Positions 1-64,000 of a stretch of 64,000 nt of DNA are shown here, piece after piece; within the stretch, counting starts at the first letter, position 1, and every line of letters starts with the position of its first letter. The stretch comes from Candidatus Levyibacteriota bacterium (lineage in GTDB: Bacteria > Patescibacteriota > Microgenomatia > Levybacterales > UBA12049). The notes beneath the pieces were generated by a model that ran no database searches, had not been told where the DNA came from, and saw only the letters and a program-made list of their open reading frames with translations. The translations under genes were made by a program, and so were the position numbers. The DNA lies in NCBI GenBank assembly GCA_029260965.1, contig JAJDCG010000001.1, forward strand, positions 89,221 through 153,220, written 5' to 3'.

Positions 1-55
1 GAAAAAAGTAAAACTAGACAGAAAAACAAAATTAAAAATTACACCTCGTTCAGGT

Positions 56-1873
56 ATGCTTTTTATAATTTTTATGGTATTTGTACCTGTTTTCGTATTG
101 ATTTTTGCAATGTTGATTGGCTTTTTTTCAGTAAATATGTCTGCAAAAGTGGGAGAACGAGCCAAATTTCAACTGGCAGAGAATTATGCAGCAACAGCTA
201 GAAGTGCATTTTTAGTATCAGAAGAATTGACAAAAAATTATTTTCTTTTTTATCTACTCGGTTCTGAAAAAAATAGGCTGATTGAAAATCTAACTATTGC
301 TCGTGAGGTTGCTGAGACCGAAGAAGAACTTTTTGCAGCTGCACATAATTTGACTAGGATTTATGCTGGTAAAAGTAAGGAGCCAAAAAAAGATTTTTAT
401 AAAAGTATTACAACTGTTCGAAACTCTCTCTTGAATTTGCAAAAAATAAAAGCAGAGGATAGACTTCCTGGGAACCTGAAAACAAAAATACAGGAGCTTT
501 CATATATGACTTCATTGGTGGGAAATCTTGTTGATACACTACCTATACTTCTGGGTTTCGAAGGTGAAAAAACATACCTTGTTATTTTTCAAAACAACAT
601 GGAAATAAGACCTACGGGTGGATTTATCGGATCATATGCGATTTTATCATTGAATCAAGGCAGGGTGGGCAAGTTTGAAATAATGGATGTTTATGATGCT
701 GATGGCAAGTTGACTACTCATGTGGAGCCACCAATGGAGCTGAGGAGGTATTTGGGATCATCTCATCTCTTTCTAAGAGACAGCAATTATAGCGTTTCAT
801 TTGATTCAAACGCCAGAGCTGCATCTGATCTTTTAGAAAAATCTATTGGAGTCAAGACTGATGGTGTAATTGCGCTGGATACTAATTTTATAAAAGAAAT
901 GTTAAGTGTTTTGGAGGGTGTTGAGGTCCCCGAATATAAAGAAAGCGTTACAGCAGACAATTTTTATCTTCTGACACAAAATCATGCAGAGCGCGATTTT
1001 TTCCCAGGATCTACCCAAAAAAAGGATTTTCTTCGTGCTCTTTCAAGAGCTATTCTTAATGATTTATCCTTGAGAGAAGACCTGCCGTACATAGCGCTGA
1101 TGAATGCTGTCGGTAAGTCTATAAAGGAGAAGCACCTTATGCTTGCAGTGAAAAACGAGTCAATACAGGATGTTTTAAGTGTCAATGAGATGTCCTCATC
1201 TCTAAATGACACCAGGGAAGGAGAAGGAAATATTTTTCTCGACTACTTAGGTGTTGTTGATTCAAATCTTGGACAAAACAAGGTAAATTATTATATAAAA
1301 CGAAAATTTTTGCAGAACTCTGTTCTTGATCAGTCGGGAAATATCAGAACAACTGTTGAGGTGGTCTATGCTAATACAAGTGAAAAGCAAAGCGCATACG
1401 GAGGTGAGTACAAAAACTATGTGCGTTTTTTAATTCCTGTAAATGCATTACTTACCAATATATCGATTGACGATCAAGTTGTCTTGACAACAGTTGCGAT
1501 TACAGACCCGTCTGTTTACACAGCAGAGGCTTTTGTACCACCAGCAGGACTTGAGATCGCAACAAGCATAGTATCTGAAAAAAAAGAAATTGGATTTTTT
1601 GTTACTATTCCTCCCAAATCATCAAAGAAGGTTTCAGTTACATATCTGATTACAGGGGGTGTAAATACAAATAATTCTCAATTTTCCTATGCAACAAGAA
1701 TTTATAAACAGCCAGGTACAGATCAGGATTCGTACAAGTTATTATTTTCATATCCTCCAGATTTTAGGTTAGTTGATCCTGGGGAGGGTATGGTTGATCT
1801 TGGAGGAAAAGTTACTTTTGAGACAAGCCTTACAGAAAATCGCGATATTCAGATTAATTTTGCCCAGAAGTAA
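56..1873 (+). CDS. DUF4012-domain membrane-anchored protein
   Basis: 605-aa ORF. It has an N-terminal TM helix and the motif NNMEIRPTGGFIGSY (N..E.RP.GG..G) typical of the DUF4012 family, which is common in CPR genomes. Confidence 0.6.
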   Translation: MLFIIFMVFVPVFVLIFAMLIGFFSVNMSAKVGERAKFQLAENYAATARSAFLVSEELTKNYFLFYLLGSEKNRLIENLTIAREVAETEEELFAAAHNLTRIYAGKSKEPKKDFYKSITTVRNSLLNLQKIKAEDRLPGNLKTKIQELSYMTSLVGNLVDTLPILLGFEGEKTYLVIFQNNMEIRPTGGFIGSYAILSLNQGRVGKFEIMDVYDADGKLTTHVEPPMELRRYLGSSHLFLRDSNYSVSFDSNARAASDLLEKSIGVKTDGVIALDTNFIKEMLSVLEGVEVPEYKESVTADNFYLLTQNHAERDFFPGSTQKKDFLRALSRAILNDLSLREDLPYIALMNAVGKSIKEKHLMLAVKNESIQDVLSVNEMSSSLNDTREGEGNIFLDYLGVVDSNLGQNKVNYYIKRKFLQNSVLDQSGNIRTTVEVVYANTSEKQSAYGGEYKNYVRFLIPVNALLTNISIDDQVVLTTVAITDPSVYTAEAFVPPAGLEIATSIVSEKKEIGFFVTIPPKSSKKVSVTYLITGGVNTNNSQFSYATRIYKQPGTDQDSYKLLFSYPPDFRLVDPGEGMVDLGGKVTFETSLTENRDIQINFAQK

Positions 1874-1875
1874 TA

Positions 1876-2862
1876 TTATTGGTTTTTGAGAGCCTCGCTG
1901 TGTTCTTTTTCAAATTGTTTACTACCAACATCTTTGGTTTGAGATTTAATCGCGTGGATTTTATCCAGTTGATAGACAAGATAACCACCAAGCACCATCA
2001 GGAGGATGGCAGAGAAAAAGTTGAGGTCAATACTTGGTGGTAAGGTGTTTTTTACAATTATTGGTACGATGTTTCCATGGTTGTCAATTTCGGTTTTTAA
2101 GACATCCTGCCATGGCCAAATTTTTCTAATTGAACCGAGCATAAAGCCTGAAAGTATAGCAATAGATATGTCGTGATGGTTTTTAAAAAGCCAGGATAGC
2201 ACTCTTGCGAAAAGCGATATTCCAACGATTGTACCGAGAAAAAAAACACCGAGTGTTAAAAAGTCTTTTCCTGTTACAGCGTATAATACCTGTTGGTATT
2301 TACCTAGAAGAAGAAGAATAAAAGAACCTGAAATTCCAGGAAGAATCATGGCTGTGATGGCTATCATTCCACTTAGGAAAAAAAATGGTAGGGTAGCTGG
2401 TGTTTGACCTGGTACAAGACCTACGATAAGATAGGCAAATACAGCTGATAGAATAAAGCTAATTTTGTCTGATGGATCCCACTTAATAATTCTTTTAAGC
2501 ACTACGAAGACTGAAACAAGAACTAATCCAAAAAAGAATGACCAGATATATACTGGGTACTCAGTGAGGAGAAGTGACAATATGTTTGACAGAGTTAGAA
2601 TAGCTATTAAGAGACCCGTTCCCAAGGGTATTAAGAACTTGAATGGTGTTAGTTTTAGAGCCTCTATTACTTTGCCACGCAGCAGGAGTCTGACTACGTC
2701 GCCTGTGACTGTTTTGATAGAGTAAAGAAGCTCTTCGTAAATTCCTGCCAGAAAAGCAATTGTTCCGCCTGAAACGCCTGGGATCAGGTCTGCTGTTCCC
2801 ATACCAAGTCCTGTTAAAAAAAGCCTAAAGCGATCTTTGAAAGCTTTGGGGAGTTTTATCAT
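1876..2862 (-). CDS. DUF368 family membrane protein (putative undecaprenyl-phosphate transporter)
   Basis: It is polytopic and carries two internal repeats, LIPGVSGGTIAFLAG and ILPGISGSFILLLLG (PG.SRSG.T-like), as in DUF368. Confidence 0.6.
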   Translation of the reverse strand: MIKLPKAFKDRFRLFLTGLGMGTADLIPGVSGGTIAFLAGIYEELLYSIKTVTGDVVRLLLRGKVIEALKLTPFKFLIPLGTGLLIAILTLSNILSLLLTEYPVYIWSFFFGLVLVSVFVVLKRIIKWDPSDKISFILSAVFAYLIVGLVPGQTPATLPFFFLSGMIAITAMILPGISGSFILLLLGKYQQVLYAVTGKDFLTLGVFFLGTIVGISLFARVLSWLFKNHHDISIAILSGFMLGSIRKIWPWQDVLKTEIDNHGNIVPIIVKNTLPPSIDLNFFSAILLMVLGGYLVYQLDKIHAIKSQTKDVGSKQFEKEHSEALKNQ

Positions 2863-2883
2863 AAAAGTAATTATAGCAGAAAA

Positions 2884-4053
2884 CTATTGTGAGCTTAGTG
2901 CCTGAATGCCAGGGAGGGTGCCGTTTTCAATGTAGAAAAGCATTGCTCCTCCTCCAGTTGAGATATGGGTTATTTTATCTAGATATTCCTTTTTGGAGAT
3001 AGCAGCCAGAGTATCACCTCCTCCAATTACAGACATTGCTTTCTCGTTTTCTGCAATTGAATAGTAGAGAAAGTCTGTTCCTCTTTTGAAAACTGGATTT
3101 TCCATGTAGCCAACTGGTCCGTTCCAGATAATGGTGCCTGCCTGATCTATAATTTTTCCAAACTCTGCTTCCGTCTCAGGACCGATATCTAGTACTTGGT
3201 TATGTGGTTCTATTTCTTCGATTTTTTTAACCTCGCTGGTTTTTCCATTTTTGTCATTTGCAATAATCGCATCTTTAGGTAATTCAAAACGAGTTTTTTC
3301 TTCGCGTGCCAAAGATAATATTTCTTTTGCGGTTTTTATATCCTGTTCTTCAATTGGCCCATTGTCAAAACTGTGCCCCTCGGCAACCAGGAAAGCGTTA
3401 GCAAGACCTCCTCCAAGAAGAAGGTAGTCAGCAACAGTTACAAGCTTGTTTATAAATTTTATCTTGGTTCTTATTTTTTTCCCTCCGATGATTGCAACAA
3501 ACGGTTTCTTGGGATTTTTCATTACCCGATCAAGGATAGTAATTTCTTTTTTCATGAGTAAGCCTCCGTATGAAGGAAGATGTTTGGGAATTCCAACAAC
3601 TGATGCGTGCTCACGGTGACTGACACCAAAGGCATCGTTTACATAGACATCACCAAGTGTTGACAGTTCTTTGGCAAATTCAGGATCGTTTTTGGTTTCG
3701 CCTGGATAAAACCTGATGTTCTCAAGGAGTACAATGTCGTGATTATTTTTTGTTAGTCCTTCTGGGTTTTTCAAAAAATCTTTTACAAAGACTATTTTCT
3801 TATCAGGAAGGTACTCTGCAAGCCTGTTCTTGACTCTTATGAGAGAGTCATCAGAATTTCTTTTTTCAGGTTCAGATAGATGTGCAATAATCACGAGCTT
3901 GTTGTGGTTTTTGAGAAGGTATTTGATAGTAGGAAGAGATTGTTTAATTCTCTGATCATCTGCAATTGAGAGGTTAGGGTTAAGCGAGACATTAAAGTCC
4001 ACCCTTAGAAGAACAGTTTTATTTTTTATTTCAACTTCATCAACAAATTTCAT
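2884..4053 (-). CDS. pgk: phosphoglycerate kinase
   Basis: 389 aa. The N-terminus MKFVDEVEIKNKTVLLRVDFNV and an overall length and fold pattern typical of PGK. Confidence 0.85.
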   Translation of the reverse strand: MKFVDEVEIKNKTVLLRVDFNVSLNPNLSIADDQRIKQSLPTIKYLLKNHNKLVIIAHLSEPEKRNSDDSLIRVKNRLAEYLPDKKIVFVKDFLKNPEGLTKNNHDIVLLENIRFYPGETKNDPEFAKELSTLGDVYVNDAFGVSHREHASVVGIPKHLPSYGGLLMKKEITILDRVMKNPKKPFVAIIGGKKIRTKIKFINKLVTVADYLLLGGGLANAFLVAEGHSFDNGPIEEQDIKTAKEILSLAREEKTRFELPKDAIIANDKNGKTSEVKKIEEIEPHNQVLDIGPETEAEFGKIIDQAGTIIWNGPVGYMENPVFKRGTDFLYYSIAENEKAMSVIGGGDTLAAISKKEYLDKITHISTGGGAMLFYIENGTLPGIQALSSQ

Positions 4054-4115
4054 GGGGTGTGACTTGAGTATAACACAGAGTTTTGAAATAATTTAAATTA
4101 AGTTAATATAAGATT

Positions 4116-4832
4116 GTGAATCAGAACGGAAAGTTGCTACAGCTAAAAAAAGAAATAAAATCTTTTGGGAGTGCTGAGAAGGCGGAGTTTGCCAAGAGAT
4201 TTTTTAAATCAGGCAAGGGCGAGTATGGCGAGGGTGATATATTCCTCGGGCTTACCGTTCCCGAGCAGAGAAAGATCGCATCAGGTTATACTGATCTGAG
4301 TCTACCTGACCTGCAAAAGCTTCTAGATGATAGGATTCATGAGTACCGATTTGTTGCGCTGGTGATCCTAATGCACAAATATAAAAAAGCTGATAAAGAG
4401 GGCAAGAAAGAAATCTTTGATTTTTATATAAAGAATACATTGCAAGTGAATAATTGGGATTTGGTTGATGTTTCAGCACCTGGTATAGTTGGAGATTATT
4501 TATCTGACAAAGATAAAAAAATTCTTTATAGACTTGCTCGATCAAAAAATCACTGGGAAAGGAGAATTGCTATAGTCGCTACTTTCGCCTTTATCCGCAA
4601 AAATGAATTTGGGAATACTCTCGCGATTGCAGAGATATTGCTGAGTGATATGCATGATCTCATCCACAAAGCTGTTGGCTGGATGCTGCGGGAGGTTGGG
4701 ATAAGAGACGTTGGAGCACTCTACAAGTTTTTGGATAAGCATTGTAAAGTCATGCCTCGCACTACGCTCCGCTACTCGCTTGAGAAATTTGAAAAAAAGA
4801 AAAAAGAATTTTATATGGGGGGGAAAGGTTGA
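4116..4832 (+). CDS. DNA alkylation repair protein (AlkD/AlkC-like HEAT-repeat glycosylase family)
   Basis: 238 aa with an FAKRFFKSGKGEYGEGDIFLG...NNWDLVD...GWMLREVG pattern, as in the DNA_alkylation family. Confidence 0.6.
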   Translation: MNQNGKLLQLKKEIKSFGSAEKAEFAKRFFKSGKGEYGEGDIFLGLTVPEQRKIASGYTDLSLPDLQKLLDDRIHEYRFVALVILMHKYKKADKEGKKEIFDFYIKNTLQVNNWDLVDVSAPGIVGDYLSDKDKKILYRLARSKNHWERRIAIVATFAFIRKNEFGNTLAIAEILLSDMHDLIHKAVGWMLREVGIRDVGALYKFLDKHCKVMPRTTLRYSLEKFEKKKKEFYMGGKG

Positions 4833-4854
4833 ATTTTTATAGTATAATTAAATT

Positions 4855-5343
4855 ATGAACCTTGGAAAGATTGATTTTAAAAAGGATATTGAAGCAGTAC
4901 ATTTGGTTATTGCAAAAGCTTTTTCAGATACCCCAGACATGAATTTGGATATATGGTTTTCTTTTTCAGAAATGAGTAAAATTATTTTAGAAGGTAGAGG
5001 AGTTTGCTTAAAAGCTATTTCTGAAAATAAGATTGTAGGTATGATTTTTGCCAAGCAGGAGAGTCCCGTAAACGGAAAAGAAGGATTAGAGAAATGGGTA
5101 ATTGTTGTGATAGCAGTAGATCCAGATATGGCCGATAAGGGTGTTGGTTCGCTTTTACTAGCTGAGGTTGAAAAAGAGGCTCAGGATATGGGTGCTTTAA
5201 AGATGTTTGTTTATACCAATTTTGATGACGAACGAGTGATCCATTTTTATAAGAAGAATAATTATCAAGATGCTGGATATATAAAGGATTATCAATACGG
5301 TAAAGATAATTCTGCTGTCTTTCTTCTTAAATATTTAAAATAG
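4855..5343 (+). CDS. GNAT family N-acetyltransferase
   Basis: The acetyl-CoA binding region VGSLLLAEVEKEAQDMGA..VYTNFDDERVIHFYKKNNY. Confidence 0.6.
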   Translation: MNLGKIDFKKDIEAVHLVIAKAFSDTPDMNLDIWFSFSEMSKIILEGRGVCLKAISENKIVGMIFAKQESPVNGKEGLEKWVIVVIAVDPDMADKGVGSLLLAEVEKEAQDMGALKMFVYTNFDDERVIHFYKKNNYQDAGYIKDYQYGKDNSAVFLLKYLK

Positions 5344-5440
5344 TGAATCTTACCACAAAGAAGATTCGATTTTGATTTTGTCAGATTTCTAAAATGATTT
5401 CTATTATATCTTAAGAAAATGACCAGAGATAATTAGCCTA

Positions 5441-6358
5441 CTACCTTGCTAGGTTTGATCTTAATTGATCGAAGATTTGTGGTATACTTTGCAATCTTTC
5501 TTCAACTATATTTTTCTCCGCGCAAGCTGTCTCCAGCGCGATCCTGTCATCTGCAGAAAGAACAGTCACAGTAGTTGTTTTTGAGAACATAATAGCTGAT
5601 TCATTTTCCATGTGTGGTATACCAATGGCGTGGCCAAATTCGTGTGCGAGGGTGTGCACTAGTTCTTCCCGGGAGGTGTCAAAGTAAATATTGATAGTTT
5701 CTTTACCTCCAGAGTACACATATTCTCCTTGTTCAGGTTTATATTTAAGCTCCTCGTTAAAATTTCTTATTGTTTGATTAAGCTCTCCCACCTGCTGGTT
5801 ATAGATATCAGTTGATTGATTAAGAGATGCTGCCTCAGATTTTAAGGATTCTGCCTCGGATTGTACTGACTTTTGTCTCTGGATTAAACTCTCATATTCA
5901 TCAGGTGGTGCGCCTCCTCTCTCATTCCAGTACTGTATATCTTCATTTAACTTTTTAACTATTATCTGAAATTCCTGCGCGCGCCTGTTGTAGTCTGCGA
6001 TTTTGGTATCCAGCTCGCCTTGCTCTGATTTTACCTGAGTATCCAGTTCGTTGATCTGACTGTTGAGAAATTGTCTTTGATCATAGACCAGATTTATCTC
6101 AATATCACCTTGGGGATCGTATTCAAATAATGTTGACGGATACTCAGAATTCCAAATTTGGGCTGCTTCATCAACATAAGAAAGGAATTGGGATTCAGAC
6201 ATATTATAGCGGTTATCAATTGATCCTATTTTGTATGTTTTTGGATTTTTACAGGATGATTGATAGACTAGATCGCGCGCAGCGTTTGAAATATATGGCG
6301 TGCTGAAAGCTCCAAAGCTCAAGGTGAGAATTGCTATAAAAATCAATATTTTTTTCAT
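5441..6358 (-). CDS. secreted zinc metalloprotease (matrixin/metzincin-like) with coiled-coil region
   Basis: It has an N-terminal signal peptide. The central region is heptad- and charge-rich. The C-terminal motif HEFGHAIGIPH matches HExxHxxGxxH. Confidence 0.55.
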   Translation of the reverse strand: MKKILIFIAILTLSFGAFSTPYISNAARDLVYQSSCKNPKTYKIGSIDNRYNMSESQFLSYVDEAAQIWNSEYPSTLFEYDPQGDIEINLVYDQRQFLNSQINELDTQVKSEQGELDTKIADYNRRAQEFQIIVKKLNEDIQYWNERGGAPPDEYESLIQRQKSVQSEAESLKSEAASLNQSTDIYNQQVGELNQTIRNFNEELKYKPEQGEYVYSGGKETINIYFDTSREELVHTLAHEFGHAIGIPHMENESAIMFSKTTTVTVLSADDRIALETACAEKNIVEERLQSIPQIFDQLRSNLAR

Positions 6359-6361
6359 AGG

Positions 6362-6916
6362 TTATCTTAAATTTTTACCTGCCCAGCCAATTTTTTTATT
6401 TTTTTTAGTTTTTTCAATAAAGTTATTTAGTCTTTTTATGAAATCATCTGGTCTGGATCGGGCAGCTTCAATAAATCCTAGTCTAATATTTTGATATGAT
6501 TTTGGAAAGTTTTGAAAATTTGTCCAAACAAGTTCGTCTTTTTTAAGCTCTTTGAGTATATCAGGTGATATCCCTTGTTCTTTTATAGGTGTGTAGTATT
6601 TTAGGCCTGCTGGGGTCATCAAATTCTCTCTAATGAGCTTCTTCATCCGTTCTATATTAAGTACAGACCAGTTGCTTTTTGCACGCCTGATAGAAAATCG
6701 TTGAGCATAAGTCTCATCATCAATTCCTTTGACTGTGCTGTCAATCCAGCCATAGCAAAGAGCCTCCTCTACAGCGTCATCATAAGTAATTCGAGGCTTG
6801 CCCGATGCTTTTTTATAATAAATCAGCCAGATTTCTTTTTCTTTATTATGGTTATTGGAGAGCCAAGCGCGCCAGGCTTTTCGCGTTTTAACATAAAGTG
6901 TTTTGCCAATCTGCAT
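6362..6916 (-). CDS. YdeI/OmpD-associated (DUF1801-related) family protein
   Basis: The segment LYVKTRKAWRAWL...IWLIYYKK.SGKPRITYDDAVEEALCYGWIDS resembles the YdeI family. Confidence 0.5.
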   Translation of the reverse strand: MQIGKTLYVKTRKAWRAWLSNNHNKEKEIWLIYYKKASGKPRITYDDAVEEALCYGWIDSTVKGIDDETYAQRFSIRRAKSNWSVLNIERMKKLIRENLMTPAGLKYYTPIKEQGISPDILKELKKDELVWTNFQNFPKSYQNIRLGFIEAARSRPDDFIKRLNNFIEKTKKNKKIGWAGKNLR

Positions 6917-7004
6917 TAGTTTATTTTACCCCCACATCATAAATCGGTCAATTAGGGCGAGCTAGTAGGAAGTCTGATTGTGTTTATGGTATAATCCCGT
7001 GGCA

Positions 7005-7769
7005 ATGACTGAAAGGCGGACAGGCAGAGAGGCTGAGGGGGGCAATGTAGATCTCCGGGCACAACTTAGAGAATTTGCGGGTATTCGAGATGGCAAGGAG
7101 AGGGAGGTGGCTCTGATCCGCTTGGCTAGGAATATGAGATCCGCAAACATAAAAGAGATTGATGCTTTAATTCCTCCTGAATGGGCCAAAATACAAAAAC
7201 ACCTTGAGAAGAAGGTTGACCACACACTTATAACCCTTATAAAGCTTTATGCTAGTTCAGAACCCCGACAGATTTGGACAGGAAAGGCAGCTGTTGCAGT
7301 CTTATCCCGAGAGGGAGAAGTTTTAGGCCTGACACATAGAGAACACAGTGAAGAAGAAGATGATGGACGGGTCGCTGCAATGGGAGAGGCTATCGTGAGG
7401 GCAGCAACAACCCTTCATTTTGAGCAACTGCAGAGAAGTGGAGGTTTGGCTAGTAGAGATAATTACAAAGAATTAAAGCGTATAGAAAAAAGATACGGAG
7501 TAAGGTTGTCATCAGGATCAGCGGATAATTCTATTAATTATGATAACAGATTTATATATGTCGCAGGTGCAAGCACGGGTGTAAGACCTGGGTTTTTAGA
7601 CCCCTTTTCCAAGTCTCCTATAAAGCGTAATGAGACAAAACAGGAATTTTTTGATAAAGTTTTTTCCGATAGAGTTTTGTGGCTATATGTATATCCGTTA
7701 AGAGATCATGGTCCGATCGTTTTGGGTCCATATTCAACCTCAAAAAGAAAACCTCTTGACAAAAATTAG
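7005..7769 (+). CDS. hypothetical protein (GC-richer orphan)
   Basis: An ORF in the 6978..7769 frame. The ATG at 7005 lies ~10 nt after an extended -10 (TGgTATAAT at 6987-6995). Composition is visibly GC-richer than the flanks. No recognisable domain. Confidence 0.4.
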   Translation: MTERRTGREAEGGNVDLRAQLREFAGIRDGKEREVALIRLARNMRSANIKEIDALIPPEWAKIQKHLEKKVDHTLITLIKLYASSEPRQIWTGKAAVAVLSREGEVLGLTHREHSEEEDDGRVAAMGEAIVRAATTLHFEQLQRSGGLASRDNYKELKRIEKRYGVRLSSGSADNSINYDNRFIYVAGASTGVRPGFLDPFSKSPIKRNETKQEFFDKVFSDRVLWLYVYPLRDHGPIVLGPYSTSKRKPLDKN

Positions 7770-7784
7770 CAGTCGTTGTATATT
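7756..7784 (+). promoter_or_regulatory. sigma70-type promoter of hsp20 (-35 TTGACA, 17-nt spacer, -10 TATATT)
   Basis: TTGACA at 7756-7761 and TATATT at 7779-7784. A strong SD (GGAAGGAGGTG) precedes the ATG at 7812. Confidence 0.55.
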
Positions 7785-7811
7785 AGTGCTAATAGGAAGG
7801 AGGTGAAGAAG

Positions 7812-8243
7812 ATGGCATACGATTTGATTCCAAATAGATTTTTATCATTTCCGGGAAATTCGTTATCGTCTATTTTTGATGACGATGAGTTCTTTAATTC
7901 TCCTGTAAGCCAAAATGGTCTTTCTATCTCAGAGGATGAGAAAAAAGTCTATGTAGAAGCTGCAATACCAGGTGTGAATCCTGATAATGTAGAGGTTACA
8001 TTTCATGACGGATACCTCTGGATAAGAGGTGAACAAAAAAAAGAGGAAAAAGATAAAAAGAGAAAGTTCTACAGGCAGGCTGCTACATCTTTCTCATACA
8101 GAGTCGCCGTACCAGGTGAGATAGATCAAAATACAGAGCCTGAGGCTCACTACAAGCACGGTGTGATGAAGGTGCAATTTGCTAAATCTCCCAAAGTTGA
8201 GCCCAAAAAAATTAAAGTCAACGTTGAGAAGCAAGATAAATAA
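7812..8243 (+). CDS. Hsp20/alpha-crystallin family small heat-shock protein
   Basis: An alpha-crystallin domain: VYVEAAIPGVNPDNVEVTFHDGYLWIRGE...FSYRVAVPGEIDQ...HYKHGVMKVQFAK. Confidence 0.8.
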   Translation: MAYDLIPNRFLSFPGNSLSSIFDDDEFFNSPVSQNGLSISEDEKKVYVEAAIPGVNPDNVEVTFHDGYLWIRGEQKKEEKDKKRKFYRQAATSFSYRVAVPGEIDQNTEPEAHYKHGVMKVQFAKSPKVEPKKIKVNVEKQDK

Positions 8244-8271
8244 TTGGAGTTGACAAGGTGAGTATTTAACA

Positions 8272-8300
8272 AAGCTCCGCCTCATGAGGCGGAGCTTTTT
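8272..8300 (+). terminator. Rho-independent terminator after hsp20
   Basis: A perfect hairpin, GCTCCGCCTCATGAGGCGGAGC, followed by TTTTT. Confidence 0.75.
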
Positions 8301-8334
8301 CATGATGTCTAACCCTGTGTTATAATTAGGCTCA

Positions 8335-10521
8335 ATGGACAAGGCATACGATCATAAGAAGTTTGAGGATGATTTATATAATTTTTGGGAGAAAAATGGT
8401 TATTTCAAGCCTGAGATAAATCCTGACGGAAAACCATATTCTATTGTTCTCCCTCCTCCAAATGTAACAGGTACGCTTCATATCGGTCATGCATTTGAAG
8501 GAACGCTTCAGGATATTGCTATTAGATATCATCGCATGCGTGGAGATAAGACCGTTTGGATTCCGGGTACAGATCATGCAGCAATTGCGACTCAGTCAAA
8601 ATTTGAAAAAGAGCTATATAAAAAGCATAAAAAATCAAGGCATGATTTTCCCCGCGAGAAATTCTTTGAGATGGTTAATGAGTTTGCAGTTTCCAATCAG
8701 GATAGAATCTTGGGACAGCTTCATAAAATAGGCTTCTCACTTGACTGGGAGAGGCTTTCTTTTACTTTAGATGAAAAGCGTGAGCTTGCAGTGCGGACTG
8801 CTTTTGAGAAGATGTACAAGGCAGGACTTATTTATAGGGGCGATCGGATAGTTAATTGGGATCCGAAAAGTCAGACAACTGTTGCGGATGATGAGATAGA
8901 GCATGTTAGTCAAAAAGATCCATTTTATTATTTCAAATATGGTCCTTTTATAATTGGAACAGTCAGACCTGAGACAAAATTTGGCGATAAATATGTGGTC
9001 ATGCACCCGAGGGACAAGAGATACAAGGATTATAAACATGGACAAAAAATTGACCTTGAATGGATAAACGGGCCAATGACAGCAACTGTTATTAAGGACG
9101 TGGCTGCGGATATGGATAAAGGATCTGGTGTTATGACGATCACCCCTGCGCACTCTGCAATTGATTTTGAAATAGCTCAAAGACATGGACTTGATATTGA
9201 AAAAGTGATTGATGATAGGGGCATACTTCTTCCAATTGCAGGGGAATTTGAGGGGCAACATATTAAAAAAGCGAGAGCATTGATAGTTGAGAAACTGAGA
9301 AAAAAAGGTCTTGTAGATAGGATAGATGAAAATTATGAGCATAATGTTTCGACAAATTATCGAGGCAACGGTATGATCGAGCCTCAGATTAAAAGACAAT
9401 GGTTTGTTGCTGTTAATAAAGAATTCCGCATTGAAAATTCGAAAATTCCAGGTATCAAATCAGGTTCAGAGGTTACACTTAAGCAAATTATGAAAAAGTC
9501 AGTTGAGGCAGGAGGCGTAAAAATCAAGCCTTTAAGGTTTGAAAAAATCTATTATCACTGGATTGATAATCTCAGAGATTGGTGTATTTCAAGACAAATT
9601 ATATATGGACACCAAATTCCTGTTTGGTACAGAAATGATGATATGTACGTTGGGCTTAAGGCACCCGAGGGAGATGGATGGAAACAGGATACAGACACCC
9701 TTGATACTTGGTTTTCCAGTGGTCTTTGGACTTTCTCAACTCTTGGTTGGCCTGAAAAAACACCAGATCTTAAAACATTTCATCCAAACTCCAATATGAT
9801 GCCAGGATATGAGATTCTTTTTTTCTGGGTTGCTCGCATGATTTTAATGAGCGGATTTTTATTGGGCGAGGTTCCTTTTAGTCGAGTTTATTTACATGGC
9901 ATTGTCCGTGACAAACAGGGAAGAAAGTTTAGTAAATCTTTAAACAATGGCATTGATCCTTTGGAGATGGTTGATAAATACGGAACCGACGCGCTTAGAA
10001 TTGCCCTTATTTTTGGTGCGGGAATTGGAAATGACGTGATGTTTGATGAGCAAAAAGTGAAGGGCATGAAGCATTTTGCCAATAAACTTTGGAATATAGC
10101 GCGGTTTATTGAAGTGAATAAGCAAAAAGCAAAAAGCAGTATGCAAAAAGCAAAAAAAATTGAGGATTTAGAAAAGATTGCAGACAATAAAATTGATAAA
10201 GAGTGGGTGAAAAAAACAGTAAATTTGATAGAAGAAGTCACAAAAAGTTTGGATAATTATAAATTTAATTTAGCTGCAGAAAGGCTTTATGAATTTATAT
10301 GGCATGAGTTTGCGGATGTTTATATAGAAGATGTTAAAAGTAGAATTGATGAAAACTCATTCTCTGTTCTCTGTTCTCTGTTTTCTGTTCAGCTAAAACT
10401 CCTTCATCCCTTCATGCCTTTTGTAACTGAGGCTATTTATCAGGAATTTCGAAAAAACGGGATCTTGACTGAGGGGAAAGAATCGATAATGATTGAGAAA
10501 TACCCTATGCTGAAATTCTAA
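8335..10521 (+). CDS. valS: valine--tRNA ligase (short form)
   Basis: A class I aaRS. The HIGH region is PPPNVTGTLHIGHAF. The KMSKS-like motif is KFSKSLNN. The editing and anticodon-binding regions are valS-like. Confidence 0.8.
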   Translation: MDKAYDHKKFEDDLYNFWEKNGYFKPEINPDGKPYSIVLPPPNVTGTLHIGHAFEGTLQDIAIRYHRMRGDKTVWIPGTDHAAIATQSKFEKELYKKHKKSRHDFPREKFFEMVNEFAVSNQDRILGQLHKIGFSLDWERLSFTLDEKRELAVRTAFEKMYKAGLIYRGDRIVNWDPKSQTTVADDEIEHVSQKDPFYYFKYGPFIIGTVRPETKFGDKYVVMHPRDKRYKDYKHGQKIDLEWINGPMTATVIKDVAADMDKGSGVMTITPAHSAIDFEIAQRHGLDIEKVIDDRGILLPIAGEFEGQHIKKARALIVEKLRKKGLVDRIDENYEHNVSTNYRGNGMIEPQIKRQWFVAVNKEFRIENSKIPGIKSGSEVTLKQIMKKSVEAGGVKIKPLRFEKIYYHWIDNLRDWCISRQIIYGHQIPVWYRNDDMYVGLKAPEGDGWKQDTDTLDTWFSSGLWTFSTLGWPEKTPDLKTFHPNSNMMPGYEILFFWVARMILMSGFLLGEVPFSRVYLHGIVRDKQGRKFSKSLNNGIDPLEMVDKYGTDALRIALIFGAGIGNDVMFDEQKVKGMKHFANKLWNIARFIEVNKQKAKSSMQKAKKIEDLEKIADNKIDKEWVKKTVNLIEEVTKSLDNYKFNLAAERLYEFIWHEFADVYIEDVKSRIDENSFSVLCSLFSVQLKLLHPFMPFVTEAIYQEFRKNGILTEGKESIMIEKYPMLKF
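10362..10389 (+). repeat. heptanucleotide tandem repeat (CTCTGTT x3 plus a variant) inside valS coding sequence
   Basis: The sequence ctctgttctctgttctctgttttctgtt encodes FSVLCSLFSVQ. Confidence 0.6.
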
Positions 10522-10623
10522 TATCTAATTTCTAATATCTAAAAAACATTAAAATTATTGTTTCGAAAATAGATACTCAATACAAGTTGTTATTTTTACC
10601 AATTTGAATTATATTAGTAGGCA

Positions 10624-11001
10624 ATGGGCAAGGATTCTCAAAAAAAAGTTTTTTCCCCGAATATATCCCGATTTATTACCGAAGAAGGTAAAAATCTAGC
10701 CTTTAGTATGGTTGCAACTATGCTTGTTATAGGCATTTTTGTACAGGGATTGTCTCTGACCCACAATCTAAGTAAGCAAGAAGATGCAAGCAATAGGCAG
10801 AAAGAAATAAGTGCAGAGCTGGATTTTTGGAAGGAATTTATCGGCAAAAACGGTGATTATAGGGATGTTTATTACCGTATGGCTGAACTGGAATATAAGC
10901 TTGGAAATATAAATGAGGCAAGGTTGAATCTAGCAAAAGTAGAGGAGCTTGACCCAAATTTCAAAGATGCAGATGTTTTAGGAGTCAAGATAGAAGAGTA
11001 A
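10624..11001 (+). CDS. hypothetical membrane-anchored TPR-like protein
   Basis: One TM helix, then a segment YYRMAELEYKLGNINEARLNLAKVEELDPNF that looks TPR-like. Confidence 0.35.
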   Translation: MGKDSQKKVFSPNISRFITEEGKNLAFSMVATMLVIGIFVQGLSLTHNLSKQEDASNRQKEISAELDFWKEFIGKNGDYRDVYYRMAELEYKLGNINEARLNLAKVEELDPNFKDADVLGVKIEE

Positions 11002-11004
11002 TAG

Positions 11005-11712
11005 TTATTCTTCTTTTTTGTTTTCTTCTTTATCTCCGCTTTCAGCTGGTTTTTCGCCTTCAGGTTTTACCTCTCCATCCTTGGCCTCGCCTTCCTTACC
11101 TTCGCCTTCTTCACCTTCTGCACCTTCTGCGGGTTCTGGTTCTGGCTCTGGTTCAGGTGCGACAAGTTCTGCTATTTTCACAACTGTCTGGTCAGGAGCT
11201 GTGAGTATTTCTACTCCTTCTGGAGCCTTTAAGTCACCGACTAGTATATGGGCATCAAGCTCAGCTAAATGCTCCACGCTTACTTCAATGTTTTCGGGGA
11301 GTTTGTCGGGTAAAGCTTCAACCTCAACTTCAGATAGTGGTTGAAGAAGAAGGCCGACTTTTTCTGCAACAGCTTTAGCCTCGCCTACAATTGCAAGCGG
11401 AACTGTGGTTTTTACTTTTTCTTTGAGGTTTACCTGGTAAAAGTCAGCATGAAGAGGTGTGTGTGTCTCAAAATCCATTTGAAGGTTTTTGACCAGAACA
11501 GGATGAGTTTTACCGTCAAATTCAAGATCAATAAGTCCTGAATCTCCTGCTTCTTTATGAACGTTTTCAAAGTCAGCAAGCTTTACTTGTAGTGCGGTAG
11601 ACTCAAGACCTTTTCCGTAAACATTGCCTGGGAGAATGCCCTCACGTCTGAGATTTTTTACTTTTTTTCCAAGAATAGTCCTTTTTTCAGCAGTGAGCTT
11701 TGGGTGTTTCAT
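11005..11712 (-). CDS. rplY: 50S ribosomal protein L25 / general stress protein Ctc with acidic PE-rich C-terminal tail
   Basis: The N-terminus is KLTAEKRTILGKKVKNLRREGILPGNVYGKG. The C-terminus is EPEPEPEPAEGAEGEEGEGKEGE. The plus-strand Ser/Pro-rich ORF opposite it is an antisense artefact. Confidence 0.8.
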   Translation of the reverse strand: MKHPKLTAEKRTILGKKVKNLRREGILPGNVYGKGLESTALQVKLADFENVHKEAGDSGLIDLEFDGKTHPVLVKNLQMDFETHTPLHADFYQVNLKEKVKTTVPLAIVGEAKAVAEKVGLLLQPLSEVEVEALPDKLPENIEVSVEHLAELDAHILVGDLKAPEGVEILTAPDQTVVKIAELVAPEPEPEPEPAEGAEGEEGEGKEGEAKDGEVKPEGEKPAESGDKEENKKEE

Positions 11713-11784
11713 GTATTTATGTATTTTACCTTAAATTTTCTGCTAAAACAAGCAATTAGTCTTTTGTCTTTGTATAATGTAGAT

Positions 11785-12300
11785 ATGCGGATACTTGGAA
11801 TAGATCCTGGGATTGGGAGATGTGGATGGGGAATCATAGAAGCAAAAGGCAACAAGCAAATAGCAATAAGCTATGGTTGTATTGAGACTGATAAAGACTT
11901 GCCACTTGATACAAGGCTTGAACAACTTTTTGATCAGGTTACAAAAATTATAAAGACTGAAAAGCCAGAGAGCTTTGCAATAGAGGATCTTTTTTTTAAT
12001 ACCAATGCCAAGACAGCAATGGTGGTTGGACAGGCACGGGGTGTAATTCTCTTGGCAGCGGTTAAGGCTAAGCTTCCGATCGGGATTTATACACCGCTGC
12101 AGGTTAAGATGGCGGTCACAGGTTATGGCAGGGCAGATAAGAATCAAATGGGTCAGATGATAAAAGTTTTATTAAAACTTGATAAAATCCCAAAACTTGA
12201 TGATACAGCAGACGCCTTGGCAGTTGCCATAACACATGCATTTTCAAATAAATTCGAAGCACAAAATAAGAAATCCGAAACGATGTCAAAATACAAATAA
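11785..12300 (+). CDS. ruvC: crossover junction endodeoxyribonuclease RuvC
   Basis: MRILGIDPGIGRCGWGII... with the catalytic D/E pattern. The start was taken at the internal ATG at 11785; the upstream residues of the longer ORF are not RuvC-like. Confidence 0.8.
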   Translation: MRILGIDPGIGRCGWGIIEAKGNKQIAISYGCIETDKDLPLDTRLEQLFDQVTKIIKTEKPESFAIEDLFFNTNAKTAMVVGQARGVILLAAVKAKLPIGIYTPLQVKMAVTGYGRADKNQMGQMIKVLLKLDKIPKLDDTADALAVAITHAFSNKFEAQNKKSETMSKYK

Positions 12301-12358
12301 TCAAATACAAAAAAAGAACATTCGGATTTCGAATTTTTAGTGCTATAATCTCAGTAAT

Positions 12359-12931
12359 ATGATTGGTGCTTTAAAAGGAGTTGTTGAACTGAGACAAGAT
12401 CCGACAATTATAATTGATGTGAATGGTGTTGGTTACCGCGTGCTTGTTCCTCTTAGTGTTTCCTCAAAACTAGATGGTTTAGGTTCTAAAATCAAGCTCT
12501 TTACCTACACACATGTCAGGGAAGATGCATTGGAGCTTTATGGCTTTGCTGAGTCAGAAGATTTGAGAGTCTTTGAATATCTGATAAGTGTCAATGGTGT
12601 TGGTTGTCGGACTGCTTTGAATGTTTTTTCAGTGGGGACACGTATGGATATCATGAAGGCAATTACCTCAAATGATGTTAATTTTTTTACATCAGTCCCC
12701 AGACTTGGCAAGAAAAACGCGCAGAAAATAATAATTGAGCTGAAGAATAAAATAGGTGGAGAGGACATAGATCTTTCAGCAGATTCGGGAGATAATGATG
12801 AAGTGATCGGAGCACTTAGATCATTTGGTTATTCAACCAAAGAGGCACAAAGCGCAATTAGTTTATTAAAAGGTGAAGGAGCAACTGTTGAGGAAAAAAT
12901 ACGACTTGCCCTGAAATATTTAGGAAAATAA
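12359..12931 (+). CDS. ruvA: Holliday junction DNA helicase RuvA
   Basis: The N-terminus is MIGALKGVVELRQDPTIIIDVNGVGYRV. The tandem HhH segment is ISVNGVGCRTALNV. Confidence 0.85.
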   Translation: MIGALKGVVELRQDPTIIIDVNGVGYRVLVPLSVSSKLDGLGSKIKLFTYTHVREDALELYGFAESEDLRVFEYLISVNGVGCRTALNVFSVGTRMDIMKAITSNDVNFFTSVPRLGKKNAQKIIIELKNKIGGEDIDLSADSGDNDEVIGALRSFGYSTKEAQSAISLLKGEGATVEEKIRLALKYLGK

Positions 12932-12969
12932 ACTCGAAAACCGAATATCGAAACTAGAAACAATATCAA

Positions 12970-13335
12970 ATGAGAGAAATAAGAAATTCAAAACTCTATG
13001 ATTTAGAAGATAGGACATTACAGTTTGCAAAAGACAATAGATCGTTTGTCAAACAATTACCAAAAACGATCGGTAATATTGAAGATGGAAAACAACTTGT
13101 GAGATCATCAGGTTCAGTTGGCGCAAATTATATTGAAGCAAACGAATCATTTAGTAAAAAAGATTTTGTATTAAGGACTAAGATTTGCCGTAAAGAGGCA
13201 AAAGAAAGTAGGTATTGGTTAAATTTGGTAGATACAAGTGGTGATACCAAGCTTGAGAAAGAGTGGAAACGCTTAATCCAGGAAGCAACAGAGCTGATGA
13301 ACATTTTTGGTTCAATTATAAGAAAGTCTGAATAG
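12970..13335 (+). CDS. four-helix-bundle protein (23S rRNA intervening-sequence protein family, TIGR02436-like)
   Basis: The core YDLEDRTLQFAKDNRSFVKQLPKT...QLVRSSGSVGANYIEANES.SKKDF..R..I..KEAKESRYWL. It is inserted between ruvA and ruvB. Confidence 0.6.
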   Translation: MREIRNSKLYDLEDRTLQFAKDNRSFVKQLPKTIGNIEDGKQLVRSSGSVGANYIEANESFSKKDFVLRTKICRKEAKESRYWLNLVDTSGDTKLEKEWKRLIQEATELMNIFGSIIRKSE

Positions 13336-13363
13336 TTTATAATTTTGATAATTTAAGTTTTGT

Positions 13364-13398
13364 ATTTGTTTCGGATTTCGGGTTTCGTGCTTCGAATT
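13364..13398. repeat. ~35-nt dispersed intergenic repeat copy (tttgtttcggatttcgggtttcgtgcttcgaattt)
   Basis: Its reverse complement matches 22636-22670 at about 31 of 35 positions. Partial copies lie at 12318-12340 and 12932-12969. All copies sit directly upstream of ATG start codons that lack an SD. Confidence 0.6.
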
Positions 13399-13405
13399 TA
13401 AAGTT

Positions 13406-14446
13406 ATGGATAAGTCTAAAACAAAAGTAAAAGAAGTAAAGGAGGTAACACTTGAAGAGGAAAAACTATTCGTATCCCTCAGGGCTTCTTCCTGGGAGGA
13501 TTTTCATGGTCAGCAGAACATAAAGGCATCGCTTCAGATTGCGATAGAAGCAGCAACCAAAAGAGGTGAGGCAATTGAGCATATCCTTTTGTATGGACCG
13601 CCTGGGCTTGGAAAAACCACGCTTTCTCATATCGTGGCACGGAAAATGAAAGCCAATATCAGGGTCACCTCAGGTCCAGCGCTTGAGCGCTCTGGTGATC
13701 TGGCATCAATTCTGACCAATCTTGAAAAGGGTGACATTTTATTTATTGATGAGATTCACAGGCTCAACCCAACAGTTGAAGAGACACTTTATCCTGCAAT
13801 GGAGGATTTCGCGCTTGATATTGTGCTTGGCAAGGGACCTTCGGCGCGTACTGTCAGGCTTGATCTTCCACAGTTTACGATAATTGGCGCCACAACTCGC
13901 GCAGGACTTCTCTCAGCGCCCCTGAGGGACAGATTTGGAGTAACGCATAGACTCAATTTTTATGAAGCAGAGGAACTTGGAAAAATCATTCAGGAAGCAG
14001 CGGGGAAGCTAAAGGTAAAAATAGATACAGACAGTATAATAGAAATTGCCAAAAGAGCGCGCGGTACACCACGTATTGCTCTCAAGGTTCTCAAAAGAGT
14101 TAGGGATTATGCTCAAGTCAAAGGCGGAGGTCATATTGATTTTGCATCAGCCAAGAAAGCTCTTTCTATGCTTGAGGTTGATGAGAAGGGGCTTGATCCT
14201 CTAGATATTAAATTTCTTCGTGCAATTATTGATAAGCATCATGGAGGTCCTGTTGGGATTGAAACAATTGCATCAACCATTTCTGAAGATAGTGGCACGC
14301 TTGAGGACTTGGTGGAGCCATATCTCATGCAGCTTGGATTTATCAAACGTACATCTCGTGGTCGTGTGGCGACCAAGGCAGCCTACGAGCACTTGGGATT
14401 AACACACCCTGAAGACAAAAGCGGCAAACAGGAAAAGTTGTTATAA
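13406..14446 (+). CDS. ruvB: Holliday junction DNA helicase RuvB
   Basis: The Walker A motif is [18 protein letters not shown]. An AAA+ domain is followed by a winged-helix C-terminus. Confidence 0.9.
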
Positions 14447-14470
14447 AAAAGTTGATTGTAGCCAAAAAGC

Positions 14471-15220
14471 TTACCAGCAAAAGACCCAGAGGAAACAAGA
14501 TTTTTGAGGAGCACTGGGCGGGTTTGTGATCGTTTTTTCTTGAGGAGTATTGGTTGGTTTTACTAGTTGTTTATTTCCTTCAACAGGCTTAGCAATGTTT
14601 TTAACAGTGTTTTTTATGTAGTTAAAGCTGATGGCAAGATAGCCAATACTTGCCTGACTCTTGGGATAATACTTGTTTACTGTTTTTGTGTTATTCGCAC
14701 CAGTTTTAATCGTCAAATTATTACTCCAAGGACCTGTCTTGCAGTCATTTGCAGCTCTCACTTTAAATGTATAGATTGTATTGGGCTTAAGAAGGTAAAT
14801 GTCATATTCTAAGGCTCCAGTGCTTTGGCTTAGGGAAAATTCTGCACCATAGCCTTCGCTATTTTTTCCATCACCAAATGAAACATAATATCCTGTATAT
14901 GGGTGTTGGGAAGGTGTGAAAAAAAGCTTGGCAGTAGTTCTGGTTGTGTCTATTTGAAAAAGATCTGGTGGAGATGTTGGAGCTTGTTTTGTGCAAACAC
15001 TGCTTCCGTCACCTGATGAGCCGGAGTTGGATGATCCAGAATTTGATGAGGATATAGGAGTTGGTGTCGGGCATTGATGATTGTATGAACCTCCTCCATA
15101 GGAGCAACCACCATATGTGGAAGCATTCACTTGTTCACTAGTATAAAAAAAACCAAGTAGAAAAAAGACGATAATAAAAAGAAGGTGAATTAAGCTTTTC
15201 AGCTTTATGGTTAGTAACAT
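14471..15220 (-). CDS. signal-anchored secreted protein with Ser/Gly-rich linker and fibronectin type III-like domain
   Basis: An N-terminal TM helix, then a low-complexity SSNSGSSNSGSSGDGSS stretch. The beta-sandwich-like segment is TTAKLFFTP...YTFKVRAANDCKTGPWS. Confidence 0.45.
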   Translation of the reverse strand: MLLTIKLKSLIHLLFIIVFFLLGFFYTSEQVNASTYGGCSYGGGSYNHQCPTPTPISSSNSGSSNSGSSGDGSSVCTKQAPTSPPDLFQIDTTRTTAKLFFTPSQHPYTGYYVSFGDGKNSEGYGAEFSLSQSTGALEYDIYLLKPNTIYTFKVRAANDCKTGPWSNNLTIKTGANNTKTVNKYYPKSQASIGYLAISFNYIKNTVKNIAKPVEGNKQLVKPTNTPQEKTITNPPSAPQKSCFLWVFCW

Positions 15221-15280
15221 TTTAGCTCTTGATTTTCAGTATATATGCATATATAGTTGATATCAACAGGGGAAATAATT

Positions 15281-15457
15281 ATGTTTGGTATAGGCGTTCA
15301 AGAATTAGTAATAATACTCGTAATCGTACTTTTGCTTTTTGGTGGAAAAAAACTTCCCGAATTGTCAAAGGCTGTTGGTGAGGCAATACGAGACATAAGA
15401 AAAGGCTTTACAGACGATAGTCATAAAGACAATAAAAAAGAAGAGAAAAAGTCTTGA
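15281..15457 (+). CDS. tatA: twin-arginine translocase subunit TatA
   Basis: MFGIGVQELVIILVIVLLLFGGKKLPELSKAVGEAIRDIRKGF. An SD (AGGGGAAAT) precedes the internal ATG at 15281. Confidence 0.8.
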   Translation: MFGIGVQELVIILVIVLLLFGGKKLPELSKAVGEAIRDIRKGFTDDSHKDNKKEEKKS

Positions 15458-15479
15458 CGCGCAATACCTGCACCAATTA

Positions 15480-16334
15480 ATGGAATTATCAGTAAAAAAA
15501 GGCTTAACATTTTTGGATCATATTTCCGAGCTACGATCCCGTCTTTTCTGGTCCTTGTTTAGTTTTTTTATAGGTGGAATAATCGGATTTTTATTAAACA
15601 GTCAGATTTTAGCTTTTCTTATCTCTCCTCTTAGTCAGCCACTTTTCTATTCGTCTCCAGCAGGAGGGTTTGATTTTGTTTTTAAGTTAAGTATTTTTTT
15701 TGGTTTTGTTATATCAATCCCTGTTTTTACTTACCATGTTATTAAATTTATAGAACCTGTACTCTCAGAACATTTTCATGTTTTCATCAGTCGTTTATTG
15801 ATTGCATCATGTCTGCTTACAGCAAGCGGTATTTTATTTGCTTATTATCTTAGTCTTCCCGCAGCTCTTCATTTTCTAAATCAATTTGGATCAGATAAGG
15901 TTCGCTCACTAATTTCAGCTACTGAATATTTCTCATTTGTGACGGCGTACATAGCAGGATTTGCAATTTTATTTCAACTCCCGCTTGTTTTATTTCTTAT
16001 CAACCGTGTTACTCCTCTAAAACCTGGACAATTAATGAAAAGACAACAGTATGTAATACTGGTTAGTTTTATAATTGCAGCCATACTTACACCTACGCCA
16101 GATGTTTTAAATCAGACCATAATGGCTCTTCCCCTGATTGGTTTATATCAAGTATCAATTTTAATTATTTGGGTAAGTAATTACATGGCGCATGTTAAAA
16201 AGGAACATGCAGAGGCTGCAAGTGTGTCATCGCGGAGCAGGTTAAACAGGAGTAAGCTTAGAAAGCTTAAGTTTTTTCAAAGTTCAACTAGAAAATTAAA
16301 TTATCAACCATTAATCAAATCATCATACTCGTAA
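15480..16334 (+). CDS. tatC: twin-arginine translocase subunit TatC
   Basis: Six predicted TM helices. The N-terminus FLDHISELRSRLFWSLFSFF is TatC-like. Confidence 0.8.
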   Translation: MELSVKKGLTFLDHISELRSRLFWSLFSFFIGGIIGFLLNSQILAFLISPLSQPLFYSSPAGGFDFVFKLSIFFGFVISIPVFTYHVIKFIEPVLSEHFHVFISRLLIASCLLTASGILFAYYLSLPAALHFLNQFGSDKVRSLISATEYFSFVTAYIAGFAILFQLPLVLFLINRVTPLKPGQLMKRQQYVILVSFIIAAILTPTPDVLNQTIMALPLIGLYQVSILIIWVSNYMAHVKKEHAEAASVSSRSRLNRSKLRKLKFFQSSTRKLNYQPLIKSSYS

Positions 16335-16338
16335 GATA

Positions 16339-16539
16339 ATGACAAATCCTATTAAAAATATTTTAAATAAAGAAATGAGCAGAAAAGATTTTCTGAGTTA
16401 TTCAGGCATGACTTTATTATCCTTTACAGGAGCTCTGACTATCCTGGGAAAGCTTGAAGATGCAGATCTTCTTAAATTCTACAAAAAACAAACAGTTGGT
16501 TTCGGGTCAGGAAGCTATGGTGGAAAGGAGAAAACATAA
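16339..16539 (+). CDS. small protein with Tat-like (S-R-K-D-F-L) signal peptide
   Basis: MSRKDFLSYSGMTLLSFTGALTILG resembles an S/T-RR-x-F-L-K Tat signal in an RK variant. Its stop overlaps the ATG of the next gene (TAATG). Confidence 0.45.
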   Translation: MTNPIKNILNKEMSRKDFLSYSGMTLLSFTGALTILGKLEDADLLKFYKKQTVGFGSGSYGGKEKT

Positions 16540-18365
16540 TGGCACGATTACCAATACCAGGTTCAGATGATGGAACATGGGGAGATGTGCTCAATGATTT
16601 TTTATCTCAAGAGCATAATTCAGACGGAACACACAATGGAGTAAATGCAGGCTCACTCAAGACCACAGGGGCATCAGTTGTTATTTCAGGTGCAGATGCG
16701 CCAACTACTGGACAAGTTCTCAAAGCAACCAGCGCAACAGTTGCAAGTTGGCAAACGTTGAGCTCAGTTGGAACACCTGAAGTTTTAATTGCTGCTACAA
16801 ACACCGCCCAGGATATAAAAGATGTAGCAGATTATACATGCGATGGAGTCAATGATGAAGTACAGATCAATGCGGCTATTACAAGTCTTGTAACTCTTGG
16901 AGGAAGGGTAGTTCTTAGTTATGGAACTTTTACTGTCTCAGACGAGATTTTGATGAAAACAGGGGTAGAAATATCAGGGCAAGGTCCTGGGACACATGTG
17001 AAAGCATCAGGTTTTTCAGCTGGAAAAGCAATGTTTCGTCTAGCTGATGTCAATGTGCATGCTACAGGAATTTATGACATGTTAATAGATGGAAATTTTT
17101 CGGCTGGTGGAGCGGTTGCTGGTATTGATTATGATAATACAGGTGGCGTTTTTACTGGAGGTGCAATCAGTACTAATTCAGATTGCGCTCATCGTCTGCA
17201 ACGTTTGATTGTCCGAAATACAGGATCAGCTGCGACACCTCGTTATGGTTTTCGTAATATTGGTTCATTTGCGTCAAATTTTGTTAGTGACATTCGTTTT
17301 CAGCAGTGTCGTAATGGCGTATATGTTGACAGTCCAGATTCTTTTTATAGCAATCTTGAAATTTCCTCTGCTGATGGAGTGGGTTTTACTATAGCAGGCG
17401 CCAATAATCGTATCGTCAATTCCAAAGCATATTTTAATGCAACCGATGGATTTCTGATTACTGCCGGACGTAATACGTTGACTGGATGCGAGGCTCAGGA
17501 TAATGGACGTTGGGGATTGAACTTAACTGCTGGGGATTGCAATATCGCTGGGTTTATGGCTGACTCAAATCAGAAAAATGATAATTCAGGTGGTGGTGTG
17601 CTGATTGCAAGTAGTGGGAATAATTTGATTGGACTTGATATTTTTGATCGGGCCCCATCTGGTCATACGTTTCCACAAACAAGAGGTGTGTCATTTTCTG
17701 GTACAAGAACTAATAATGTCGTCATAGGTAGAGTTCATGTGCCTAGTGGCACAAACTATGTTGAAGGCATTACATCTGGTGCCAGCAATTTAATTGAAAT
17801 TGTTACCAAACAAGGTAGTACCGCACAATCGTTAACAACAACTCGTATTAACGCTCAGGACACAAAACCTACTGGTGCTTTATTTCAAAATTTTGATCGA
17901 CAACTAGCAGGTAATACGGCTATTGCTCCTACTTCGGGTACTATGCGACTGGTATCTATTTGGTTACCAGCTGGCACTCTAGTAACATCAGCTACTTTTT
18001 GTGCAGGTACAACTGCCATGTCTGGTGGTACACATGGATGGGCTGCTCTATATGATTCTTCACTTGCTTTAGTTGGATCTCAATCAGCAAATGACACAGG
18101 AATTACGTGGGCAGCTAATGCAGCAAAAACTTTTACGTTTGGCTCTACTTATACTACGACCTACACAGGACTGTATTATGTTGGGCTTTTAATGGTTGCA
18201 AGTACTATGCCAACAATGTGTGGTCAAACAATTGGCATTGGGATATCGGGCATGGCGCCTGCAATGGGGGGGAACTCAACTACAAGTCTGACAACTACAG
18301 CGCCTAACCCTGCTGCTGCAATTTCTGGAGGTACTGCAGGCATGATCTACTGTTATGTTGGTTAA
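16539..18365 (+). CDS. right-handed parallel beta-helix (pectate-lyase-like) protein, tail-fibre/adhesin-like
   Basis: 608 aa and GC-richer. Repeated N/G/T-rich beta-helix rungs, for example NNRIVNSKAYFN..NTLTGCEAQDNGRWGLNLTAGDCNIAG. The C-terminus is Gly/Thr/Ala-rich. The conserved N-terminus is MARLPIPGSDDGTWGD. Confidence 0.55.
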   Translation: MARLPIPGSDDGTWGDVLNDFLSQEHNSDGTHNGVNAGSLKTTGASVVISGADAPTTGQVLKATSATVASWQTLSSVGTPEVLIAATNTAQDIKDVADYTCDGVNDEVQINAAITSLVTLGGRVVLSYGTFTVSDEILMKTGVEISGQGPGTHVKASGFSAGKAMFRLADVNVHATGIYDMLIDGNFSAGGAVAGIDYDNTGGVFTGGAISTNSDCAHRLQRLIVRNTGSAATPRYGFRNIGSFASNFVSDIRFQQCRNGVYVDSPDSFYSNLEISSADGVGFTIAGANNRIVNSKAYFNATDGFLITAGRNTLTGCEAQDNGRWGLNLTAGDCNIAGFMADSNQKNDNSGGGVLIASSGNNLIGLDIFDRAPSGHTFPQTRGVSFSGTRTNNVVIGRVHVPSGTNYVEGITSGASNLIEIVTKQGSTAQSLTTTRINAQDTKPTGALFQNFDRQLAGNTAIAPTSGTMRLVSIWLPAGTLVTSATFCAGTTAMSGGTHGWAALYDSSLALVGSQSANDTGITWAANAAKTFTFGSTYTTTYTGLYYVGLLMVASTMPTMCGQTIGIGISGMAPAMGGNSTTSLTTTAPNPAAAISGGTAGMIYCYVG

Positions 18366-18440
18366 GCCTTATTAAGATCGGGACTCCAACACGCTTAATA
18401 TTTTAGCGAACATAAATATATATAGATAAATAAATTAATA

Positions 18441-18733
18441 ATGGCACGATTACCAATACCAGGTTCAGATGATGGAACATGGGGAGACACCCTTAACGAA
18501 TTCTTATTAGTTGAGCACAACTCTGATGGCAGTCGAGATAATGCTAATACGAGCTTGGGGGTTTAGCCTTTATAGGTGGATCAAGTGCTACTGAGCCTCC
18601 AATCAGCTCAGCGGTTTGGGTGACAAATGCATTGGTTGTGCCAAGTGGTACGACCAAAGTCAGACTAATTGATTTTTTTAAGGGTGCAGGAACTGTTAGA
18701 ATTGGGCGAATGTGTATTAGAAAATCCGGAACT
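18441..18733 (+). pseudogene. decayed partial paralogue of the beta-helix gene (41-codon N-terminal ORF, then a frameshifted C-terminal-like remnant)
   Basis: 18441-18487 is 47/47 identical to 16539-16585. It encodes MARLPIPGSDDGTWGDTLNEFLLVEHNSDG... and stops at 18566. The +2 frame at 18569-18733 is open and encodes ...ALVVPSGTTKVRLIDF, which resembles IWLPAGTLVTSATF of the full gene. Confidence 0.55.
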
Positions 18734-18740
18734 TAGTTTT

Positions 18741-20273
18741 TTAGTACAAACTATCAGTTTTTGGTCTGTATTGTAGCGCTTCAGCAATATGGTTAGGTTT
18801 GATCTCAGAATTTCCCTCTAGATCAGCTATGGTGCGTGCGAGCTTGATCATTCGATAGTAAGATCTACCTGATAAATTCATCTTGCTGACTGCAACACGC
18901 AGGAGATTTACACACTCTTCTGTTAGTGCGCAAAAAACTTTTATATCCCTGTTAGTCAGTTCAGCATTTGATGCAATGTTTGATTTTTTATATCGCTTGA
19001 TCTGTTTGTTTCGTGCAGCCTGTACTCTTTTTCTGATGCTTTTAGAGTCTTCAATTGAACCTGAATCTGCTTCAGTTAGTTTTTCTACCTTTACAGCTGG
19101 AACCTCGATATGAATATCAATTCTATCAAGAAGCGGTCCTGAGACCTTTTTTTGATAACGAAGGATTTGTGACGGCGCGCAGCTGCAGGGTTTTTGTTTA
19201 TCCCCAAGATATCCACAAGGGCAAGGATTCTGAGCTGCAACAAGCATGAATTTGGCTGGAAAAGTTACCTTGCCTTTGGATCTGGAGACAGAAACAATAT
19301 TGTCCTCAATTGGTTGCCTGAGACTTTCAAGCACGCTGCGTGGGAATTCAGGAAATTCGTCAAGAAAGAGTACTCCGCGATGGGCAAGTGTGATTTCGCC
19401 TGGTTTTGGATGAGAGCCACCACCTATGAGACCAACCAGGGAGGTTGTGTGGTGGGGTGATCTGAAAGGACGGGTTTTGACCATTGCATCTTTACCCAGA
19501 AGACCTGCGATTGAGTAAATTTTAGTGACTTCAATCATTTCATCAAACGTAAGATCTGGAAGAATTGATGGAAAGGATCTAGCCAAAAGCGTTTTTCCAG
19601 CGCCAGGCGGGCCCTTCATTAAAATATTGTGCCCACCTGCTGCTGCTATTTCAAGCGCTCTTTTGGTTTGTTGTTGGCCTTTTATTTCACGCATATCATA
19701 CTCAAAGCTCGTGTTTGAATTTTGGCTAGAAAACCTGAGGGGCTTTATGGGCTTTATTGCAGTTAGATTTGCTAGATGTTGATAAATCTCTTTAAGTGTG
19801 CTGACAGGATAAATATCAAGCTTTGTGACAATTGCTGCTTCGCGAGCATTTTCTGAGGGCAGGAAAAGTCTTTTGTATTTTTTATCTTTGGCCAATATTG
19901 CTTGATTTAGTGCCCCGTTTATGGAACGCACACGTCCATCAAGTGAAAGCTCGCCTGTGAAAATCGCATCATTAGCATCAGTTACGAGTTGGCCAGATGC
20001 CATCAGTATTCCAAGGGCAATTGGCAAATCATAAGACGCGCCTTCTTTTGGTAGATCCGCTGGCGCGAGATTAACTGTTATTTTTTTGGCAGGAAATTCA
20101 GCGCCTGTGTTTTTGATAGCAGATCGCACTCGTTCTTTGGCCTCATCAACTGATTTATCAGGAAGCCCAACAATGGTAAATGAGGGAAGTCCCATGGAAG
20201 CTATATCCACCTCTACCTCAATCGGTACAGCCTCAAGTCCGATAACAGCAGCGGAAATGACTTTTGCCAGCAT
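18741..20273 (-). CDS. YifB/ComM family Mg-chelatase-like AAA+ ATPase
   Basis: The N-terminal Lon-like domain is MLAKVISAAVIGLEAVPIEVEVD. Walker A is GPPGAGKT. The C-terminus is typical of ComM. The start was set at the internal Met at 20273. Confidence 0.8.
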   Translation of the reverse strand: MLAKVISAAVIGLEAVPIEVEVDIASMGLPSFTIVGLPDKSVDEAKERVRSAIKNTGAEFPAKKITVNLAPADLPKEGASYDLPIALGILMASGQLVTDANDAIFTGELSLDGRVRSINGALNQAILAKDKKYKRLFLPSENAREAAIVTKLDIYPVSTLKEIYQHLANLTAIKPIKPLRFSSQNSNTSFEYDMREIKGQQQTKRALEIAAAGGHNILMKGPPGAGKTLLARSFPSILPDLTFDEMIEVTKIYSIAGLLGKDAMVKTRPFRSPHHTTSLVGLIGGGSHPKPGEITLAHRGVLFLDEFPEFPRSVLESLRQPIEDNIVSVSRSKGKVTFPAKFMLVAAQNPCPCGYLGDKQKPCSCAPSQILRYQKKVSGPLLDRIDIHIEVPAVKVEKLTEADSGSIEDSKSIRKRVQAARNKQIKRYKKSNIASNAELTNRDIKVFCALTEECVNLLRVAVSKMNLSGRSYYRMIKLARTIADLEGNSEIKPNHIAEALQYRPKTDSLY

Positions 20274-20354
20274 AGATTTATGATAGCAGAAAGTTTCTCT
20301 CAAAGAATGTTTTGAAACTTTTTTTCTCCAAAGTGCGTATAATAAGGGCGCGAG

Positions 20355-20876
20355 ATGGATGAGAAAAAAATAATTAATCAAATCCTGGCAGGGGATGATA
20401 AGAAATATAAATTACTTTTGGAACGTTACCAGCCAGGTCTCGTCCGACATTGTCTTGCTATGGTGCATGATCCAGAACAGGCAAACGATTTGGTGCAAGA
20501 AGCATCAATCAAAGCTTATTTTCAGCTTAAAAAGTATGACGATAAATACCGTTTTTCTACCTGGATTTATAAGATTGCAACCAATTTAAGTCTGGATTAT
20601 TTAAGAAAGAAGAAACATTTCTCTCTTGAAGATGTTTCTGATTTGAGAAGCAACATGCCAACACCGCCAGAAGAATTGGATAAGAAGGAAGCTGTGAATT
20701 CAGTGCAAAAAGCAGTCATGAAATTACCAATAAAATATCAAGGTGTTATAAGTCTTTATTACTGGCAGGATCAAACTTATGAAGAAATTGCACATATTAT
20801 GAACGTGCCAACAAATACTATTCGTACTTGGCTTAAAAGAGCAAAGGAAAAATTAAAGGAGGAGCTGAATGGATAA
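20355..20876 (+). CDS. ECF-type RNA polymerase sigma factor (sigma-70 family regions 2 and 4)
   Basis: Region 2 is DLVQEASIKAYFQLKKYDDKYRFSTWIYKIATNLSLDYLRKK. Region 4 is the HTH EIAHIMNVPTNTIRTWLKRAKEKL. Confidence 0.8.
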   Translation: MDEKKIINQILAGDDKKYKLLLERYQPGLVRHCLAMVHDPEQANDLVQEASIKAYFQLKKYDDKYRFSTWIYKIATNLSLDYLRKKKHFSLEDVSDLRSNMPTPPEELDKKEAVNSVQKAVMKLPIKYQGVISLYYWQDQTYEEIAHIMNVPTNTIRTWLKRAKEKLKEELNG

Positions 20877-22371
20877 TCTGGATAAACTGTTGCAAAAAAA
20901 TGAACTTAAGGCAAAGGCTAGAGAAAGTCTGACTGAGGATACTTTGATTTTAATTTCAGAGATAAAGTCTGTAAAGACAATCCAAAAAAAACTGGCATTT
21001 ACATTTTTTGTACTTGTTTTTATTTTTATCACCAAGTGGCTCAGTAATGATATATTATTTTTAATAAATTTAGCAATTACAAAATACACTTTTGTCCGTT
21101 CGCAGATGTTTTTATATTTTGAAGCATTACTTGAATCTATCCCAAGGTTTCAATTTTTCGCAATTCTTTTTACCAGTATTTTATGGCTAGGATGGAAGAG
21201 GTTTGAAACTTTTATTCAGCACACTCGTATAACAAGTAAGAAAACATTTGCTATGAAAATTATGAAAATGACACCACGACTACTTATTGCAAGTATATTA
21301 TTGGTAGGTACTGTTTTGGGTTTTTCTGGATATACCTATGCTCAAAAAGAGGAACAAAAAAAACTTGAGATTTTAAAAGAATATGTTAATGCGACCGGAC
21401 GGGTAGAGCTTGATACAAACTATGAAGAGGAGTGTAAATCTTCGCTTGGTGACTATCTACAAAATCGAACTAATAAATTTGAAATTAAACAAGGATCAGG
21501 ACTTAGCGCAGGAGATGCTCAGAAAATATTGGAAGCTAACTGTCTTGTCCGCAATGCAAGAATGTTTATTAAAGATAAATTTTCAAGTGGGAAACAAAAC
21601 AGCAGCAGTTATGAACATATGATATTAGGAGAGTCTAAAATTATAGAACTGTCAAAAAATACAATAACAATAGAGTTTTCAAACGTTCCAGAAAAAATTC
21701 AAATTCCTTCGGAAGAATATACTGTCACGAATAATACAAAAATATATAAAAATCAGATCTTAACCTCAAAAGAGTCACTTAAAAAAGGTGACATTGTAAT
21801 AGTCATAGGTGAGCATGGTGATAGAGAAAATACCGATAAAGCATTAATAAGCAAAGAGGCGTTGGGAGTTTACGTTCTTCCAGAACAGCCTGAATTTAAA
21901 TGGTATAATCCGATGTTGATTTACTCTCTTACTCAGATTCAACATTGTGAAGGTAACCCTGATGACAGATGCAGCTTTACAGGAAGTATAGATCTTTTTC
22001 CAAGTGGTGCTGGAGAAGGAAATTTTTTTAATCCGAAATTTACTCCATTGGAGTTTCCTCCCACTAAAAATAGTCCTGTTATAAAAGAAATTGCTGGATC
22101 GTTGATTGAAATTAACGATAAATATGTAAAAATTAAATCTTCATCAGGAAGAGAGCTTACGGTAAATTTTCAAAGCAATCCGATTGATTATTTTAATAAA
22201 AATATTTCACAAAATCATAATAATCTAAAAATAGAATTAGGTGATACGATTATGGTAAGATATGCTGAAGCACACGATGAGCATTCAGTAATTATAGAAA
22301 ATAAACAGATAATGAATGCAGTTTTTGTAATAGAAGTTACATTAAAATATGATTCGGTTGAGAAGTATTAA
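20869..22371 (+). CDS. putative membrane anti-sigma factor / regulatory partner of the ECF sigma
   Basis: Its start overlaps the sigma gene stop (ATGGATAA). A short cytoplasmic N-terminus is followed by TM segments and a large extracytoplasmic domain with no known fold. Confidence 0.4.
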   Translation: MDNLDKLLQKNELKAKARESLTEDTLILISEIKSVKTIQKKLAFTFFVLVFIFITKWLSNDILFLINLAITKYTFVRSQMFLYFEALLESIPRFQFFAILFTSILWLGWKRFETFIQHTRITSKKTFAMKIMKMTPRLLIASILLVGTVLGFSGYTYAQKEEQKKLEILKEYVNATGRVELDTNYEEECKSSLGDYLQNRTNKFEIKQGSGLSAGDAQKILEANCLVRNARMFIKDKFSSGKQNSSSYEHMILGESKIIELSKNTITIEFSNVPEKIQIPSEEYTVTNNTKIYKNQILTSKESLKKGDIVIVIGEHGDRENTDKALISKEALGVYVLPEQPEFKWYNPMLIYSLTQIQHCEGNPDDRCSFTGSIDLFPSGAGEGNFFNPKFTPLEFPPTKNSPVIKEIAGSLIEINDKYVKIKSSSGRELTVNFQSNPIDYFNKNISQNHNNLKIELGDTIMVRYAEAHDEHSVIIENKQIMNAVFVIEVTLKYDSVEKY

Positions 22372-22373
22372 AA

Positions 22374-22556
22374 TCAGCAGAATTCGCAGGATTTGGCTTT
22401 TTTCTTTGAAGATTTATCTATACTCCCACAACATTTTTCGCAGCAGTATTTTTGACCCTCTTTTGTGAATGGCTCACCTGCTTTTATTTTTTTATCGCAG
22501 TGTGAACAAACGTGAGCTTCCTGATCTGTTTTTGGTCCTAGTCCGAAAATACCCAT
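22374..22556 (-). CDS. small TRASH/YHS-like Cys-rich metal-binding protein
   Basis: 60 aa, HVCSHCDKKIKAGEPFTKEGQKYCCEKCCGS, i.e. C-x2-C-x17-CC-x2-CC, and a terminal CEFC. Confidence 0.5.
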   Translation of the reverse strand: MGIFGLGPKTDQEAHVCSHCDKKIKAGEPFTKEGQKYCCEKCCGSIDKSSKKKAKSCEFC

Positions 22557-22635
22557 ACCATTAACTTACTACAGATTTGATTTGGTTGTCAAATAAGGTG
22601 GCTTTTTTGATAAACTGGAATAGTCCAGGAAATAA

Positions 22636-22670
22636 AAATCCGAAGCACGAAATCCTAAATTCGAAACAAT
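22636..22670. repeat. ~35-nt dispersed intergenic repeat copy (aaatccgaagcacgaaatcctaaattcgaaacaat) in the 5' leader of the P-type ATPase gene
   Basis: The reverse-complement match to 13364-13398. It lies between a putative promoter (TTGTCA at 22586-91) and the ATG at 22691. Confidence 0.6.
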
Positions 22671-22690
22671 TTCAAAATTTAAAAATCCAA

Positions 22691-25375
22691 ATGACAGAAA
22701 CTGCCCATTTTTATCAATTAACAAAAGAAAAGCTTTTTGGTCTTTTCAAAACTTCTGATCAGGGACTGTCTGAGGTAGATGCGAAAAAGCGTCTTGATCA
22801 AAATGGTGTCAATCAGCTAACAGCAAAGAAAAAAGTATCTGCCTTCGCGCTCTATTTGTCCCAGTTCAAAAATACACTGACACTTATTCTTATTGCCGCC
22901 TCAATTTTAGTACTATTTATTTATTACTTCGGAGAACGTGATCCATCTGACCTCATAGAAGCTGGGTTGATACTGGCGATTGTTTTTATGATAACGCTTC
23001 TTGGATTCATCCAGGAGTACAAAGCAGAAAAAGCTATTGAATCATTAAAAAAACTACTTTCATATAAAACAAAAGTGTTAAGAGATGGAACAGAGCGAGA
23101 GGTTGATGTGGCAGATTTGGTAACAGGAGATATAGTAATCATTGAGGAAGGTAGCAAGACACCAGCAGATATGAGATTGCTTGAAGCGTACTCTCTCATG
23201 ATAAATGAAGCATCACTCACTGGTGAATCGGTGCCTGTTTCAAAATTTACGGATCTGATTTCTGGTAATACGCAGATTGCAGATCAGAAAAATATGCTTT
23301 TTGCAGGAACATCTGTGACATCAGGTCGTGGGATTGGCTTGGTTGTAGCTACGGGAGATGGTACTGAGATAGGTAAAATCGCCAAGAATGTTGCTGAGGT
23401 TGAAAAAGAAGCAACACCAATTCAAAAAAAATTATCAAGAATAGGGAAGATAATCGGGCTTGTTGTCTTGGCAATAAGTCTTGTTGTTTTCGTATTTATT
23501 GTTTTCTTTGCTGAAGATTTTACTAGTCAGCCAATCCTACAGCGTATTATTCATTCATTTATCGCAAGTGTTGCGCTTGCTGTTGCGGCAATTCCTGAAG
23601 GGCTTCCTGCGGTAGTTACCATTTCGCTTGCATTTGGTACGCAAAGAATGCTCAAAAAAAACGTGTTGGTTAGAAAGCTTAATTCAGTCGAGACACTGGG
23701 ATCAACAGATACCATTTGTTCTGATAAAACAGGGACTCTCACAAAGGGAGAAATGACTGTCAGAAAAATTTATTTTGGAGGAAAACTGATTGAAGTTACA
23801 GGTGCAGGTTATGTAACTAAAGGAGAATTCCTTTTTGGGGATAAAAAGATAGGTGTTAAAGAAGTAGCCCCGCTTTTGGAATGTGGTTTCTTTTGTAACA
23901 ATGCAAAACTTGAAGACAAAAATATTTTGGGAGATCCCACAGAGGCAGCACTTCTTGTTTCATCTGCGAAGGCCGGTATAAATCCCAAAGGAAAAAGAGT
24001 TTTAGAAATTCCTTTTAGTAGTGAACGAAAAATGATGTCTGTAGTAGTTGAAAAAAATGACAAATTGGTAATTTATACCAAGGGTGCTGTGGAAGAAGTT
24101 TTGAATCATTCAAATATTTCCCCCACTGAAAAAAGAAAGATTTTAGCAGTAAATGAAAAGTTGGCAGGAGAAGCTCTACGTGGTCTTGCATTTGCTTTTA
24201 AAGAAATATCAAAATCAGAATTTGTGAAACAAAAAAATTCTTCGAGAGGCTCAGGACAGAAAAAACTCGAGTCAGGTTTAACTTTTCTAGGTATTCAAGC
24301 CATGATTGATCCGCCGCGTACTGAGGTTGCGCCACTTATCAAATCATGTCAGGAATCAGGAATACGAGTCGTGATGATAACAGGAGACCACATAGATACG
24401 GCGCGTGCTGTTGCCCGTGAGATCGGTATAACAGGTGAGGGTTTGACAGGTTTAGAGCTTGAGAAAATGAATGATTCAGAGTTTATAAAAACAGTTGAAA
24501 ATATAAGTATATATGCAAGAGTTAATCCAAATACAAAAATGAGAATTATTTCAGCATTAAAGAAAAAAGGTCATATTGTTGCGATGACAGGAGATGGAGT
24601 AAATGATGCGCCAGCTTTGAAAAAATCAGATATTGGTATTGCAATGGGAATAACGGGTACTGATGTTGCTAAGGAGTCAGCTGATATGGTTTTGTTGGAC
24701 GATAAATTTTCAACGATAGTTGCATCAGTTGAGGAGGGGCGAGGTATATTCCACAATATTCGTAAATTTGTGACATATCTTCTCTCGTGCAATATTGGTG
24801 AAGTGATGTTGGTTTTTGTATCAGTAATGCTATTTCAGAAATTGCCATTATCTGCGACAATGCTTCTCTGGATAAATATCGTTACTGATGGGATACCAGC
24901 AATTGCACTTGGTGTTGATCCTGCGGAGAAAAATATCCTCTCACACAAGCCTGCAGTTTTTCAAAAAAATATTATTACGCGCAGGCTTTGGGTTGAGATG
25001 ATTGTCTTTGGAGTTTTATTAACCATTGCTTGTATTGGTATATTTTTGATTGATCTTCCATTTGGTTTGGAGCGGGCACGTGGTGCTGTATTTACGGCAA
25101 TAGTGTTTTTTGAGCTGGTTGGCCTTTTTTTAATACGTGATGATTATAAAGTATCATTTTTTTCAAATCCCTGGCTTCTCATATCGGTTTTTGTGACAGT
25201 AATTATTCAGCTTATGATTGTATATATCCCTGTAATTGCAAGTCTTTTTGAGATAAAAGCAGTTGATTATCTGGATTGGATTTATATAATGGCAGCATCA
25301 GGTCTGATTTGGTTGATTTTTAAATCTGCAGAAAATATACTTGATCAATTTTCATCGATGAGAATGGATGCCTGA
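22691..25375 (+). CDS. P-type cation-transporting ATPase (P2/Ca2+-Mg2+ type)
   Basis: DKTGTLT at the phosphorylation site, [21 protein letters not shown], and IPEGLP in TM4. It lacks a CPC heavy-metal motif. The start was set at the internal ATG at 22691, after the leader repeat. Confidence 0.85.
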
Positions 25376-25428
25376 TAGGCCTTGTAGAATATCTACAAAT
25401 ACGTTAATCTAGATATAGATCTATATTT

Positions 25429-26148
25429 ATGGAAGACCTGCTCAATTCTTATGCGTTAAATGTGCTGCTTTTGGGAACAATACTACTTGTTCTTTTTGCC
25501 GTAATTTCTCTAAAAAAGAGAAAACTATCAGAAGATAGTAAAAAGATGCTTTTTGGGGGAATAATAACTGCAACCATTATACCAACGCTCTTGATGGCAG
25601 GATCAACCATCTATCTAAACACAATCTCATCAAGTGGTGGTCCTGTTCATTGGCATGCTGATTTTGAAGTATGGAGCTGTGGGAGGCAGGTAGAATTGGT
25701 AGACCCGAAGGGTTTCAGTAATAAGATTGGTACAGCAACCCTCCATGAACATAATGACAAAAGAATTCACCTAGAAGGATTAGTGATGGAGTCTCTGGAT
25801 GCCAGCCTTGGGAATTTTTTTAATGTGGTTGGTGGACATCTGAGTACGAATTCATTTAGTATGCCAACAACTGATGGAGATGTATATTTTGAGAATGGAC
25901 AATCCTGTCAAGAGGGTGTTGCGGAAGTTCAGGTTTTTGTCTACAGGACGGATGAAAATAATCAGTTTTTTCAGGAAAAGCTCGATAATCCAGTTGACTT
26001 TATCATCAGAGATAATTCGGCAGTGCCACCAGGAGATTGCATAATCGTTGAGTTTGATACCCCCAAGGATAAGACAGACAAGCTATGTAAGAGTTATCAA
26101 GTAGCAGAGGAGATAGAAGAAATAGAGAGGAGGCCAAATGGGAATTGA
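25429..26148 (+). CDS. hypothetical membrane protein (two N-terminal TM helices, extracytoplasmic domain)
   Basis: It overlaps the start of the downstream CcdA gene. No recognisable domain. Confidence 0.4.
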   Translation: MEDLLNSYALNVLLLGTILLVLFAVISLKKRKLSEDSKKMLFGGIITATIIPTLLMAGSTIYLNTISSSGGPVHWHADFEVWSCGRQVELVDPKGFSNKIGTATLHEHNDKRIHLEGLVMESLDASLGNFFNVVGGHLSTNSFSMPTTDGDVYFENGQSCQEGVAEVQVFVYRTDENNQFFQEKLDNPVDFIIRDNSAVPPGDCIIVEFDTPKDKTDKLCKSYQVAEEIEEIERRPNGN

Positions 26149-26842
26149 TCTACCAACACTATCAGTAGTTGTTTCTGCAGCAGCAATTGACAGCATAAAC
26201 CCATGCGCTATAGGAGTTCTTATTCTTATGGTGTCAGTAATCCTTGGAGGTAAGGGATCTACTAAAAGACTTTTGTTTCTCGGTAGTCTTTATATCCTTG
26301 CTATTTTCATGACTTATCTGATTGCTGGACTTGGTCTCATTTATTTTTTGGCAAGTGTGCCACTTTATATAGCTGAATATTTGTCGCTTGTTGTGGGTGT
26401 TTTAGTTATACTTGCAGGACTTTTGGAGATTAAAGACTTTTTTTGGTACGGTCAGGGCTTTTCGCTTCAGATACCTCCTTATTTTGCTGAAAAAATTCAC
26501 AAATTTTCCAAAAACGTTACAGTACCAGGAGTCATATTCCTTGGTGCATTCATAGCAGGCGTGGAGCTTCCATGTACAGGCGCGCCCTATCTGGCAATCA
26601 TTACACTTCTTTCGCTTAACTTTAATTTCCAGGCTTTCATGATGCTTGTTTTATATAATATAGTTTTTGTATTGCCACTTATCATAATTCTTTTAATGGT
26701 AGCAGGAGGCACAAAAGTAAGCAGCATTAAGAAGTGGAAACAGAGCAACAAGGGCTACATGAGATTTGCAATTGGCTATCTTTTGATTGCTCTTGGTTGG
26801 CTTTTGATACTTATTGCAAACGGAACAATTAACTTTGGCTGA
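26138..26842 (+). CDS. cytochrome c biogenesis CcdA/DsbD-family thiol:disulfide transporter
   Basis: The conserved TM cysteines are AIDSINPCAIGVLILM and GVELPCTGAPYLAII. Confidence 0.75.
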   Translation: MGIDLPTLSVVVSAAAIDSINPCAIGVLILMVSVILGGKGSTKRLLFLGSLYILAIFMTYLIAGLGLIYFLASVPLYIAEYLSLVVGVLVILAGLLEIKDFFWYGQGFSLQIPPYFAEKIHKFSKNVTVPGVIFLGAFIAGVELPCTGAPYLAIITLLSLNFNFQAFMMLVLYNIVFVLPLIIILLMVAGGTKVSSIKKWKQSNKGYMRFAIGYLLIALGWLLILIANGTINFG

Positions 26843-26843
26843 T

Positions 26844-27113
26844 ATGACACACTTGGTTAAAAGAAAAGGGCATATTGAGGAATTTGATGAGCGCAAGATC
26901 TACGCTAGCGTTTTTGCATCCTGTATGGTGCTTCGCATGACTGATGAAGAATCAGAAGTAATTGCAGATATGGTAACCCATGAGGTGCTGGATGCTCTTA
27001 AAAAAGAAAAAGACATACAAGCACACAAAATTCACGAAGAAGTTGTAAAGACATTGAGAAAGTATAATCCTGATGTAGCCTACATGTATGACACTCACAA
27101 GGATATTTATTAA
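26844..27113 (+). CDS. stand-alone ATP-cone domain protein
   Basis: MTHLVKRKGHIEEFDERKIYASVFASC matches the ATP-cone pattern (VIKRDG..E.FD..KI..AI). 89 aa. Confidence 0.55.
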   Translation: MTHLVKRKGHIEEFDERKIYASVFASCMVLRMTDEESEVIADMVTHEVLDALKKEKDIQAHKIHEEVVKTLRKYNPDVAYMYDTHKDIY

Positions 27114-27136
27114 AAGGTACCACAGGAAATTTAAGT

Positions 27137-28519
27137 ATGCTTAGTAGATTTAGAAAAAAACATCATTACGATTACGATCTTATTGTCATCGGATCAGGTG
27201 CAGGTGGATCAGTTGGTGCCCATTATGCGCGTGATCTTGGTAAAAAAGTTGCTATCTTTGAGGCAGATGCGATAGGTGGAGAGTGTCCGAATTTCGCATG
27301 CGTACCAACCAAGGCTCTTCTCCATGCTTCTCATGCGTATAATCAATCCCAAAATTTAAAATTTTTAGGAACAGAAGTCGGAGAATCATCATTAAACTAT
27401 CATGCTGTTAAAAAATGGAAAGATTTGGTTGTTTCGCGCACTGGAGCTGCTCACGGTACTGAGTCATTTCAAAAAGACGGTATTGATGTAATAAAACATA
27501 AAGCATCATTTATCTCATCTCATGAAGTGGAAGCAGGAGGCAAGACTTATTCTGCAGCTAAATTTTTAATAGGTACAGGATCAGGTATTTTTGTGCCTCC
27601 AATTACAGACCTTGAGGATGTGGGGTATATCACATATAGAGAAGCAGTAGATCTTGAAAAGCCTCCAGGATCAATCCTTATTTTTGGTAGTGGAGCTGTG
27701 GGTTGTGAATTTGCACAGATTTTTTCTGATTTTGGATCTAAAGTAACTATAGTTAATAGATCTAATCAGGTTTTAAGCAAGGAAGATGAGGAGGTCGGTG
27801 ATTTGGTGAAGGCGCTTTTTGAAAATGTTGGCATACAGGTATTGACTGGGACGAGTGTTATAAGAGTTGAGAAAAAAGGCAACAAAAAAATAGTTCATTT
27901 CCAAAAAGGGTCAGAGCAGTATTTTGGAGAATATGACGAGATTTTGATTGCAACTGGTAAGAAGCCTCTTCTCAACTTTGCTCCAGAAAAAGCAGACATA
28001 GAGGTTGATCAAGGTAGGCTTGTTGTTAACAAGTATCTTCAGACCACAAATCCTCATGTTTTCGCAGCAGGTGACGTGGTGGGACCATATCTCTTCACAC
28101 ATACAGGCTATTATCAGAGCTACATAGCAGCTCACAACGCTTTCTCAAGCAAGAAGCTTAAACCAGACCTGACTGTGGTGCCAAGATGTGTATTTATCAG
28201 GCCTGAGGTTGCATCTGTTGGCATGAGTGAGGCGGATGCTGTTAATAAGAAGATTAAAATCAGAAAAGGTATTGTACCGATCTCTATTTTGGGACGTTCA
28301 AATACCTCAAATGATTTTGACGGATTTGTAAAAATAATTACTGATGAAAATTATTTCATAATAGGGGGTTCAATTGTCGCGCCTCGTGCTGGAGAGTTGA
28401 TTCACGAAGTAGCACTAGCTATAAAAACACACACAACAGCTCGTGAATTATCTGAAATGATTCATGCCTATCCTACCTTCTCTGAAGGGATAAAAATCGC
28501 TGCAAGCGTGGTGGAATAG
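27137..28519 (+). CDS. class I pyridine nucleotide-disulfide oxidoreductase (dihydrolipoamide dehydrogenase / mercuric reductase family)
   Basis: The FAD site is YDLIVIGSGAGG. The redox-active disulfide is GGECPNFACVPTK. The NAD site is ILIFGSGAVGCEFA. The C-terminal dimerisation motif is HAYPTFSE. Confidence 0.8.
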   Translation: MLSRFRKKHHYDYDLIVIGSGAGGSVGAHYARDLGKKVAIFEADAIGGECPNFACVPTKALLHASHAYNQSQNLKFLGTEVGESSLNYHAVKKWKDLVVSRTGAAHGTESFQKDGIDVIKHKASFISSHEVEAGGKTYSAAKFLIGTGSGIFVPPITDLEDVGYITYREAVDLEKPPGSILIFGSGAVGCEFAQIFSDFGSKVTIVNRSNQVLSKEDEEVGDLVKALFENVGIQVLTGTSVIRVEKKGNKKIVHFQKGSEQYFGEYDEILIATGKKPLLNFAPEKADIEVDQGRLVVNKYLQTTNPHVFAAGDVVGPYLFTHTGYYQSYIAAHNAFSSKKLKPDLTVVPRCVFIRPEVASVGMSEADAVNKKIKIRKGIVPISILGRSNTSNDFDGFVKIITDENYFIIGGSIVAPRAGELIHEVALAIKTHTTARELSEMIHAYPTFSEGIKIAASVVE

Positions 28520-28527
28520 CTGAATAC

Positions 28528-28737
28528 TTGACAAGTCATTAAAAAAAGTATTACGCTAGATATGTCTGATTGGTGTACAACTGTCTGACTTGCCAATAAA
28601 TTAGGCTTTCTAGAGACTTAGTTTTGCGGGACTATAAAATTCGAAAGGCATGGGAATCGGCTTGGAGGGTAAAACCGATAAGTTGAAACTTGTGAACTTT
28701 CAACAAAGAGATCTGTCACAAGCAGATCTTTTTGTTT
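28528..28737 (+). promoter_or_regulatory. putative structured leader/sRNA: promoter-like TTGACA, two hairpins, and an intrinsic terminator immediately upstream of gene 28782
   Basis: TTGACA at 28528-33. A hairpin GTTGAAA-cttgtgaac-TTTCAAC at 28682-28704. A terminator hairpin AGATCTG-tcacaag-CAGATCT plus TTTTTGTTT at 28709-28737. Confidence 0.4.
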
Positions 28738-28781
28738 ATACACCAGATGTAGTATTTATTACGTTTATATATAATTAATCT

Positions 28782-29669
28782 ATGGATGACAATGAATGGT
28801 GGAAAGATCCAACAGTTACTGGTAAAGCACCGTTGGGTAATGTGGGAAATAGTTTAAGTGAAAAAAATGGTGATAAAAAAACTTGGTGGGATCAAGGACT
28901 TCCTCCAGTCCAAGACCAAGATGAACCTAAGCCACTGGTATTTGCCAAAGGAGCTGATAATCCTTTTTTCAATTCTGTTTCAAAAATTGTTGAGTCACGT
29001 CTAAAAGACTTAGATTTAGACGGTGAGGCGGAGATGCTTAATCCTGCATGGTGGGAATGGAACAAGAGAAACCAAACATCCGGTAGACTACGAGAAGAAA
29101 ACGAACCTGTACAAACAAGAAAATTGATCTTTCAAGAAATAGCCAGCCAGGGCAAGGGCTGGAAATTTCATCTGAATTTTGATGCGCAAGATCCCGCAAA
29201 AGTACAAACAGTTGGTAATTTTCTAACTGCAATGGAAGAATGCGGGGCAATAACTGCATTTAAAATTGGAAAAGGTGGTGGTAAAGAGTCTGATGCTCCA
29301 GGAAAAGAAGCGACTGTTTATATTGGGCATCGGAATAAAGCAAATGCCATGGCTCCAATTATTGAAGAAGCGCTGGGAGGTGTTCTGGATGATCCCGAAG
29401 GAGATGCTCTTAAAGACGATGTGGTCTTTACGCCACTTGTAAGGGGACGCTTCGAGATTACAAACCTTGATCCTGAATTTCATCAGTATGGTGCGAAAGG
29501 TCATCCGTTGTTAAGAGATGATATGAGAGGTAGTCCTCAATGGCAAAGGACAAGTATGGTCGATGAGCAAGATAGTGCTAGATTTAAAAAGGAAGCTACT
29601 GCGCGAGCCAATAGCTGTCTTAAAGAACGCTATGGAGTTTTTTATACTGGTTCACAAGCTGCAGTCTAA
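28782..29669 (+). CDS. hypothetical protein (GC-richer orphan, W/D/E-rich)
   Basis: 295 aa with no recognisable motif. Composition is clearly GC-richer than neighbouring genes. Confidence 0.45.
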   Translation: MDDNEWWKDPTVTGKAPLGNVGNSLSEKNGDKKTWWDQGLPPVQDQDEPKPLVFAKGADNPFFNSVSKIVESRLKDLDLDGEAEMLNPAWWEWNKRNQTSGRLREENEPVQTRKLIFQEIASQGKGWKFHLNFDAQDPAKVQTVGNFLTAMEECGAITAFKIGKGGGKESDAPGKEATVYIGHRNKANAMAPIIEEALGGVLDDPEGDALKDDVVFTPLVRGRFEITNLDPEFHQYGAKGHPLLRDDMRGSPQWQRTSMVDEQDSARFKKEATARANSCLKERYGVFYTGSQAAV

Positions 29670-29671
29670 TT

Positions 29672-30661
29672 TTATAAAAGATCTATTACCGCTTTTGCTA
29701 GTTTGTCAGGATCGTGGCGAATAATTGAGCGTCTTTGTTGGTCTGCAATATTTTTCTTGAGAATCACGTCTTTGATTAGATTATTGCTGATAATCTTAAA
29801 TGTATTTATTTTTTCTAGATTATTTAAAACAGGTTCCTCAGCAAATTTTTCGTACCACTCAAGAGTTTTTTTATTTGGCATCTTATTATTTACCAAGACA
29901 AAATCCAGCATATTTTTACCAATATATTTTTCAAGATCCTGTACATGATCAGAAGCGCTGTAATGGGTCGTTTGTCCGTATTTTGTCATCAGGTTTAGCG
30001 CATAGACTTTTTTAGCTTTTGATTTTTTGAGAGCGTTTGTAACACCTCCAACTAGCAGATTCGGGATGATGCTGGTATAGAGATCGCCAGGTCCGATGAG
30101 GATGAGATCAGCATGCGTTATTGCATTTATTGCAGTAGGGTTTGAGATTACTTTTGGTTTTAGAAAGGCTTTTTTTATGCGTGACCGTTTTTTCTTGCCA
30201 TCAGCATCGTCTATGTGTGTCTCGCCCTCAATTATTTTACCATCTATCAATTCAACGCAGAGATCAGTTTTGCTAAAAGTTACAGGCGCGACCGTGCCCT
30301 CAATTTTCAAAATTTTTCCAATTTCTGAGATTGCTTTTTCAATACTTCCCGTTGTTTTTTCAAGAGTTGACAAGAATATGTTGCCAAAAGTATGCCCTTT
30401 TAGATTACCATCCTCAAATCTATAGGTAAAAAGATCTCGCATCAAGGTGCTGGAATGAGAAAGAGCAACAAGACATTGTCTGATATCTCCGGGGGGTAGT
30501 ACTCCGAGTTCGTCTCGTAGCCTACCGCTTGATCCACCACTATCCATCATAGTAACAACTGCAGTAAGATTAACAGGATATTTTTTGAGACCTGTGAGCG
30601 CTGTGAAGCTGCCAGTTCCTCCACCTATTACTACAATCCGAGGTTTAGAATTTTTATTCAT
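29672..30661 (-). CDS. YvcK/gluconeogenesis factor (CofD-like, UPF0052) family protein
   Basis: The N-terminus is PRIVVIGGGTGSFTALTGLK. A later segment is TMMDSGGSSGRLRDELGVLPPGDIRQCLVALS. Confidence 0.75.
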   Translation of the reverse strand: MNKNSKPRIVVIGGGTGSFTALTGLKKYPVNLTAVVTMMDSGGSSGRLRDELGVLPPGDIRQCLVALSHSSTLMRDLFTYRFEDGNLKGHTFGNIFLSTLEKTTGSIEKAISEIGKILKIEGTVAPVTFSKTDLCVELIDGKIIEGETHIDDADGKKKRSRIKKAFLKPKVISNPTAINAITHADLILIGPGDLYTSIIPNLLVGGVTNALKKSKAKKVYALNLMTKYGQTTHYSASDHVQDLEKYIGKNMLDFVLVNNKMPNKKTLEWYEKFAEEPVLNNLEKINTFKIISNNLIKDVILKKNIADQQRRSIIRHDPDKLAKAVIDLL

Positions 30662-30756
30662 GTCTGTTTTAATATCAAATTTCAGCCGTTTGTGCAAGCG
30701 ATATGAGCATTAAGGATTCTATTATACTTTATACTTACTTATTTAATACCAAAAAT

Positions 30757-32544
30757 TCATTTAACAGTTACGCTTTTTGCCAGGTTTCTTGGTTTGTCAG
30801 GGTCATAGCCTTTTTTAAGTGCCAGCTCATAGGCGATAAGTTGTAGCGGAACTATTTGAGAAAGTGCTGTTGCATCAGATGTATTTTTAACTTCTATAAA
30901 ATAATCAAAAGCCGGATGATTTTTGTTGCTCACACCAATTATTATTCCACCGCGGGATCTTATCTCTATGGCGTTTGATAAAATAGCATCATGTGTTTCA
31001 TCCAGGGGAGCAAAAACAATACAGGGCGTTCCTTTTGAGATAAGGGCAATTGTTCCATGTTTTAGCTCTCCCCCTGCCAGTCCCTCAGCATGAATATATG
31101 AAACTTCTCGTATTTTGAGTGCTGCCTCAAGCGCAGTTGGATATGAAACACCTCTTCCGATGATGTAGATATGTTTGTTTTTTGCAAGCAATTCAACCAC
31201 AGGCTTAAGTTTTTTTTTGTTTTTTATTATTTTTTCAATCTCATTTGCAGATTCAATTAGTTGTTCCGATGCAGTTTTTGAGCTATTTACTAATTGATAA
31301 GAGAGCATTAGAAGTATTGATAGTTTGGCAATATATGCCTTCGTTGAGGCAACAGCTTGTTCTATCCCTGCTCCCAAGAGAATTTTTTCATCGCTCATTC
31401 GGTAAATTGTTGAACCCTGAGTGTTGGTGAGAGTTGCTATTTTGGCTTTTTTCTTTTTTGCAATTGTGAGTGGTTCTACTACATCTATTGTTTCTCCAGA
31501 TTGTGAAAGCGCAATTATGAGACTTTTATTTTTGATAAAATCAAGAAGATAATTAAATTCAGACGCATATGCCATATTGACATGTTTATTAGCTATTTTT
31601 GAGAAAAAATATGTACCTATTAAACCCGCAAAAGAAGCAGTTCCTGCACCGATAAAAAAAGTACCCTTTGCCGTTTTAATTGTTTTTGTTAGGGATGAGA
31701 CTTGGTCTTGATAGGTAGTCGCGATATTACGGATTATATTTGGTTGTTCTGAAATTTCTTTTATCATAAAATGAGGAAATTTTCCCTTTTTTAAATTTTG
31801 ACTTTTCCAATTTATAGTTTCGAAATTTATTTTTTGTTTTTTACCATCTCCCAGATTTATTAGCTGAAGATTTTTACCAATTATTGCCATCTCATTGTCT
31901 TTTATAAAAAGCATTTTTTTTGTGTGTGGTAAGATGCTTGTTGCATCAGATGAAACAAAAAATTCTTTTTTATTCTCTCCAATTACTAGGGGGGAGCCTG
32001 TTTTAGCAATTACCATCTCGCTTGATATTGAGTATGCAGCAACAATTGCATTCATTCCCCTTAACATGTTAAATGCATTTCTTACTGAAGTTGCAAAACC
32101 AAATTTTTTTAATTCTTCTTCAATTAGATGAGGAATGATTTCAGAATCAGTATCAGATAAAAATTTATGATGTTTTTTTTCAAGTAGCTTTTTTAATTCT
32201 TGATAATTTTCAATTATTCCATTGTGAATTATGCTTATTTTTCTTGTACAGTCGATATGTGGATGTGCATTTTTGTCTGTAACCCCACCGTGAGTTGCCC
32301 ATCTGGTGTGGCCCAAGGCCAAACTAGAATTAAGAATTAAGAATTTAGAATTTAGTTTTGCATCAGCTATTTTCCCAGTACGTTTTTCTACAACGAATTT
32401 TGTTTTTTGCTCTTTGTTTCCCCCCTTTTCTTTTACTGCCACACCCCAAGAATCATAGCCTCTATATTCAAGCAGCTTGAGTCCCTCAAGGACAGTCTGA
32501 GCAGCATTTTTTTTAGTTCCTACGTAGCCGAAAATTCCACACAT
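30757..32544 (-). CDS. glmS: glutamine--fructose-6-phosphate aminotransferase (isomerising)
   Basis: MCGIFGYVG at the N-terminal Cys-hydrolase, followed by two SIS domains. 595 aa. Confidence 0.9.
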   Translation of the reverse strand: MCGIFGYVGTKKNAAQTVLEGLKLLEYRGYDSWGVAVKEKGGNKEQKTKFVVEKRTGKIADAKLNSKFLILNSSLALGHTRWATHGGVTDKNAHPHIDCTRKISIIHNGIIENYQELKKLLEKKHHKFLSDTDSEIIPHLIEEELKKFGFATSVRNAFNMLRGMNAIVAAYSISSEMVIAKTGSPLVIGENKKEFFVSSDATSILPHTKKMLFIKDNEMAIIGKNLQLINLGDGKKQKINFETINWKSQNLKKGKFPHFMIKEISEQPNIIRNIATTYQDQVSSLTKTIKTAKGTFFIGAGTASFAGLIGTYFFSKIANKHVNMAYASEFNYLLDFIKNKSLIIALSQSGETIDVVEPLTIAKKKKAKIATLTNTQGSTIYRMSDEKILLGAGIEQAVASTKAYIAKLSILLMLSYQLVNSSKTASEQLIESANEIEKIIKNKKKLKPVVELLAKNKHIYIIGRGVSYPTALEAALKIREVSYIHAEGLAGGELKHGTIALISKGTPCIVFAPLDETHDAILSNAIEIRSRGGIIIGVSNKNHPAFDYFIEVKNTSDATALSQIVPLQLIAYELALKKGYDPDKPRNLAKSVTVK

Positions 32545-32547
32545 AAT

Positions 32548-33027
32548 TTAATCTTTCGAGTTTATAACGGGTATTATATCATTTAGGTTCTGGATTGTAA
32601 TATCAGGAAAAAATTCTTTGGTATTTTGATTTGTATTTGAGTACCTGCCTCGGTTGAAAAAAATCGTTACAAGAGTAGGAAGCGCATGTTTGGCGTGTGA
32701 TAAATTTATCAAAAGATTATCTACGAAGAAAATTTTCCCATCAAAGTTTTTATATTTTTTTAGTTCGTTTATCAGATTTGCATCTTTTTGAGCAACAATG
32801 TGGAGATGGTCCTTGCTGAAAAAGTGAATTATTTTTGTTTCTATTAGTTTTTTGTTTTGAAATTCAACATTTCCCTTGGATAAGATACCCAGTAGAGTAA
32901 TTTGAGATAATTCAGCTAACGTTTTTTCAACATCTGGATATAGGTGGAATTCAGTAAGGGAGCTTTTCTTGAAGCGGTTCGTATCAAAAAGAACATCGTC
33001 AATGTCAAAAAGAATTAATTTTTGCAT
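32548..33027 (-). CDS. HAD-superfamily hydrolase (small)
   Basis: The first Asp motif is MQKLILFDIDDVLFD. The size and layout fit a HAD phosphatase. Confidence 0.55.
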   Translation of the reverse strand: MQKLILFDIDDVLFDTNRFKKSSLTEFHLYPDVEKTLAELSQITLLGILSKGNVEFQNKKLIETKIIHFFSKDHLHIVAQKDANLINELKKYKNFDGKIFFVDNLLINLSHAKHALPTLVTIFFNRGRYSNTNQNTKEFFPDITIQNLNDIIPVINSKD

Positions 33028-33029
33028 TT

Positions 33030-33671
33030 TTAATTTTTAATTATCTCGTTTTCTTGGTGCGTGCCAGTTACGGATATTAGTGGATAGACAATTGTACTTT
33101 TGCCAAGGATTGTTCCAGGGTTAAGAACGGAGTTGACACCTACATTTGATCCATCTCCTATTATTGCGCCTAGTTTTCTGAGACCAGTTTGATATTTTTC
33201 TTTACCGGAGCTTACGGATACTGGTTTTTTATCCAGTCTATAATTTGCAAGTATTGATCCTGCGGACAGGTTGACTTTATTGCCAATAATACTATTTCCA
33301 ACATAATTAAAATGTCCGGCAATACTCCCATTTAGAAAAATACTGTCTTTTACTTCTACTGCGTGGCCTGCTTTCGCATTGTCTGCGAAGAGACACGCTC
33401 CGCGAAGAAATGCACCATGAGAAATCATGCAGTTTTTGCCTATGATTGCAGGACCTGTGATCTCAGCTGTTTCATGAACTACTGTTCCCTCGCCGATATA
33501 GACGTCATTGCGGTTTTTGTAGTTTGATTTTATTTTTCCTGACTTGAACTGTTCTCGGATGTATTCTTCAAGATTATTAAAAACTTCCCATACATTCTCC
33601 TTGTCTTTAAAAAGATCAGCAAAATATATATCAGATAAGTCAAAAAAATTTTTAGCTGAAAAACTATTCAT
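33030..33671 (-). CDS. left-handed beta-helix (hexapeptide-repeat) acyl/acetyltransferase, GlmU C-terminal-domain-like
   Basis: Repeated [LIV]-G-x-x-x-x hexapeptides, for example IGKNCMISHGAFLRGACLFADNAKAGHAVEVKDSIFLNGSIAGHFNYVGNSIIGNKVNLSAGSIL. It is adjacent to glmS. Confidence 0.6.
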   Translation of the reverse strand: MNSFSAKNFFDLSDIYFADLFKDKENVWEVFNNLEEYIREQFKSGKIKSNYKNRNDVYIGEGTVVHETAEITGPAIIGKNCMISHGAFLRGACLFADNAKAGHAVEVKDSIFLNGSIAGHFNYVGNSIIGNKVNLSAGSILANYRLDKKPVSVSSGKEKYQTGLRKLGAIIGDGSNVGVNSVLNPGTILGKSTIVYPLISVTGTHQENEIIKN

Positions 33672-33730
33672 AGTCTATGTATTCTACCATAATTGCAAAA
33701 GACCGAAAGGGAGTATATACTTTCCTCAAT

Positions 33731-35494
33731 ATGGATGAGGTAGATCAAATAAGAGATAAAACAGATATTGTATCTTTGATTTCTGAGTATGTGACTGTAA
33801 AAAAAGCAGGCAGGAATTTTAAGGCAAATTGTCCATTTCACAATGAAAAAACCCCGTCATTTGTTATATCTCCAGAACGCCAGATCTGGCATTGTTTCGG
33901 GTCATGTAACAAGGGAGGGGATGCGTATAGTTTTGTTATGGAGTATGAGAAAGTTGATTTTCCAGAGGCACTTAGGATGCTTGCTAAGAGGTCTGGAATA
34001 GAGCTTTCCCAATCAAGAGATACAGGTGTCACCTCTTCACAAAAAGAAAGCTTTTATAGAATAAATGCTCTTGCAAAGGAGTATTACCATTATATACTTA
34101 CAAAACATAAAGCAGGTGAAAAGGCATTGAGTTATCTCAAGAAACGAGGAATTAATGAAAAGTTAATTGAATCTTTTAAGGTTGGTTTTGCACCTCGTAC
34201 ACAAGATGGTTTAGTAAAGTATCTTACTCAGAAAAAAAAGCATAACATTCAGGATGTTATTGAGGCAGGACTTGCTTTTAAAAAGGGCGTACAGCCAACA
34301 GATTTTTTTTGGGGTAGACTTATTTTCCCATTAGTTGATCACAGGGATAACGTGGTCGGATTTTCAGGGCGAATCCTTGATAATAATTCTTCTGTTTCTA
34401 AGTATATAAATACGAGGGAGACGCTTGTTTATCACAAAAGCGATCATGTTTTTGGACTTAATATCACAAAAGAATCAATCAGACGTGAGAATCAGGTCAT
34501 AATAACTGAGGGAGAATTTGATGTGATGGCATGTTACAAAAATGGTATTGGAAATGTGGTTGCTGTGAAGGGCACAGCGCTTACTGAAGCGCAGGTTAAT
34601 CTTATTGGACGCTTTGCGGAAAAAATTACATTCTGTTTTGATACTGACAAAGCAGGACTTGAGGCAATAAAGAGAAGCATAGGAGTAGTTGAGAAAAAAG
34701 GTCTTTCTCCGACAGTTATTGAGATAGTGGGTGGAAAAGATGCGGATGAAGCTCTTTTGAAAAACCCTACTGGTTTTAAGAAAGCAGCAAAAGAAGACGT
34801 ATCTGTTTATGAATTTTTGATTAAAAAGGCACTTGAATTATTTGATGTAAATATAGCAGATGGAAAGAAAAAATTTTCCAATGAAACACTTCCTTATGTA
34901 GCGCAAATCGGCAACGAAATAATCAAAGAGCACTATCTAAAAAAGATTGCTAAAGAACTGGATACATCATATGAGAGTATCCAGAAAGAGGTTGAGAGGA
35001 TAGGTAAAAAGATAGAAAAGACAGAAGTTAAAATAGATGCTGTCAGCAAAAGACCACAAGATGAAATCCTTGAGGAGTATTTGCTCGCGCTGATTCTCCA
35101 ATCAGATAATCGGAGTGAGGATCTCAAATCCGCGATACAGATATTGTCAGATACGGGAATTGCTAAAAAATCCCAACACAAGATAATGGATAAGCTTTCA
35201 GAGTTTTTGGGAAAAAATAAAAAATTTGATGCCGATAAATTTATAAATACTCTTCCACAGGAGCTTTTGTCCTCATATGATACGAGTTTTCTTTTCCCAC
35301 TACCTGAGTTCAGTGATGAGAAGCACTATCACAATGAGGTTGAAAAAATAGCTAAGAACCTGAAGACTATCTATGTCCGAGAAAGGCTGAAGGAAGTATC
35401 TGAGGAGATAAGGCAAAAAGAGCGGGATGGAAAAGAGAAGGATATAGAAAAATTACAGAAAGAGTATTCAGCTCTCGTAGCGAATTTAGGTTGA
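33731..35494 (+). CDS. dnaG: DNA primase
   Basis: The CHC2 zinc finger is CPFHNEKTPSFVISPERQIWHCFGSC. The TOPRIM is VIITEGEFDVMA...DTDKAG. Confidence 0.85.
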   Translation: MDEVDQIRDKTDIVSLISEYVTVKKAGRNFKANCPFHNEKTPSFVISPERQIWHCFGSCNKGGDAYSFVMEYEKVDFPEALRMLAKRSGIELSQSRDTGVTSSQKESFYRINALAKEYYHYILTKHKAGEKALSYLKKRGINEKLIESFKVGFAPRTQDGLVKYLTQKKKHNIQDVIEAGLAFKKGVQPTDFFWGRLIFPLVDHRDNVVGFSGRILDNNSSVSKYINTRETLVYHKSDHVFGLNITKESIRRENQVIITEGEFDVMACYKNGIGNVVAVKGTALTEAQVNLIGRFAEKITFCFDTDKAGLEAIKRSIGVVEKKGLSPTVIEIVGGKDADEALLKNPTGFKKAAKEDVSVYEFLIKKALELFDVNIADGKKKFSNETLPYVAQIGNEIIKEHYLKKIAKELDTSYESIQKEVERIGKKIEKTEVKIDAVSKRPQDEILEEYLLALILQSDNRSEDLKSAIQILSDTGIAKKSQHKIMDKLSEFLGKNKKFDADKFINTLPQELLSSYDTSFLFPLPEFSDEKHYHNEVEKIAKNLKTIYVRERLKEVSEEIRQKERDGKEKDIEKLQKEYSALVANLG

Positions 35495-35534
35495 CAAACT
35501 AGTAAAAACGGAGTATTATTTCAGCCAGATAGCA

Positions 35535-36359
35535 ATGAGGACAGAACATGTAAGGCCAGGCAATGACATTATTGGTTCATCTAGGGAACGACTCTTACCC
35601 CCTCTTTCTTTGCAAGAACAGGTAACAAGAGGTGCCAAAAAATTATTCTTCGGTTTTCCATTTGCTTTTGTTGGAAAAGATTTAGACGATTATCTTCAAG
35701 ATTTTTATGTTCCTGCGGGAGTAAAACAACTACTTGAGCATAAAGACGATACGCTTGTGGTGATTGATCCCCGAATTTCTCGTTCACAACAGGTCTATCA
35801 ACAATATCATGGCTCAAGGAGATCAGAAACGCTGGGTGTAAGTTTAGTATCAGAATTCGAGCTACCAAATGCTTTTTCCAGATATGGAGGAGAGGAGCAG
35901 ATCAGAAGAGAGCAAAACAAAAAAAGGCTAGATTGGGATGTAGTAGATATCAATGGCACACAAACTTCGCCTTATGTGATTTGGGTTAGAACTGATTCAT
36001 CAACTAATAGGCCTGGAGCAACTATCGATGTAGCAAAAACATTGGATGAGGGTCAAGTAGGTTTATCACTTACTGAATTACTACATGTTAATCTTTTTGC
36101 ACCCCACCTACTTACAAATTTCAATCCAGCATTGGGCTCAGAAGTGCCGTATAAGATTCGAGCTGAATCTGGCGTAGAAGGAGATGGTCTTCAGGAAAGG
36201 AATCTTTCTCCAGCTTTAGTGAGAGATGGTTTTGGAAATAAAAAATTGGTTGTTTGTTTTGGCCAGGGTGTGGGGCTGCACTATAATTCAGCTTTGAGCC
36301 GTGGAAGAGATGTGATAATGCTTGGTCCAAAAGATTCTGATAACATGGTCAAAGCGTAA
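35535..36359 (+). CDS. hypothetical protein (GC-richer orphan inserted between dnaG and rpoD)
   Basis: 274 aa with no recognisable domain. Composition is GC-richer than the flanks. Confidence 0.4.
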   Translation: MRTEHVRPGNDIIGSSRERLLPPLSLQEQVTRGAKKLFFGFPFAFVGKDLDDYLQDFYVPAGVKQLLEHKDDTLVVIDPRISRSQQVYQQYHGSRRSETLGVSLVSEFELPNAFSRYGGEEQIRREQNKKRLDWDVVDINGTQTSPYVIWVRTDSSTNRPGATIDVAKTLDEGQVGLSLTELLHVNLFAPHLLTNFNPALGSEVPYKIRAESGVEGDGLQERNLSPALVRDGFGNKKLVVCFGQGVGLHYNSALSRGRDVIMLGPKDSDNMVKA

Positions 36360-36436
36360 AGCTAAAATAGCTTTAGTGTTCTCAAAATAATCTTCTGTCT
36401 ACCTAGATTTGCCAATTTGTGTTAAAATAAGAAACT

Positions 36437-37519
36437 ATGTCCCAGAAATTAACCCCTGTTATCTCAGAAGTAGTAGCTAGTGCTAAAAAAAGAGGCTATA
36501 TCACGCAAGAAGAAATACTTGGAATTTACACTAAGCCAGAAGAACATATCGAAGATCTTGATTCTCTTTATGACAAGCTCATGAAGGGTAGTATTGATGT
36601 GTTTGAGTCAGTTGCTCAGTCGCAGGAGCAGGACAAACCAATTGAAGATCTGGAAAAAGAGCTTGAGGCTCTCACAGTCCTGACAGAGGGATCGGTATCT
36701 GATCCTGTGCGTATGTACCTCAAAGAGATAGGTCGCATACCCCTTCTTACTTTTGATCAGGAAATTGATTTAGCCAAAAGAGTTGAAAAAAGCGAAATTG
36801 CAGCAAAAAAGAAGCTTATAAATTCAAATTTGAGACTAGTTGTCTCAATTGCCAAAAAATATATTGGTAGGGGCTTGACACTTCTTGATCTTATCCAAGA
36901 GGGGAATCAGGGCTTGATCCGTGCGGTAGAGAAATATGACTGGAGAAGAGGATTTAAGTTTTCAACTTATGCTACATGGTGGATCAGGCAATCTGTGACA
37001 CGTGCAATTGCCGATCAGGCTCGTACTATCCGAATTCCAGTTCACATGGTTGAGAATATTAACAGATTTCTTCGAAGTCAGCGAAAGCTGATGCAGGAGC
37101 TTGGTCGTGAACCCACACCAGAGGAGGTCGCAAAAGTGCTTGGAATTGAACCTGATAAAGCACTTGAAATTATAAAAATTTCCCAAAATCCAGCCAGTCT
37201 AGAGGCGCCGGTTGGAGACGAGGAAGATTCACGCCTCGGAGATTTTATATCAGATAGTTCCGCACCTACTCTTTTTGATTCTGCTAGTCGTGAGCTTCTC
37301 AAGGAACAGGTTGATCAGGTGCTTGATACACTTTCTGATCGTGAAAGAAGGGTTTTGAAAGAGCGTTTTGGTCTGGATGATGGCAGGCCCAAGACACTTG
37401 AAGAGGTGGGACGCATGTTTCAGGTCACCCGTGAGCGTATCCGTCAGATTGAAGCTAAGGCTCTGCGCAAACTCCGCCACCCCAGTCGTGGTAACAAGCT
37501 CCGTGATTATCTAGTCTAA
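36437..37519 (+). CDS. rpoD: RNA polymerase sigma factor RpoD (sigma-70)
   Basis: Region 2 is [54 protein letters not shown]. Regions 3 and 4 are present. Confidence 0.9.
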
Positions 37520-38787
37520 TTGACTTCTCTTTTCTTTTCGATAATATCTGATGCTGGATTTGTACGACGCGCCAGATAGATGAAGGGAAGAGCCATCGCG
37601 TAAATAATTCCAGATACAGCATAAGAGGTTGAGTAGTTCCAGATGTCAGCAACTCTTCCAAGTGCTGGTTGTATGATAACACCTCCACTTGATCCGATTA
37701 AAGAATCAAATGACAATACAGTCGCGCGCTGCTGTGATGGTATGAGACCGTTTAGATAACTTTGTCTTATCGGGATTAGTGCTGCAAACATCAGTCCCCA
37801 GATGAAAATAAGCACCAGAACAGCATAGAAATTCTGAACAAATGATACGGAAGTTAAAATAACTGCAGATATTAGAATTCCGGTAAAAATAGCAGTAGTG
37901 CGTCTTCTAAAAAGCTTTCTCATATAGGATGCGCTAAACCCTCCTGCGATTTGAGCACTTGCCACAAGGGCTGCTGCTAAACCTGCGACACCATATGCTT
38001 CTTTATTTCCATAAAGCTCAAGTAAATATGGCTGCAGTGCATAAAATCCATAAAAACTGACGCCCATGGTAAATGGTGCTGCAATCATAATCCATCTAAC
38101 AGGAGGATTTTTGAGGCCGTGATCTATGGAATTTTTAAATATCTTCTTCATTTCTTTTAGAGGCGTTTTGCTTTTCTGGGGTGCAAATCCCAGATCCCGC
38201 ATTAGGAAAAATGCTGTGAAGAAATTTATGATAAGTATTGCGGTTCTTATGATATATGGCACACCCAAGTTTGTCATTTGTGCGATGAAACCACCAGCAA
38301 TTGATCCTGTTAACATGGCAACACCTGATGCAATTTGACCCTTTGCAAAAACGCCGTCCAGATCACCCGTGAAATTGGTGGCAGTGAGAGCATCAACCAA
38401 CCACGCTTCAAGTGCGCCTGAGAAAAATGTAAACCCAAGACCAAGCACCATAGAAGAGACGGCCCAGCCCCAGAAAGGACCTTGAATCTGCCACATGAAT
38501 AAATAAAGCGCTGTTGATAAAGAGAGGGTTATTGCGCCAAGTAGATATGAAATGCGTCTACCATATGTATCAGCAACTACTCCTGTTGGCACCTCAAAAA
38601 TTACCTGACCAAGGGTGAAAAAAGCATTGGCAGCAAATGCCTGAAGGTTACTAAGTCCTGCATCAAGTAGAAAAAGTGTATTGACTCCCCAGATAAAGGA
38701 TGCGGCAAGTGTGTTCCCGAGTACGAGATAAATATAGATCCTCTGAATGCTTCGAGGTTTTTTAACCATGGTTGGATTTTGCGACAA
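37516..38787 (-). CDS. MFS transporter
   Basis: 12 predicted TM helices. An MFS motif-A-like segment [16 protein letters not shown]. Confidence 0.7.
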
Positions 38788-39100
38788 AGTAGTTGATGAA
38801 CGAAAGGATTATGCTAAACAAAAGCGCCCACCAGAAGCTGTCAACCGAAAAGCCAGGTACAACGGCACTAGCAAGAAGTATCATCAATGCATTTATAACA
38901 AATGCAAAAAGACCTAGTGTAACAACTGTTAGAGGGAGGGTTAGAAGGATAATAACGGGTTTTACAAGCACATTGATAACACCCAGTACAACAGCTACAA
39001 CAAAAGCAGAAACAAAACCTGATAGTTGTACGCCTGGCAGGATATAGGCGGTCACAAAAATAACGATTGCACTGAGTAACCAGTTGATAAGTATGGTCAT
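38762..39100 (-). CDS. phage-holin superfamily IV / DUF360-like small membrane protein
   Basis: 112 aa with 4 TM helices: LLSAIVIFVTAYILPGV...VVAVVLGVINVLVKP. Confidence 0.5.
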   Translation of the reverse strand: MTILINWLLSAIVIFVTAYILPGVQLSGFVSAFVVAVVLGVINVLVKPVIILLTLPLTVVTLGLFAFVINALMILLASAVVPGFSVDSFWWALLFSIILSFINYFVAKSNHG

Positions 39101-39148
39101 AAATATATTATACAGCTTTTTTCAAATTTATAAAAACGCTGAGAGGAA

Positions 39149-39766
39149 TTAGAAGCCTAAGTCTTCTTCAATTAGAATGAATTTGATTTTGCGGGCATTC
39201 ATTGGGCTTTCGTTTTTGAAGATAACTATTTTATTTAGACTTGTTCCCATGCCGTATTTTTCCTTCATGTGCTGGTCCTCAAGAGGAACGATATGCTTCT
39301 CAAGCCTTTTCATAGCTGATTCCAGATTTGGAACTATTTTTTTGGTGCTAACTATAAAAATAAGATTTTCGGAAGAATAGACAATATGTGAGAGTTGGCT
39401 GGCAGTATTGCTGGCAACCAAAAATTCACCTGATTGAGTAAGGGCGTGTACGCTTCCCAGGTAATAATCTGACAGCAATCCATGTTTTCGCAGTTTGGCT
39501 TTTTTTATAGGATCAGTTTCGCTAACAATTTTTTTATGTAGATTGTTCCATTTGTGCTTATCTGTTTTTAGATAATCGACAAATCCTATTTGCTCACTGG
39601 TCACAGATGCGCCATTCATCAGAGTTGCTCCCTCTGGAATTGATTTTTTTACCTCAATCAATGCATCTTCTTTATTTTTTACGATAGTTGCTTCATATCC
39701 CTTATCGTTGAGGCTTTTGACTGTTTTATCCAATGTTTTCTTATCTGCCAGTTTATTAAATTGCAT
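39149..39766 (-). CDS. LUD (lactate-utilisation LutC/YkgG-like) domain protein
   Basis: KTVKSLNDKGYEATIVKNKEDALIEVKKSIPEGATLMNGASVT...GVSHALTQSGEFLVASNTASQ. The start is ambiguous between 39766 and 39826. Confidence 0.5.
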   Translation of the reverse strand: MQFNKLADKKTLDKTVKSLNDKGYEATIVKNKEDALIEVKKSIPEGATLMNGASVTSEQIGFVDYLKTDKHKWNNLHKKIVSETDPIKKAKLRKHGLLSDYYLGSVHALTQSGEFLVASNTASQLSHIVYSSENLIFIVSTKKIVPNLESAMKRLEKHIVPLEDQHMKEKYGMGTSLNKIVIFKNESPMNARKIKFILIEEDLGF

Positions 39767-39781
39767 ATTAGATGTATAATA

Positions 39782-39831
39782 CATACTAAGTATGGATTTA
39801 ACAAGTACATACTTTTTGTATACCAAGTATG
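39782..39831. promoter_or_regulatory. operator-like AGTATG/CATACT inverted repeats in the divergent LUD / hxlR intergenic region
   Basis: A perfect palindrome CATACT-A-AGTATG at 39782-39794. Further half-sites: CATACT at 39808-13 and AGTATG at 39826-31. GTATAC at 39818-23. Confidence 0.45.
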
Positions 39832-40140
39832 AAAGATGTTAGCATGTGTCAGTTAGACAAAACCCTGAGTATAATTGGAGGAAAATGGAAAATGGTAATT
39901 CTCTGGCATTTATCACATGATGTGCTGAGGTTCTCTGAGCTTGAGAAAAAAATTCCAGAAATAACTCAAAAAATGCTTTCCCAATCTCTTCGTGAGCTGG
40001 AAAAAAATAAATTAATCTCAAGGAAAGTTTATCCTGTCATCCCCCCAAAAGTAGAATACGCGATTACCGCGCATGGCGTATCACTTGGAAAAGTACTAAA
40101 CGAGCTAAATAAATGGAGCCAGACTCATCTGACAAAATAA
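39829..40140 (+). CDS. HxlR-family winged-helix transcriptional regulator
   Basis: CQLDKTLSIIGGKWKMVILWHLSHDVLRFSELEKKIPEITQKMLSQSLRELEKNKLISRKVYPVIPPKVEYAIT. Confidence 0.8.
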   Translation: MKDVSMCQLDKTLSIIGGKWKMVILWHLSHDVLRFSELEKKIPEITQKMLSQSLRELEKNKLISRKVYPVIPPKVEYAITAHGVSLGKVLNELNKWSQTHLTK

Positions 40141-40220
40141 TCCACTATCCTCTGGATTTGAAGTGTGTTAAATGTTAAAATACTTCTTATCATGTATGCC
40201 AAGTTGGGATACATAGATAT

Positions 40221-40292
40221 TCCCCTGTAGCTCAATGGTAGAGCGCGCGACTGTTAATCGCTAGGTTCGAGGTTCGAATCCTCGCGGGGGAG
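40221..40292 (+). tRNA. tRNA-Asn (anticodon GTT)
   Basis: The acceptor is TCCCCTG/CGGGGGA. D-arm GCTCAATGGTAGAGC. Anticodon loop CTGTTAA. T-arm CGAGGTTCGAATCCTCG. The CCA is not encoded. Confidence 0.85.
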
Positions 40293-40305
40293 CAAAATTG
40301 TCAAT

Positions 40306-40392
40306 TTGTAGCTCAGCGGTACCTGCCTGCCGGCAGGCAGGGAGCAGGAAGCTGCTAACTTCAAGGTCCGAGGTTCGAATCCTCGCGTGGGA
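40306..40392 (+). pseudogene. tRNA-like element / probable tRNA pseudogene with 20-nt palindromic insertion in the D-loop
   Basis: The canonical D-arm GTAGCTCAGCGGTA|GAGC is interrupted by the perfect palindrome CCTGCCTGCCGGCAGGCAGG at 40322-40341. The anticodon-like loop is CTGCTAA. The T-arm and 3' acceptor are near-identical to the tRNA-Asn 3' end, but no complementary 5' acceptor strand is present. Confidence 0.5.
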
Positions 40393-40701
40393 ATCGTAGG
40401 AAGAACAGAACTAGATTTAGACAAACAAATAGCAACCTTTGAGAAAGAAAAGGAGGTAATGTTTACAGTAAAAGATGGTTTGTACGCACATACACCAGAT
40501 GATGGTGGGTTGTTCACAATAAAGCGAGGGCCATTTAGTGTAGCGCTCGATGCGATGCTTTACTGTCGGCTAACAATGGAATATTTAACTCTTGAGAGTT
40601 TTCTCAATATTTTGGAATTTATGTATAAAATCGCTTCTCAAAGAAGAAGTGATGATGCATACTTCCCTAGATTTAGGAATGAAAACGAGTTTTGGAATTA
40701 A
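40387..40701 (+). CDS. hypothetical protein
   Basis: A 104-aa ORF beginning inside the tRNA-like element. The true start is probably an internal Met near 40459. Confidence 0.3.
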   Translation: MGIVGRTELDLDKQIATFEKEKEVMFTVKDGLYAHTPDDGGLFTIKRGPFSVALDAMLYCRLTMEYLTLESFLNILEFMYKIASQRRSDDAYFPRFRNENEFWN

Positions 40702-40734
40702 CTACGTTGCAGGAGTACGGAAAAGTGCCAAATA

Positions 40735-41730
40735 TTGATATTGAAGTACAAATATATGAGCTACTACGAACTAGAGCAAGATAAAGCCATTAGGCAATTT
40801 TTAAAGGATTTTCCTGAACCAACAAAGGACAATCTTTTTATCTTATTTCATAGCCATTTCATATACCCAGATATAGAAACTGAATTTCTAAACAAAGTTG
40901 CAAAAAATGCTATTGATGTAAGTTACGATTATTTTATTTCTCTCCCGAAAACAAAGAGATTCCATTTTTTACGAGCCTTGGGAAAATTAATAGATTCTGC
41001 CTTGTCGTTAAAAATCTGGGAATTCCAGCTCTCAAGAAATGATGCTAAGTGGTATTGGAAAGGTACCCCTACTTACTTTTTAGCATTAACACATTTAGTA
41101 GAACCTCTTGAATCTTTAAGGCACGAAATGGGATTAGTTAAAAGAAAACATTTGTATGAAAAAATTGTTTGTGTAGAGGGAGAAAGCGAACTTAGTTTTA
41201 TAAGGACTATGTATCTAACTGCAAAATATGCAAACTTTGACTTTCCTGTCTACAGCTATAGAGGGAAGGGTGAAATACAGAATTTAATACACTTTATTAA
41301 AGAAAAAAATAGGCAAGGAATAAGAGTTCTCTTATCGTACGATATGGATAGACAGTCAGACTCATTTATTAAGAACATTAAGAAAAAATGCGTTATTGAA
41401 AAAACTTTTGGGTTCAACCAAGACTTCGAAAGCTCATTCCCGCCTAAAATACTAAAGTACTCATTAGATTCCTATATCAAAAGGTACACAAAGTTAAAAA
41501 TATCATTAAATGAAAAAGATGTTGCCGACTTATTAACTCAACAAAAGCCATTTTTAAAAATATTTAGTCAAAAATATAATGTAAAAATTAACAAAGTGAA
41601 GTTTGGTGAGATAATGGGGAAAATTATGGCAGGCATACTATATCAACATTGGAACGATGTTTTTAATAAGCCCATGAAAGCACCATTTAACTATGAAATA
41701 TTTAAGTTTTTAAAATATTTAGTCACATGA
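40735..41730 (+). CDS. TOPRIM-like (DUF4435/RloB/OLD-type) domain protein with N-terminal extension
   Basis: The conserved glutamate lies in KIVCVEGESELSFIRTMY. About 55 aa later, an acidic DxD motif lies in VLLSYDMDRQSD. This is the E...DxD spacing of Toprim folds. The N-terminal ~140 aa has no recognisable domain. Confidence 0.45.
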   Translation: MILKYKYMSYYELEQDKAIRQFLKDFPEPTKDNLFILFHSHFIYPDIETEFLNKVAKNAIDVSYDYFISLPKTKRFHFLRALGKLIDSALSLKIWEFQLSRNDAKWYWKGTPTYFLALTHLVEPLESLRHEMGLVKRKHLYEKIVCVEGESELSFIRTMYLTAKYANFDFPVYSYRGKGEIQNLIHFIKEKNRQGIRVLLSYDMDRQSDSFIKNIKKKCVIEKTFGFNQDFESSFPPKILKYSLDSYIKRYTKLKISLNEKDVADLLTQQKPFLKIFSQKYNVKINKVKFGEIMGKIMAGILYQHWNDVFNKPMKAPFNYEIFKFLKYLVT

Positions 41731-42386
41731 TGTATATAATAAGCTGGCTTCAAGATAACTATGGCTGGACAATTAGTTTGGTGATACAAGGTTTTATTGC
41801 CTATCACGTTTTCTTTTTATCCCAAAGACTATCAAACAGGGAGAGGTTAAAACACAAAGATGCTATAAAAAATAAGGCAGATGAATTGTTATCAGAAATT
41901 CGGAGAAAGAAATTAAATAGTGAAGTATATTTAGTAAACATTAACAGATATTTTAAAGACTATCCATCCAACGAGAAAAGACGATTTGAAGGATATTCCC
42001 ATATCAAAGCAGAAATAAAAACTACAAGATTTGATGGCATTGAGTTTTTTGCTGAAATGCCAAGGGAAGTATATAGAAAATCAGATGGGAGCCTGTCGTT
42101 TAAGGGAAGCAAGAAAGAACATGTATTTAATGCGTTTCCAGTTGGCGTAGTGCCGTATGAATGGATAGAGCATGTGGACACTGCAGGTGATGAGTATGCC
42201 TATGTACCATTGTTCTACTGTCATTTTAAGGGAAGAACACATTGGAAATTTTGGAAACGTTTACTTTTCTTTGGGTATCCTTACAAGCAAATGCTTTATT
42301 ATCGTCTAAGTGATGTGTATAACGAAAGAAATGATCCGATGGAAATGAAGTATGCCTATATAAACGAACCTATTACTAAATCCTAA
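41727..42386 (+). CDS. hypothetical membrane-anchored protein, translationally coupled partner of the TOPRIM-like gene
   Basis: A 4-nt ATGA overlap with the upstream gene. An N-terminal TM helix (WTISLVIQGFIAYHVFFL), then a ~190-aa soluble domain with no known motif. Confidence 0.45.
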   Translation: MMYIISWLQDNYGWTISLVIQGFIAYHVFFLSQRLSNRERLKHKDAIKNKADELLSEIRRKKLNSEVYLVNINRYFKDYPSNEKRRFEGYSHIKAEIKTTRFDGIEFFAEMPREVYRKSDGSLSFKGSKKEHVFNAFPVGVVPYEWIEHVDTAGDEYAYVPLFYCHFKGRTHWKFWKRLLFFGYPYKQMLYYRLSDVYNERNDPMEMKYAYINEPITKS

Positions 42387-42856
42387 CTGACTATAGCCAT
42401 CGCTGGCCGTACTTTCTCCATTTCCTCCTTTAGTTGGTTGATGAACCTAAAATTCTCAAATACCTTGAAGATACGCACAAATTGACTGGTTATATTAACG
42501 TTACGATCCCCGAGCCAAATGGGATTTGCAGGTCGCAAATCCGGGAATTGTGCGAACAAATCAGTATATCTCTGAGGTTCGACCCAATCCTTATACTTTT
42601 CACTCCATTTTTCTTGTTCTGCAAAGGGTATGAGGTGATCATCCAGTTCTATCAATACTTTTTTGTGATTCACCTGTAAGTTCGAGCCGATGTTAAACAA
42701 TACTTCTCTTCTCGCGTCACGACCTCCAACCTTAAATTTTATAGCAGAGCCATAAGCAATATCGATTGCTTCTTCGATTTTTATTCTCCATGATGAAAGA
42801 CTGCCGTGAGCGTTTTCTATCTTGTTAATTAGGGTTTGTTTTGTTGATATGCCCAT
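42383..42856 (-). CDS. hypothetical protein
   Basis: 157 aa. Its C-terminal 30 codons are covered by repeat copy A at 42413-42503. A decayed paralogous C-terminal fragment lies at 45302-45468. Confidence 0.4.
   Translation of the reverse strand: MGISTKQTLINKIENAHGSLSSWRIKIEEAIDIAYGSAIKFKVGGRDARREVLFNIGSNLQVNHKKVLIELDDHLIPFAEQEKWSEKYKDWVEPQRYTDLFAQFPDLRPANPIWLGDRNVNITSQFVRIFKVFENFRFINQLKEEMEKVRPAMAIVS
42413..42503. repeat. ~90-nt direct repeat copy A (about 80% identical to 45362-45451)
   Basis: Shared core ttgaa.at.c.cacaaatt.actggttatattaac.ttacgatcc.cgagc. Confidence 0.6.
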
Positions 42857-43074
42857 ATTTTCGTACCTAACTCCGTATCAGCTAAACTAATTTTTTCCAC
42901 CAGGGCATTCATTCTTGAAAGCCTTCTATTTCCTGTTTGAACTCGAAACTCATGAACACGTAATTCTGTTAAGACATTTCGTGCTTCAACCACCGCTTCT
43001 CTGATTGTTTTCTTGAGGTACTCTTTATCGTTACTACCCTTCCTCTGCGGACAATTCAGCCTTTCGTTTCGCAT
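42829..43074 (-). CDS. hypothetical small protein
   Basis: An 81-aa ORF overlapping the 157-aa gene. No motif. The start is uncertain because the alternative small ORF 43037-43177 overlaps it. Confidence 0.25.
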   Translation of the reverse strand: MRNERLNCPQRKGSNDKEYLKKTIREAVVEARNVLTELRVHEFRVQTGNRRLSRMNALVEKISLADTELGTKIWAYQQNKP

Positions 43075-43177
43075 AATTCACAGCATATGCAACAATAGCT
43101 GCAAGTCCTAAGTTCATTAAAAACAAAACTGCAAAATCAGCAAAAGTAAGCGTTATCATAATCGTATTATAATCCAT
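43037..43177 (-). CDS. small hydrophobic peptide (47 aa, single TM, charged C-terminus)
   Basis: MDYNTIMITLTFADFAVLFLMNLGLAAIVAYAVNYAKRKAELSAEEG. A good SD (AGAGG, 5 nt upstream of the ATG). Not in the ORF track because it is under 60 aa. Confidence 0.35.
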
Positions 43178-43207
43178 TTGAACCTCTGATATAATCACAT
43201 CATTAGT

Positions 43208-43693
43208 ATGGAAGATGAAAATGTTAAGAAAGCCAAAGATATAATCTCAAAAATTCTTTATATCACTATTGCTACTGCTTCCAAAGATGGAACTCCTTGG
43301 AATAGCCCTGTTTATTCAGCATACGATGACGAGTATAATTTCTTTTGGGCATCAGATCAAAACGGTCAGCATTCAAAGAACATAGCGGAAAACAACAAAG
43401 TGTTTCTGGTTATTTATGACTCTACAGCAGCAGAAGGAACTGGTGAAGGAGTATATATTCAAGCAAAGACATCCATGCTTACTGATCCTGAAGAAATAGC
43501 ACATGCGCTAGAATGCCTTGATGGACGAGTGAACAAGAAGAAAGACCCCCTGTCAAGAATTGCTCAGTTTCAAGGAGACAAGCCAAGAAGGGTCTATAAA
43601 GCAGTTCCAGAAAAAGTTTGGATAAATGGTGATGGAGACGTAAATGGCGAGTATATTGATATACGGATGGAGATTGATTTACTAGGGAAATAG
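43208..43693 (+). CDS. pyridoxamine 5'-phosphate oxidase-like FMN-binding (general stress protein 26 family) protein
   Basis: ILYITIATASKDGTPWNSPVYSAYDDEYNFFWASDQNGQHSKNIAENNKVFLVIYD. Confidence 0.6.
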   Translation: MEDENVKKAKDIISKILYITIATASKDGTPWNSPVYSAYDDEYNFFWASDQNGQHSKNIAENNKVFLVIYDSTAAEGTGEGVYIQAKTSMLTDPEEIAHALECLDGRVNKKKDPLSRIAQFQGDKPRRVYKAVPEKVWINGDGDVNGEYIDIRMEIDLLGK

Positions 43694-43694
43694 T

Positions 43695-44165
43695 ATGGAC
43701 GACAAGCATTACTTACAACTAGCCATAGAACAAGCAAAAAAATCAGTTGACGAAGATGGTTTCCCAGCTGGAGCAATCATTGTCAAGAATGGGCAAGTAC
43801 TAGCTGAAGGGATTAGTGTTGGCTTCAAGAACAACGACCCAACGGGGCATGCCGAAACTTCTGCAATAAGAGCAGCTTGTCAAAAAGTAAAATCTTCTGA
43901 TTTAACAGGTGCAGTGTTGTATGAGTCCTTGGAATGTTGCAACATGTGCTTTTCGGTAGCAAATTGGGCAGGTGTATCAAAAATCGTATTTGCTTGCAAG
44001 AAGACACCTGAGATGGTAAATAAACTTTATTATGAAGGAACTACCAGTAATTATTTACTTAACCAAAGTAACAGTCATAAAATAGACCTCGTATTTATTC
44101 CTGATTTCGAGCAAGCAGCTCTAGATCTAGTTAAAAGTTGGGAGGAAAAAAACAATGGAATATAA
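43695..44165 (+). CDS. CMP/dCMP-type nucleoside/nucleotide deaminase (TadA/guanine deaminase-like)
   Basis: The zinc ligands are HAETSAIRAAC...LECCNMCFSVANWAG (H.E and PC..C). Confidence 0.7.
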   Translation: MDDKHYLQLAIEQAKKSVDEDGFPAGAIIVKNGQVLAEGISVGFKNNDPTGHAETSAIRAACQKVKSSDLTGAVLYESLECCNMCFSVANWAGVSKIVFACKKTPEMVNKLYYEGTTSNYLLNQSNSHKIDLVFIPDFEQAALDLVKSWEEKNNGI

Positions 44166-44529
44166 CAAATTAACAATAATTATTAAAAAACCACTTGCGG
44201 AAGTTTTTGCATTTTGTATTACGCCACCAAAGGCAAAACTCTGGGTGCCAAATATTATCGATGAAAAAACAAATGAGTCGCCAATTAAAGTTGGGACTGT
44301 TTATACAGAATATAAGGATGACAAGACCTCATTTAACATAATCGTTACCGATTACAGGGAGAATGATTACATCGAGTGGAAAACAGAGGATGGGAATTAT
44401 CATGTTAGATATACGTTTACATCGATTGACCAAAATACTACACAACTTGAATATGTTGAAACTGGAAATGTTGATGAGCCTTTTACTCAAGAGGTTTTGG
44501 AGAAACTTAAGGTTGTCATAGAAAGTTAA
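44155..44529 (+). CDS. SRPBCC (START/Bet v1-like, polyketide cyclase-type) domain protein
   Basis: 124 aa, IIIKKPLAEVFAFCITPPKAKLWVPNI...YIEWKTEDGNYHVRYTF. Confidence 0.5.
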   Translation: MEYNKLTIIIKKPLAEVFAFCITPPKAKLWVPNIIDEKTNESPIKVGTVYTEYKDDKTSFNIIVTDYRENDYIEWKTEDGNYHVRYTFTSIDQNTTQLEYVETGNVDEPFTQEVLEKLKVVIES

Positions 44530-44666
44530 ATTGAGAGCAATGTTTTTGTCTGTTGCATAACAACATCAGGATAATCAATAATCTCTAACCAGTTGGAGCC
44601 GTAGAAATCGTTCCACTTGGGGAGCATAATTAATTTGGCCTTGAAATTAATCAACCCAGTTAATAT

Positions 44667-45305
44667 TTAATATAGCCTTTGGCTACATGAGGCAGACCCA
44701 AGCCATGTATGTGGATTGCCATCCCAACACCACCCAAGATTTGGTTGTTTTTTTGAATTTAGCCATATAGCTGGAACTCTTTTATTCCCTTTGCATCGAG
44801 ATGCTAAAAGCGAAAAGCAATTATTTTTCATCAAAAATTTAGGATAGTGAGTAATGATTGCAACTCCCTCATCAATGGTTAATGGGAAACGACTATCTTT
44901 AGCTATTAAGTCAAATGCTTCATTTGGTGGGAGATTTATGTTTAGTTTCCCTCTGTCTATGTTGAGACACATATAAACGTTTTGTTTTGGAATAGGTACA
45001 TCCTTTATTGGACTGAAATTTCTGGGTTCATGTGGGTAGAGTTTTATTATTCCATCTTTGCCGTCTTTGCTGGCGTGTGTCATGGCAAACTCCGTCGAGA
45101 CAAATTTGTTTGATACGACAATTACAAAAGGTAGTGTGCCTTTTTCGTAATCAATATCATATGTTGCTGAGTCCACCTTCATTATAAGTGGTTCTACTAT
45201 AGCCTTGAATTTCTCTCTGGATAAATTTGCTGCTTCGGGGTAGCCGTTATCCAGCAAATTATCCAGCTGTCGTTTAAACTCCAAATGTAATATGTCTTGT
45301 TTCAT
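44667..45305 (-). CDS. hypothetical protein
   Basis: 212-aa ORF. Its ATG overlaps the stop of the upstream pseudogene fragment (ATGA). No assignable domain. The 3' boundary is uncertain. Confidence 0.4.
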   Translation of the reverse strand: MKQDILHLEFKRQLDNLLDNGYPEAANLSREKFKAIVEPLIMKVDSATYDIDYEKGTLPFVIVVSNKFVSTEFAMTHASKDGKDGIIKLYPHEPRNFSPIKDVPIPKQNVYMCLNIDRGKLNINLPPNEAFDLIAKDSRFPLTIDEGVAIITHYPKFLMKNNCFSLLASRCKGNKRVPAIWLNSKKQPNLGWCWDGNPHTWLGSASCSQRLY

Positions 45306-45468
45306 ATATAAATAATAGCATTTATCCCTGTATAGGAACTACTACTGGCTTCACTTTGTTCATTTTTTCTTAGTTGGCCAGTAAACTTGAAATCTTCAAA
45401 CATCTTGAATATGCACACAAATTTACTGGTTATATTAACCTTACGATCCTCGAGCTCAACCAAAAGTT
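45302..45468 (-). pseudogene. C-terminal gene fragment paralogous to the 3' end of gene 42383-42856 (repeat copy B)
   Basis: The minus-strand translation ELLVELEDRKVNITSKFVCIFKMFEDFKFTGQLRKNEQ... matches WLGDRNVNITSQFVRIFKVFENFRFINQLKEEMEK. The frame opens straight after an in-frame TAG stop and the first in-frame Met is the internal M of KMFEDF. Confidence 0.5.
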
Positions 45469-45493
45469 CCTAAAGTGTGTTAGAATAAATAAA

Positions 45494-45994
45494 ATGAGTA
45501 AACTAATTACATGCATTTGGTTTGCGGGCAATGACGGAGAAGAGGCAGCAAACTACTACATAGATACTTTTAATTCTGCACCAGGTGATCACAGTGCAAA
45601 AATAGGAGATATTACAAAATCTCCTAAAGCATCAGAAGAAGTTTCCGGAAGACCTGAAGGATCTGTTATGACAGCTGAATACGAGCTTGATGGAATAAGC
45701 TTCATGGCTCTCAATGGTGGTCCTGTTGATCAATTCAAACTTAACGGCGCAACTTCATATATTGTGGAGTGCGAAACACAAGAAGAAATTGATTTCTTCT
45801 GGGAAAAACTTTCAGCAGATCCTGAAGCTGGACAATGCGGATGGTGTCAAGACCGCTTCGGTGTCACATGGCAAATAGTTCCAAGGATTTTGGATGAACT
45901 GATGAGAGATCCTCAAAAAGCTGAGGCAGTAACCGCTGCTTTTATGCCAATGAAGAAAATTGACCTTGAAACAATCCGAAAAGCCGGCGAATAA
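45494..45994 (+). CDS. VOC-superfamily (PhnB/3-demethylubiquinone-9 3-methyltransferase-like) protein
   Basis: MSKLITCIWFAGNDGEEAANYYIDTF...GQCGWCQDRFGVTWQIVP. The start was set at the internal ATG at 45494. The upstream extension of the longer ORF is the repeat. Confidence 0.7.
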   Translation: MSKLITCIWFAGNDGEEAANYYIDTFNSAPGDHSAKIGDITKSPKASEEVSGRPEGSVMTAEYELDGISFMALNGGPVDQFKLNGATSYIVECETQEEIDFFWEKLSADPEAGQCGWCQDRFGVTWQIVPRILDELMRDPQKAEAVTAAFMPMKKIDLETIRKAGE

Positions 45995-46128
45995 AGCCGT
46001 TGCTATAGAAGAGTATTTATGAAATAGCTTCTAACTATCATAAAAAGAATGATTCGGTTTTATTTTGCCTACCTAAGTACTCCCCAAATCCAGCCCGTAG
46101 GATAATAAATTTTTGCTATACTTTATTT

Positions 46129-46485
46129 ATGAAAATTAGAACAGTTGATGAATATATTGCAAATGCTCCGAAACAAATACAAAGCAGGCTCAAAGAGTTA
46201 CGTTCTGCTATCAAATCCGCAGCACCAAAAGCTTCAGAAAAAATAAGTTATGGCATGCCTTATTACAGTTACAAAGGAAGGCTTATTTATTTTGGTTTTG
46301 CTAAAAATCACATTGGGATTTATACTATGCCACCCATTGTTGAGGAATTTGGTAAGGAGCTCAAAAAATACCAGACAGGTAAAGCAACCATCCGTCTGCC
46401 TCTTGATGAAAATTTACCGATTGAGTTAATCAAAAAACTAGTTAAAGCCAGAGTAAAATTTAACGACAATGCGAAAAAATCCTAA
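46129..46485 (+). CDS. DUF1801 (YdhG-like) domain protein
   Basis: RTVDEYIANAPKQIQSRLKELRSAIKSAAPKASEKISYGMPYYSYKGRLIYFGFAKNHIGIY. Confidence 0.6.
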   Translation: MKIRTVDEYIANAPKQIQSRLKELRSAIKSAAPKASEKISYGMPYYSYKGRLIYFGFAKNHIGIYTMPPIVEEFGKELKKYQTGKATIRLPLDENLPIELIKKLVKARVKFNDNAKKS

Positions 46486-46503
46486 ATAGTATATAATACA
46501 CTT

Positions 46504-46635
46504 ATGGCAAAAAGAGATACAGGAGTTGGAAAAAAAAGGAATAAATTAAAAAGACCTCACAAAACAGCAAAAAGGCTGGATGCTAAAAAAGTCATGCTTG
46601 CTGCCAAAAAACCCGCAAAAAGAAGGACAAAATAA
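46504..46635 (+). CDS. small highly basic protein (43 aa)
   Basis: MAKRDTGVGKKRNKLKRPHKTAKRLDAKKVMLAAKKPAKRRTK. It sits exactly between two genes. Not in the ORF track because it is under 60 aa. Confidence 0.35.
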   Translation: MAKRDTGVGKKRNKLKRPHKTAKRLDAKKVMLAAKKPAKRRTK

Positions 46636-46656
46636 CTCCTCTGATATAATGGCTGG

Positions 46657-47052
46657 ATGAAGACAATAGTCTCATCAGACAAGATTTACGTTTCCGTTTC
46701 AAAAATCCCTGACTCTGGTCGTGGAGTATTTGCTAGAGTTGATATCAAAAAAGGAGAAATTATCGAGACCTGTCCTCTGATAGAAATACCAGTAAATGAT
46801 TTTGCAAACATAAATCAAAGCTTTCTAGTAACGTACTTTTTTTCATTTGGAGCCAAAAAAGAAACACTAGCAATAGCCCTTGGTTTTGGCGCTATTTATA
46901 ACCATACCTATACTCCAAATGCTACTTATAAAAAGGTGTCAGGTGAAAGCATTATGAAATTTATTGCGCTTAAAAACATCAAAAAGCACCAAGAAATAAC
47001 CGTAAATTATAACAACGGTGATCCAACAGACACCACCCCTCTCTGGTTTTAG
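46657..47052 (+). CDS. SET-domain protein (bacterial lysine methyltransferase-like), minimal form
   Basis: GRGVFARVDIKKGEII, then NHTYTPNA (the NHS motif), then EITVNY (the ELxxDY-like motif). 131 aa, with no post-SET Cys cluster. Confidence 0.65.
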   Translation: MKTIVSSDKIYVSVSKIPDSGRGVFARVDIKKGEIIETCPLIEIPVNDFANINQSFLVTYFFSFGAKKETLAIALGFGAIYNHTYTPNATYKKVSGESIMKFIALKNIKKHQEITVNYNNGDPTDTTPLWF

Positions 47053-47102
47053 TAATTAATTTTCTTACAAAAAACTTACATTTATGATATAGAATTATAT
47101 TT

Positions 47103-47996
47103 ATGTCAAATAAAAAAATTGTCCCTCATCTATGGTTTGATACTCAGGCTGTTGAAGCAGCTGATTTTTATGTATCGACATTTGGTGAAGGATCAAAAGT
47201 TACCAACAAGTATAAACTTCACAATACGCCATCAGGAGATGTAGACACAGTGAGCTTCAATCTCTTGGGAATAGATTTTATGGCAATTTCAGCTGGACCT
47301 TTTTTCAAATTTAATCCATCAATTTCATTTATTGTTGGCTGCGAAACCAAAGAGGAGGTAAATAGACTCTGGGAAAAATTATCAGAAGGCGGAAAGACGC
47401 TTATGCCTCTTGATAAATATCCATTTTCTGAACGCTTTGGCTGGATTCAGGATAAATTTGGCCTTTCATGGCAGCTAATCTTTACACATCCTGAGGGTGA
47501 TCAAAGACCCAGAATTGTCCCAGCTCTTCTTTTTACAAATGAAGTTTCTGGAAAGGCAGATGAGGCGATTAGGTTCTATTTATCTGTTTTTAAAGATTCC
47601 AAGATGGGCAGCAAAATGACTTACGGACCAGATCAAAAACCAGAAAAAGAAGGAAATATCATGTTTGCTGACTTCCAGCTTTTTGACACATGGATGGCTG
47701 CAATGGATAGCTCTCTAGATCACAAATTCAATTTCGGTGAAGCAATCTCATTTATCCTTAACTGTGATACGCAGGAAGAAATAGATTATTATTGGGAGAA
47801 ATTATCTTTTGTTCCAGAATCAGAGCAATGCGGCTGGCTCAAGGATAAGTATGGTATCAGCTGGCAGATTATTCCAAAGATTCTTGACGAGATGCTTGAG
47901 AAAGGTAGCAAAGAGCAGGCAGAACGTGTCACACAAGCCTTTCTTAAAATGAAAAAATTTGATATCAAAAAACTCAAAAAGGCTTATACTAAATAA
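47103..47996 (+). CDS. tandem-domain VOC/PhnB-like protein
   Basis: There are two repeats, each with the pattern [18 protein letters not shown]...[14 protein letters not shown]. The second repeat has [16 protein letters not shown]. Confidence 0.7.
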
Positions 47997-47997
47997 T

Positions 47998-48384
47998 ATG
48001 TTTAAAAATACACCTGCATTCAGTGGATTTTCAGTTGACAACCTTGAGAAAGCAAGAAAATTTTATGGTGATACACTTGGAGTAAATGTCGATAAGGATG
48101 ACATGGGATTGTATCTTAATCTAAAGGGAGCAGGCAAGATATTTGTTTACGAAAAAGAAAATCATATACCTGCAACATTTACACTTCTTAATTTTATAGT
48201 TCCAGATATAAACAAAGCAGTTGATGAATTATCAAAAAAAGGGATAAGATTTGAACACTACACAGGTGATATGGCAACAGATGAAAAAGGGATTCTTCGA
48301 GGGATTGCAGCCAACATGGGCCCTGATATTGCCTGGTTCAAAGATCCAGCTGGTAATTTTCTTTCAGTACTTCAAGAAAAATAA
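47998..48384 (+). CDS. VOC/glyoxalase-family protein
   Basis: FSGFSVDNLEKARKFYGDTLGVNV...WFKDPAGNFLSVLQ. The start is the ATG at 47998, just after the upstream stop. Confidence 0.65.
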   Translation: MFKNTPAFSGFSVDNLEKARKFYGDTLGVNVDKDDMGLYLNLKGAGKIFVYEKENHIPATFTLLNFIVPDINKAVDELSKKGIRFEHYTGDMATDEKGILRGIAANMGPDIAWFKDPAGNFLSVLQEK

Positions 48385-48430
48385 TCTCATTTAATCTCTC
48401 CAATATCTATGCTAGAGTATATACATACCT

Positions 48431-48922
48431 ATGGTTGATCAAATAAATAATCAGGAGAGTGAAAAAATGCATGAAATTGAAGAAGCAGCAGAAAAAATAT
48501 CTGATGAACTGCATGTAGAATTACCAGCTAAGGGACTTCTCTTTCCAATCAGAATAATCGCGCTTTTTGCGCTTCTTGGCGGTCTTGGGATAATTGGATC
48601 AGGATTTGCTGATATCCTTGATGCGACAAAAAACAATGTTTGGGTATATATATTTCGAACCTCAGTTGGGATATTGGCACTTGCTGCAGCTTATGGAATA
48701 ATTGAGCACAAAAGATGGGCGATTTGGTTTTTTGGATTGATTGTTTTCATGGGTCTTGTTATAAACCCAATTATTACGCTCTTTCCCCTGGCAGCTTTTA
48801 TCTATTTATTTACAAAACGAGAACTTTTTGAACCTTCAAGATTTGATAAACTTCTTGATTTAGTCTGGCAGGCAATAAGAGAAAAGATTCAAAAACAAAA
48901 ACCAACAGATAATTTATCATAG
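48431..48922 (+). CDS. hypothetical membrane protein
   Basis: Four predicted TM helices and no motif. Confidence 0.35.
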   Translation: MVDQINNQESEKMHEIEEAAEKISDELHVELPAKGLLFPIRIIALFALLGGLGIIGSGFADILDATKNNVWVYIFRTSVGILALAAAYGIIEHKRWAIWFFGLIVFMGLVINPIITLFPLAAFIYLFTKRELFEPSRFDKLLDLVWQAIREKIQKQKPTDNLS

Positions 48923-49161
48923 CTCTTACTTGCTGAGGGTCTTGATATACTGTATTTACTTATGCAATTTCTTGGTCTTACATTTCAAGTTACTGGCGAG
49001 GTCATGATAGGGCTTACTGCTATCATGGTGCATCGAAGGGTCTGGAAAGAACACAAAATAGATCCTGCAGTTTATAAAGAGATGAGAAGGGAACAAACCG
49101 TGGGGATACTTGGAATTTCTTTTTTAATAATCGGGTATTTCTTGCAGATTCTCTTTTAATC

Positions 49162-49482
49162 TTATTTTTTTCCTTTTCTTCTTGATTCTGATCTGTATTG
49201 CATTTGAGCTGTTAACTCCTCAATTACAGACACCACTAATCCATATACAATGAGCGCGAAAAGCGCTGAAAATTCTATCACAAATCCTCCCTTAATTGCA
49301 GGTGATGGGAACATGCCAGTAAAAGGTGTGAGGAGCGGAGCGCTTGTCTCATAAACCCATTTAACAAATGGCGCACTTTGATTGGCTCCGAAAAATTTGA
49401 GCACCACCCGGAGTCCGACGATAAGTCCGATAAACCACAAAACCCAATTTACAAGTCTGAGTAACATTGTTGATGCATTCAT
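49162..49482 (-). CDS. small membrane protein (possibly YggT family)
   Basis: 106 aa with two TM helices and a basic C-terminus. Confidence 0.35.
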   Translation of the reverse strand: MNASTMLLRLVNWVLWFIGLIVGLRVVLKFFGANQSAPFVKWVYETSAPLLTPFTGMFPSPAIKGGFVIEFSALFALIVYGLVVSVIEELTAQMQYRSESRRKGKK

Positions 49483-49559
49483 AATTGTAATTTATAAAAT
49501 TTTATTTTTCTTGTCAAGATATTTATATAAACTTATTTCAGTTCTGCTATAATTTCCTC

Positions 49560-50083
49560 ATGGATACCAACCTCCGCCAACTCTTCAAAGATAAATTACA
49601 TGGAGCGCATGATTATTCACACATCAAACGGATTTTGCGATACGGTGAGCAAATTAACTCAGTCTATAAGGGTAAGTGGAGAATTTTGAAGCCGCACTTT
49701 TGCTTCACGAAATAACAAAGAATAACCTTCCAAGCATAAAAAAATATTTACCCGAGTTTACTAATGATGAGGTGGAGAAGGTTACATATTGCATCAGACA
49801 CCATTATGATTTTGTAGATAAGCCGACAACACTTGAGGGCAAAATAGTGCAAGACTGCGACATAATAGATATGCTTGGTGCTGTGGGAGTCGCAAGAGGC
49901 TTTATGTCATCGGGTGAGCGCGGGCTTGATCTGGTAGAGGGTAAGAAAGAGTATAAAAAGAAAAGGCTAAGCGTAATAGATCATCTGAATCTTGAAGAAT
50001 CAAAAAAGATTGCTGAAGAAAGAGCGGAGTTAACGAAATTATTTTTCAAGAAGATAGATGAAGAGATGAGTGCAATATATTGA
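49560..50083 (+). pseudogene. HD-domain phosphohydrolase gene split by a -1 frameshift (ORF 49560-49715 plus ORF 49676-50083)
   Basis: The upstream ORF MDTNLRQLFKDKLHGAHDYSHIKRILRYGEQI carries the His motif. The downstream frame VENFEAALLLHEITK carries the aaLLHDIGK-like motif. Re-reading one base near 49674-49676 joins them into a ~175-aa HD protein. Confidence 0.55.
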
Positions 50084-50117
50084 CAAGTGGGGCCTTATGT
50101 TATAACATGGTTATAAT

Positions 50118-50360
50118 ATGCAACAGACTGTAATAAAAGTCGGAAATTCTCTTGCTGTAACTGTTCCCAGCACTTTTGCAAAAGAAAGGAAACTCAAGGC
50201 TGGTCAGAAAGTATTTGTTCAGGCAGATTCTGATTCTGATATTATGCAGGTAAGCACAGAACAAAACCCTGATACAAGTATGAGTCCGGAATTTTTGAGT
50301 TGGCTTAAAAAATTTAATGCAAAATATAAGAAAGGCCTCACAGAGCTTGCCAAAAAGTGA
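50118..50360 (+). CDS. AbrB/MazE/SpoVT-type antitoxin
   Basis: MQQTVIKVGNSLAVTVPSTFAKERKLKAGQKVFV is a swapped-hairpin beta-barrel. A 4-nt overlap with the downstream Doc gene. Confidence 0.7.
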   Translation: MQQTVIKVGNSLAVTVPSTFAKERKLKAGQKVFVQADSDSDIMQVSTEQNPDTSMSPEFLSWLKKFNAKYKKGLTELAKK

Positions 50361-50746
50361 AAGTAAGATACATATCTTTTAAAGAAGTAGCCGCAATTCA
50401 CGAAGACATGATTGATCAATATGGTGGAAGTCATGGGATTCGAGATCTGGGACTTGTAGAATCTGCGCTGGCAAGACCTCAAGCTCCATTTAGTAAAATT
50501 GATCTGTATAAGACAATCTTTGATAAAGCTGCAGCGCTTTTTCATTCCATGATGTTTAATTATGCATTTGTTGATGGCAATAAACGTACGACTTTTGCTA
50601 TAGCTGTTAGATTTTTGTATAAAAACGGCTATTCTTTGGAGATTTCTCAGGAAGAAGTAGTTAATTTTCCGCTTAGTGTAGAAAATGAACATCTTTCAGT
50701 GGAAGAAATCGCCGCGTGGCTCGAGGATAACTCCAAAAAAACTTAG
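50357..50746 (+). CDS. Doc/Fic-family toxin (death-on-curing)
   Basis: The Fic/Doc motif is HSMMFNYAFVDGNKRTTF (H.F.DGNKR). Confidence 0.8.
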   Translation: MKVRYISFKEVAAIHEDMIDQYGGSHGIRDLGLVESALARPQAPFSKIDLYKTIFDKAAALFHSMMFNYAFVDGNKRTTFAIAVRFLYKNGYSLEISQEEVVNFPLSVENEHLSVEEIAAWLEDNSKKT

Positions 50747-50920
50747 CCTTTTATCATTCATTTTTCTTACCATATTCCCATTATATTTATATAGGCATAC
50801 TTTATGATGCTAGTATCATGGAAACGCAATTCATTGTTATAACAGGGTGAGTAATAGGATTTTATATTTATTTTTATGGCTAAGTTTTTCTATTGGCCAA
50901 TCTATTGTTATAATTGGTTT

Positions 50921-51340
50921 ATGAAAAATTGCGCTTTTTGTGGAGATGAAATCAGGAATAGATATATTCAAGAAGAAAAGTTTTCTTTTGTTATCCTCAG
51001 TAATCCACGAGTTGTGCCAGGACATTTGCTCATTATCCCCAAACGACACGTCCAGAAATTTGCAGAACTAACACCAACGGAAACGCTTGAAATGATAAAT
51101 CTTCTCGGATTTTATCAGGAAAAAATTCTCTCAAAATTTTCAAAGGGGACTGAAATAAGACAAAATTACCGCCCGTATAAAAAAGATAGTAAGATACACG
51201 TAAATCATTTTCATTTTCATATTATCCCAAGGGAAGAAGCAGACGAATTGGAAAAAAAATTGGATATTCACAAAAGACTTTTTTACAAAGAATTGTCAGA
51301 CAAAGAAAGGGAGAAAATAGTCAAAAAACTTTTTGATTAA
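50921..51340 (+). CDS. HIT (histidine triad) family protein
   Basis: MKNCAFCGDEI...VVPGHLLIIPKRH...HVNHFHFHIIPR matches the HxHxHxx motif. Confidence 0.75.
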   Translation: MKNCAFCGDEIRNRYIQEEKFSFVILSNPRVVPGHLLIIPKRHVQKFAELTPTETLEMINLLGFYQEKILSKFSKGTEIRQNYRPYKKDSKIHVNHFHFHIIPREEADELEKKLDIHKRLFYKELSDKEREKIVKKLFD

Positions 51341-51912
51341 GATTTTTGAAAGTCTATGTCAGTGGGGAGCTGGAATTTTGACTCATCAGGCGTCCACGGC
51401 TGGCAATTAAACCTCATCTCACGACTTATCTGTTCGGCTTGTTGTTTTTTTTCCGCGGTCATTGATTCTGTTTCTTCTTTAAGTGTTTCATTTGTGAATT
51501 GGAAACCTTGTTTGATACCTGCTGTTTCAAGCCACATATAGATGTTGTTATCGATATAGATTGTGTTTGCCTCCATATTTACACCAGCTGTGTTGCCTGC
51601 GATCTGGCTTCTCCCTTTATTGTCCGTTGTCCATATTTTACCTGTTCCAAACAGGTTGTTTTCTGCCTCACCTGGAATTTTCCAGTCGCACTGGAGATTT
51701 TTACCTCTACTTATGAGGTTAGTTATAGTTCCAGTTGATTCACCAATAAAATCAGTATCATTTTTTTCGTGTATTATTTTTTCTTTTGTTGAATTGGACA
51801 AATCTTCAAGTGTGCTTTTTTGTATAAATACGATAAAACCTATTACACCTAAAACAACAAGTCCGATTCCAACAATAACTGGAGTTGAAAAACCCTTAAC
51901 AAGCTGATTCAT
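51337..51912 (-). CDS. hypothetical membrane-anchored protein
   Basis: An N-terminal TM helix and an N/T/G-rich ectodomain. Confidence 0.35.
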   Translation of the reverse strand: MNQLVKGFSTPVIVGIGLVVLGVIGFIVFIQKSTLEDLSNSTKEKIIHEKNDTDFIGESTGTITNLISRGKNLQCDWKIPGEAENNLFGTGKIWTTDNKGRSQIAGNTAGVNMEANTIYIDNNIYMWLETAGIKQGFQFTNETLKEETESMTAEKKQQAEQISREMRFNCQPWTPDESKFQLPTDIDFQKS

Positions 51913-51994
51913 ATATCAATAGTATTTAATTTGTCTATGTTTGTCCAGATGAATTTGACTATTCACCTAAAGTGATAGATAATAAGCGCGTATT

Positions 51995-52540
51995 ATGAAG
52001 AATAGATTAATCTTGCTTGGAGTTTTAGTGGGAGTTTTGGGATATATGTATTATTCATATGTAGTATCTAGCCCTCAGTATTCTGTCTTTCAGATGTACC
52101 AAGCGGTGCGTGCGCATGACTATGAAGGTTTTGATAAATATGCAGATATTGATCAGATAGCTGATAATATGGCAGATGAGATAGTGCCTGAGGCGCAGGT
52201 TGATACAAGTATTAATTTGAATCTAAATGTGTTTGAAATCGTCAAGTTAAATCTTGCACCCCGAATAAATACAGGTCTTACGAGAGCGGTTGTAATTGAC
52301 AATGCAAAAAGAGAGTTAAAGAATAATATTGAGGAAAAAGGAGAAATAGAAAAAGCAACATACAGGGAGGATAATTTGTTTAAGGCTCTTAATGAAATAA
52401 AAATTACAACACAAGGTAGTGTTGCACTGGTTGCAGTTCCGATTGATGGAAAGCCACTGAACTTAAAAATGAGAAAAGTTGAAAATTATTGGGAAGTTTT
52501 CGAAGTTGATATAAAATCTCCTGCGCTTCAAGACAACTGA
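51995..52540 (+). CDS. hypothetical secreted/membrane-anchored protein
   Basis: A signal anchor is present. AHDYEGFDKYADIDQIADNM is possibly DUF2939-like. Confidence 0.35.
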   Translation: MKNRLILLGVLVGVLGYMYYSYVVSSPQYSVFQMYQAVRAHDYEGFDKYADIDQIADNMADEIVPEAQVDTSINLNLNVFEIVKLNLAPRINTGLTRAVVIDNAKRELKNNIEEKGEIEKATYREDNLFKALNEIKITTQGSVALVAVPIDGKPLNLKMRKVENYWEVFEVDIKSPALQDN

Positions 52541-52560
52541 TACCTGTTATAATTATTGAA

Positions 52561-53334
52561 ATGGATTATTTTAGCGCTGTTATTTTCTCTATTGTTGAGG
52601 GACTGAGTGAATTTCTTCCCATTTCATCAACTGGACATCTTGTCTTGACTGCCAAGCTTCTTAATATTCCCCAAACAGATTTCGTCAAAAGTTTTGAAAT
52701 AATTATCCAACTCGGCGCGATACTTGCAGTCGTTGTTCTTTACTGGAATAAGATTTGGAATATCAAAAAAACATGGCGTCCTATTGTCCTAGCTTTTATT
52801 CCAACTGCGATAGTGGGATTTTTTCTTTATGAGTTGATTAAAAATTATTTGCTGGGAAATGAGTTTGTAACGCTTTGGGCGCTTGCGATAGGTGGAGTTG
52901 TTATGATTTTGGTTGAGAAATGGTTTGGATCAAGAAGTCTGAAGGTTTTAGAAATTGAAAATATTACAACAAAAAATGCAATTTTGATTGGTTTTTTTCA
53001 AGCATTATCTGTTGTTCCTGGAGTATCACGCGCTGCTGCAACAATAATAGGAGCAATGATACTAGGGACCAAGCGAAAAGCCGCAGTTGAGTTTTCTTTT
53101 CTTTTAGCAATCCCAACAATGGCTGCTGCCACAGGGCTTGATCTTTTGAAAACTGATCTTTCATTCACTGGACAGGAGTGGGGAGCTTTGTCAGTTGGAT
53201 TTATTGGATCTTTTATTTTCGCAATGATCGCGGTTAAGTTCCTCATACGCTTTGTACAAAACCATACATTTGTACCATTTGGTATATATAGAATAGTCCT
53301 CGCTCTGCTTTTTTATCTTTTTATTCTTCGTTAA
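52561..53334 (+). CDS. uppP: undecaprenyl-diphosphatase
   Basis: MDYFSAVIFSIVEGLSEFLPISSTGHLVL...PGVSRAAATIIGA. Confidence 0.85.
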   Translation: MDYFSAVIFSIVEGLSEFLPISSTGHLVLTAKLLNIPQTDFVKSFEIIIQLGAILAVVVLYWNKIWNIKKTWRPIVLAFIPTAIVGFFLYELIKNYLLGNEFVTLWALAIGGVVMILVEKWFGSRSLKVLEIENITTKNAILIGFFQALSVVPGVSRAAATIIGAMILGTKRKAAVEFSFLLAIPTMAAATGLDLLKTDLSFTGQEWGALSVGFIGSFIFAMIAVKFLIRFVQNHTFVPFGIYRIVLALLFYLFILR

Positions 53335-53398
53335 TTAAATTTTCAATATAAGTTTACTACTTGACTTATGTATCAGCATACTAGTATAATATAAAACA

Positions 53399-53656
53399 AT
53401 GAATAGAAATTCTAAAGAGTTGAATGAACTGATGAATGTGGTTTTGAAGCTAAAAAGTAGACGTGAGCTTGAAGATTTTTTATATGGAATTTTGACACCC
53501 AAAGAACTTATTGAAATTCCAAATAGGCTGAAAATTGTAAAACTTTTAAAAAATGGAATTACACATCAGGATATTTCAAGCAAGTTAAAAGTCGGGGTTG
53601 CGACAGTGACACGAGGATCACGCGAAATTCAGAAAGGGAGATTTAAATATGTATAA
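53399..53656 (+). CDS. YerC/YecD (TrpR-like) family DNA-binding protein
   Basis: LKSRRELEDFLYGILTPKELIEIPNRLKIVKLLKNGITHQDISSKLKVGVATVTRGSR. Confidence 0.65.
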   Translation: MNRNSKELNELMNVVLKLKSRRELEDFLYGILTPKELIEIPNRLKIVKLLKNGITHQDISSKLKVGVATVTRGSREIQKGRFKYV

Positions 53657-53744
53657 AAATAAAAATATAAAAAATTGGTGGAACAGCCTAACTCTTTTGG
53701 GAGGCTGATTTTCGCGTTTAAAATTTCCTAAACACCTACATGAA

Positions 53745-53768
53745 CCTCTCAATTCGAGAGGTTTTTTA
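53745..53768 (+). terminator. Rho-independent terminator
   Basis: CCTCTC-aattc-GAGAGG followed by TTTTTT. Confidence 0.65.
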
Positions 53769-54000
53769 TTGATTATGAAAGAATTTGAAATAAATACTAA
53801 TGGAAAGGAAACCCCACAGCCTGAAAAAGGTGAGGGGTCGGTTTGGAGAAAATAATAATGTAGTTGAGTTTACTACAGCAAGAGAATTTATGAGGTTCAT
53901 GTTTGATGAGTCAGGATCAGATAGTATTTCTGTCTTTTCTTCTTACCATACATATCAAAATAATATTAAAATTGGAAAAGTATTAAAGGAGGTAAACGCT

Positions 54001-54924
54001 ATGAGTAAAAGAAACATGGGAATTTATGACGGATCAAAAAAGGATGCACAGGTTATGATCCAGCCGGAAATGCGGGACGCATTAAGAGTGGCGGGTAGGG
54101 TGCTTGTAGATTTGGCGGATATTACAGATAGGATTATTTTACCTGAGTTCGGAGATGAAATGCACAATTTTATTGCCCAAGTTGTGTTTGCTCATACTCA
54201 AGACAAACCGATAAATATTTTTACGCCATGTTGTCCTGATTGGTCACGGGATTCAAAGGGACAATATGATTTTAAATCATTAGGTGGGGAAGTAAGTTTT
54301 ATCGCCCGAAAAGTTTTTCGGGAAGTGCCACCTGTTTTGCGGATATTAAATAAGCACGGCATTCCATATAATGGAACTTTGGTTTTAGCAAATTATGGTT
54401 CTGAAACTGAAATTACTGCAAAAGACACATATGGTAGGAAATTAAGTGCTGATGATATTCAAATGTGTTTTGCATCAAGTTTGGCAAAAACCGATGAAGA
54501 ACTTTCAGGACTGCAAAAGAATGATAGCGGAATTTTTAATTCATATCGGGTAATACCCATGACAGAATTCTTTGATGATCAGGGGATAGATGAGGATCAA
54601 ATATTGGGAGATGCTTGTGAATATTTCAAGTCAGATAGCAAAGGAAAGAAACTAGTCAGTCAATTGCATAGAGATAGTATTGGATTAAATAAAGGGCGAT
54701 TAGGTTTGAGTGAGGAAGAAAATTTAGAGCAAACAATACGCGGATGTGCGGAATATGGAGTGTTCGGGTATGCAATGGGGCAGCAGGGAGTTATTCTTGC
54801 CGCAGAATCCAGAACGACAAGCCGTGCATACAATCTTTTTAGACGCAGCAAAGGTCAAGATGTGATGCCTTTGTTTTATTTGAAAGGTAGAAGAGGGGTT
54901 AATGAAGGAGTTAATATATTATGA
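54001..54924 (+). CDS. hypothetical protein (GC-richer), upstream operon partner of a SET-domain gene
   Basis: A strong SD (AAGGAGG) lies 7 nt before the ATG at 54001. No recognisable domain. A 4-nt ATGA overlap with the SET gene. Confidence 0.45.
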   Translation: MSKRNMGIYDGSKKDAQVMIQPEMRDALRVAGRVLVDLADITDRIILPEFGDEMHNFIAQVVFAHTQDKPINIFTPCCPDWSRDSKGQYDFKSLGGEVSFIARKVFREVPPVLRILNKHGIPYNGTLVLANYGSETEITAKDTYGRKLSADDIQMCFASSLAKTDEELSGLQKNDSGIFNSYRVIPMTEFFDDQGIDEDQILGDACEYFKSDSKGKKLVSQLHRDSIGLNKGRLGLSEEENLEQTIRGCAEYGVFGYAMGQQGVILAAESRTTSRAYNLFRRSKGQDVMPLFYLKGRRGVNEGVNIL

Positions 54925-55409
54925 AAAATGAAGTTGTAATTAGAAAAACAAGTGATAAAGATTTTGGTCTATTTGCAACTCGTGATTTTATGAAAGGTGA
55001 AATTGTTGTACAGGGTAAAAAAATAAAAAAGGTACCTGATAGGACAATGCATTCATTTCAGATCGATAAAGCTACGCACATACAACTTGATAAAAAATCA
55101 CGAAGTATTAATCATTCCTGCGACCCAAACATGGGTATAAGGAATAATAAGTTTAATGCTTATGACTTTATTGCTCTGCGTAATATAGAAAAAGGCGAAG
55201 AGGTTACATGGGATTATGAGACAACAGAGCATGTTTCAATAGCCGTTGAAAAATGCTTGTGTAATACTACATCATGTAGAAAGAGCCTAATTGGTTTTAA
55301 GTACAGATCGGAAGAGCTGTTAGATAAGTATGGAATTTTTATTGCAGATTACTTAAAGTTTTTGTACGCTCAGCAACTCTTGCTTGCGAAAGTTTCAGCA
55401 AACAGATAA
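54921..55409 (+). CDS. SET-domain protein with post-SET cysteine cluster
   Basis: GLFATRDFMKGEIV, then INHSCDPN (the NHSC motif), then EEVTWDY, then the post-SET CLCNTTSCR. Confidence 0.7.
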   Translation: MKNEVVIRKTSDKDFGLFATRDFMKGEIVVQGKKIKKVPDRTMHSFQIDKATHIQLDKKSRSINHSCDPNMGIRNNKFNAYDFIALRNIEKGEEVTWDYETTEHVSIAVEKCLCNTTSCRKSLIGFKYRSEELLDKYGIFIADYLKFLYAQQLLLAKVSANR

Positions 55410-55425
55410 TATTAATGATGAAATT

Positions 55426-56418
55426 ATGAATATGAAAAAAAGGGTGCTATCTGGTATCAGAGCAACCGGGAGACTGCACCTTGGTAATTATCTTGGAGCG
55501 ATAAAGGGAATGCTTGAGCTTCAAGACAATCCTGACTATGAGAATCTTTATATGGTTGCTGATCTTCATACTTTGACGACTCCATATGATGTAGAGGAAT
55601 TAAGGAAAAATAGACGCGAGGTAATTATTGATTACTTGTCTGCAGGACTTGATCCTGAAAAAAGCATTCTTTTTCAACAAGCTGATAACCCATATCATCT
55701 GGAACTTGCTTATTTGTTTTCATCAGTTATGACAGTTGCCAAGATGCAACATCTGCCGACTTTTAAAGAAAAGGTCAAGCAGCATCCTGAAAATGTCACA
55801 ATGGCGCTACTTAATTATCCAGTCCTGATGGCAGCAGATATCCTGATCTATAAAGCAGATAGTGTGCCAGTTGGTCTTGATCAGGAGCCTCATGTTGAGG
55901 TCGCGCGTGAAATTGCTCGTCGTATGAATCAGGATTATGGAACGAATTTTCCGGAACCCAAGAGGTTTAAAACAGAGGGTCAATATGTTCCATCACTTCT
56001 TGGTGAAGGAAAGATGAGCAAGAGTGTGGAGGGAAGCTTTATTAATCTTGTTGATGATCTGGAGACAATAAAAGCAAAAATTGCGAAAGCTCCAACAGAT
56101 ACCGGTAGTATTGGAGGGGAGATACCAAAAGAAGGTGGAGTTGCAAATCTGTTTACACTGTTAAAATTGATTGGATCAGATGAAGTGTATAATAAATTTA
56201 TACTAGATTACAGAGACAAAAAAATCCGCTATAGTGAGATGAAAGAGATTCTCTCAGATGCAATTTATAAAGAGCTCCAGCCCATCCAGGAAAAGCGTAA
56301 ATATTTTGAAACACATCCTGAAATAGTAGGTGAAATTATTGCAGAGGGAAATAAAAAAGCAATTGCTATTGCCCGGGAAACAGTTGAGGAAGTAAAAAAG
56401 AAAATGGGATTATTATGA
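55426..56418 (+). CDS. trpS: tryptophan--tRNA ligase
   Basis: RVLSGIRATGRLHLGNYLGA is the HIGH-type motif. KMSKS is present. 55426 and 55432 are alternative starts. Confidence 0.85.
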   Translation: MNMKKRVLSGIRATGRLHLGNYLGAIKGMLELQDNPDYENLYMVADLHTLTTPYDVEELRKNRREVIIDYLSAGLDPEKSILFQQADNPYHLELAYLFSSVMTVAKMQHLPTFKEKVKQHPENVTMALLNYPVLMAADILIYKADSVPVGLDQEPHVEVAREIARRMNQDYGTNFPEPKRFKTEGQYVPSLLGEGKMSKSVEGSFINLVDDLETIKAKIAKAPTDTGSIGGEIPKEGGVANLFTLLKLIGSDEVYNKFILDYRDKKIRYSEMKEILSDAIYKELQPIQEKRKYFETHPEIVGEIIAEGNKKAIAIARETVEEVKKKMGLL

Positions 56419-57059
56419 AAGCAGTAATTTTAAATTGTACTCTTAAGAAATCTCCAAAGGTCTCCAACACAGAGGCACTTATCAAAAAGGTTGTTAAGGA
56501 ATACAAAAAACTTGGTGTTACATCAGATATCATTAGAGTTGTTGATTATAAAATCCCATTTGGCGTGTCCTCTTATGAAGGAAAGGGTGATGAGTGGCCG
56601 GTGATTCTTAAAAAAATTAAGTCTTGTGACATTCTCATTATCGCAGCCCCTATTTGGTTTGGTGTCAGATCATCCGTTGCCCAGCTTGTTATTGAGCGTC
56701 TTGATGGTACATATGAGGAAGGGGATAAAAAGACAGGACAGTTCCCGCTTTATGGAAAAGTTGCAGGATGTATCGTGACAGGAAATGAAGATGGAGCACA
56801 CGATGTAGCAGCTAATACTTTATTTAATCTAACTCATCTGGGATGTGTAGTTCCTCCCAATGTAGATACATATTGGGTAGGACCCGCAGGACCGGGACCA
56901 AGTTATATTGATGCGGGTGGAGAAAAGCATCTCTACACCAATAAAACTCTCAGATTTCTTGTTCACAATACAACCTACATGGCAAAGCTTCTGAAGAAAA
57001 ACCCAATTCCGACAAACCTTAAGGAATTGATAAACGAGGCGCAGAAAGAAAGCGAGTAA
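56415..57059 (+). CDS. flavodoxin-like fold NAD(P)H-dependent FMN reductase family protein
   Basis: MKAVILNCTLKKSP...CDILIIAAPIWFGVRSS. Confidence 0.6.
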   Translation: MKAVILNCTLKKSPKVSNTEALIKKVVKEYKKLGVTSDIIRVVDYKIPFGVSSYEGKGDEWPVILKKIKSCDILIIAAPIWFGVRSSVAQLVIERLDGTYEEGDKKTGQFPLYGKVAGCIVTGNEDGAHDVAANTLFNLTHLGCVVPPNVDTYWVGPAGPGPSYIDAGGEKHLYTNKTLRFLVHNTTYMAKLLKKNPIPTNLKELINEAQKESE

Positions 57060-57076
57060 GTCGTATTTGCAGAACC

Positions 57077-57925
57077 TTATATAAAAATTGTTGTCAGAAC
57101 CAGTATTGCCAGTAGTAGGCTTGATAACATTTCTCCCATTCTGACTTTCTCTTTTAAAATAAAATACCCAGACGTGTAGCGAAGAAGCGGTCCCAAGAGA
57201 AGCAAAAGCATGGCTTGTGTAACTCCCAATAAATCTATAGCAATAAGACTAACAATTGCGCCGATTGCATAAATTACACCTGCAAGAATACTATAAGAGG
57301 TCATCTTGTAGGACAAAGTTTCAAAGATCGGTTTGACTTGAAAGAATAATAGAGAAAAAATTAGGACCCCAAACACGCGAAAGAACGCAAGGTATGCTGG
57401 GCTAATTTTATTTAGAGCAACACTATATATGCTTGGCAATATTGATTCAAATACAACAGCAAGTAGGAGAAAGTGCATTCCTCTGATTTGAAAATTACGC
57501 AGTTTTCTGCGATGAGTTCCATAATAGACGATAAAAATGCTGATAATAAACATAAATAAATAAATTGGTTCACGCTCAGATGGAAAGAGAAAATATCCAA
57601 TTAAGCCTGCCAGAATCGGTTGAAAGTCATTTAATGGCTCCCGTAGCGAAAGATCATCAACCTTGAGGCTTAATTCATCAAATATGTTGCTTGCAAATGA
57701 AACCATTCCGATCAGAAGTACAAGACTAATAGAGATAAGAGAAAGAGTTGGAAACGCGCTTTTGGTAAATAGAAGAAACAAGAGTAAACATAAAGTCATC
57801 ACAATAAAAGTTAGAAGCATCATTTGTCGGGGAGTTATATGAGTTTGTGTAAAACTTATCTTATCAACTGTTTTGCCTGCGCTTTCTGCAATTACTGCAA
57901 TTAAGGGATAAATAAGGTTTAACAT
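57077..57925 (-). CDS. polytopic membrane protein (EamA/DMT-like)
   Basis: About 9-10 TM helices and two-halves symmetry. Confidence 0.4.
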   Translation of the reverse strand: MLNLIYPLIAVIAESAGKTVDKISFTQTHITPRQMMLLTFIVMTLCLLLFLLFTKSAFPTLSLISISLVLLIGMVSFASNIFDELSLKVDDLSLREPLNDFQPILAGLIGYFLFPSEREPIYLFMFIISIFIVYYGTHRRKLRNFQIRGMHFLLLAVVFESILPSIYSVALNKISPAYLAFFRVFGVLIFSLLFFQVKPIFETLSYKMTSYSILAGVIYAIGAIVSLIAIDLLGVTQAMLLLLLGPLLRYTSGYFILKEKVRMGEMLSSLLLAILVLTTIFI

Positions 57926-58160
57926 TTTTAGTTTTGTTTACTTTAAGTTACAAATGAAATTGTTATACACTCAGGATCTTTGATTTAGAGTTTTTAAAAA
58001 TAAAATCCTTTTGGAGATCCTCGCTTGTGAGAGATAGGAATTCTCCGAACTTATCACTTAGATTAACGGTAATTTTCAAGTTCGAAAGTCTATAGATCAA
58101 GCTCTTGTCTGTAAGTATATTTTTTATACTATATTTATTGTTTAGTTCTTTCACAATAGT

Positions 58161-58466
58161 CTAGACTATTTTTGAAAAAATAGCGATGAAGATAAGGATC
58201 GTGATACCTGCAAAGACTGCAACTGTTTTTAGGAAAAGATTTACCGCATCCTTTTTCTTGCCAGAGAGATAAAGTTGGATCGGCTTACCCAAAAACAAAT
58301 AACCCATTACCGCAGCAGATAGAGTAAAAAGTGAAATGAAGGCAATTGGCGCAAAGACGCTGTCATCTATTTTTCCTGCTGCTTTGGGCGCATAGTACAG
58401 AATTGATGCAATGATTGATATGTAAGCACTAGCTGCCAACGCATTGTAAATTGGATTCCTGGTCAT
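58161..58466 (-). CDS. hypothetical small membrane protein
   Basis: Three TM helices. Confidence 0.3.
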   Translation of the reverse strand: MTRNPIYNALAASAYISIIASILYYAPKAAGKIDDSVFAPIAFISLFTLSAAVMGYLFLGKPIQLYLSGKKKDAVNLFLKTVAVFAGITILIFIAIFSKIV

Positions 58467-58488
58467 ATCAGATATAGTTTAGCATAAA

Positions 58489-59031
58489 TCACTTATATTC
58501 GTCTTTTACCTTGCTACCAAATTGCGATAGGAGTTTTTTGATTTTAGGATCAATTATTACCTGACAATACATATTTAGATTGCGGTTTTGATCATAATAA
58601 TTTTTGTGATATTCCTCGGCGGGAAAAAAACTTGAAAGCTCTGCTATCTCGGTAACAATTGGATCTTCATATTTTCCTGAATTATTTAATTCATCAATTT
58701 TTTTCTCAGCAATTTTTTTCTGCTCATCATTATGCGAAAAAATCGCAGATCTGTACTGTGCACCGATATCATTCCCTTGGCGGTTTAGTTCAGTTGGATT
58801 ATGGGTTGCGAAAAAAACGTCAAGAATTGTATCGTATGAAACTACACTTGGATCAAATTCAACCTGGATACACTCCGCATGACCTGTCGTGCCGGTTGAA
58901 ACCTGTTCATAAGATGGATTTTTTCTTTGTCCGCCAGTATAGCCTGACATGACAGATTCAACCCCTTTTAATCTTTTGAATATCGCCTCTGTGCACCAGA
59001 AACATCCATTGGCAAGTGTTGCTTTTTCCAT
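58489..59031 (-). CDS. msrA: peptide-methionine (S)-S-oxide reductase
   Basis: KATLANGCFWCTEAIF, with the GCFWC active site. Confidence 0.85.
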   Translation of the reverse strand: MEKATLANGCFWCTEAIFKRLKGVESVMSGYTGGQRKNPSYEQVSTGTTGHAECIQVEFDPSVVSYDTILDVFFATHNPTELNRQGNDIGAQYRSAIFSHNDEQKKIAEKKIDELNNSGKYEDPIVTEIAELSSFFPAEEYHKNYYDQNRNLNMYCQVIIDPKIKKLLSQFGSKVKDEYK

Positions 59032-59111
59032 AATTCAATTATATCATTTTAAAATAGCTCTTGTGATTTTTTACTTGCTAATATACAATATTAACTTGGT
59101 TAATTAAGTAT

Positions 59112-59549
59112 ATGAAAAACAACAAACAATTAAATGCGTACAATACGGGTCTTTTGCAGGGAAAGGCATATGCAGTGCTTTATGAGAAACTTGAAGTTCC
59201 ACTCTCAAAATATAATATTTCAATTCCCGAATGGAAACTTTTGGGACAAGTTTTTGAAAGTGAGAGGATAAAATTGTCAGATTTGGCTGATATTCTCCGA
59301 TATGATCCACCCATGGTAACAAAATTGGTAAAAAATCTTGAGAAAAAAGGATTACTCAAAAGAACTCCTGATCCAAATGACGTGCGAGCAAAAATTGTTA
59401 CACCAACAGCAAATGGTAAAAAGCTAATTCTAAAAATAGAACCATTTGCAAAGAACGCAATTGCAAATGTGCTAAAAGGAGTAACAAGAACTGAGCTTGA
59501 AACTTATTTAAAAGTATTAAATAAAATGGTTCAAAACTCCAAAAGATAA
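59112..59549 (+). CDS. MarR-family transcriptional regulator
   Basis: The winged HTH LSDLADILRYDPPMVTKLVKNLEKKGLLKRTPDPNDVRAKIV. Confidence 0.75.
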   Translation: MKNNKQLNAYNTGLLQGKAYAVLYEKLEVPLSKYNISIPEWKLLGQVFESERIKLSDLADILRYDPPMVTKLVKNLEKKGLLKRTPDPNDVRAKIVTPTANGKKLILKIEPFAKNAIANVLKGVTRTELETYLKVLNKMVQNSKR

Positions 59550-59690
59550 TTTTTGCATATTCCTTGAAAAACTATTAATGCGATTTATACTTAATTAAGT
59601 TAATAATTAATATATAAATAAAAATAAAATAGGTTCTGATAAGTTTTTAAAATTTATTTTAGGCAATTGAGAGAATAAGAAAATTTTGTT

Positions 59691-60257
59691 ATGCTTGAAA
59701 TGTTTAGATTAAGATCTATGCTAAAAAAAGTCTTACTAATGATATTGATTTTTGCTTTATTGATAAGTGGATATTTTTTGTTTAATCAGAAAGTTAAAAA
59801 TAGAAAAGAGGTTGTTCCAACCAGATCTTCAAAAAACACAATAAAGGTAAGTTCAACTCCAACTGAAGCTGATTATGTTGCTGGGTTTTTGATATACACT
59901 AATGGCACAAGAAGAATCTTTACTGCCTCAATGTACCATGATCTCTCAGAAGACATATATATTGATTCAAGAAATCCAAATGTTGTTAATGTTAAAAAAC
60001 CAAATCAGACATGGAATGATTTTTTTAAGACACTTCCATTTAGCTTAACTAAAGATTGCCTAATAACGGGGACAGGGCAAACTTTTTGTACTGGACAAAA
60101 TGGTGATTTGAAATTTTATATCAATGGGAAAAACGATCCTGATGTATTGAATAAAATTATTGAAGAAAATGACAGGTTGTTGGTAAGCTTTGGTAGTGAA
60201 AGTAAGCAAGGAATTGAGGATCAGATTCAAGAGCTAGAAGCAGTATCTCTAAATTGA
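59691..60257 (+). CDS. hypothetical secreted protein
   Basis: A signal anchor and no motif. Confidence 0.35.
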   Translation: MLEMFRLRSMLKKVLLMILIFALLISGYFLFNQKVKNRKEVVPTRSSKNTIKVSSTPTEADYVAGFLIYTNGTRRIFTASMYHDLSEDIYIDSRNPNVVNVKKPNQTWNDFFKTLPFSLTKDCLITGTGQTFCTGQNGDLKFYINGKNDPDVLNKIIEENDRLLVSFGSESKQGIEDQIQELEAVSLN

Positions 60258-60258
60258 T

Positions 60259-60543
60259 TTATTTATTACCTTTTAAGTTTTTTTCTTCATCTGGCTCTAG
60301 GTAGTCATCGTCAACATAGCACCAGATAAAAGATGATTCATTTGCTGGATATGAAGCCATCACTTCATGTTTTGTTTGTTCTGCATGAATTCTCGCATGC
60401 TGACTACAAGAGTCACAACACCCAACATAACCGCATGTCACGCAGACTCTTTGTCCCAGGTTACAATTGTGATTTTCTTCACATTTTTCAGCTTTTGGAC
60501 CAACGAAATTTTTAGGTAAATGTTTGCAATCTTTTATTTTCAT
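60259..60543 (-). CDS. UBP-type zinc-finger (ZnF-UBP) domain protein
   Basis: CKHL...KCEEN...RVCVTCGYVGCCDSCSQHARIHAEQTKHEV...FIWCYVDD follows the ZnF-UBP spacing C.H...C..C...W.CL.CG.VGC.....HA..H....H...WCY.C. Confidence 0.65.
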   Translation of the reverse strand: MKIKDCKHLPKNFVGPKAEKCEENHNCNLGQRVCVTCGYVGCCDSCSQHARIHAEQTKHEVMASYPANESSFIWCYVDDDYLEPDEEKNLKGNK

Positions 60544-60755
60544 ATTTTATTTTTTTCTTTTTGTTTTGGCGGACATAAACTATCTGCATATGAACAAAAC
60601 ACACAACAATCTTTTGTTTTAGGTTTTAACATAGTATCACAATTTTTACATTTATAAAAATGTTGACAAGCATTAGTCGGCATTTCAACCTTCTGCACAT
60701 AATTACACGCGGGGCAAGTTAGTTGGGCGTTAGTCTTGAAAAAAGATTCTCTCAT
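60540..60755 (-). CDS. small Cys-rich zinc-ribbon protein with DCCVFC motif
   Basis: CPACNYV...CQHFYKCKNCDTML...KDCCVFCSYADSLCPP, nine cysteines in 71 aa. Its stop overlaps the start of the UBP gene. Confidence 0.5.
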   Translation of the reverse strand: MRESFFKTNAQLTCPACNYVQKVEMPTNACQHFYKCKNCDTMLKPKTKDCCVFCSYADSLCPPKQKEKNKI

Positions 60756-60763
60756 AGATAAAT

Positions 60764-61213
60764 TTAGATATTTTTAATAAGCTCTTCAAAATCGCCCCCA
60801 ATCCATCTTTTAATTTCTTCTCCATTTTTATCCAACATTACTAAAGTGTGTTGGATTGTGACAAAGTATTTTTTATTCAGAGCTTTATTATTATCATAGT
60901 CAGTCTTTAGAATGGTTATATTTTTTGGTAGATGCATACTTTTTTCTTTTATTTCCTTGTCAAGGTTTGAGCAGGTATTGCACCAGGTGGTTGCTGCGAA
61001 AAACAGAATGGTTTTTCCGTGGGATTTTGACATCTCAAGTGATTTATCAGAATACCTGTAATAATTAGTGGAGAGTTCTTTTATTTCAGATGCAGAGATA
61101 GGTGTAGGATTTTTAATCAGCTTTTTTGGATAAGAAAAAGCTCCCATCAGCAGAAGTATTACTACAAAAATAGACAAAATTTTTAAGTGACCTTTTTTAA
61201 TTCGTATTTTCAT
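60764..61213 (-). CDS. membrane-anchored thioredoxin-like protein (WCNTC active site)
   Basis: A signal anchor, then ILFFAATTWCNTCSNL. Paralogous to 62940-63437. Confidence 0.65.
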   Translation of the reverse strand: MKIRIKKGHLKILSIFVVILLLMGAFSYPKKLIKNPTPISASEIKELSTNYYRYSDKSLEMSKSHGKTILFFAATTWCNTCSNLDKEIKEKSMHLPKNITILKTDYDNNKALNKKYFVTIQHTLVMLDKNGEEIKRWIGGDFEELIKNI

Positions 61214-62261
61214 AAATAAGTGTATCTGGATTGAATGTGGCCCATGCAAACCAAAACAGTCTGATTGGGATAATATCCTCACCAGTATTTAGATTTGTAA
61301 CTATTATTTTACCACTTCTTGTTTTTTCAAGTTTGATATTGGCATTTCCCAATGTATCTGTTATTACAGAATCTTTTTCAAAGATAGTTTCAGGATATGC
61401 TTTTCTAGCATCATTTATACTTACTCCATAAACAACTGTTTTGATTTGTAGCTTTTTATTCAAATTTTTAACTCCAAAATAGAGCTCGTCATCCTGCTCA
61501 TATGTTCCGTATGGATATGCATCATAATTTCTGGAAAATCCAGTTTCACGAGACAAGATAACTCCATTAAGGTTTTCTTTTTTCCATGTCTGCCAATTTG
61601 TAGTTGAAATATGAATTTGCTTGAGAGTTTCATTTCGTCTTGCGGCTGGACCCACTATCCCTTCGCCAGTAATTTGCTGCCAGAGATTCCCTTCGAACCT
61701 ATCATACATAACAAGATCGCTATCGTGTAGTTTGCCAGAAACCCCAAACTCAGTAATAACCTCATTTACTTTTCTCTCAAATGCTAAGGCTGATCCACAA
61801 AGAGGACAAAAAGTGACTGCAATTGGCTCACCTTGGACTTCATCATTTACAATTTCATGCCAGTTCATAATCCGTTGAGGATATGCTCTTTGTTCATTCT
61901 TGTAATCTATCGCAAATACAGTATCTGTATCTTCAAGCCAATTGTCTGCCTCGTTGATAGATTCAAACTTTGGGTCATCAATACTGGGAATGCAGTCCTG
62001 ACCAGTACAGCCCTGGAGAAGATCTTCTTTTTTGACTTTTGCCCCAGTAAAATCATTTTGAAGCTCTATGTCTCTAACAACCGTCTCTCCTGGATTTGTT
62101 GATTGAAATTCTGATGGAGATGATCTTGAAAATATTTGATTAAATAAAATAATCCCTCCTCCAAGCAGGATAAAAGTAGTAATTATAAATTTTTTGGAAA
62201 GGAAGTTTTTTATAATCAAAGTATAATAAACTAAAATAAAAATGTAAAGCCTAGTTGACAA
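61197..62261 (-). CDS. DUF3179-domain protein, membrane-anchored
   Basis: GEPIAVTFCPLCGSALAFER, the hallmark CPLC motif of DUF3179. Confidence 0.6.
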   Translation of the reverse strand: MSTRLYIFILVYYTLIIKNFLSKKFIITTFILLGGGIILFNQIFSRSSPSEFQSTNPGETVVRDIELQNDFTGAKVKKEDLLQGCTGQDCIPSIDDPKFESINEADNWLEDTDTVFAIDYKNEQRAYPQRIMNWHEIVNDEVQGEPIAVTFCPLCGSALAFERKVNEVITEFGVSGKLHDSDLVMYDRFEGNLWQQITGEGIVGPAARRNETLKQIHISTTNWQTWKKENLNGVILSRETGFSRNYDAYPYGTYEQDDELYFGVKNLNKKLQIKTVVYGVSINDARKAYPETIFEKDSVITDTLGNANIKLEKTRSGKIIVTNLNTGEDIIPIRLFWFAWATFNPDTLIYENTN

Positions 62262-62312
62262 AAAGAATGAAACAAATTAATATGAACTTAATTATGTTGA
62301 CAAAAATAGTAT

Positions 62313-62519
62313 ATGGAAGAATATATAAATAACACAGTTCCTGTTCTTAGAAAAGAAAAAAATATAACTCAGGAGGAATTTGCTGATGCGGTAGGAGTAT
62401 CGCGCCAAACTGTTATTGCAATAGAGAAAGGAAATTACACGCCATCTCTTTTGTTGGGACTGAAAATTGCAAAATACTTTAAAAAGCCAATTGATGAGAT
62501 ATTTAGTTTGAAATCATGA
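62313..62519 (+). CDS. XRE-family (Cro/C1-type HTH) transcriptional regulator
   Basis: LRKEKNITQEEFADAVGVSRQTVIAIEKGNYTPSLLLGLKIAKYF. Confidence 0.8.
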   Translation: MEEYINNTVPVLRKEKNITQEEFADAVGVSRQTVIAIEKGNYTPSLLLGLKIAKYFKKPIDEIFSLKS

Positions 62520-62881
62520 AAAATAACTTCACAAGTGAAATAATAATATCCTTACTCCTAGTAAGTTTATTGGTGTTTTTTATAGATCCTTTAGATCTTT
62601 TAATGCCTCAATCTCTTAGTCCTTTTATGGTTCCATTCCTAATAATCCTATTTATATTATTTGCAGGATTCCTGTGGAACGAAAAGCCAGGCGATGAACG
62701 TGAGCAACTGCATAAATATATAGCCTCACGTTTTGCGTATTTTGCAGGAATTGCGGTTTTGATAATAGGAATTATCGCGCAGAGCACAAACCATGAAGTA
62801 GATCCATTTTTGATAATTGCTGTTTCGGTAATGCTTCTTGCCAAAATTTTGGGGAGTGTTTATGGGAAGTTGAAGCGATAA
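62516..62881 (+). CDS. small membrane protein co-transcribed with the XRE regulator
   Basis: A 4-nt overlap with the XRE gene. Four TM helices. Confidence 0.4.
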   Translation: MKNNFTSEIIISLLLVSLLVFFIDPLDLLMPQSLSPFMVPFLIILFILFAGFLWNEKPGDEREQLHKYIASRFAYFAGIAVLIIGIIAQSTNHEVDPFLIIAVSVMLLAKILGSVYGKLKR

Positions 62882-62939
62882 ATCATGCCAGATGTAAACT
62901 TTACTTGACATAGGCTACTTTATCGTTTAACATTAAATT

Positions 62940-63437
62940 ATGAAATCAAAAACCATCATTATTTTAGTTTTGATCATTTTGATTGGTGGTGGGTTTTTCC
63001 TCGTCGGTCAAAAATCTTCTGAGAATAATGCAGTCAATTCACCTCAAGCTGATGTTATGGAAATGAATAAAGATTCGGTCAGTGAAGAAACTGTTCCCGC
63101 AGAGAATCCTGAAGAATCAAGATATATTTTGTATTCAAAAGATGCATATGATCAATCAGTTGAACAAAAAAGAGTATTGTATTTTTACGCGAATTGGTGT
63201 CCAACCTGCAAAGTAGCAAATGCTGAGTTTACGCAAAAGACAGAAGAGATACCAGAAGACATTACTATATTGAGAATAAATTATAACGATTCAGACACAG
63301 ATAATGAAGAGAAAGAGCTTGCAAAAAAATACGGGGTAACCTATCAACATACATTTGTACAAGTTGATAAAGACGGAGAGCAGATCACGACCTGGAATGG
63401 TGGAGGTCTAACAGAGCTCGTCAGTAGAGTAGAATAA
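62940..63437 (+). CDS. membrane-anchored thioredoxin-like protein (WCPTC active site)
   Basis: VLYFYANWCPTCKVANAEF. The C-terminal region ITILRINYND...YQHTFVQVDKDGEQITTWNGG parallels that of the 60764-61213 protein. Confidence 0.7.
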   Translation: MKSKTIIILVLIILIGGGFFLVGQKSSENNAVNSPQADVMEMNKDSVSEETVPAENPEESRYILYSKDAYDQSVEQKRVLYFYANWCPTCKVANAEFTQKTEEIPEDITILRINYNDSDTDNEEKELAKKYGVTYQHTFVQVDKDGEQITTWNGGGLTELVSRVE

Positions 63438-63475
63438 TATTCCTCAAGAGAGCTTGTTGTTTTGTTAAATAGATT

Positions 63476-64000
63476 ATGTTTTTACTTACTTTATTCTCTT
63501 TCTTAGGAGGATTTGTAACAATTCTTTCTCCCTGTATTTTGCCTATTTTACCAATAGTTCTTTCAGGAAGTGTTGGTGGTGGAAAAAGAAAACCTCTTGG
63601 AATTGTGACAGGATTTATTCTGAGCTTCACCTTCTTCACACTTTTTTTGTCCGCAATTGTTAGAGCAACTGGACTTTCAGCTGATGCGCTGCGAACAGTG
63701 TCTGTTGTTATCCTAATATTATTTGGTGTAAGTCTTCTATTGCCACAATTTCAGTTGTTGATGGAGAAGCTTTTTAATAAATTATCAAACAAATTTGCAA
63801 CACCCAAAATAGGTAAGGATGGCTTGTCTACCGATAGGCAGGGTTTTATTGGGGGGACATTAATAGGGTTCAGTATTGGGCTTATTTGGACTCCGTGTGT
63901 AGGGCCAATTCTTGCATCAATTATCACACTTGCCGCGACAAGCACTGTGGGATTTAGTGCAGTTATTATTACTCTTTCCTATGCGCTAGGTACAGCAATA
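63476..64000 (+). CDS. CcdA/DsbD-family thiol:disulfide transporter (partial, runs off window end)
   Basis: SPCILPILPIVL and TPCVGPILASII are the two conserved TM cysteines. No stop is seen before 64000. Confidence 0.7.
   Translation, partial: MFLLTLFSFLGGFVTILSPCILPILPIVLSGSVGGGKRKPLGIVTGFILSFTFFTLFLSAIVRATGLSADALRTVSVVILILFGVSLLLPQFQLLMEKLFNKLSNKFATPKIGKDGLSTDRQGFIGGTLIGFSIGLIWTPCVGPILASIITLAATSTVGFSAVIITLSYALGTAI

Follow-up and report, generated by a model that had tools for sequence, protein, structure and literature searches.

A four-gene operon with a stand-alone ZnF-UBP protein among thiol-redox genes of a Candidatus Levyibacteriota bacterium

In the window, i.e., the whole stretch of 64,000 nucleotides of contig JAJDCG010000001.1 that was analysed, four consecutive minus-strand genes encode a DUF3179 protein, a thioredoxin-fold protein with a putative membrane anchor, a small protein of the GDCCVxC family, and a stand-alone UBP-type zinc finger (ZnF-UBP) protein. 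According to the ORF list and the sequence, they form a single, tightly packed operon (Table 1), which is flanked by genes for a DipZ-like protein, a second anchored thioredoxin, MsrA, and an FMN reductase. We tentatively favour the possibility that this operon is part of a thiol-based stress or homeostasis island, in which an envelope reducing pair is combined with two cytoplasmic, cysteine-rich metal or redox proteins. The overlapping or abutting gene arrangement, the CPLC motif of DUF3179, the WCNTC thioredoxin, the nine-cysteine protein with its DCCVFC motif, the ZnF-UBP ligand spacing, and the adjacent divergent XRE regulator had all been described in the initial annotation, and each was recovered here from ORFs, junctions, and family profiles.

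Table 1. Features of the operon and of the surrounding island (positions in the window).
Feature	Position	Strand	Evidence and remarks
DUF3179 protein	61197..62219	-	PF11376; N-terminal membrane anchor and outward-facing domain with CxxxxC and CPLC (predicted topology)
WCNTC thioredoxin-fold protein, putatively membrane-anchored	60764..61213	-	PF00085
GDCCVxC-family small protein, 71 aa, predicted cytoplasmic	60540..60755	-	NF041374
Stand-alone prokaryotic-type ZnF-UBP protein, 94 aa	60259..60543	-	PF02148, AF2, Foldseek
Divergent promoter region, DUF3179/XRE	62220..62312	.	sequence
XRE-family HTH regulator, 68 aa, divergent	62313..62519	+	HTH_3 58 bits; syntenic in L092
Multi-pass membrane protein, 121 aa, coupled to XRE gene	62516..62881	+	ORF; syntenic in L092 and L144
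Second thioredoxin, putatively membrane-anchored, WCPTC active site	62940..63437	+	PF00085 41.5 bits; syntenic in L092
DipZ-like protein, N-terminal part, cut by the window end	63473..64000	+	translation matches the L092 577-aa protein
Convergent protein, 188 aa, putatively membrane-anchored	59691..60257	+	ORF
Wider redox island	56415..59549	.	FMN reductase, MsrA, MarR
NADPH-dependent FMN reductase	56415..57059	+	FMN_red assigned via near-identical L092 protein
MsrA	58489..59031	-	PMSR 222 bits
MarR regulator	59112..59549	+	MarR 53.9 bits

Due to the fact that all four ORFs are supported by homology, they represent real genes and not chance ORFs. The DUF3179 ORF as listed (61197-62261) opens at a TTG at position 62261; judged against the ATG start of the relative in locus L092, the real start is likely the TTG at 62219, giving a protein of 340 aa. 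In case of the thioredoxin, the listed ORF (60764-61282) opens at a GTG, and the real start is likely the ATG at 61213 (MKIRIKK...), giving 149 aa. Read from the sequence, this start is situated inside the stop region of the DUF3179 gene with an overlap of 17 nt. The gap between the thioredoxin and GDCCVxC genes amounts to 8 nt, and the GDCCVxC stop and the UBP start overlap by the 4 nt ATGA. These overlapping and abutting junctions suggest translational coupling among the four genes. The divergent promoter region is almost identical in L092 and contains two direct GTTGACAAAAA repeats at a distance of 42 bp, which may represent -35 boxes or operator sites; a promoter and terminator scan returned promoter-like matches, in a number not above shuffle expectation. 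In the Rfam search, no riboswitch or other RNA was observed near the operon, the only hits being two tRNAs at about 40.2 kb, and PADLOC gave no defence-system match for the four operon proteins and exclusively generic HTH matches for the XRE protein.

The DUF3179 protein matches PF11376 with 288.7 bits (cutoff 27) over model positions 1-292 of 292, without a fold match in the PDB. Its CPLC motif (C138-P-L-C141) is invariant in 42 homologues, as are C71 and C76, and the AF2 model shows a helix at residues 2-30. Selenocysteine variants of DUF3179 (UxxC/T) are included in selenoproteome tables (PMC9312934; PMC13188914), a feature typical of redox catalysis. The thioredoxin scores 36.9 bits against PF00085 (cutoff 23.5) with the active site WCNTC and received no equivalog-level assignment from NCBIfam; its basic N-terminus is followed by the hydrophobic segment ILSIFVVILLLMGAF, as found in anchored thioredoxin-fold proteins. 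Outside the window, a thioredoxin gene adjoins DUF3179 in L001-4, L006, L092, and L093. The redox-type CPLC protein and the WCNTC thioredoxin are both predicted to face outward, each on one N-terminal anchor helix, and most likely would act as an extracytoplasmic thiol-disulfide reductase or isomerase pair.

The closest homologues in the searches originate from Levy-, Davies-, Gottesman-, Roizman-, and Woesebacteria, in support of an origin of the window from Patescibacteria, presumably of the Microgenomates type. Among the best 120 DUF3179 homologues, which are 62-74% identical and come from Levy-, Davies-, Gottesman-, and Roizmanbacteria, the majority are DsbD_TM::DUF3179 fusions of about 555 aa, and such fusions are present in L001-4 and L093 as well. 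As a Rosetta-stone arrangement, this fusion puts a CcdA-type electron conduit immediately upstream of DUF3179. In the window, a DsbD_TM/CcdA gene is likewise encoded alongside CxxC partners, namely the DipZ-like gene starting at 63473. Its 577-aa counterpart in L092 comprises PF02683 together with AhpC-TSA/Redoxin and Thioredoxin_10, i.e., the DipZ-like make-up, in which redoxin domains follow a DsbD_TM/CcdA membrane conduit for electrons. From across the divergent promoter, this CcdA/DsbD-type conduit would keep the DUF3179/thioredoxin pair reduced. A CcdA-type conduit beside membrane-anchored CxxC thioredoxin-fold proteins is also characteristic of CcdA-ResA, ScsB-ScsC, and mycobacterial DipZ, and in relatives of the window operon DUF3179 is fused straight to the conduit. 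In contrast to the DsbD/CcdA pathways, the terminal acceptor proposed here is DUF3179, cytoplasmic cysteine-rich, presumably zinc-binding proteins would be co-transcribed, and the island in the window contains neither cytochrome c maturation nor copper-resistance genes.

The GDCCVxC protein matches NF041374 over its full length with 88.4 bits (cutoff 40). The comparison with the PDB returned only chance-level RING matches. Its nine conserved cysteines (C14, C17, C30, C36, C39, C50, C51, C54, and C61) are arranged in a zinc-ribbon-like CPxC...CxxC pair and in DCCVFC...CPPKQ. The nine cysteines and the CPPKQ tail are common to the window protein and the family; the family motif itself reads KDCCVFC in the window protein (K for G). 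We presume a cytoplasmic nine-cysteine binder of soft metals or zinc, which would be translationally coupled to ZnF-UBP. In the neighbour census of the family, HMA proteins (10 of 139 immediate neighbours) and P-type ATPases (4 of 139) dominate. CsoR, HMBD-ATPase, YHS, and ArsR occur in locus L007 and YHS in L011, and a mer-like operon (MerR-MerT-GDCCVxC-reductase) is given by L166, a locus unrelated to the window operon.

These neighbourhoods, together with ArsR-family regulators at the head of homologous clusters, a MerA/Lpd-like reductase adjoining the UBP gene in L093 and L001, and vicinal CC motifs in both small proteins, could also be explained by an operon for handling of soft metals or metalloids of the Hg/Cu/As type. 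In such an operon, GDCCVxC would serve as cytoplasmic metallochaperone or sponge, binding or reduction of the metal on the outer side of the membrane would fall to DUF3179 and the thioredoxin, and the UBP finger would be a further metal binder or sensor. We consider this explanation somewhat unlikely. Whereas the family occurs in metal-resistance loci with HMA, P-type ATPase or MerT contexts, the window gene is located in a thiol-redox operon, and in the window region near the operon, ORFs, Pfam, and NCBIfam revealed neither a metal transporter nor an HMA protein, and likewise no reductase of the MerA type and no regulator of the ArsR/MerR kind. Furthermore, with 234 bits versus a MerA equivalog cutoff of 454 bits, the MerA/Lpd-like flavoproteins of the relatives fall far short, and the AhpC, MsrA, and Grx neighbours indicate general oxidant defence. 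A mer-type operon was rejected, since MerR, MerT/MerP, and MerA all are missing from the window region and such an arrangement was encountered only at L166.

The four-gene order recurs, together with all of the island around it, in a single close relative, L092, with 93% identical intergenic DNA. The initial annotation had named conservation of this order in relatives as a check; the order is conserved in L092, but elsewhere order and content vary. Its proposed link of the genes to a thiol-redox or metal module, on the other hand, is real and recurrent across contexts. Close UBP homologues were surveyed in ten independent contexts. In five of these, thioredoxin and DUF3179 genes are located on the same strand as the UBP gene within about 2 kb; FMN_red occurs within 3.5 kb in six, in two of which it overlaps the UBP gene, and a class-I flavoprotein disulfide reductase in two. 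GDCCVxC is restricted to three contexts, in each case immediately upstream of UBP. In other Patescibacteria, the UBP gene is part of ArsR–Trx–(DsbD_TM::)DUF3179–UBP clusters, which additionally hold genes for FMN reductase, a MerA/Lpd-like flavoprotein, glutaredoxin, and AhpC. The regulators found across the contexts (ArsR, HxlR, XRE, and MarR) are all of stress-sensor types.

An exception is given by three of the ten contexts (L005, L095, and L096), which lack redox neighbours; here, NusA/IF-2, TruB/citrate lyase, and a glycosyltransferase are encoded nearby. Considering these contexts, the differences in order and content between lineages, and the occurrence of the exact four-gene order only in a relative with nearly unchanged intergenic DNA, the genes might share no function at all, UBP and GDCCVxC being mobile passengers of a variable stress island and UBP having an unrelated housekeeping role. 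This is decidedly unlikely in our judgement: the UBP start or stop overlaps with different redox partners depending on the lineage (with GDCCVxC in the window and L105, with FMN_red in both L001-4 and L097, with Grx in L006), and the independent adjacency to TrxR-like genes in distant phyla (see below) is hard to put down to chance.

The 94-aa protein matches PF02148 above the cutoff (46.7 versus 22.7 bits; residues 21-85, model positions 4-61 of 63). Its AF2 model (pLDDT 88.5, pTM 0.80) retrieved 13 Foldseek matches at E<=1e-3, all 13 of them ZnF-UBP structures, with 2IDA at the top followed by HDAC6, USP49, and USP33, and thus the fold predicted beforehand is borne out by profile and model alike. 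The protein carries the signature RVCxTCGYVGCCD...WCYxD. In the alignment, C6, H8, C21, C34, C37, C42, H49, H53, H59, and C75 are invariant, and the position of the last cysteine ligand is occupied by Asp or His (D78). The ZnF-UBP domains of HDAC6 and USP16 coordinate three zinc ions by twelve Cys/His ligands. In the Patescibacteria subfamily including the window protein, the second knuckle is devoid of its second cysteine (CEENHNC versus CEEC); C27 or H25 might stand in for it.

The eukaryotic ZnF-UBP (BUZ) domains of HDAC6, USP5, USP16, and USP20/33/49 belong to the same Pfam family and have the fold and most Cys/His ligands in common with the window protein, as well as the pocket aromatics, since W74, Y76, and Y81 align with WCY..Y of HDAC6. 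In contrast to these domains of deubiquitinases or a deacetylase, the window protein is stand-alone, possesses an extra invariant vicinal cysteine, and has Asp or His in place of the last cysteine. The Arg of the HDAC6 motif CGRY is the carboxylate clamp for the ubiquitin C-terminus, as established by the structures of HDAC6 and USP5. CGRY aligns with an invariant CCDS, Arg being replaced by Asp44 and the following Tyr by Ser45, and an invariant Arg32 occupies another position of the pocket. Given R32 in the pocket, the ligand may be other than a ubiquitin-type C-terminus. That the protein reads a free Gly-Gly-like C-terminal tail in a tail-recognition or ubiquitin-like signalling system, as had been suggested initially, is highly improbable: the true ZnF-UBP fold, the retained aromatics, and Arg32 would agree with it, but an invariant Asp (GCCDS) stands in place of the clamp Arg, the window neighbours and the 10 homologous neighbourhoods yielded no Ubl, E1, E2 or JAB family, and none of the neighbouring proteins has a conserved Gly-Gly end.

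The earlier view held a bacterial ZnF-UBP that stands alone to be unusual. On the contrary, proteins of this type are common: more than 583 relatives were obtained from species-representative genomes of prokaryotes, clustering at 50% identity gave 1,599 clusters, and both Bacteria and Archaea are represented. Many of the relatives are antiporter fusions or neighbour TrxR-like genes (see below). One of them, RPA1320 of Rhodopseudomonas palustris (2IDA), was structurally solved in 2006. Like the window protein, it is stand-alone and about 95-100 aa in length, and the two agree in fold (Foldseek E 5e-6, TM 0.70) and are similar in sequence (phmmer 1.7e-10, profile 3.6e-14); the core common to both reads R-x-C-x-T-C-G-H/Y-V-G-C-C-D ... 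H ... H ... H ... W-C-Y-x-D. A survey from 2008 (PMC2602986) already grouped stand-alone UBP-type zinc fingers among the conserved mini-proteins of prokaryotes. Among the papers searched for functional studies of prokaryotic ZnF-UBP proteins or of GDCCVxC, none was found; the relevant ones were confined to this survey and the selenoproteome tables with DUF3179.

As a distant sample, 80 prokaryotic UBP loci were inspected. The UBP gene abuts or overlaps a TrxR-like flavoprotein gene in 13 of the 80 according to ORF calls, with 4-5 further cases within 4 kb. At least 12 UBP fingers are joined in one protein with cation/proton antiporters, among them Kef-like CPA2+KTN proteins, and these fusions fit a role of UBP as a cytoplasmic regulatory or sensor domain. 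The UBP finger family repeatedly adjoins thiol-redox and soft-metal genes. Differing from the window subfamily, the 80 loci lack the Trx/DUF3179/GDCCVxC/FMN_red clusters, and phmmer identified no DUF3179, Trx or GDCCVxC in them; the link to DUF3179 and GDCCVxC is therefore lineage-restricted. The idea that prokaryotic ZnF-UBP proteins generally are linked to DUF3179 was rejected (0 of 80 distant loci).

Returning to the favoured thiol-based island, we infer for the ZnF-UBP protein the role of a cytoplasmic Zn-thiolate module, which carries an additional invariant vicinal cysteine (GCCD) and would be no ubiquitin reader. As a sensor or a relay, it may respond to thiol oxidation or to electrophile or soft-metal stress, and its partners would be NAD(P)H-dependent flavoproteins, e.g., FMN reductase, MerA/Lpd-like or TrxR-like reductases. 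Zinc fingers are often purely structural, and as a counterpoint to a sensor role the vicinal cysteine may be a mere ligand variant. Doubtful as it is, it is tempting to speculate that prokaryotic ZnF-UBP proteins (CGH/YVGCCD...WCYxD) constitute a so far undescribed class of cytoplasmic sensors for thiols, electrophiles or soft metals, which partner with NAD(P)H flavoprotein reductases (TrxR-like, MerA/Lpd-like, and FMN reductase) and in fused forms gate cation/proton antiporters and diadenylate cyclase. The eukaryotic ubiquitin-tail domain would then have descended from such a sensor, and the window operon would be one wiring of this class to an envelope DUF3179/thioredoxin branch.

To our knowledge, DUF3179, GDCCVxC, and prokaryotic ZnF-UBP are abundant families without an experimentally known function. 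The neighbourhood and fusion patterns provide testable handles on all three: DUF3179 might be the terminal acceptor for the electrons of a CcdA-type conduit, GDCCVxC might bind soft metals, and the bacterial UBP finger might be a partner of disulfide or flavin reductases and a regulatory appendage of antiporters. If true, the latter would reveal a pre-ubiquitin role of the ubiquitin-binding ZnF-UBP domain. Patescibacteria have minimal genomes, and the retention of the island in them suggests that envelope thiol maintenance is important. The operon is otherwise an ordinary stress island of known families. Of the surrounding proteins, the 121-aa multi-pass membrane protein has only sub-threshold Pfam matches and received no family assignment, and the 188-aa convergent protein belongs to no Pfam, NCBIfam or PADLOC family. 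Homologues of the latter accompany the cluster in L092 (181 aa) and L105 (183 aa).

Four consecutive minus-strand genes overlap or abut, as proposed in the initial annotation and borne out by the ORF list and the sequence. The thioredoxin gene starts inside the DUF3179 gene (17-nt overlap with the DUF3179 stop), 8 nt separate it from the 71-aa gene, and an ATGA is common to the stop of the latter and the start of the 94-aa gene. Judged from these junctions, the layout is that of an operon with translational coupling. Each of the four genes falls into a catalogued family, and profile searches recovered every family previously named: PF11376 (288.7 bits) for the DUF3179 protein, PF00085 (36.9 bits, active site WCNTC) for the thioredoxin, the GDCCVxC domain (seleno)protein family NF041374 (88.4 bits, cutoff 40) for the 71-aa protein, and zf-UBP PF02148 (46.7 bits, cutoff 22.7) for the 94-aa protein, hereafter UBP finger. 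The divergent XRE gene is real as well. Due to the fact that the ATG start of DUF3179 in the related locus L092 reads ATA in the window (sequence comparison, 62217-62261), this gene likely starts at TTG 62219, resulting in 340 aa; the mechanical ORF start at 62261, which adds 14 residues, is unlikely.

Operon genes and neighboring features in the window
Feature	Position	Strand	Remarks
tRNA genes	40221-40387		two, adjacent
Redox/stress genes	56415-59549		NADPH-dependent FMN reductase, MsrA, MarR regulator
Membrane proteins	57077-57925 and 58161-58466		two, without assignment
Membrane-anchored protein	59691-60257	+	188 aa, without family match, converges on operon
UBP finger	60259-60543	-	94 aa
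GDCCVxC	60540-60755	-	71 aa
Thioredoxin	60764-61213	-	149 aa from ATG (MKIRIKK); mechanical ORF reaches GTG 61282
DUF3179	61197-62261	-	ORF, 354 codons counted from first TTG
Divergent promoter region	62255-62312		direct repeats
XRE regulator	62313-62519		divergent from operon; HTH_3, 58 bits
Second anchored thioredoxin	62940-63437		WCPTC active site
DipZ-like CcdA/DsbD_TM protein	from 63473		start only present, runs past window end

By its sequence (RVCVTCGYVGCCD...WCYVD), the UBP finger is a regular member of the prokaryotic ZnF-UBP family. The anticipated fold was confirmed, since the AlphaFold2 model (built on 31 homologs; pLDDT 88.5, pTM 0.80) has only ZnF-UBP domains as significant PDB matches, with 2IDA on top, followed by HDAC6, USP49, and USP33. 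2IDA, released in 2006, is the NMR structure of RPA1320 of Rhodopseudomonas palustris, a 102-aa stand-alone bacterial protein, which is matched by the 94-aa sequence at 1.7e-10 (single sequence) and 3.6e-14 (profile). The central surprise of the initial annotation, namely that a stand-alone bacterial ZnF-UBP is unusual, does not hold. It is contradicted by at least 583 confirmed relatives among at least 599 stretches that matched a sequence pattern when each prokaryotic species was represented by one genome, by 1,599 clusters at E<=1e-3 (259 at E<=1e-10) in a HMMER search of 1.84 billion cluster representatives, and by a 2008 survey, in which zf-UBP figures among the conserved mini-protein groups of prokaryotes, with members in six phyla (PMC2602986). 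The confirmed relatives listed come from Actinomycetota, Acidobacteriota, Chloroflexota, Proteobacteria, Gemmatimonadota, Nitrosopumilaceae, Methanosarcinales, and others, and most of the best 150 of the 1,599 clusters are 85-130 aa long. Conservation of the core R-x-C-x-x-C-G-H-V-G-C-C-D amounts to at least 95% in a set of 80 distant loci, with strong conservation of W-C-Y-x-D as well.

Pfam family, fold, and the aromatic WCY..Y residues shared with HDAC6 conform to the suggestion that the UBP finger recognizes protein tails. In HDAC6 and USP5, the Arg of CGRY clamps the C-terminal carboxylate of ubiquitin. In a profile alignment with zebrafish HDAC6, however, CGRY aligns with the invariant CCDS of the prokaryotic finger, and in the window protein the clamping Arg is replaced by Asp44 and the next Tyr by Ser45. 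The prokaryotic finger further differs by an extra invariant Cys (C43) beside ligand C42 and by Asp or His at the position of the last Cys ligand. Genes for ubiquitin-like, E1/E2, or JAB proteins were found neither in the window neighborhood nor in ten homologous neighborhoods, and none of the neighboring proteins has a conserved Gly-Gly end. The 94-aa protein therefore belongs to the ZnF-UBP family and fold, but functionally it does not class with the domains that read the ubiquitin C-terminus, and tail reading is among the less likely explanations.

Close UBP homologs (51-80% identical) from ten independent lineages had readable contexts, and conservation of the four-gene order stood only in part. 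The exact order DUF3179-thioredoxin (Trx)-GDCCVxC-UBP is confined to the nearest relative L092 (GCA_029260905.1; 76%), considered a near relative because it shares 93% identity with the window in intergenic DNA; it also carries the divergent XRE/121-aa/Trx/DipZ-like unit, a convergent 181-aa protein, MsrA, and an FMN reductase. The other lineages differ, but a looser module recurs, in which UBP occurs with Trx/DUF3179, an FMN reductase (FMN_red), a flavoprotein reductase, or GDCCVxC. In detail, L001-4 (73%) show ArsR-Trx-DsbD_TM::DUF3179-UBP-FMN_red-DedA-flavoprotein disulfide reductase-AhpC-DSP phosphatase-Grx, L006 (70%) ArsR-Trx-DUF3179-UBP-Grx, L093/L094 (62%) ArsR-Trx-Trx-DsbD_TM::DUF3179-DedA-reductase-UBP-G6PD/6PGD-YjeF_N-FMN_red, and L105 HxlR-DUF3500-GDCCVxC-UBP-DSP phosphatase with a divergent FMN_red, while in L097 (57%) FMN_red overlaps UBP and a DipZ-like gene lies 1 kb off. 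The redox partner start/stop-coupled to the UBP gene differs between lineages, and L005, L095, and L096 (3 of 10 contexts) are without redox neighbors of this kind. Pure coincidence of the gene clustering is a less likely explanation. In L093 (6373-9508), UBP is followed by a 786-aa G6PD/6PGD fusion and by a YjeF_N NAD(P)HX epimerase, thus NADPH supply genes are co-located with the redox island. L105 (2700-6687) is the third lineage with a GDCCVxC-UBP pair, joined by a start/stop overlap.

Most of the best 120 DUF3179 homologs (62-84% identical; named Levy-, Davies-, Gottesman-, and Roizmanbacteria) are proteins of approximately 555 aa in which DUF3179 is fused to a DsbD_TM/CcdA membrane module. 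The window protein has one N-terminal helix (2-30, AlphaFold2), and its CcdA module is encoded by the neighboring DipZ-like gene. Two Cys pairs, CxxxxC and CPLC, are invariant in DUF3179, and the family includes UxxC/T selenoprotein members (PMC9312934, PMC13188914). We infer that DUF3179 is a redox protein that faces outward and is supplied by a CcdA conduit; in its architecture, the operon varies the known CcdA/DsbD-thioredoxin theme. Outside the membrane, electrons from the DipZ-like conduit would pass to the anchored thioredoxins and DUF3179, which would reduce or isomerize envelope thiols or a thiophilic substrate.

GDCCVxC retains its nine Cys throughout, as well as the CPPKQ tail, and soft-metal or zinc binding is the natural inference. 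Among its immediate neighbors in 79 metagenome loci, HMA domains (10) and P-type ATPases (4) rank first, and DUF3179 and class-I flavoprotein reductase occur twice each; CsoR, HMBD-ATPase, YHS, and ArsR occur at locus L007 and YHS at L011. The metal-related neighbors conform to the main rival explanation, an operon dedicated to soft-metal detoxification. In the proposed thiol-redox mechanism, which builds on the observed gene content, families, fold, fusions, and neighborhoods, the overlapping genes would provide GDCCVxC and the UBP finger in a fixed ratio inside the cell, as Cys-rich metal/redox buffers or sensors working with flavin reductases, presumably controlled by XRE in the window and by ArsR or HxlR elsewhere. 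Locus L166 (3373-6652), of a 59% GC organism, is a mer-like operon of MerR, MerT, a 180-aa CC-motif membrane protein, GDCCVxC, and a 450-aa class-I flavoprotein disulfide reductase.

DUF3179, operon-type thioredoxin, and GDCCVxC occur in none of the 80 distant ZnF-UBP loci. A TrxR-like flavoprotein gene abuts UBP, or overlaps it in ORF calls, in 13 of the 80 and lies within 4 kb in 4-5 further loci. The adjoining TrxR-like protein, which often has approximately 560 aa and carries a cNMP-binding or receiver domain at its N-terminus, matches TIGR01292 below cutoff. Pyr_redox_2 is the commonest family (7 of 80 immediate neighbors of 41 stand-alone UBP genes). At least 12 ZnF-UBP domains of the 80 loci are C-terminal fusions to cation/proton antiporters (among them CPA1 proteins that exceed the TIGR00831 cutoff, and Kef-like CPA2+KTN proteins), and one is fused N-terminally to a DacZ-like diadenylate cyclase, which suggests a regulatory or sensor domain. 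TrxR adjacency and fusions together are the pattern of a cytoplasmic regulatory/sensor domain recurrently linked to NAD(P)H-dependent disulfide reductases. This recurrent wiring to thiol-redox/flavin reductase genes and antiporters is apparently undescribed in the searched literature and offers a testable idea on the pre-ubiquitin role of the domain. Stand-alone ZnF-UBP genes beside TrxR-like genes are found in distant phyla (L036, L044, L047, L048, L058, L060, L064, L067, L077, and others); fusions to CPA1 Na+/H+, Kef-like CPA2+KTN, or DacZ-like proteins occur in L015, L090, L050, L074, and L017.

In the window, the operon is flanked by redox/stress genes, and the two unassigned membrane proteins lie in the same stretch. 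A single nucleotide separates the stop codons of the operon and of the gene for the 188-aa protein, which is syntenic in L092 and L105. Over the full 64 kb, Rfam matched the two tRNA genes and nothing else. Behind XRE come the gene for a 121-aa membrane protein, the second anchored thioredoxin, and the DipZ-like start. The divergent promoter region contains two direct repeats GTTGACAAAAA, 42 bp apart and kept in L092, which may represent -35 boxes or XRE operator sites.
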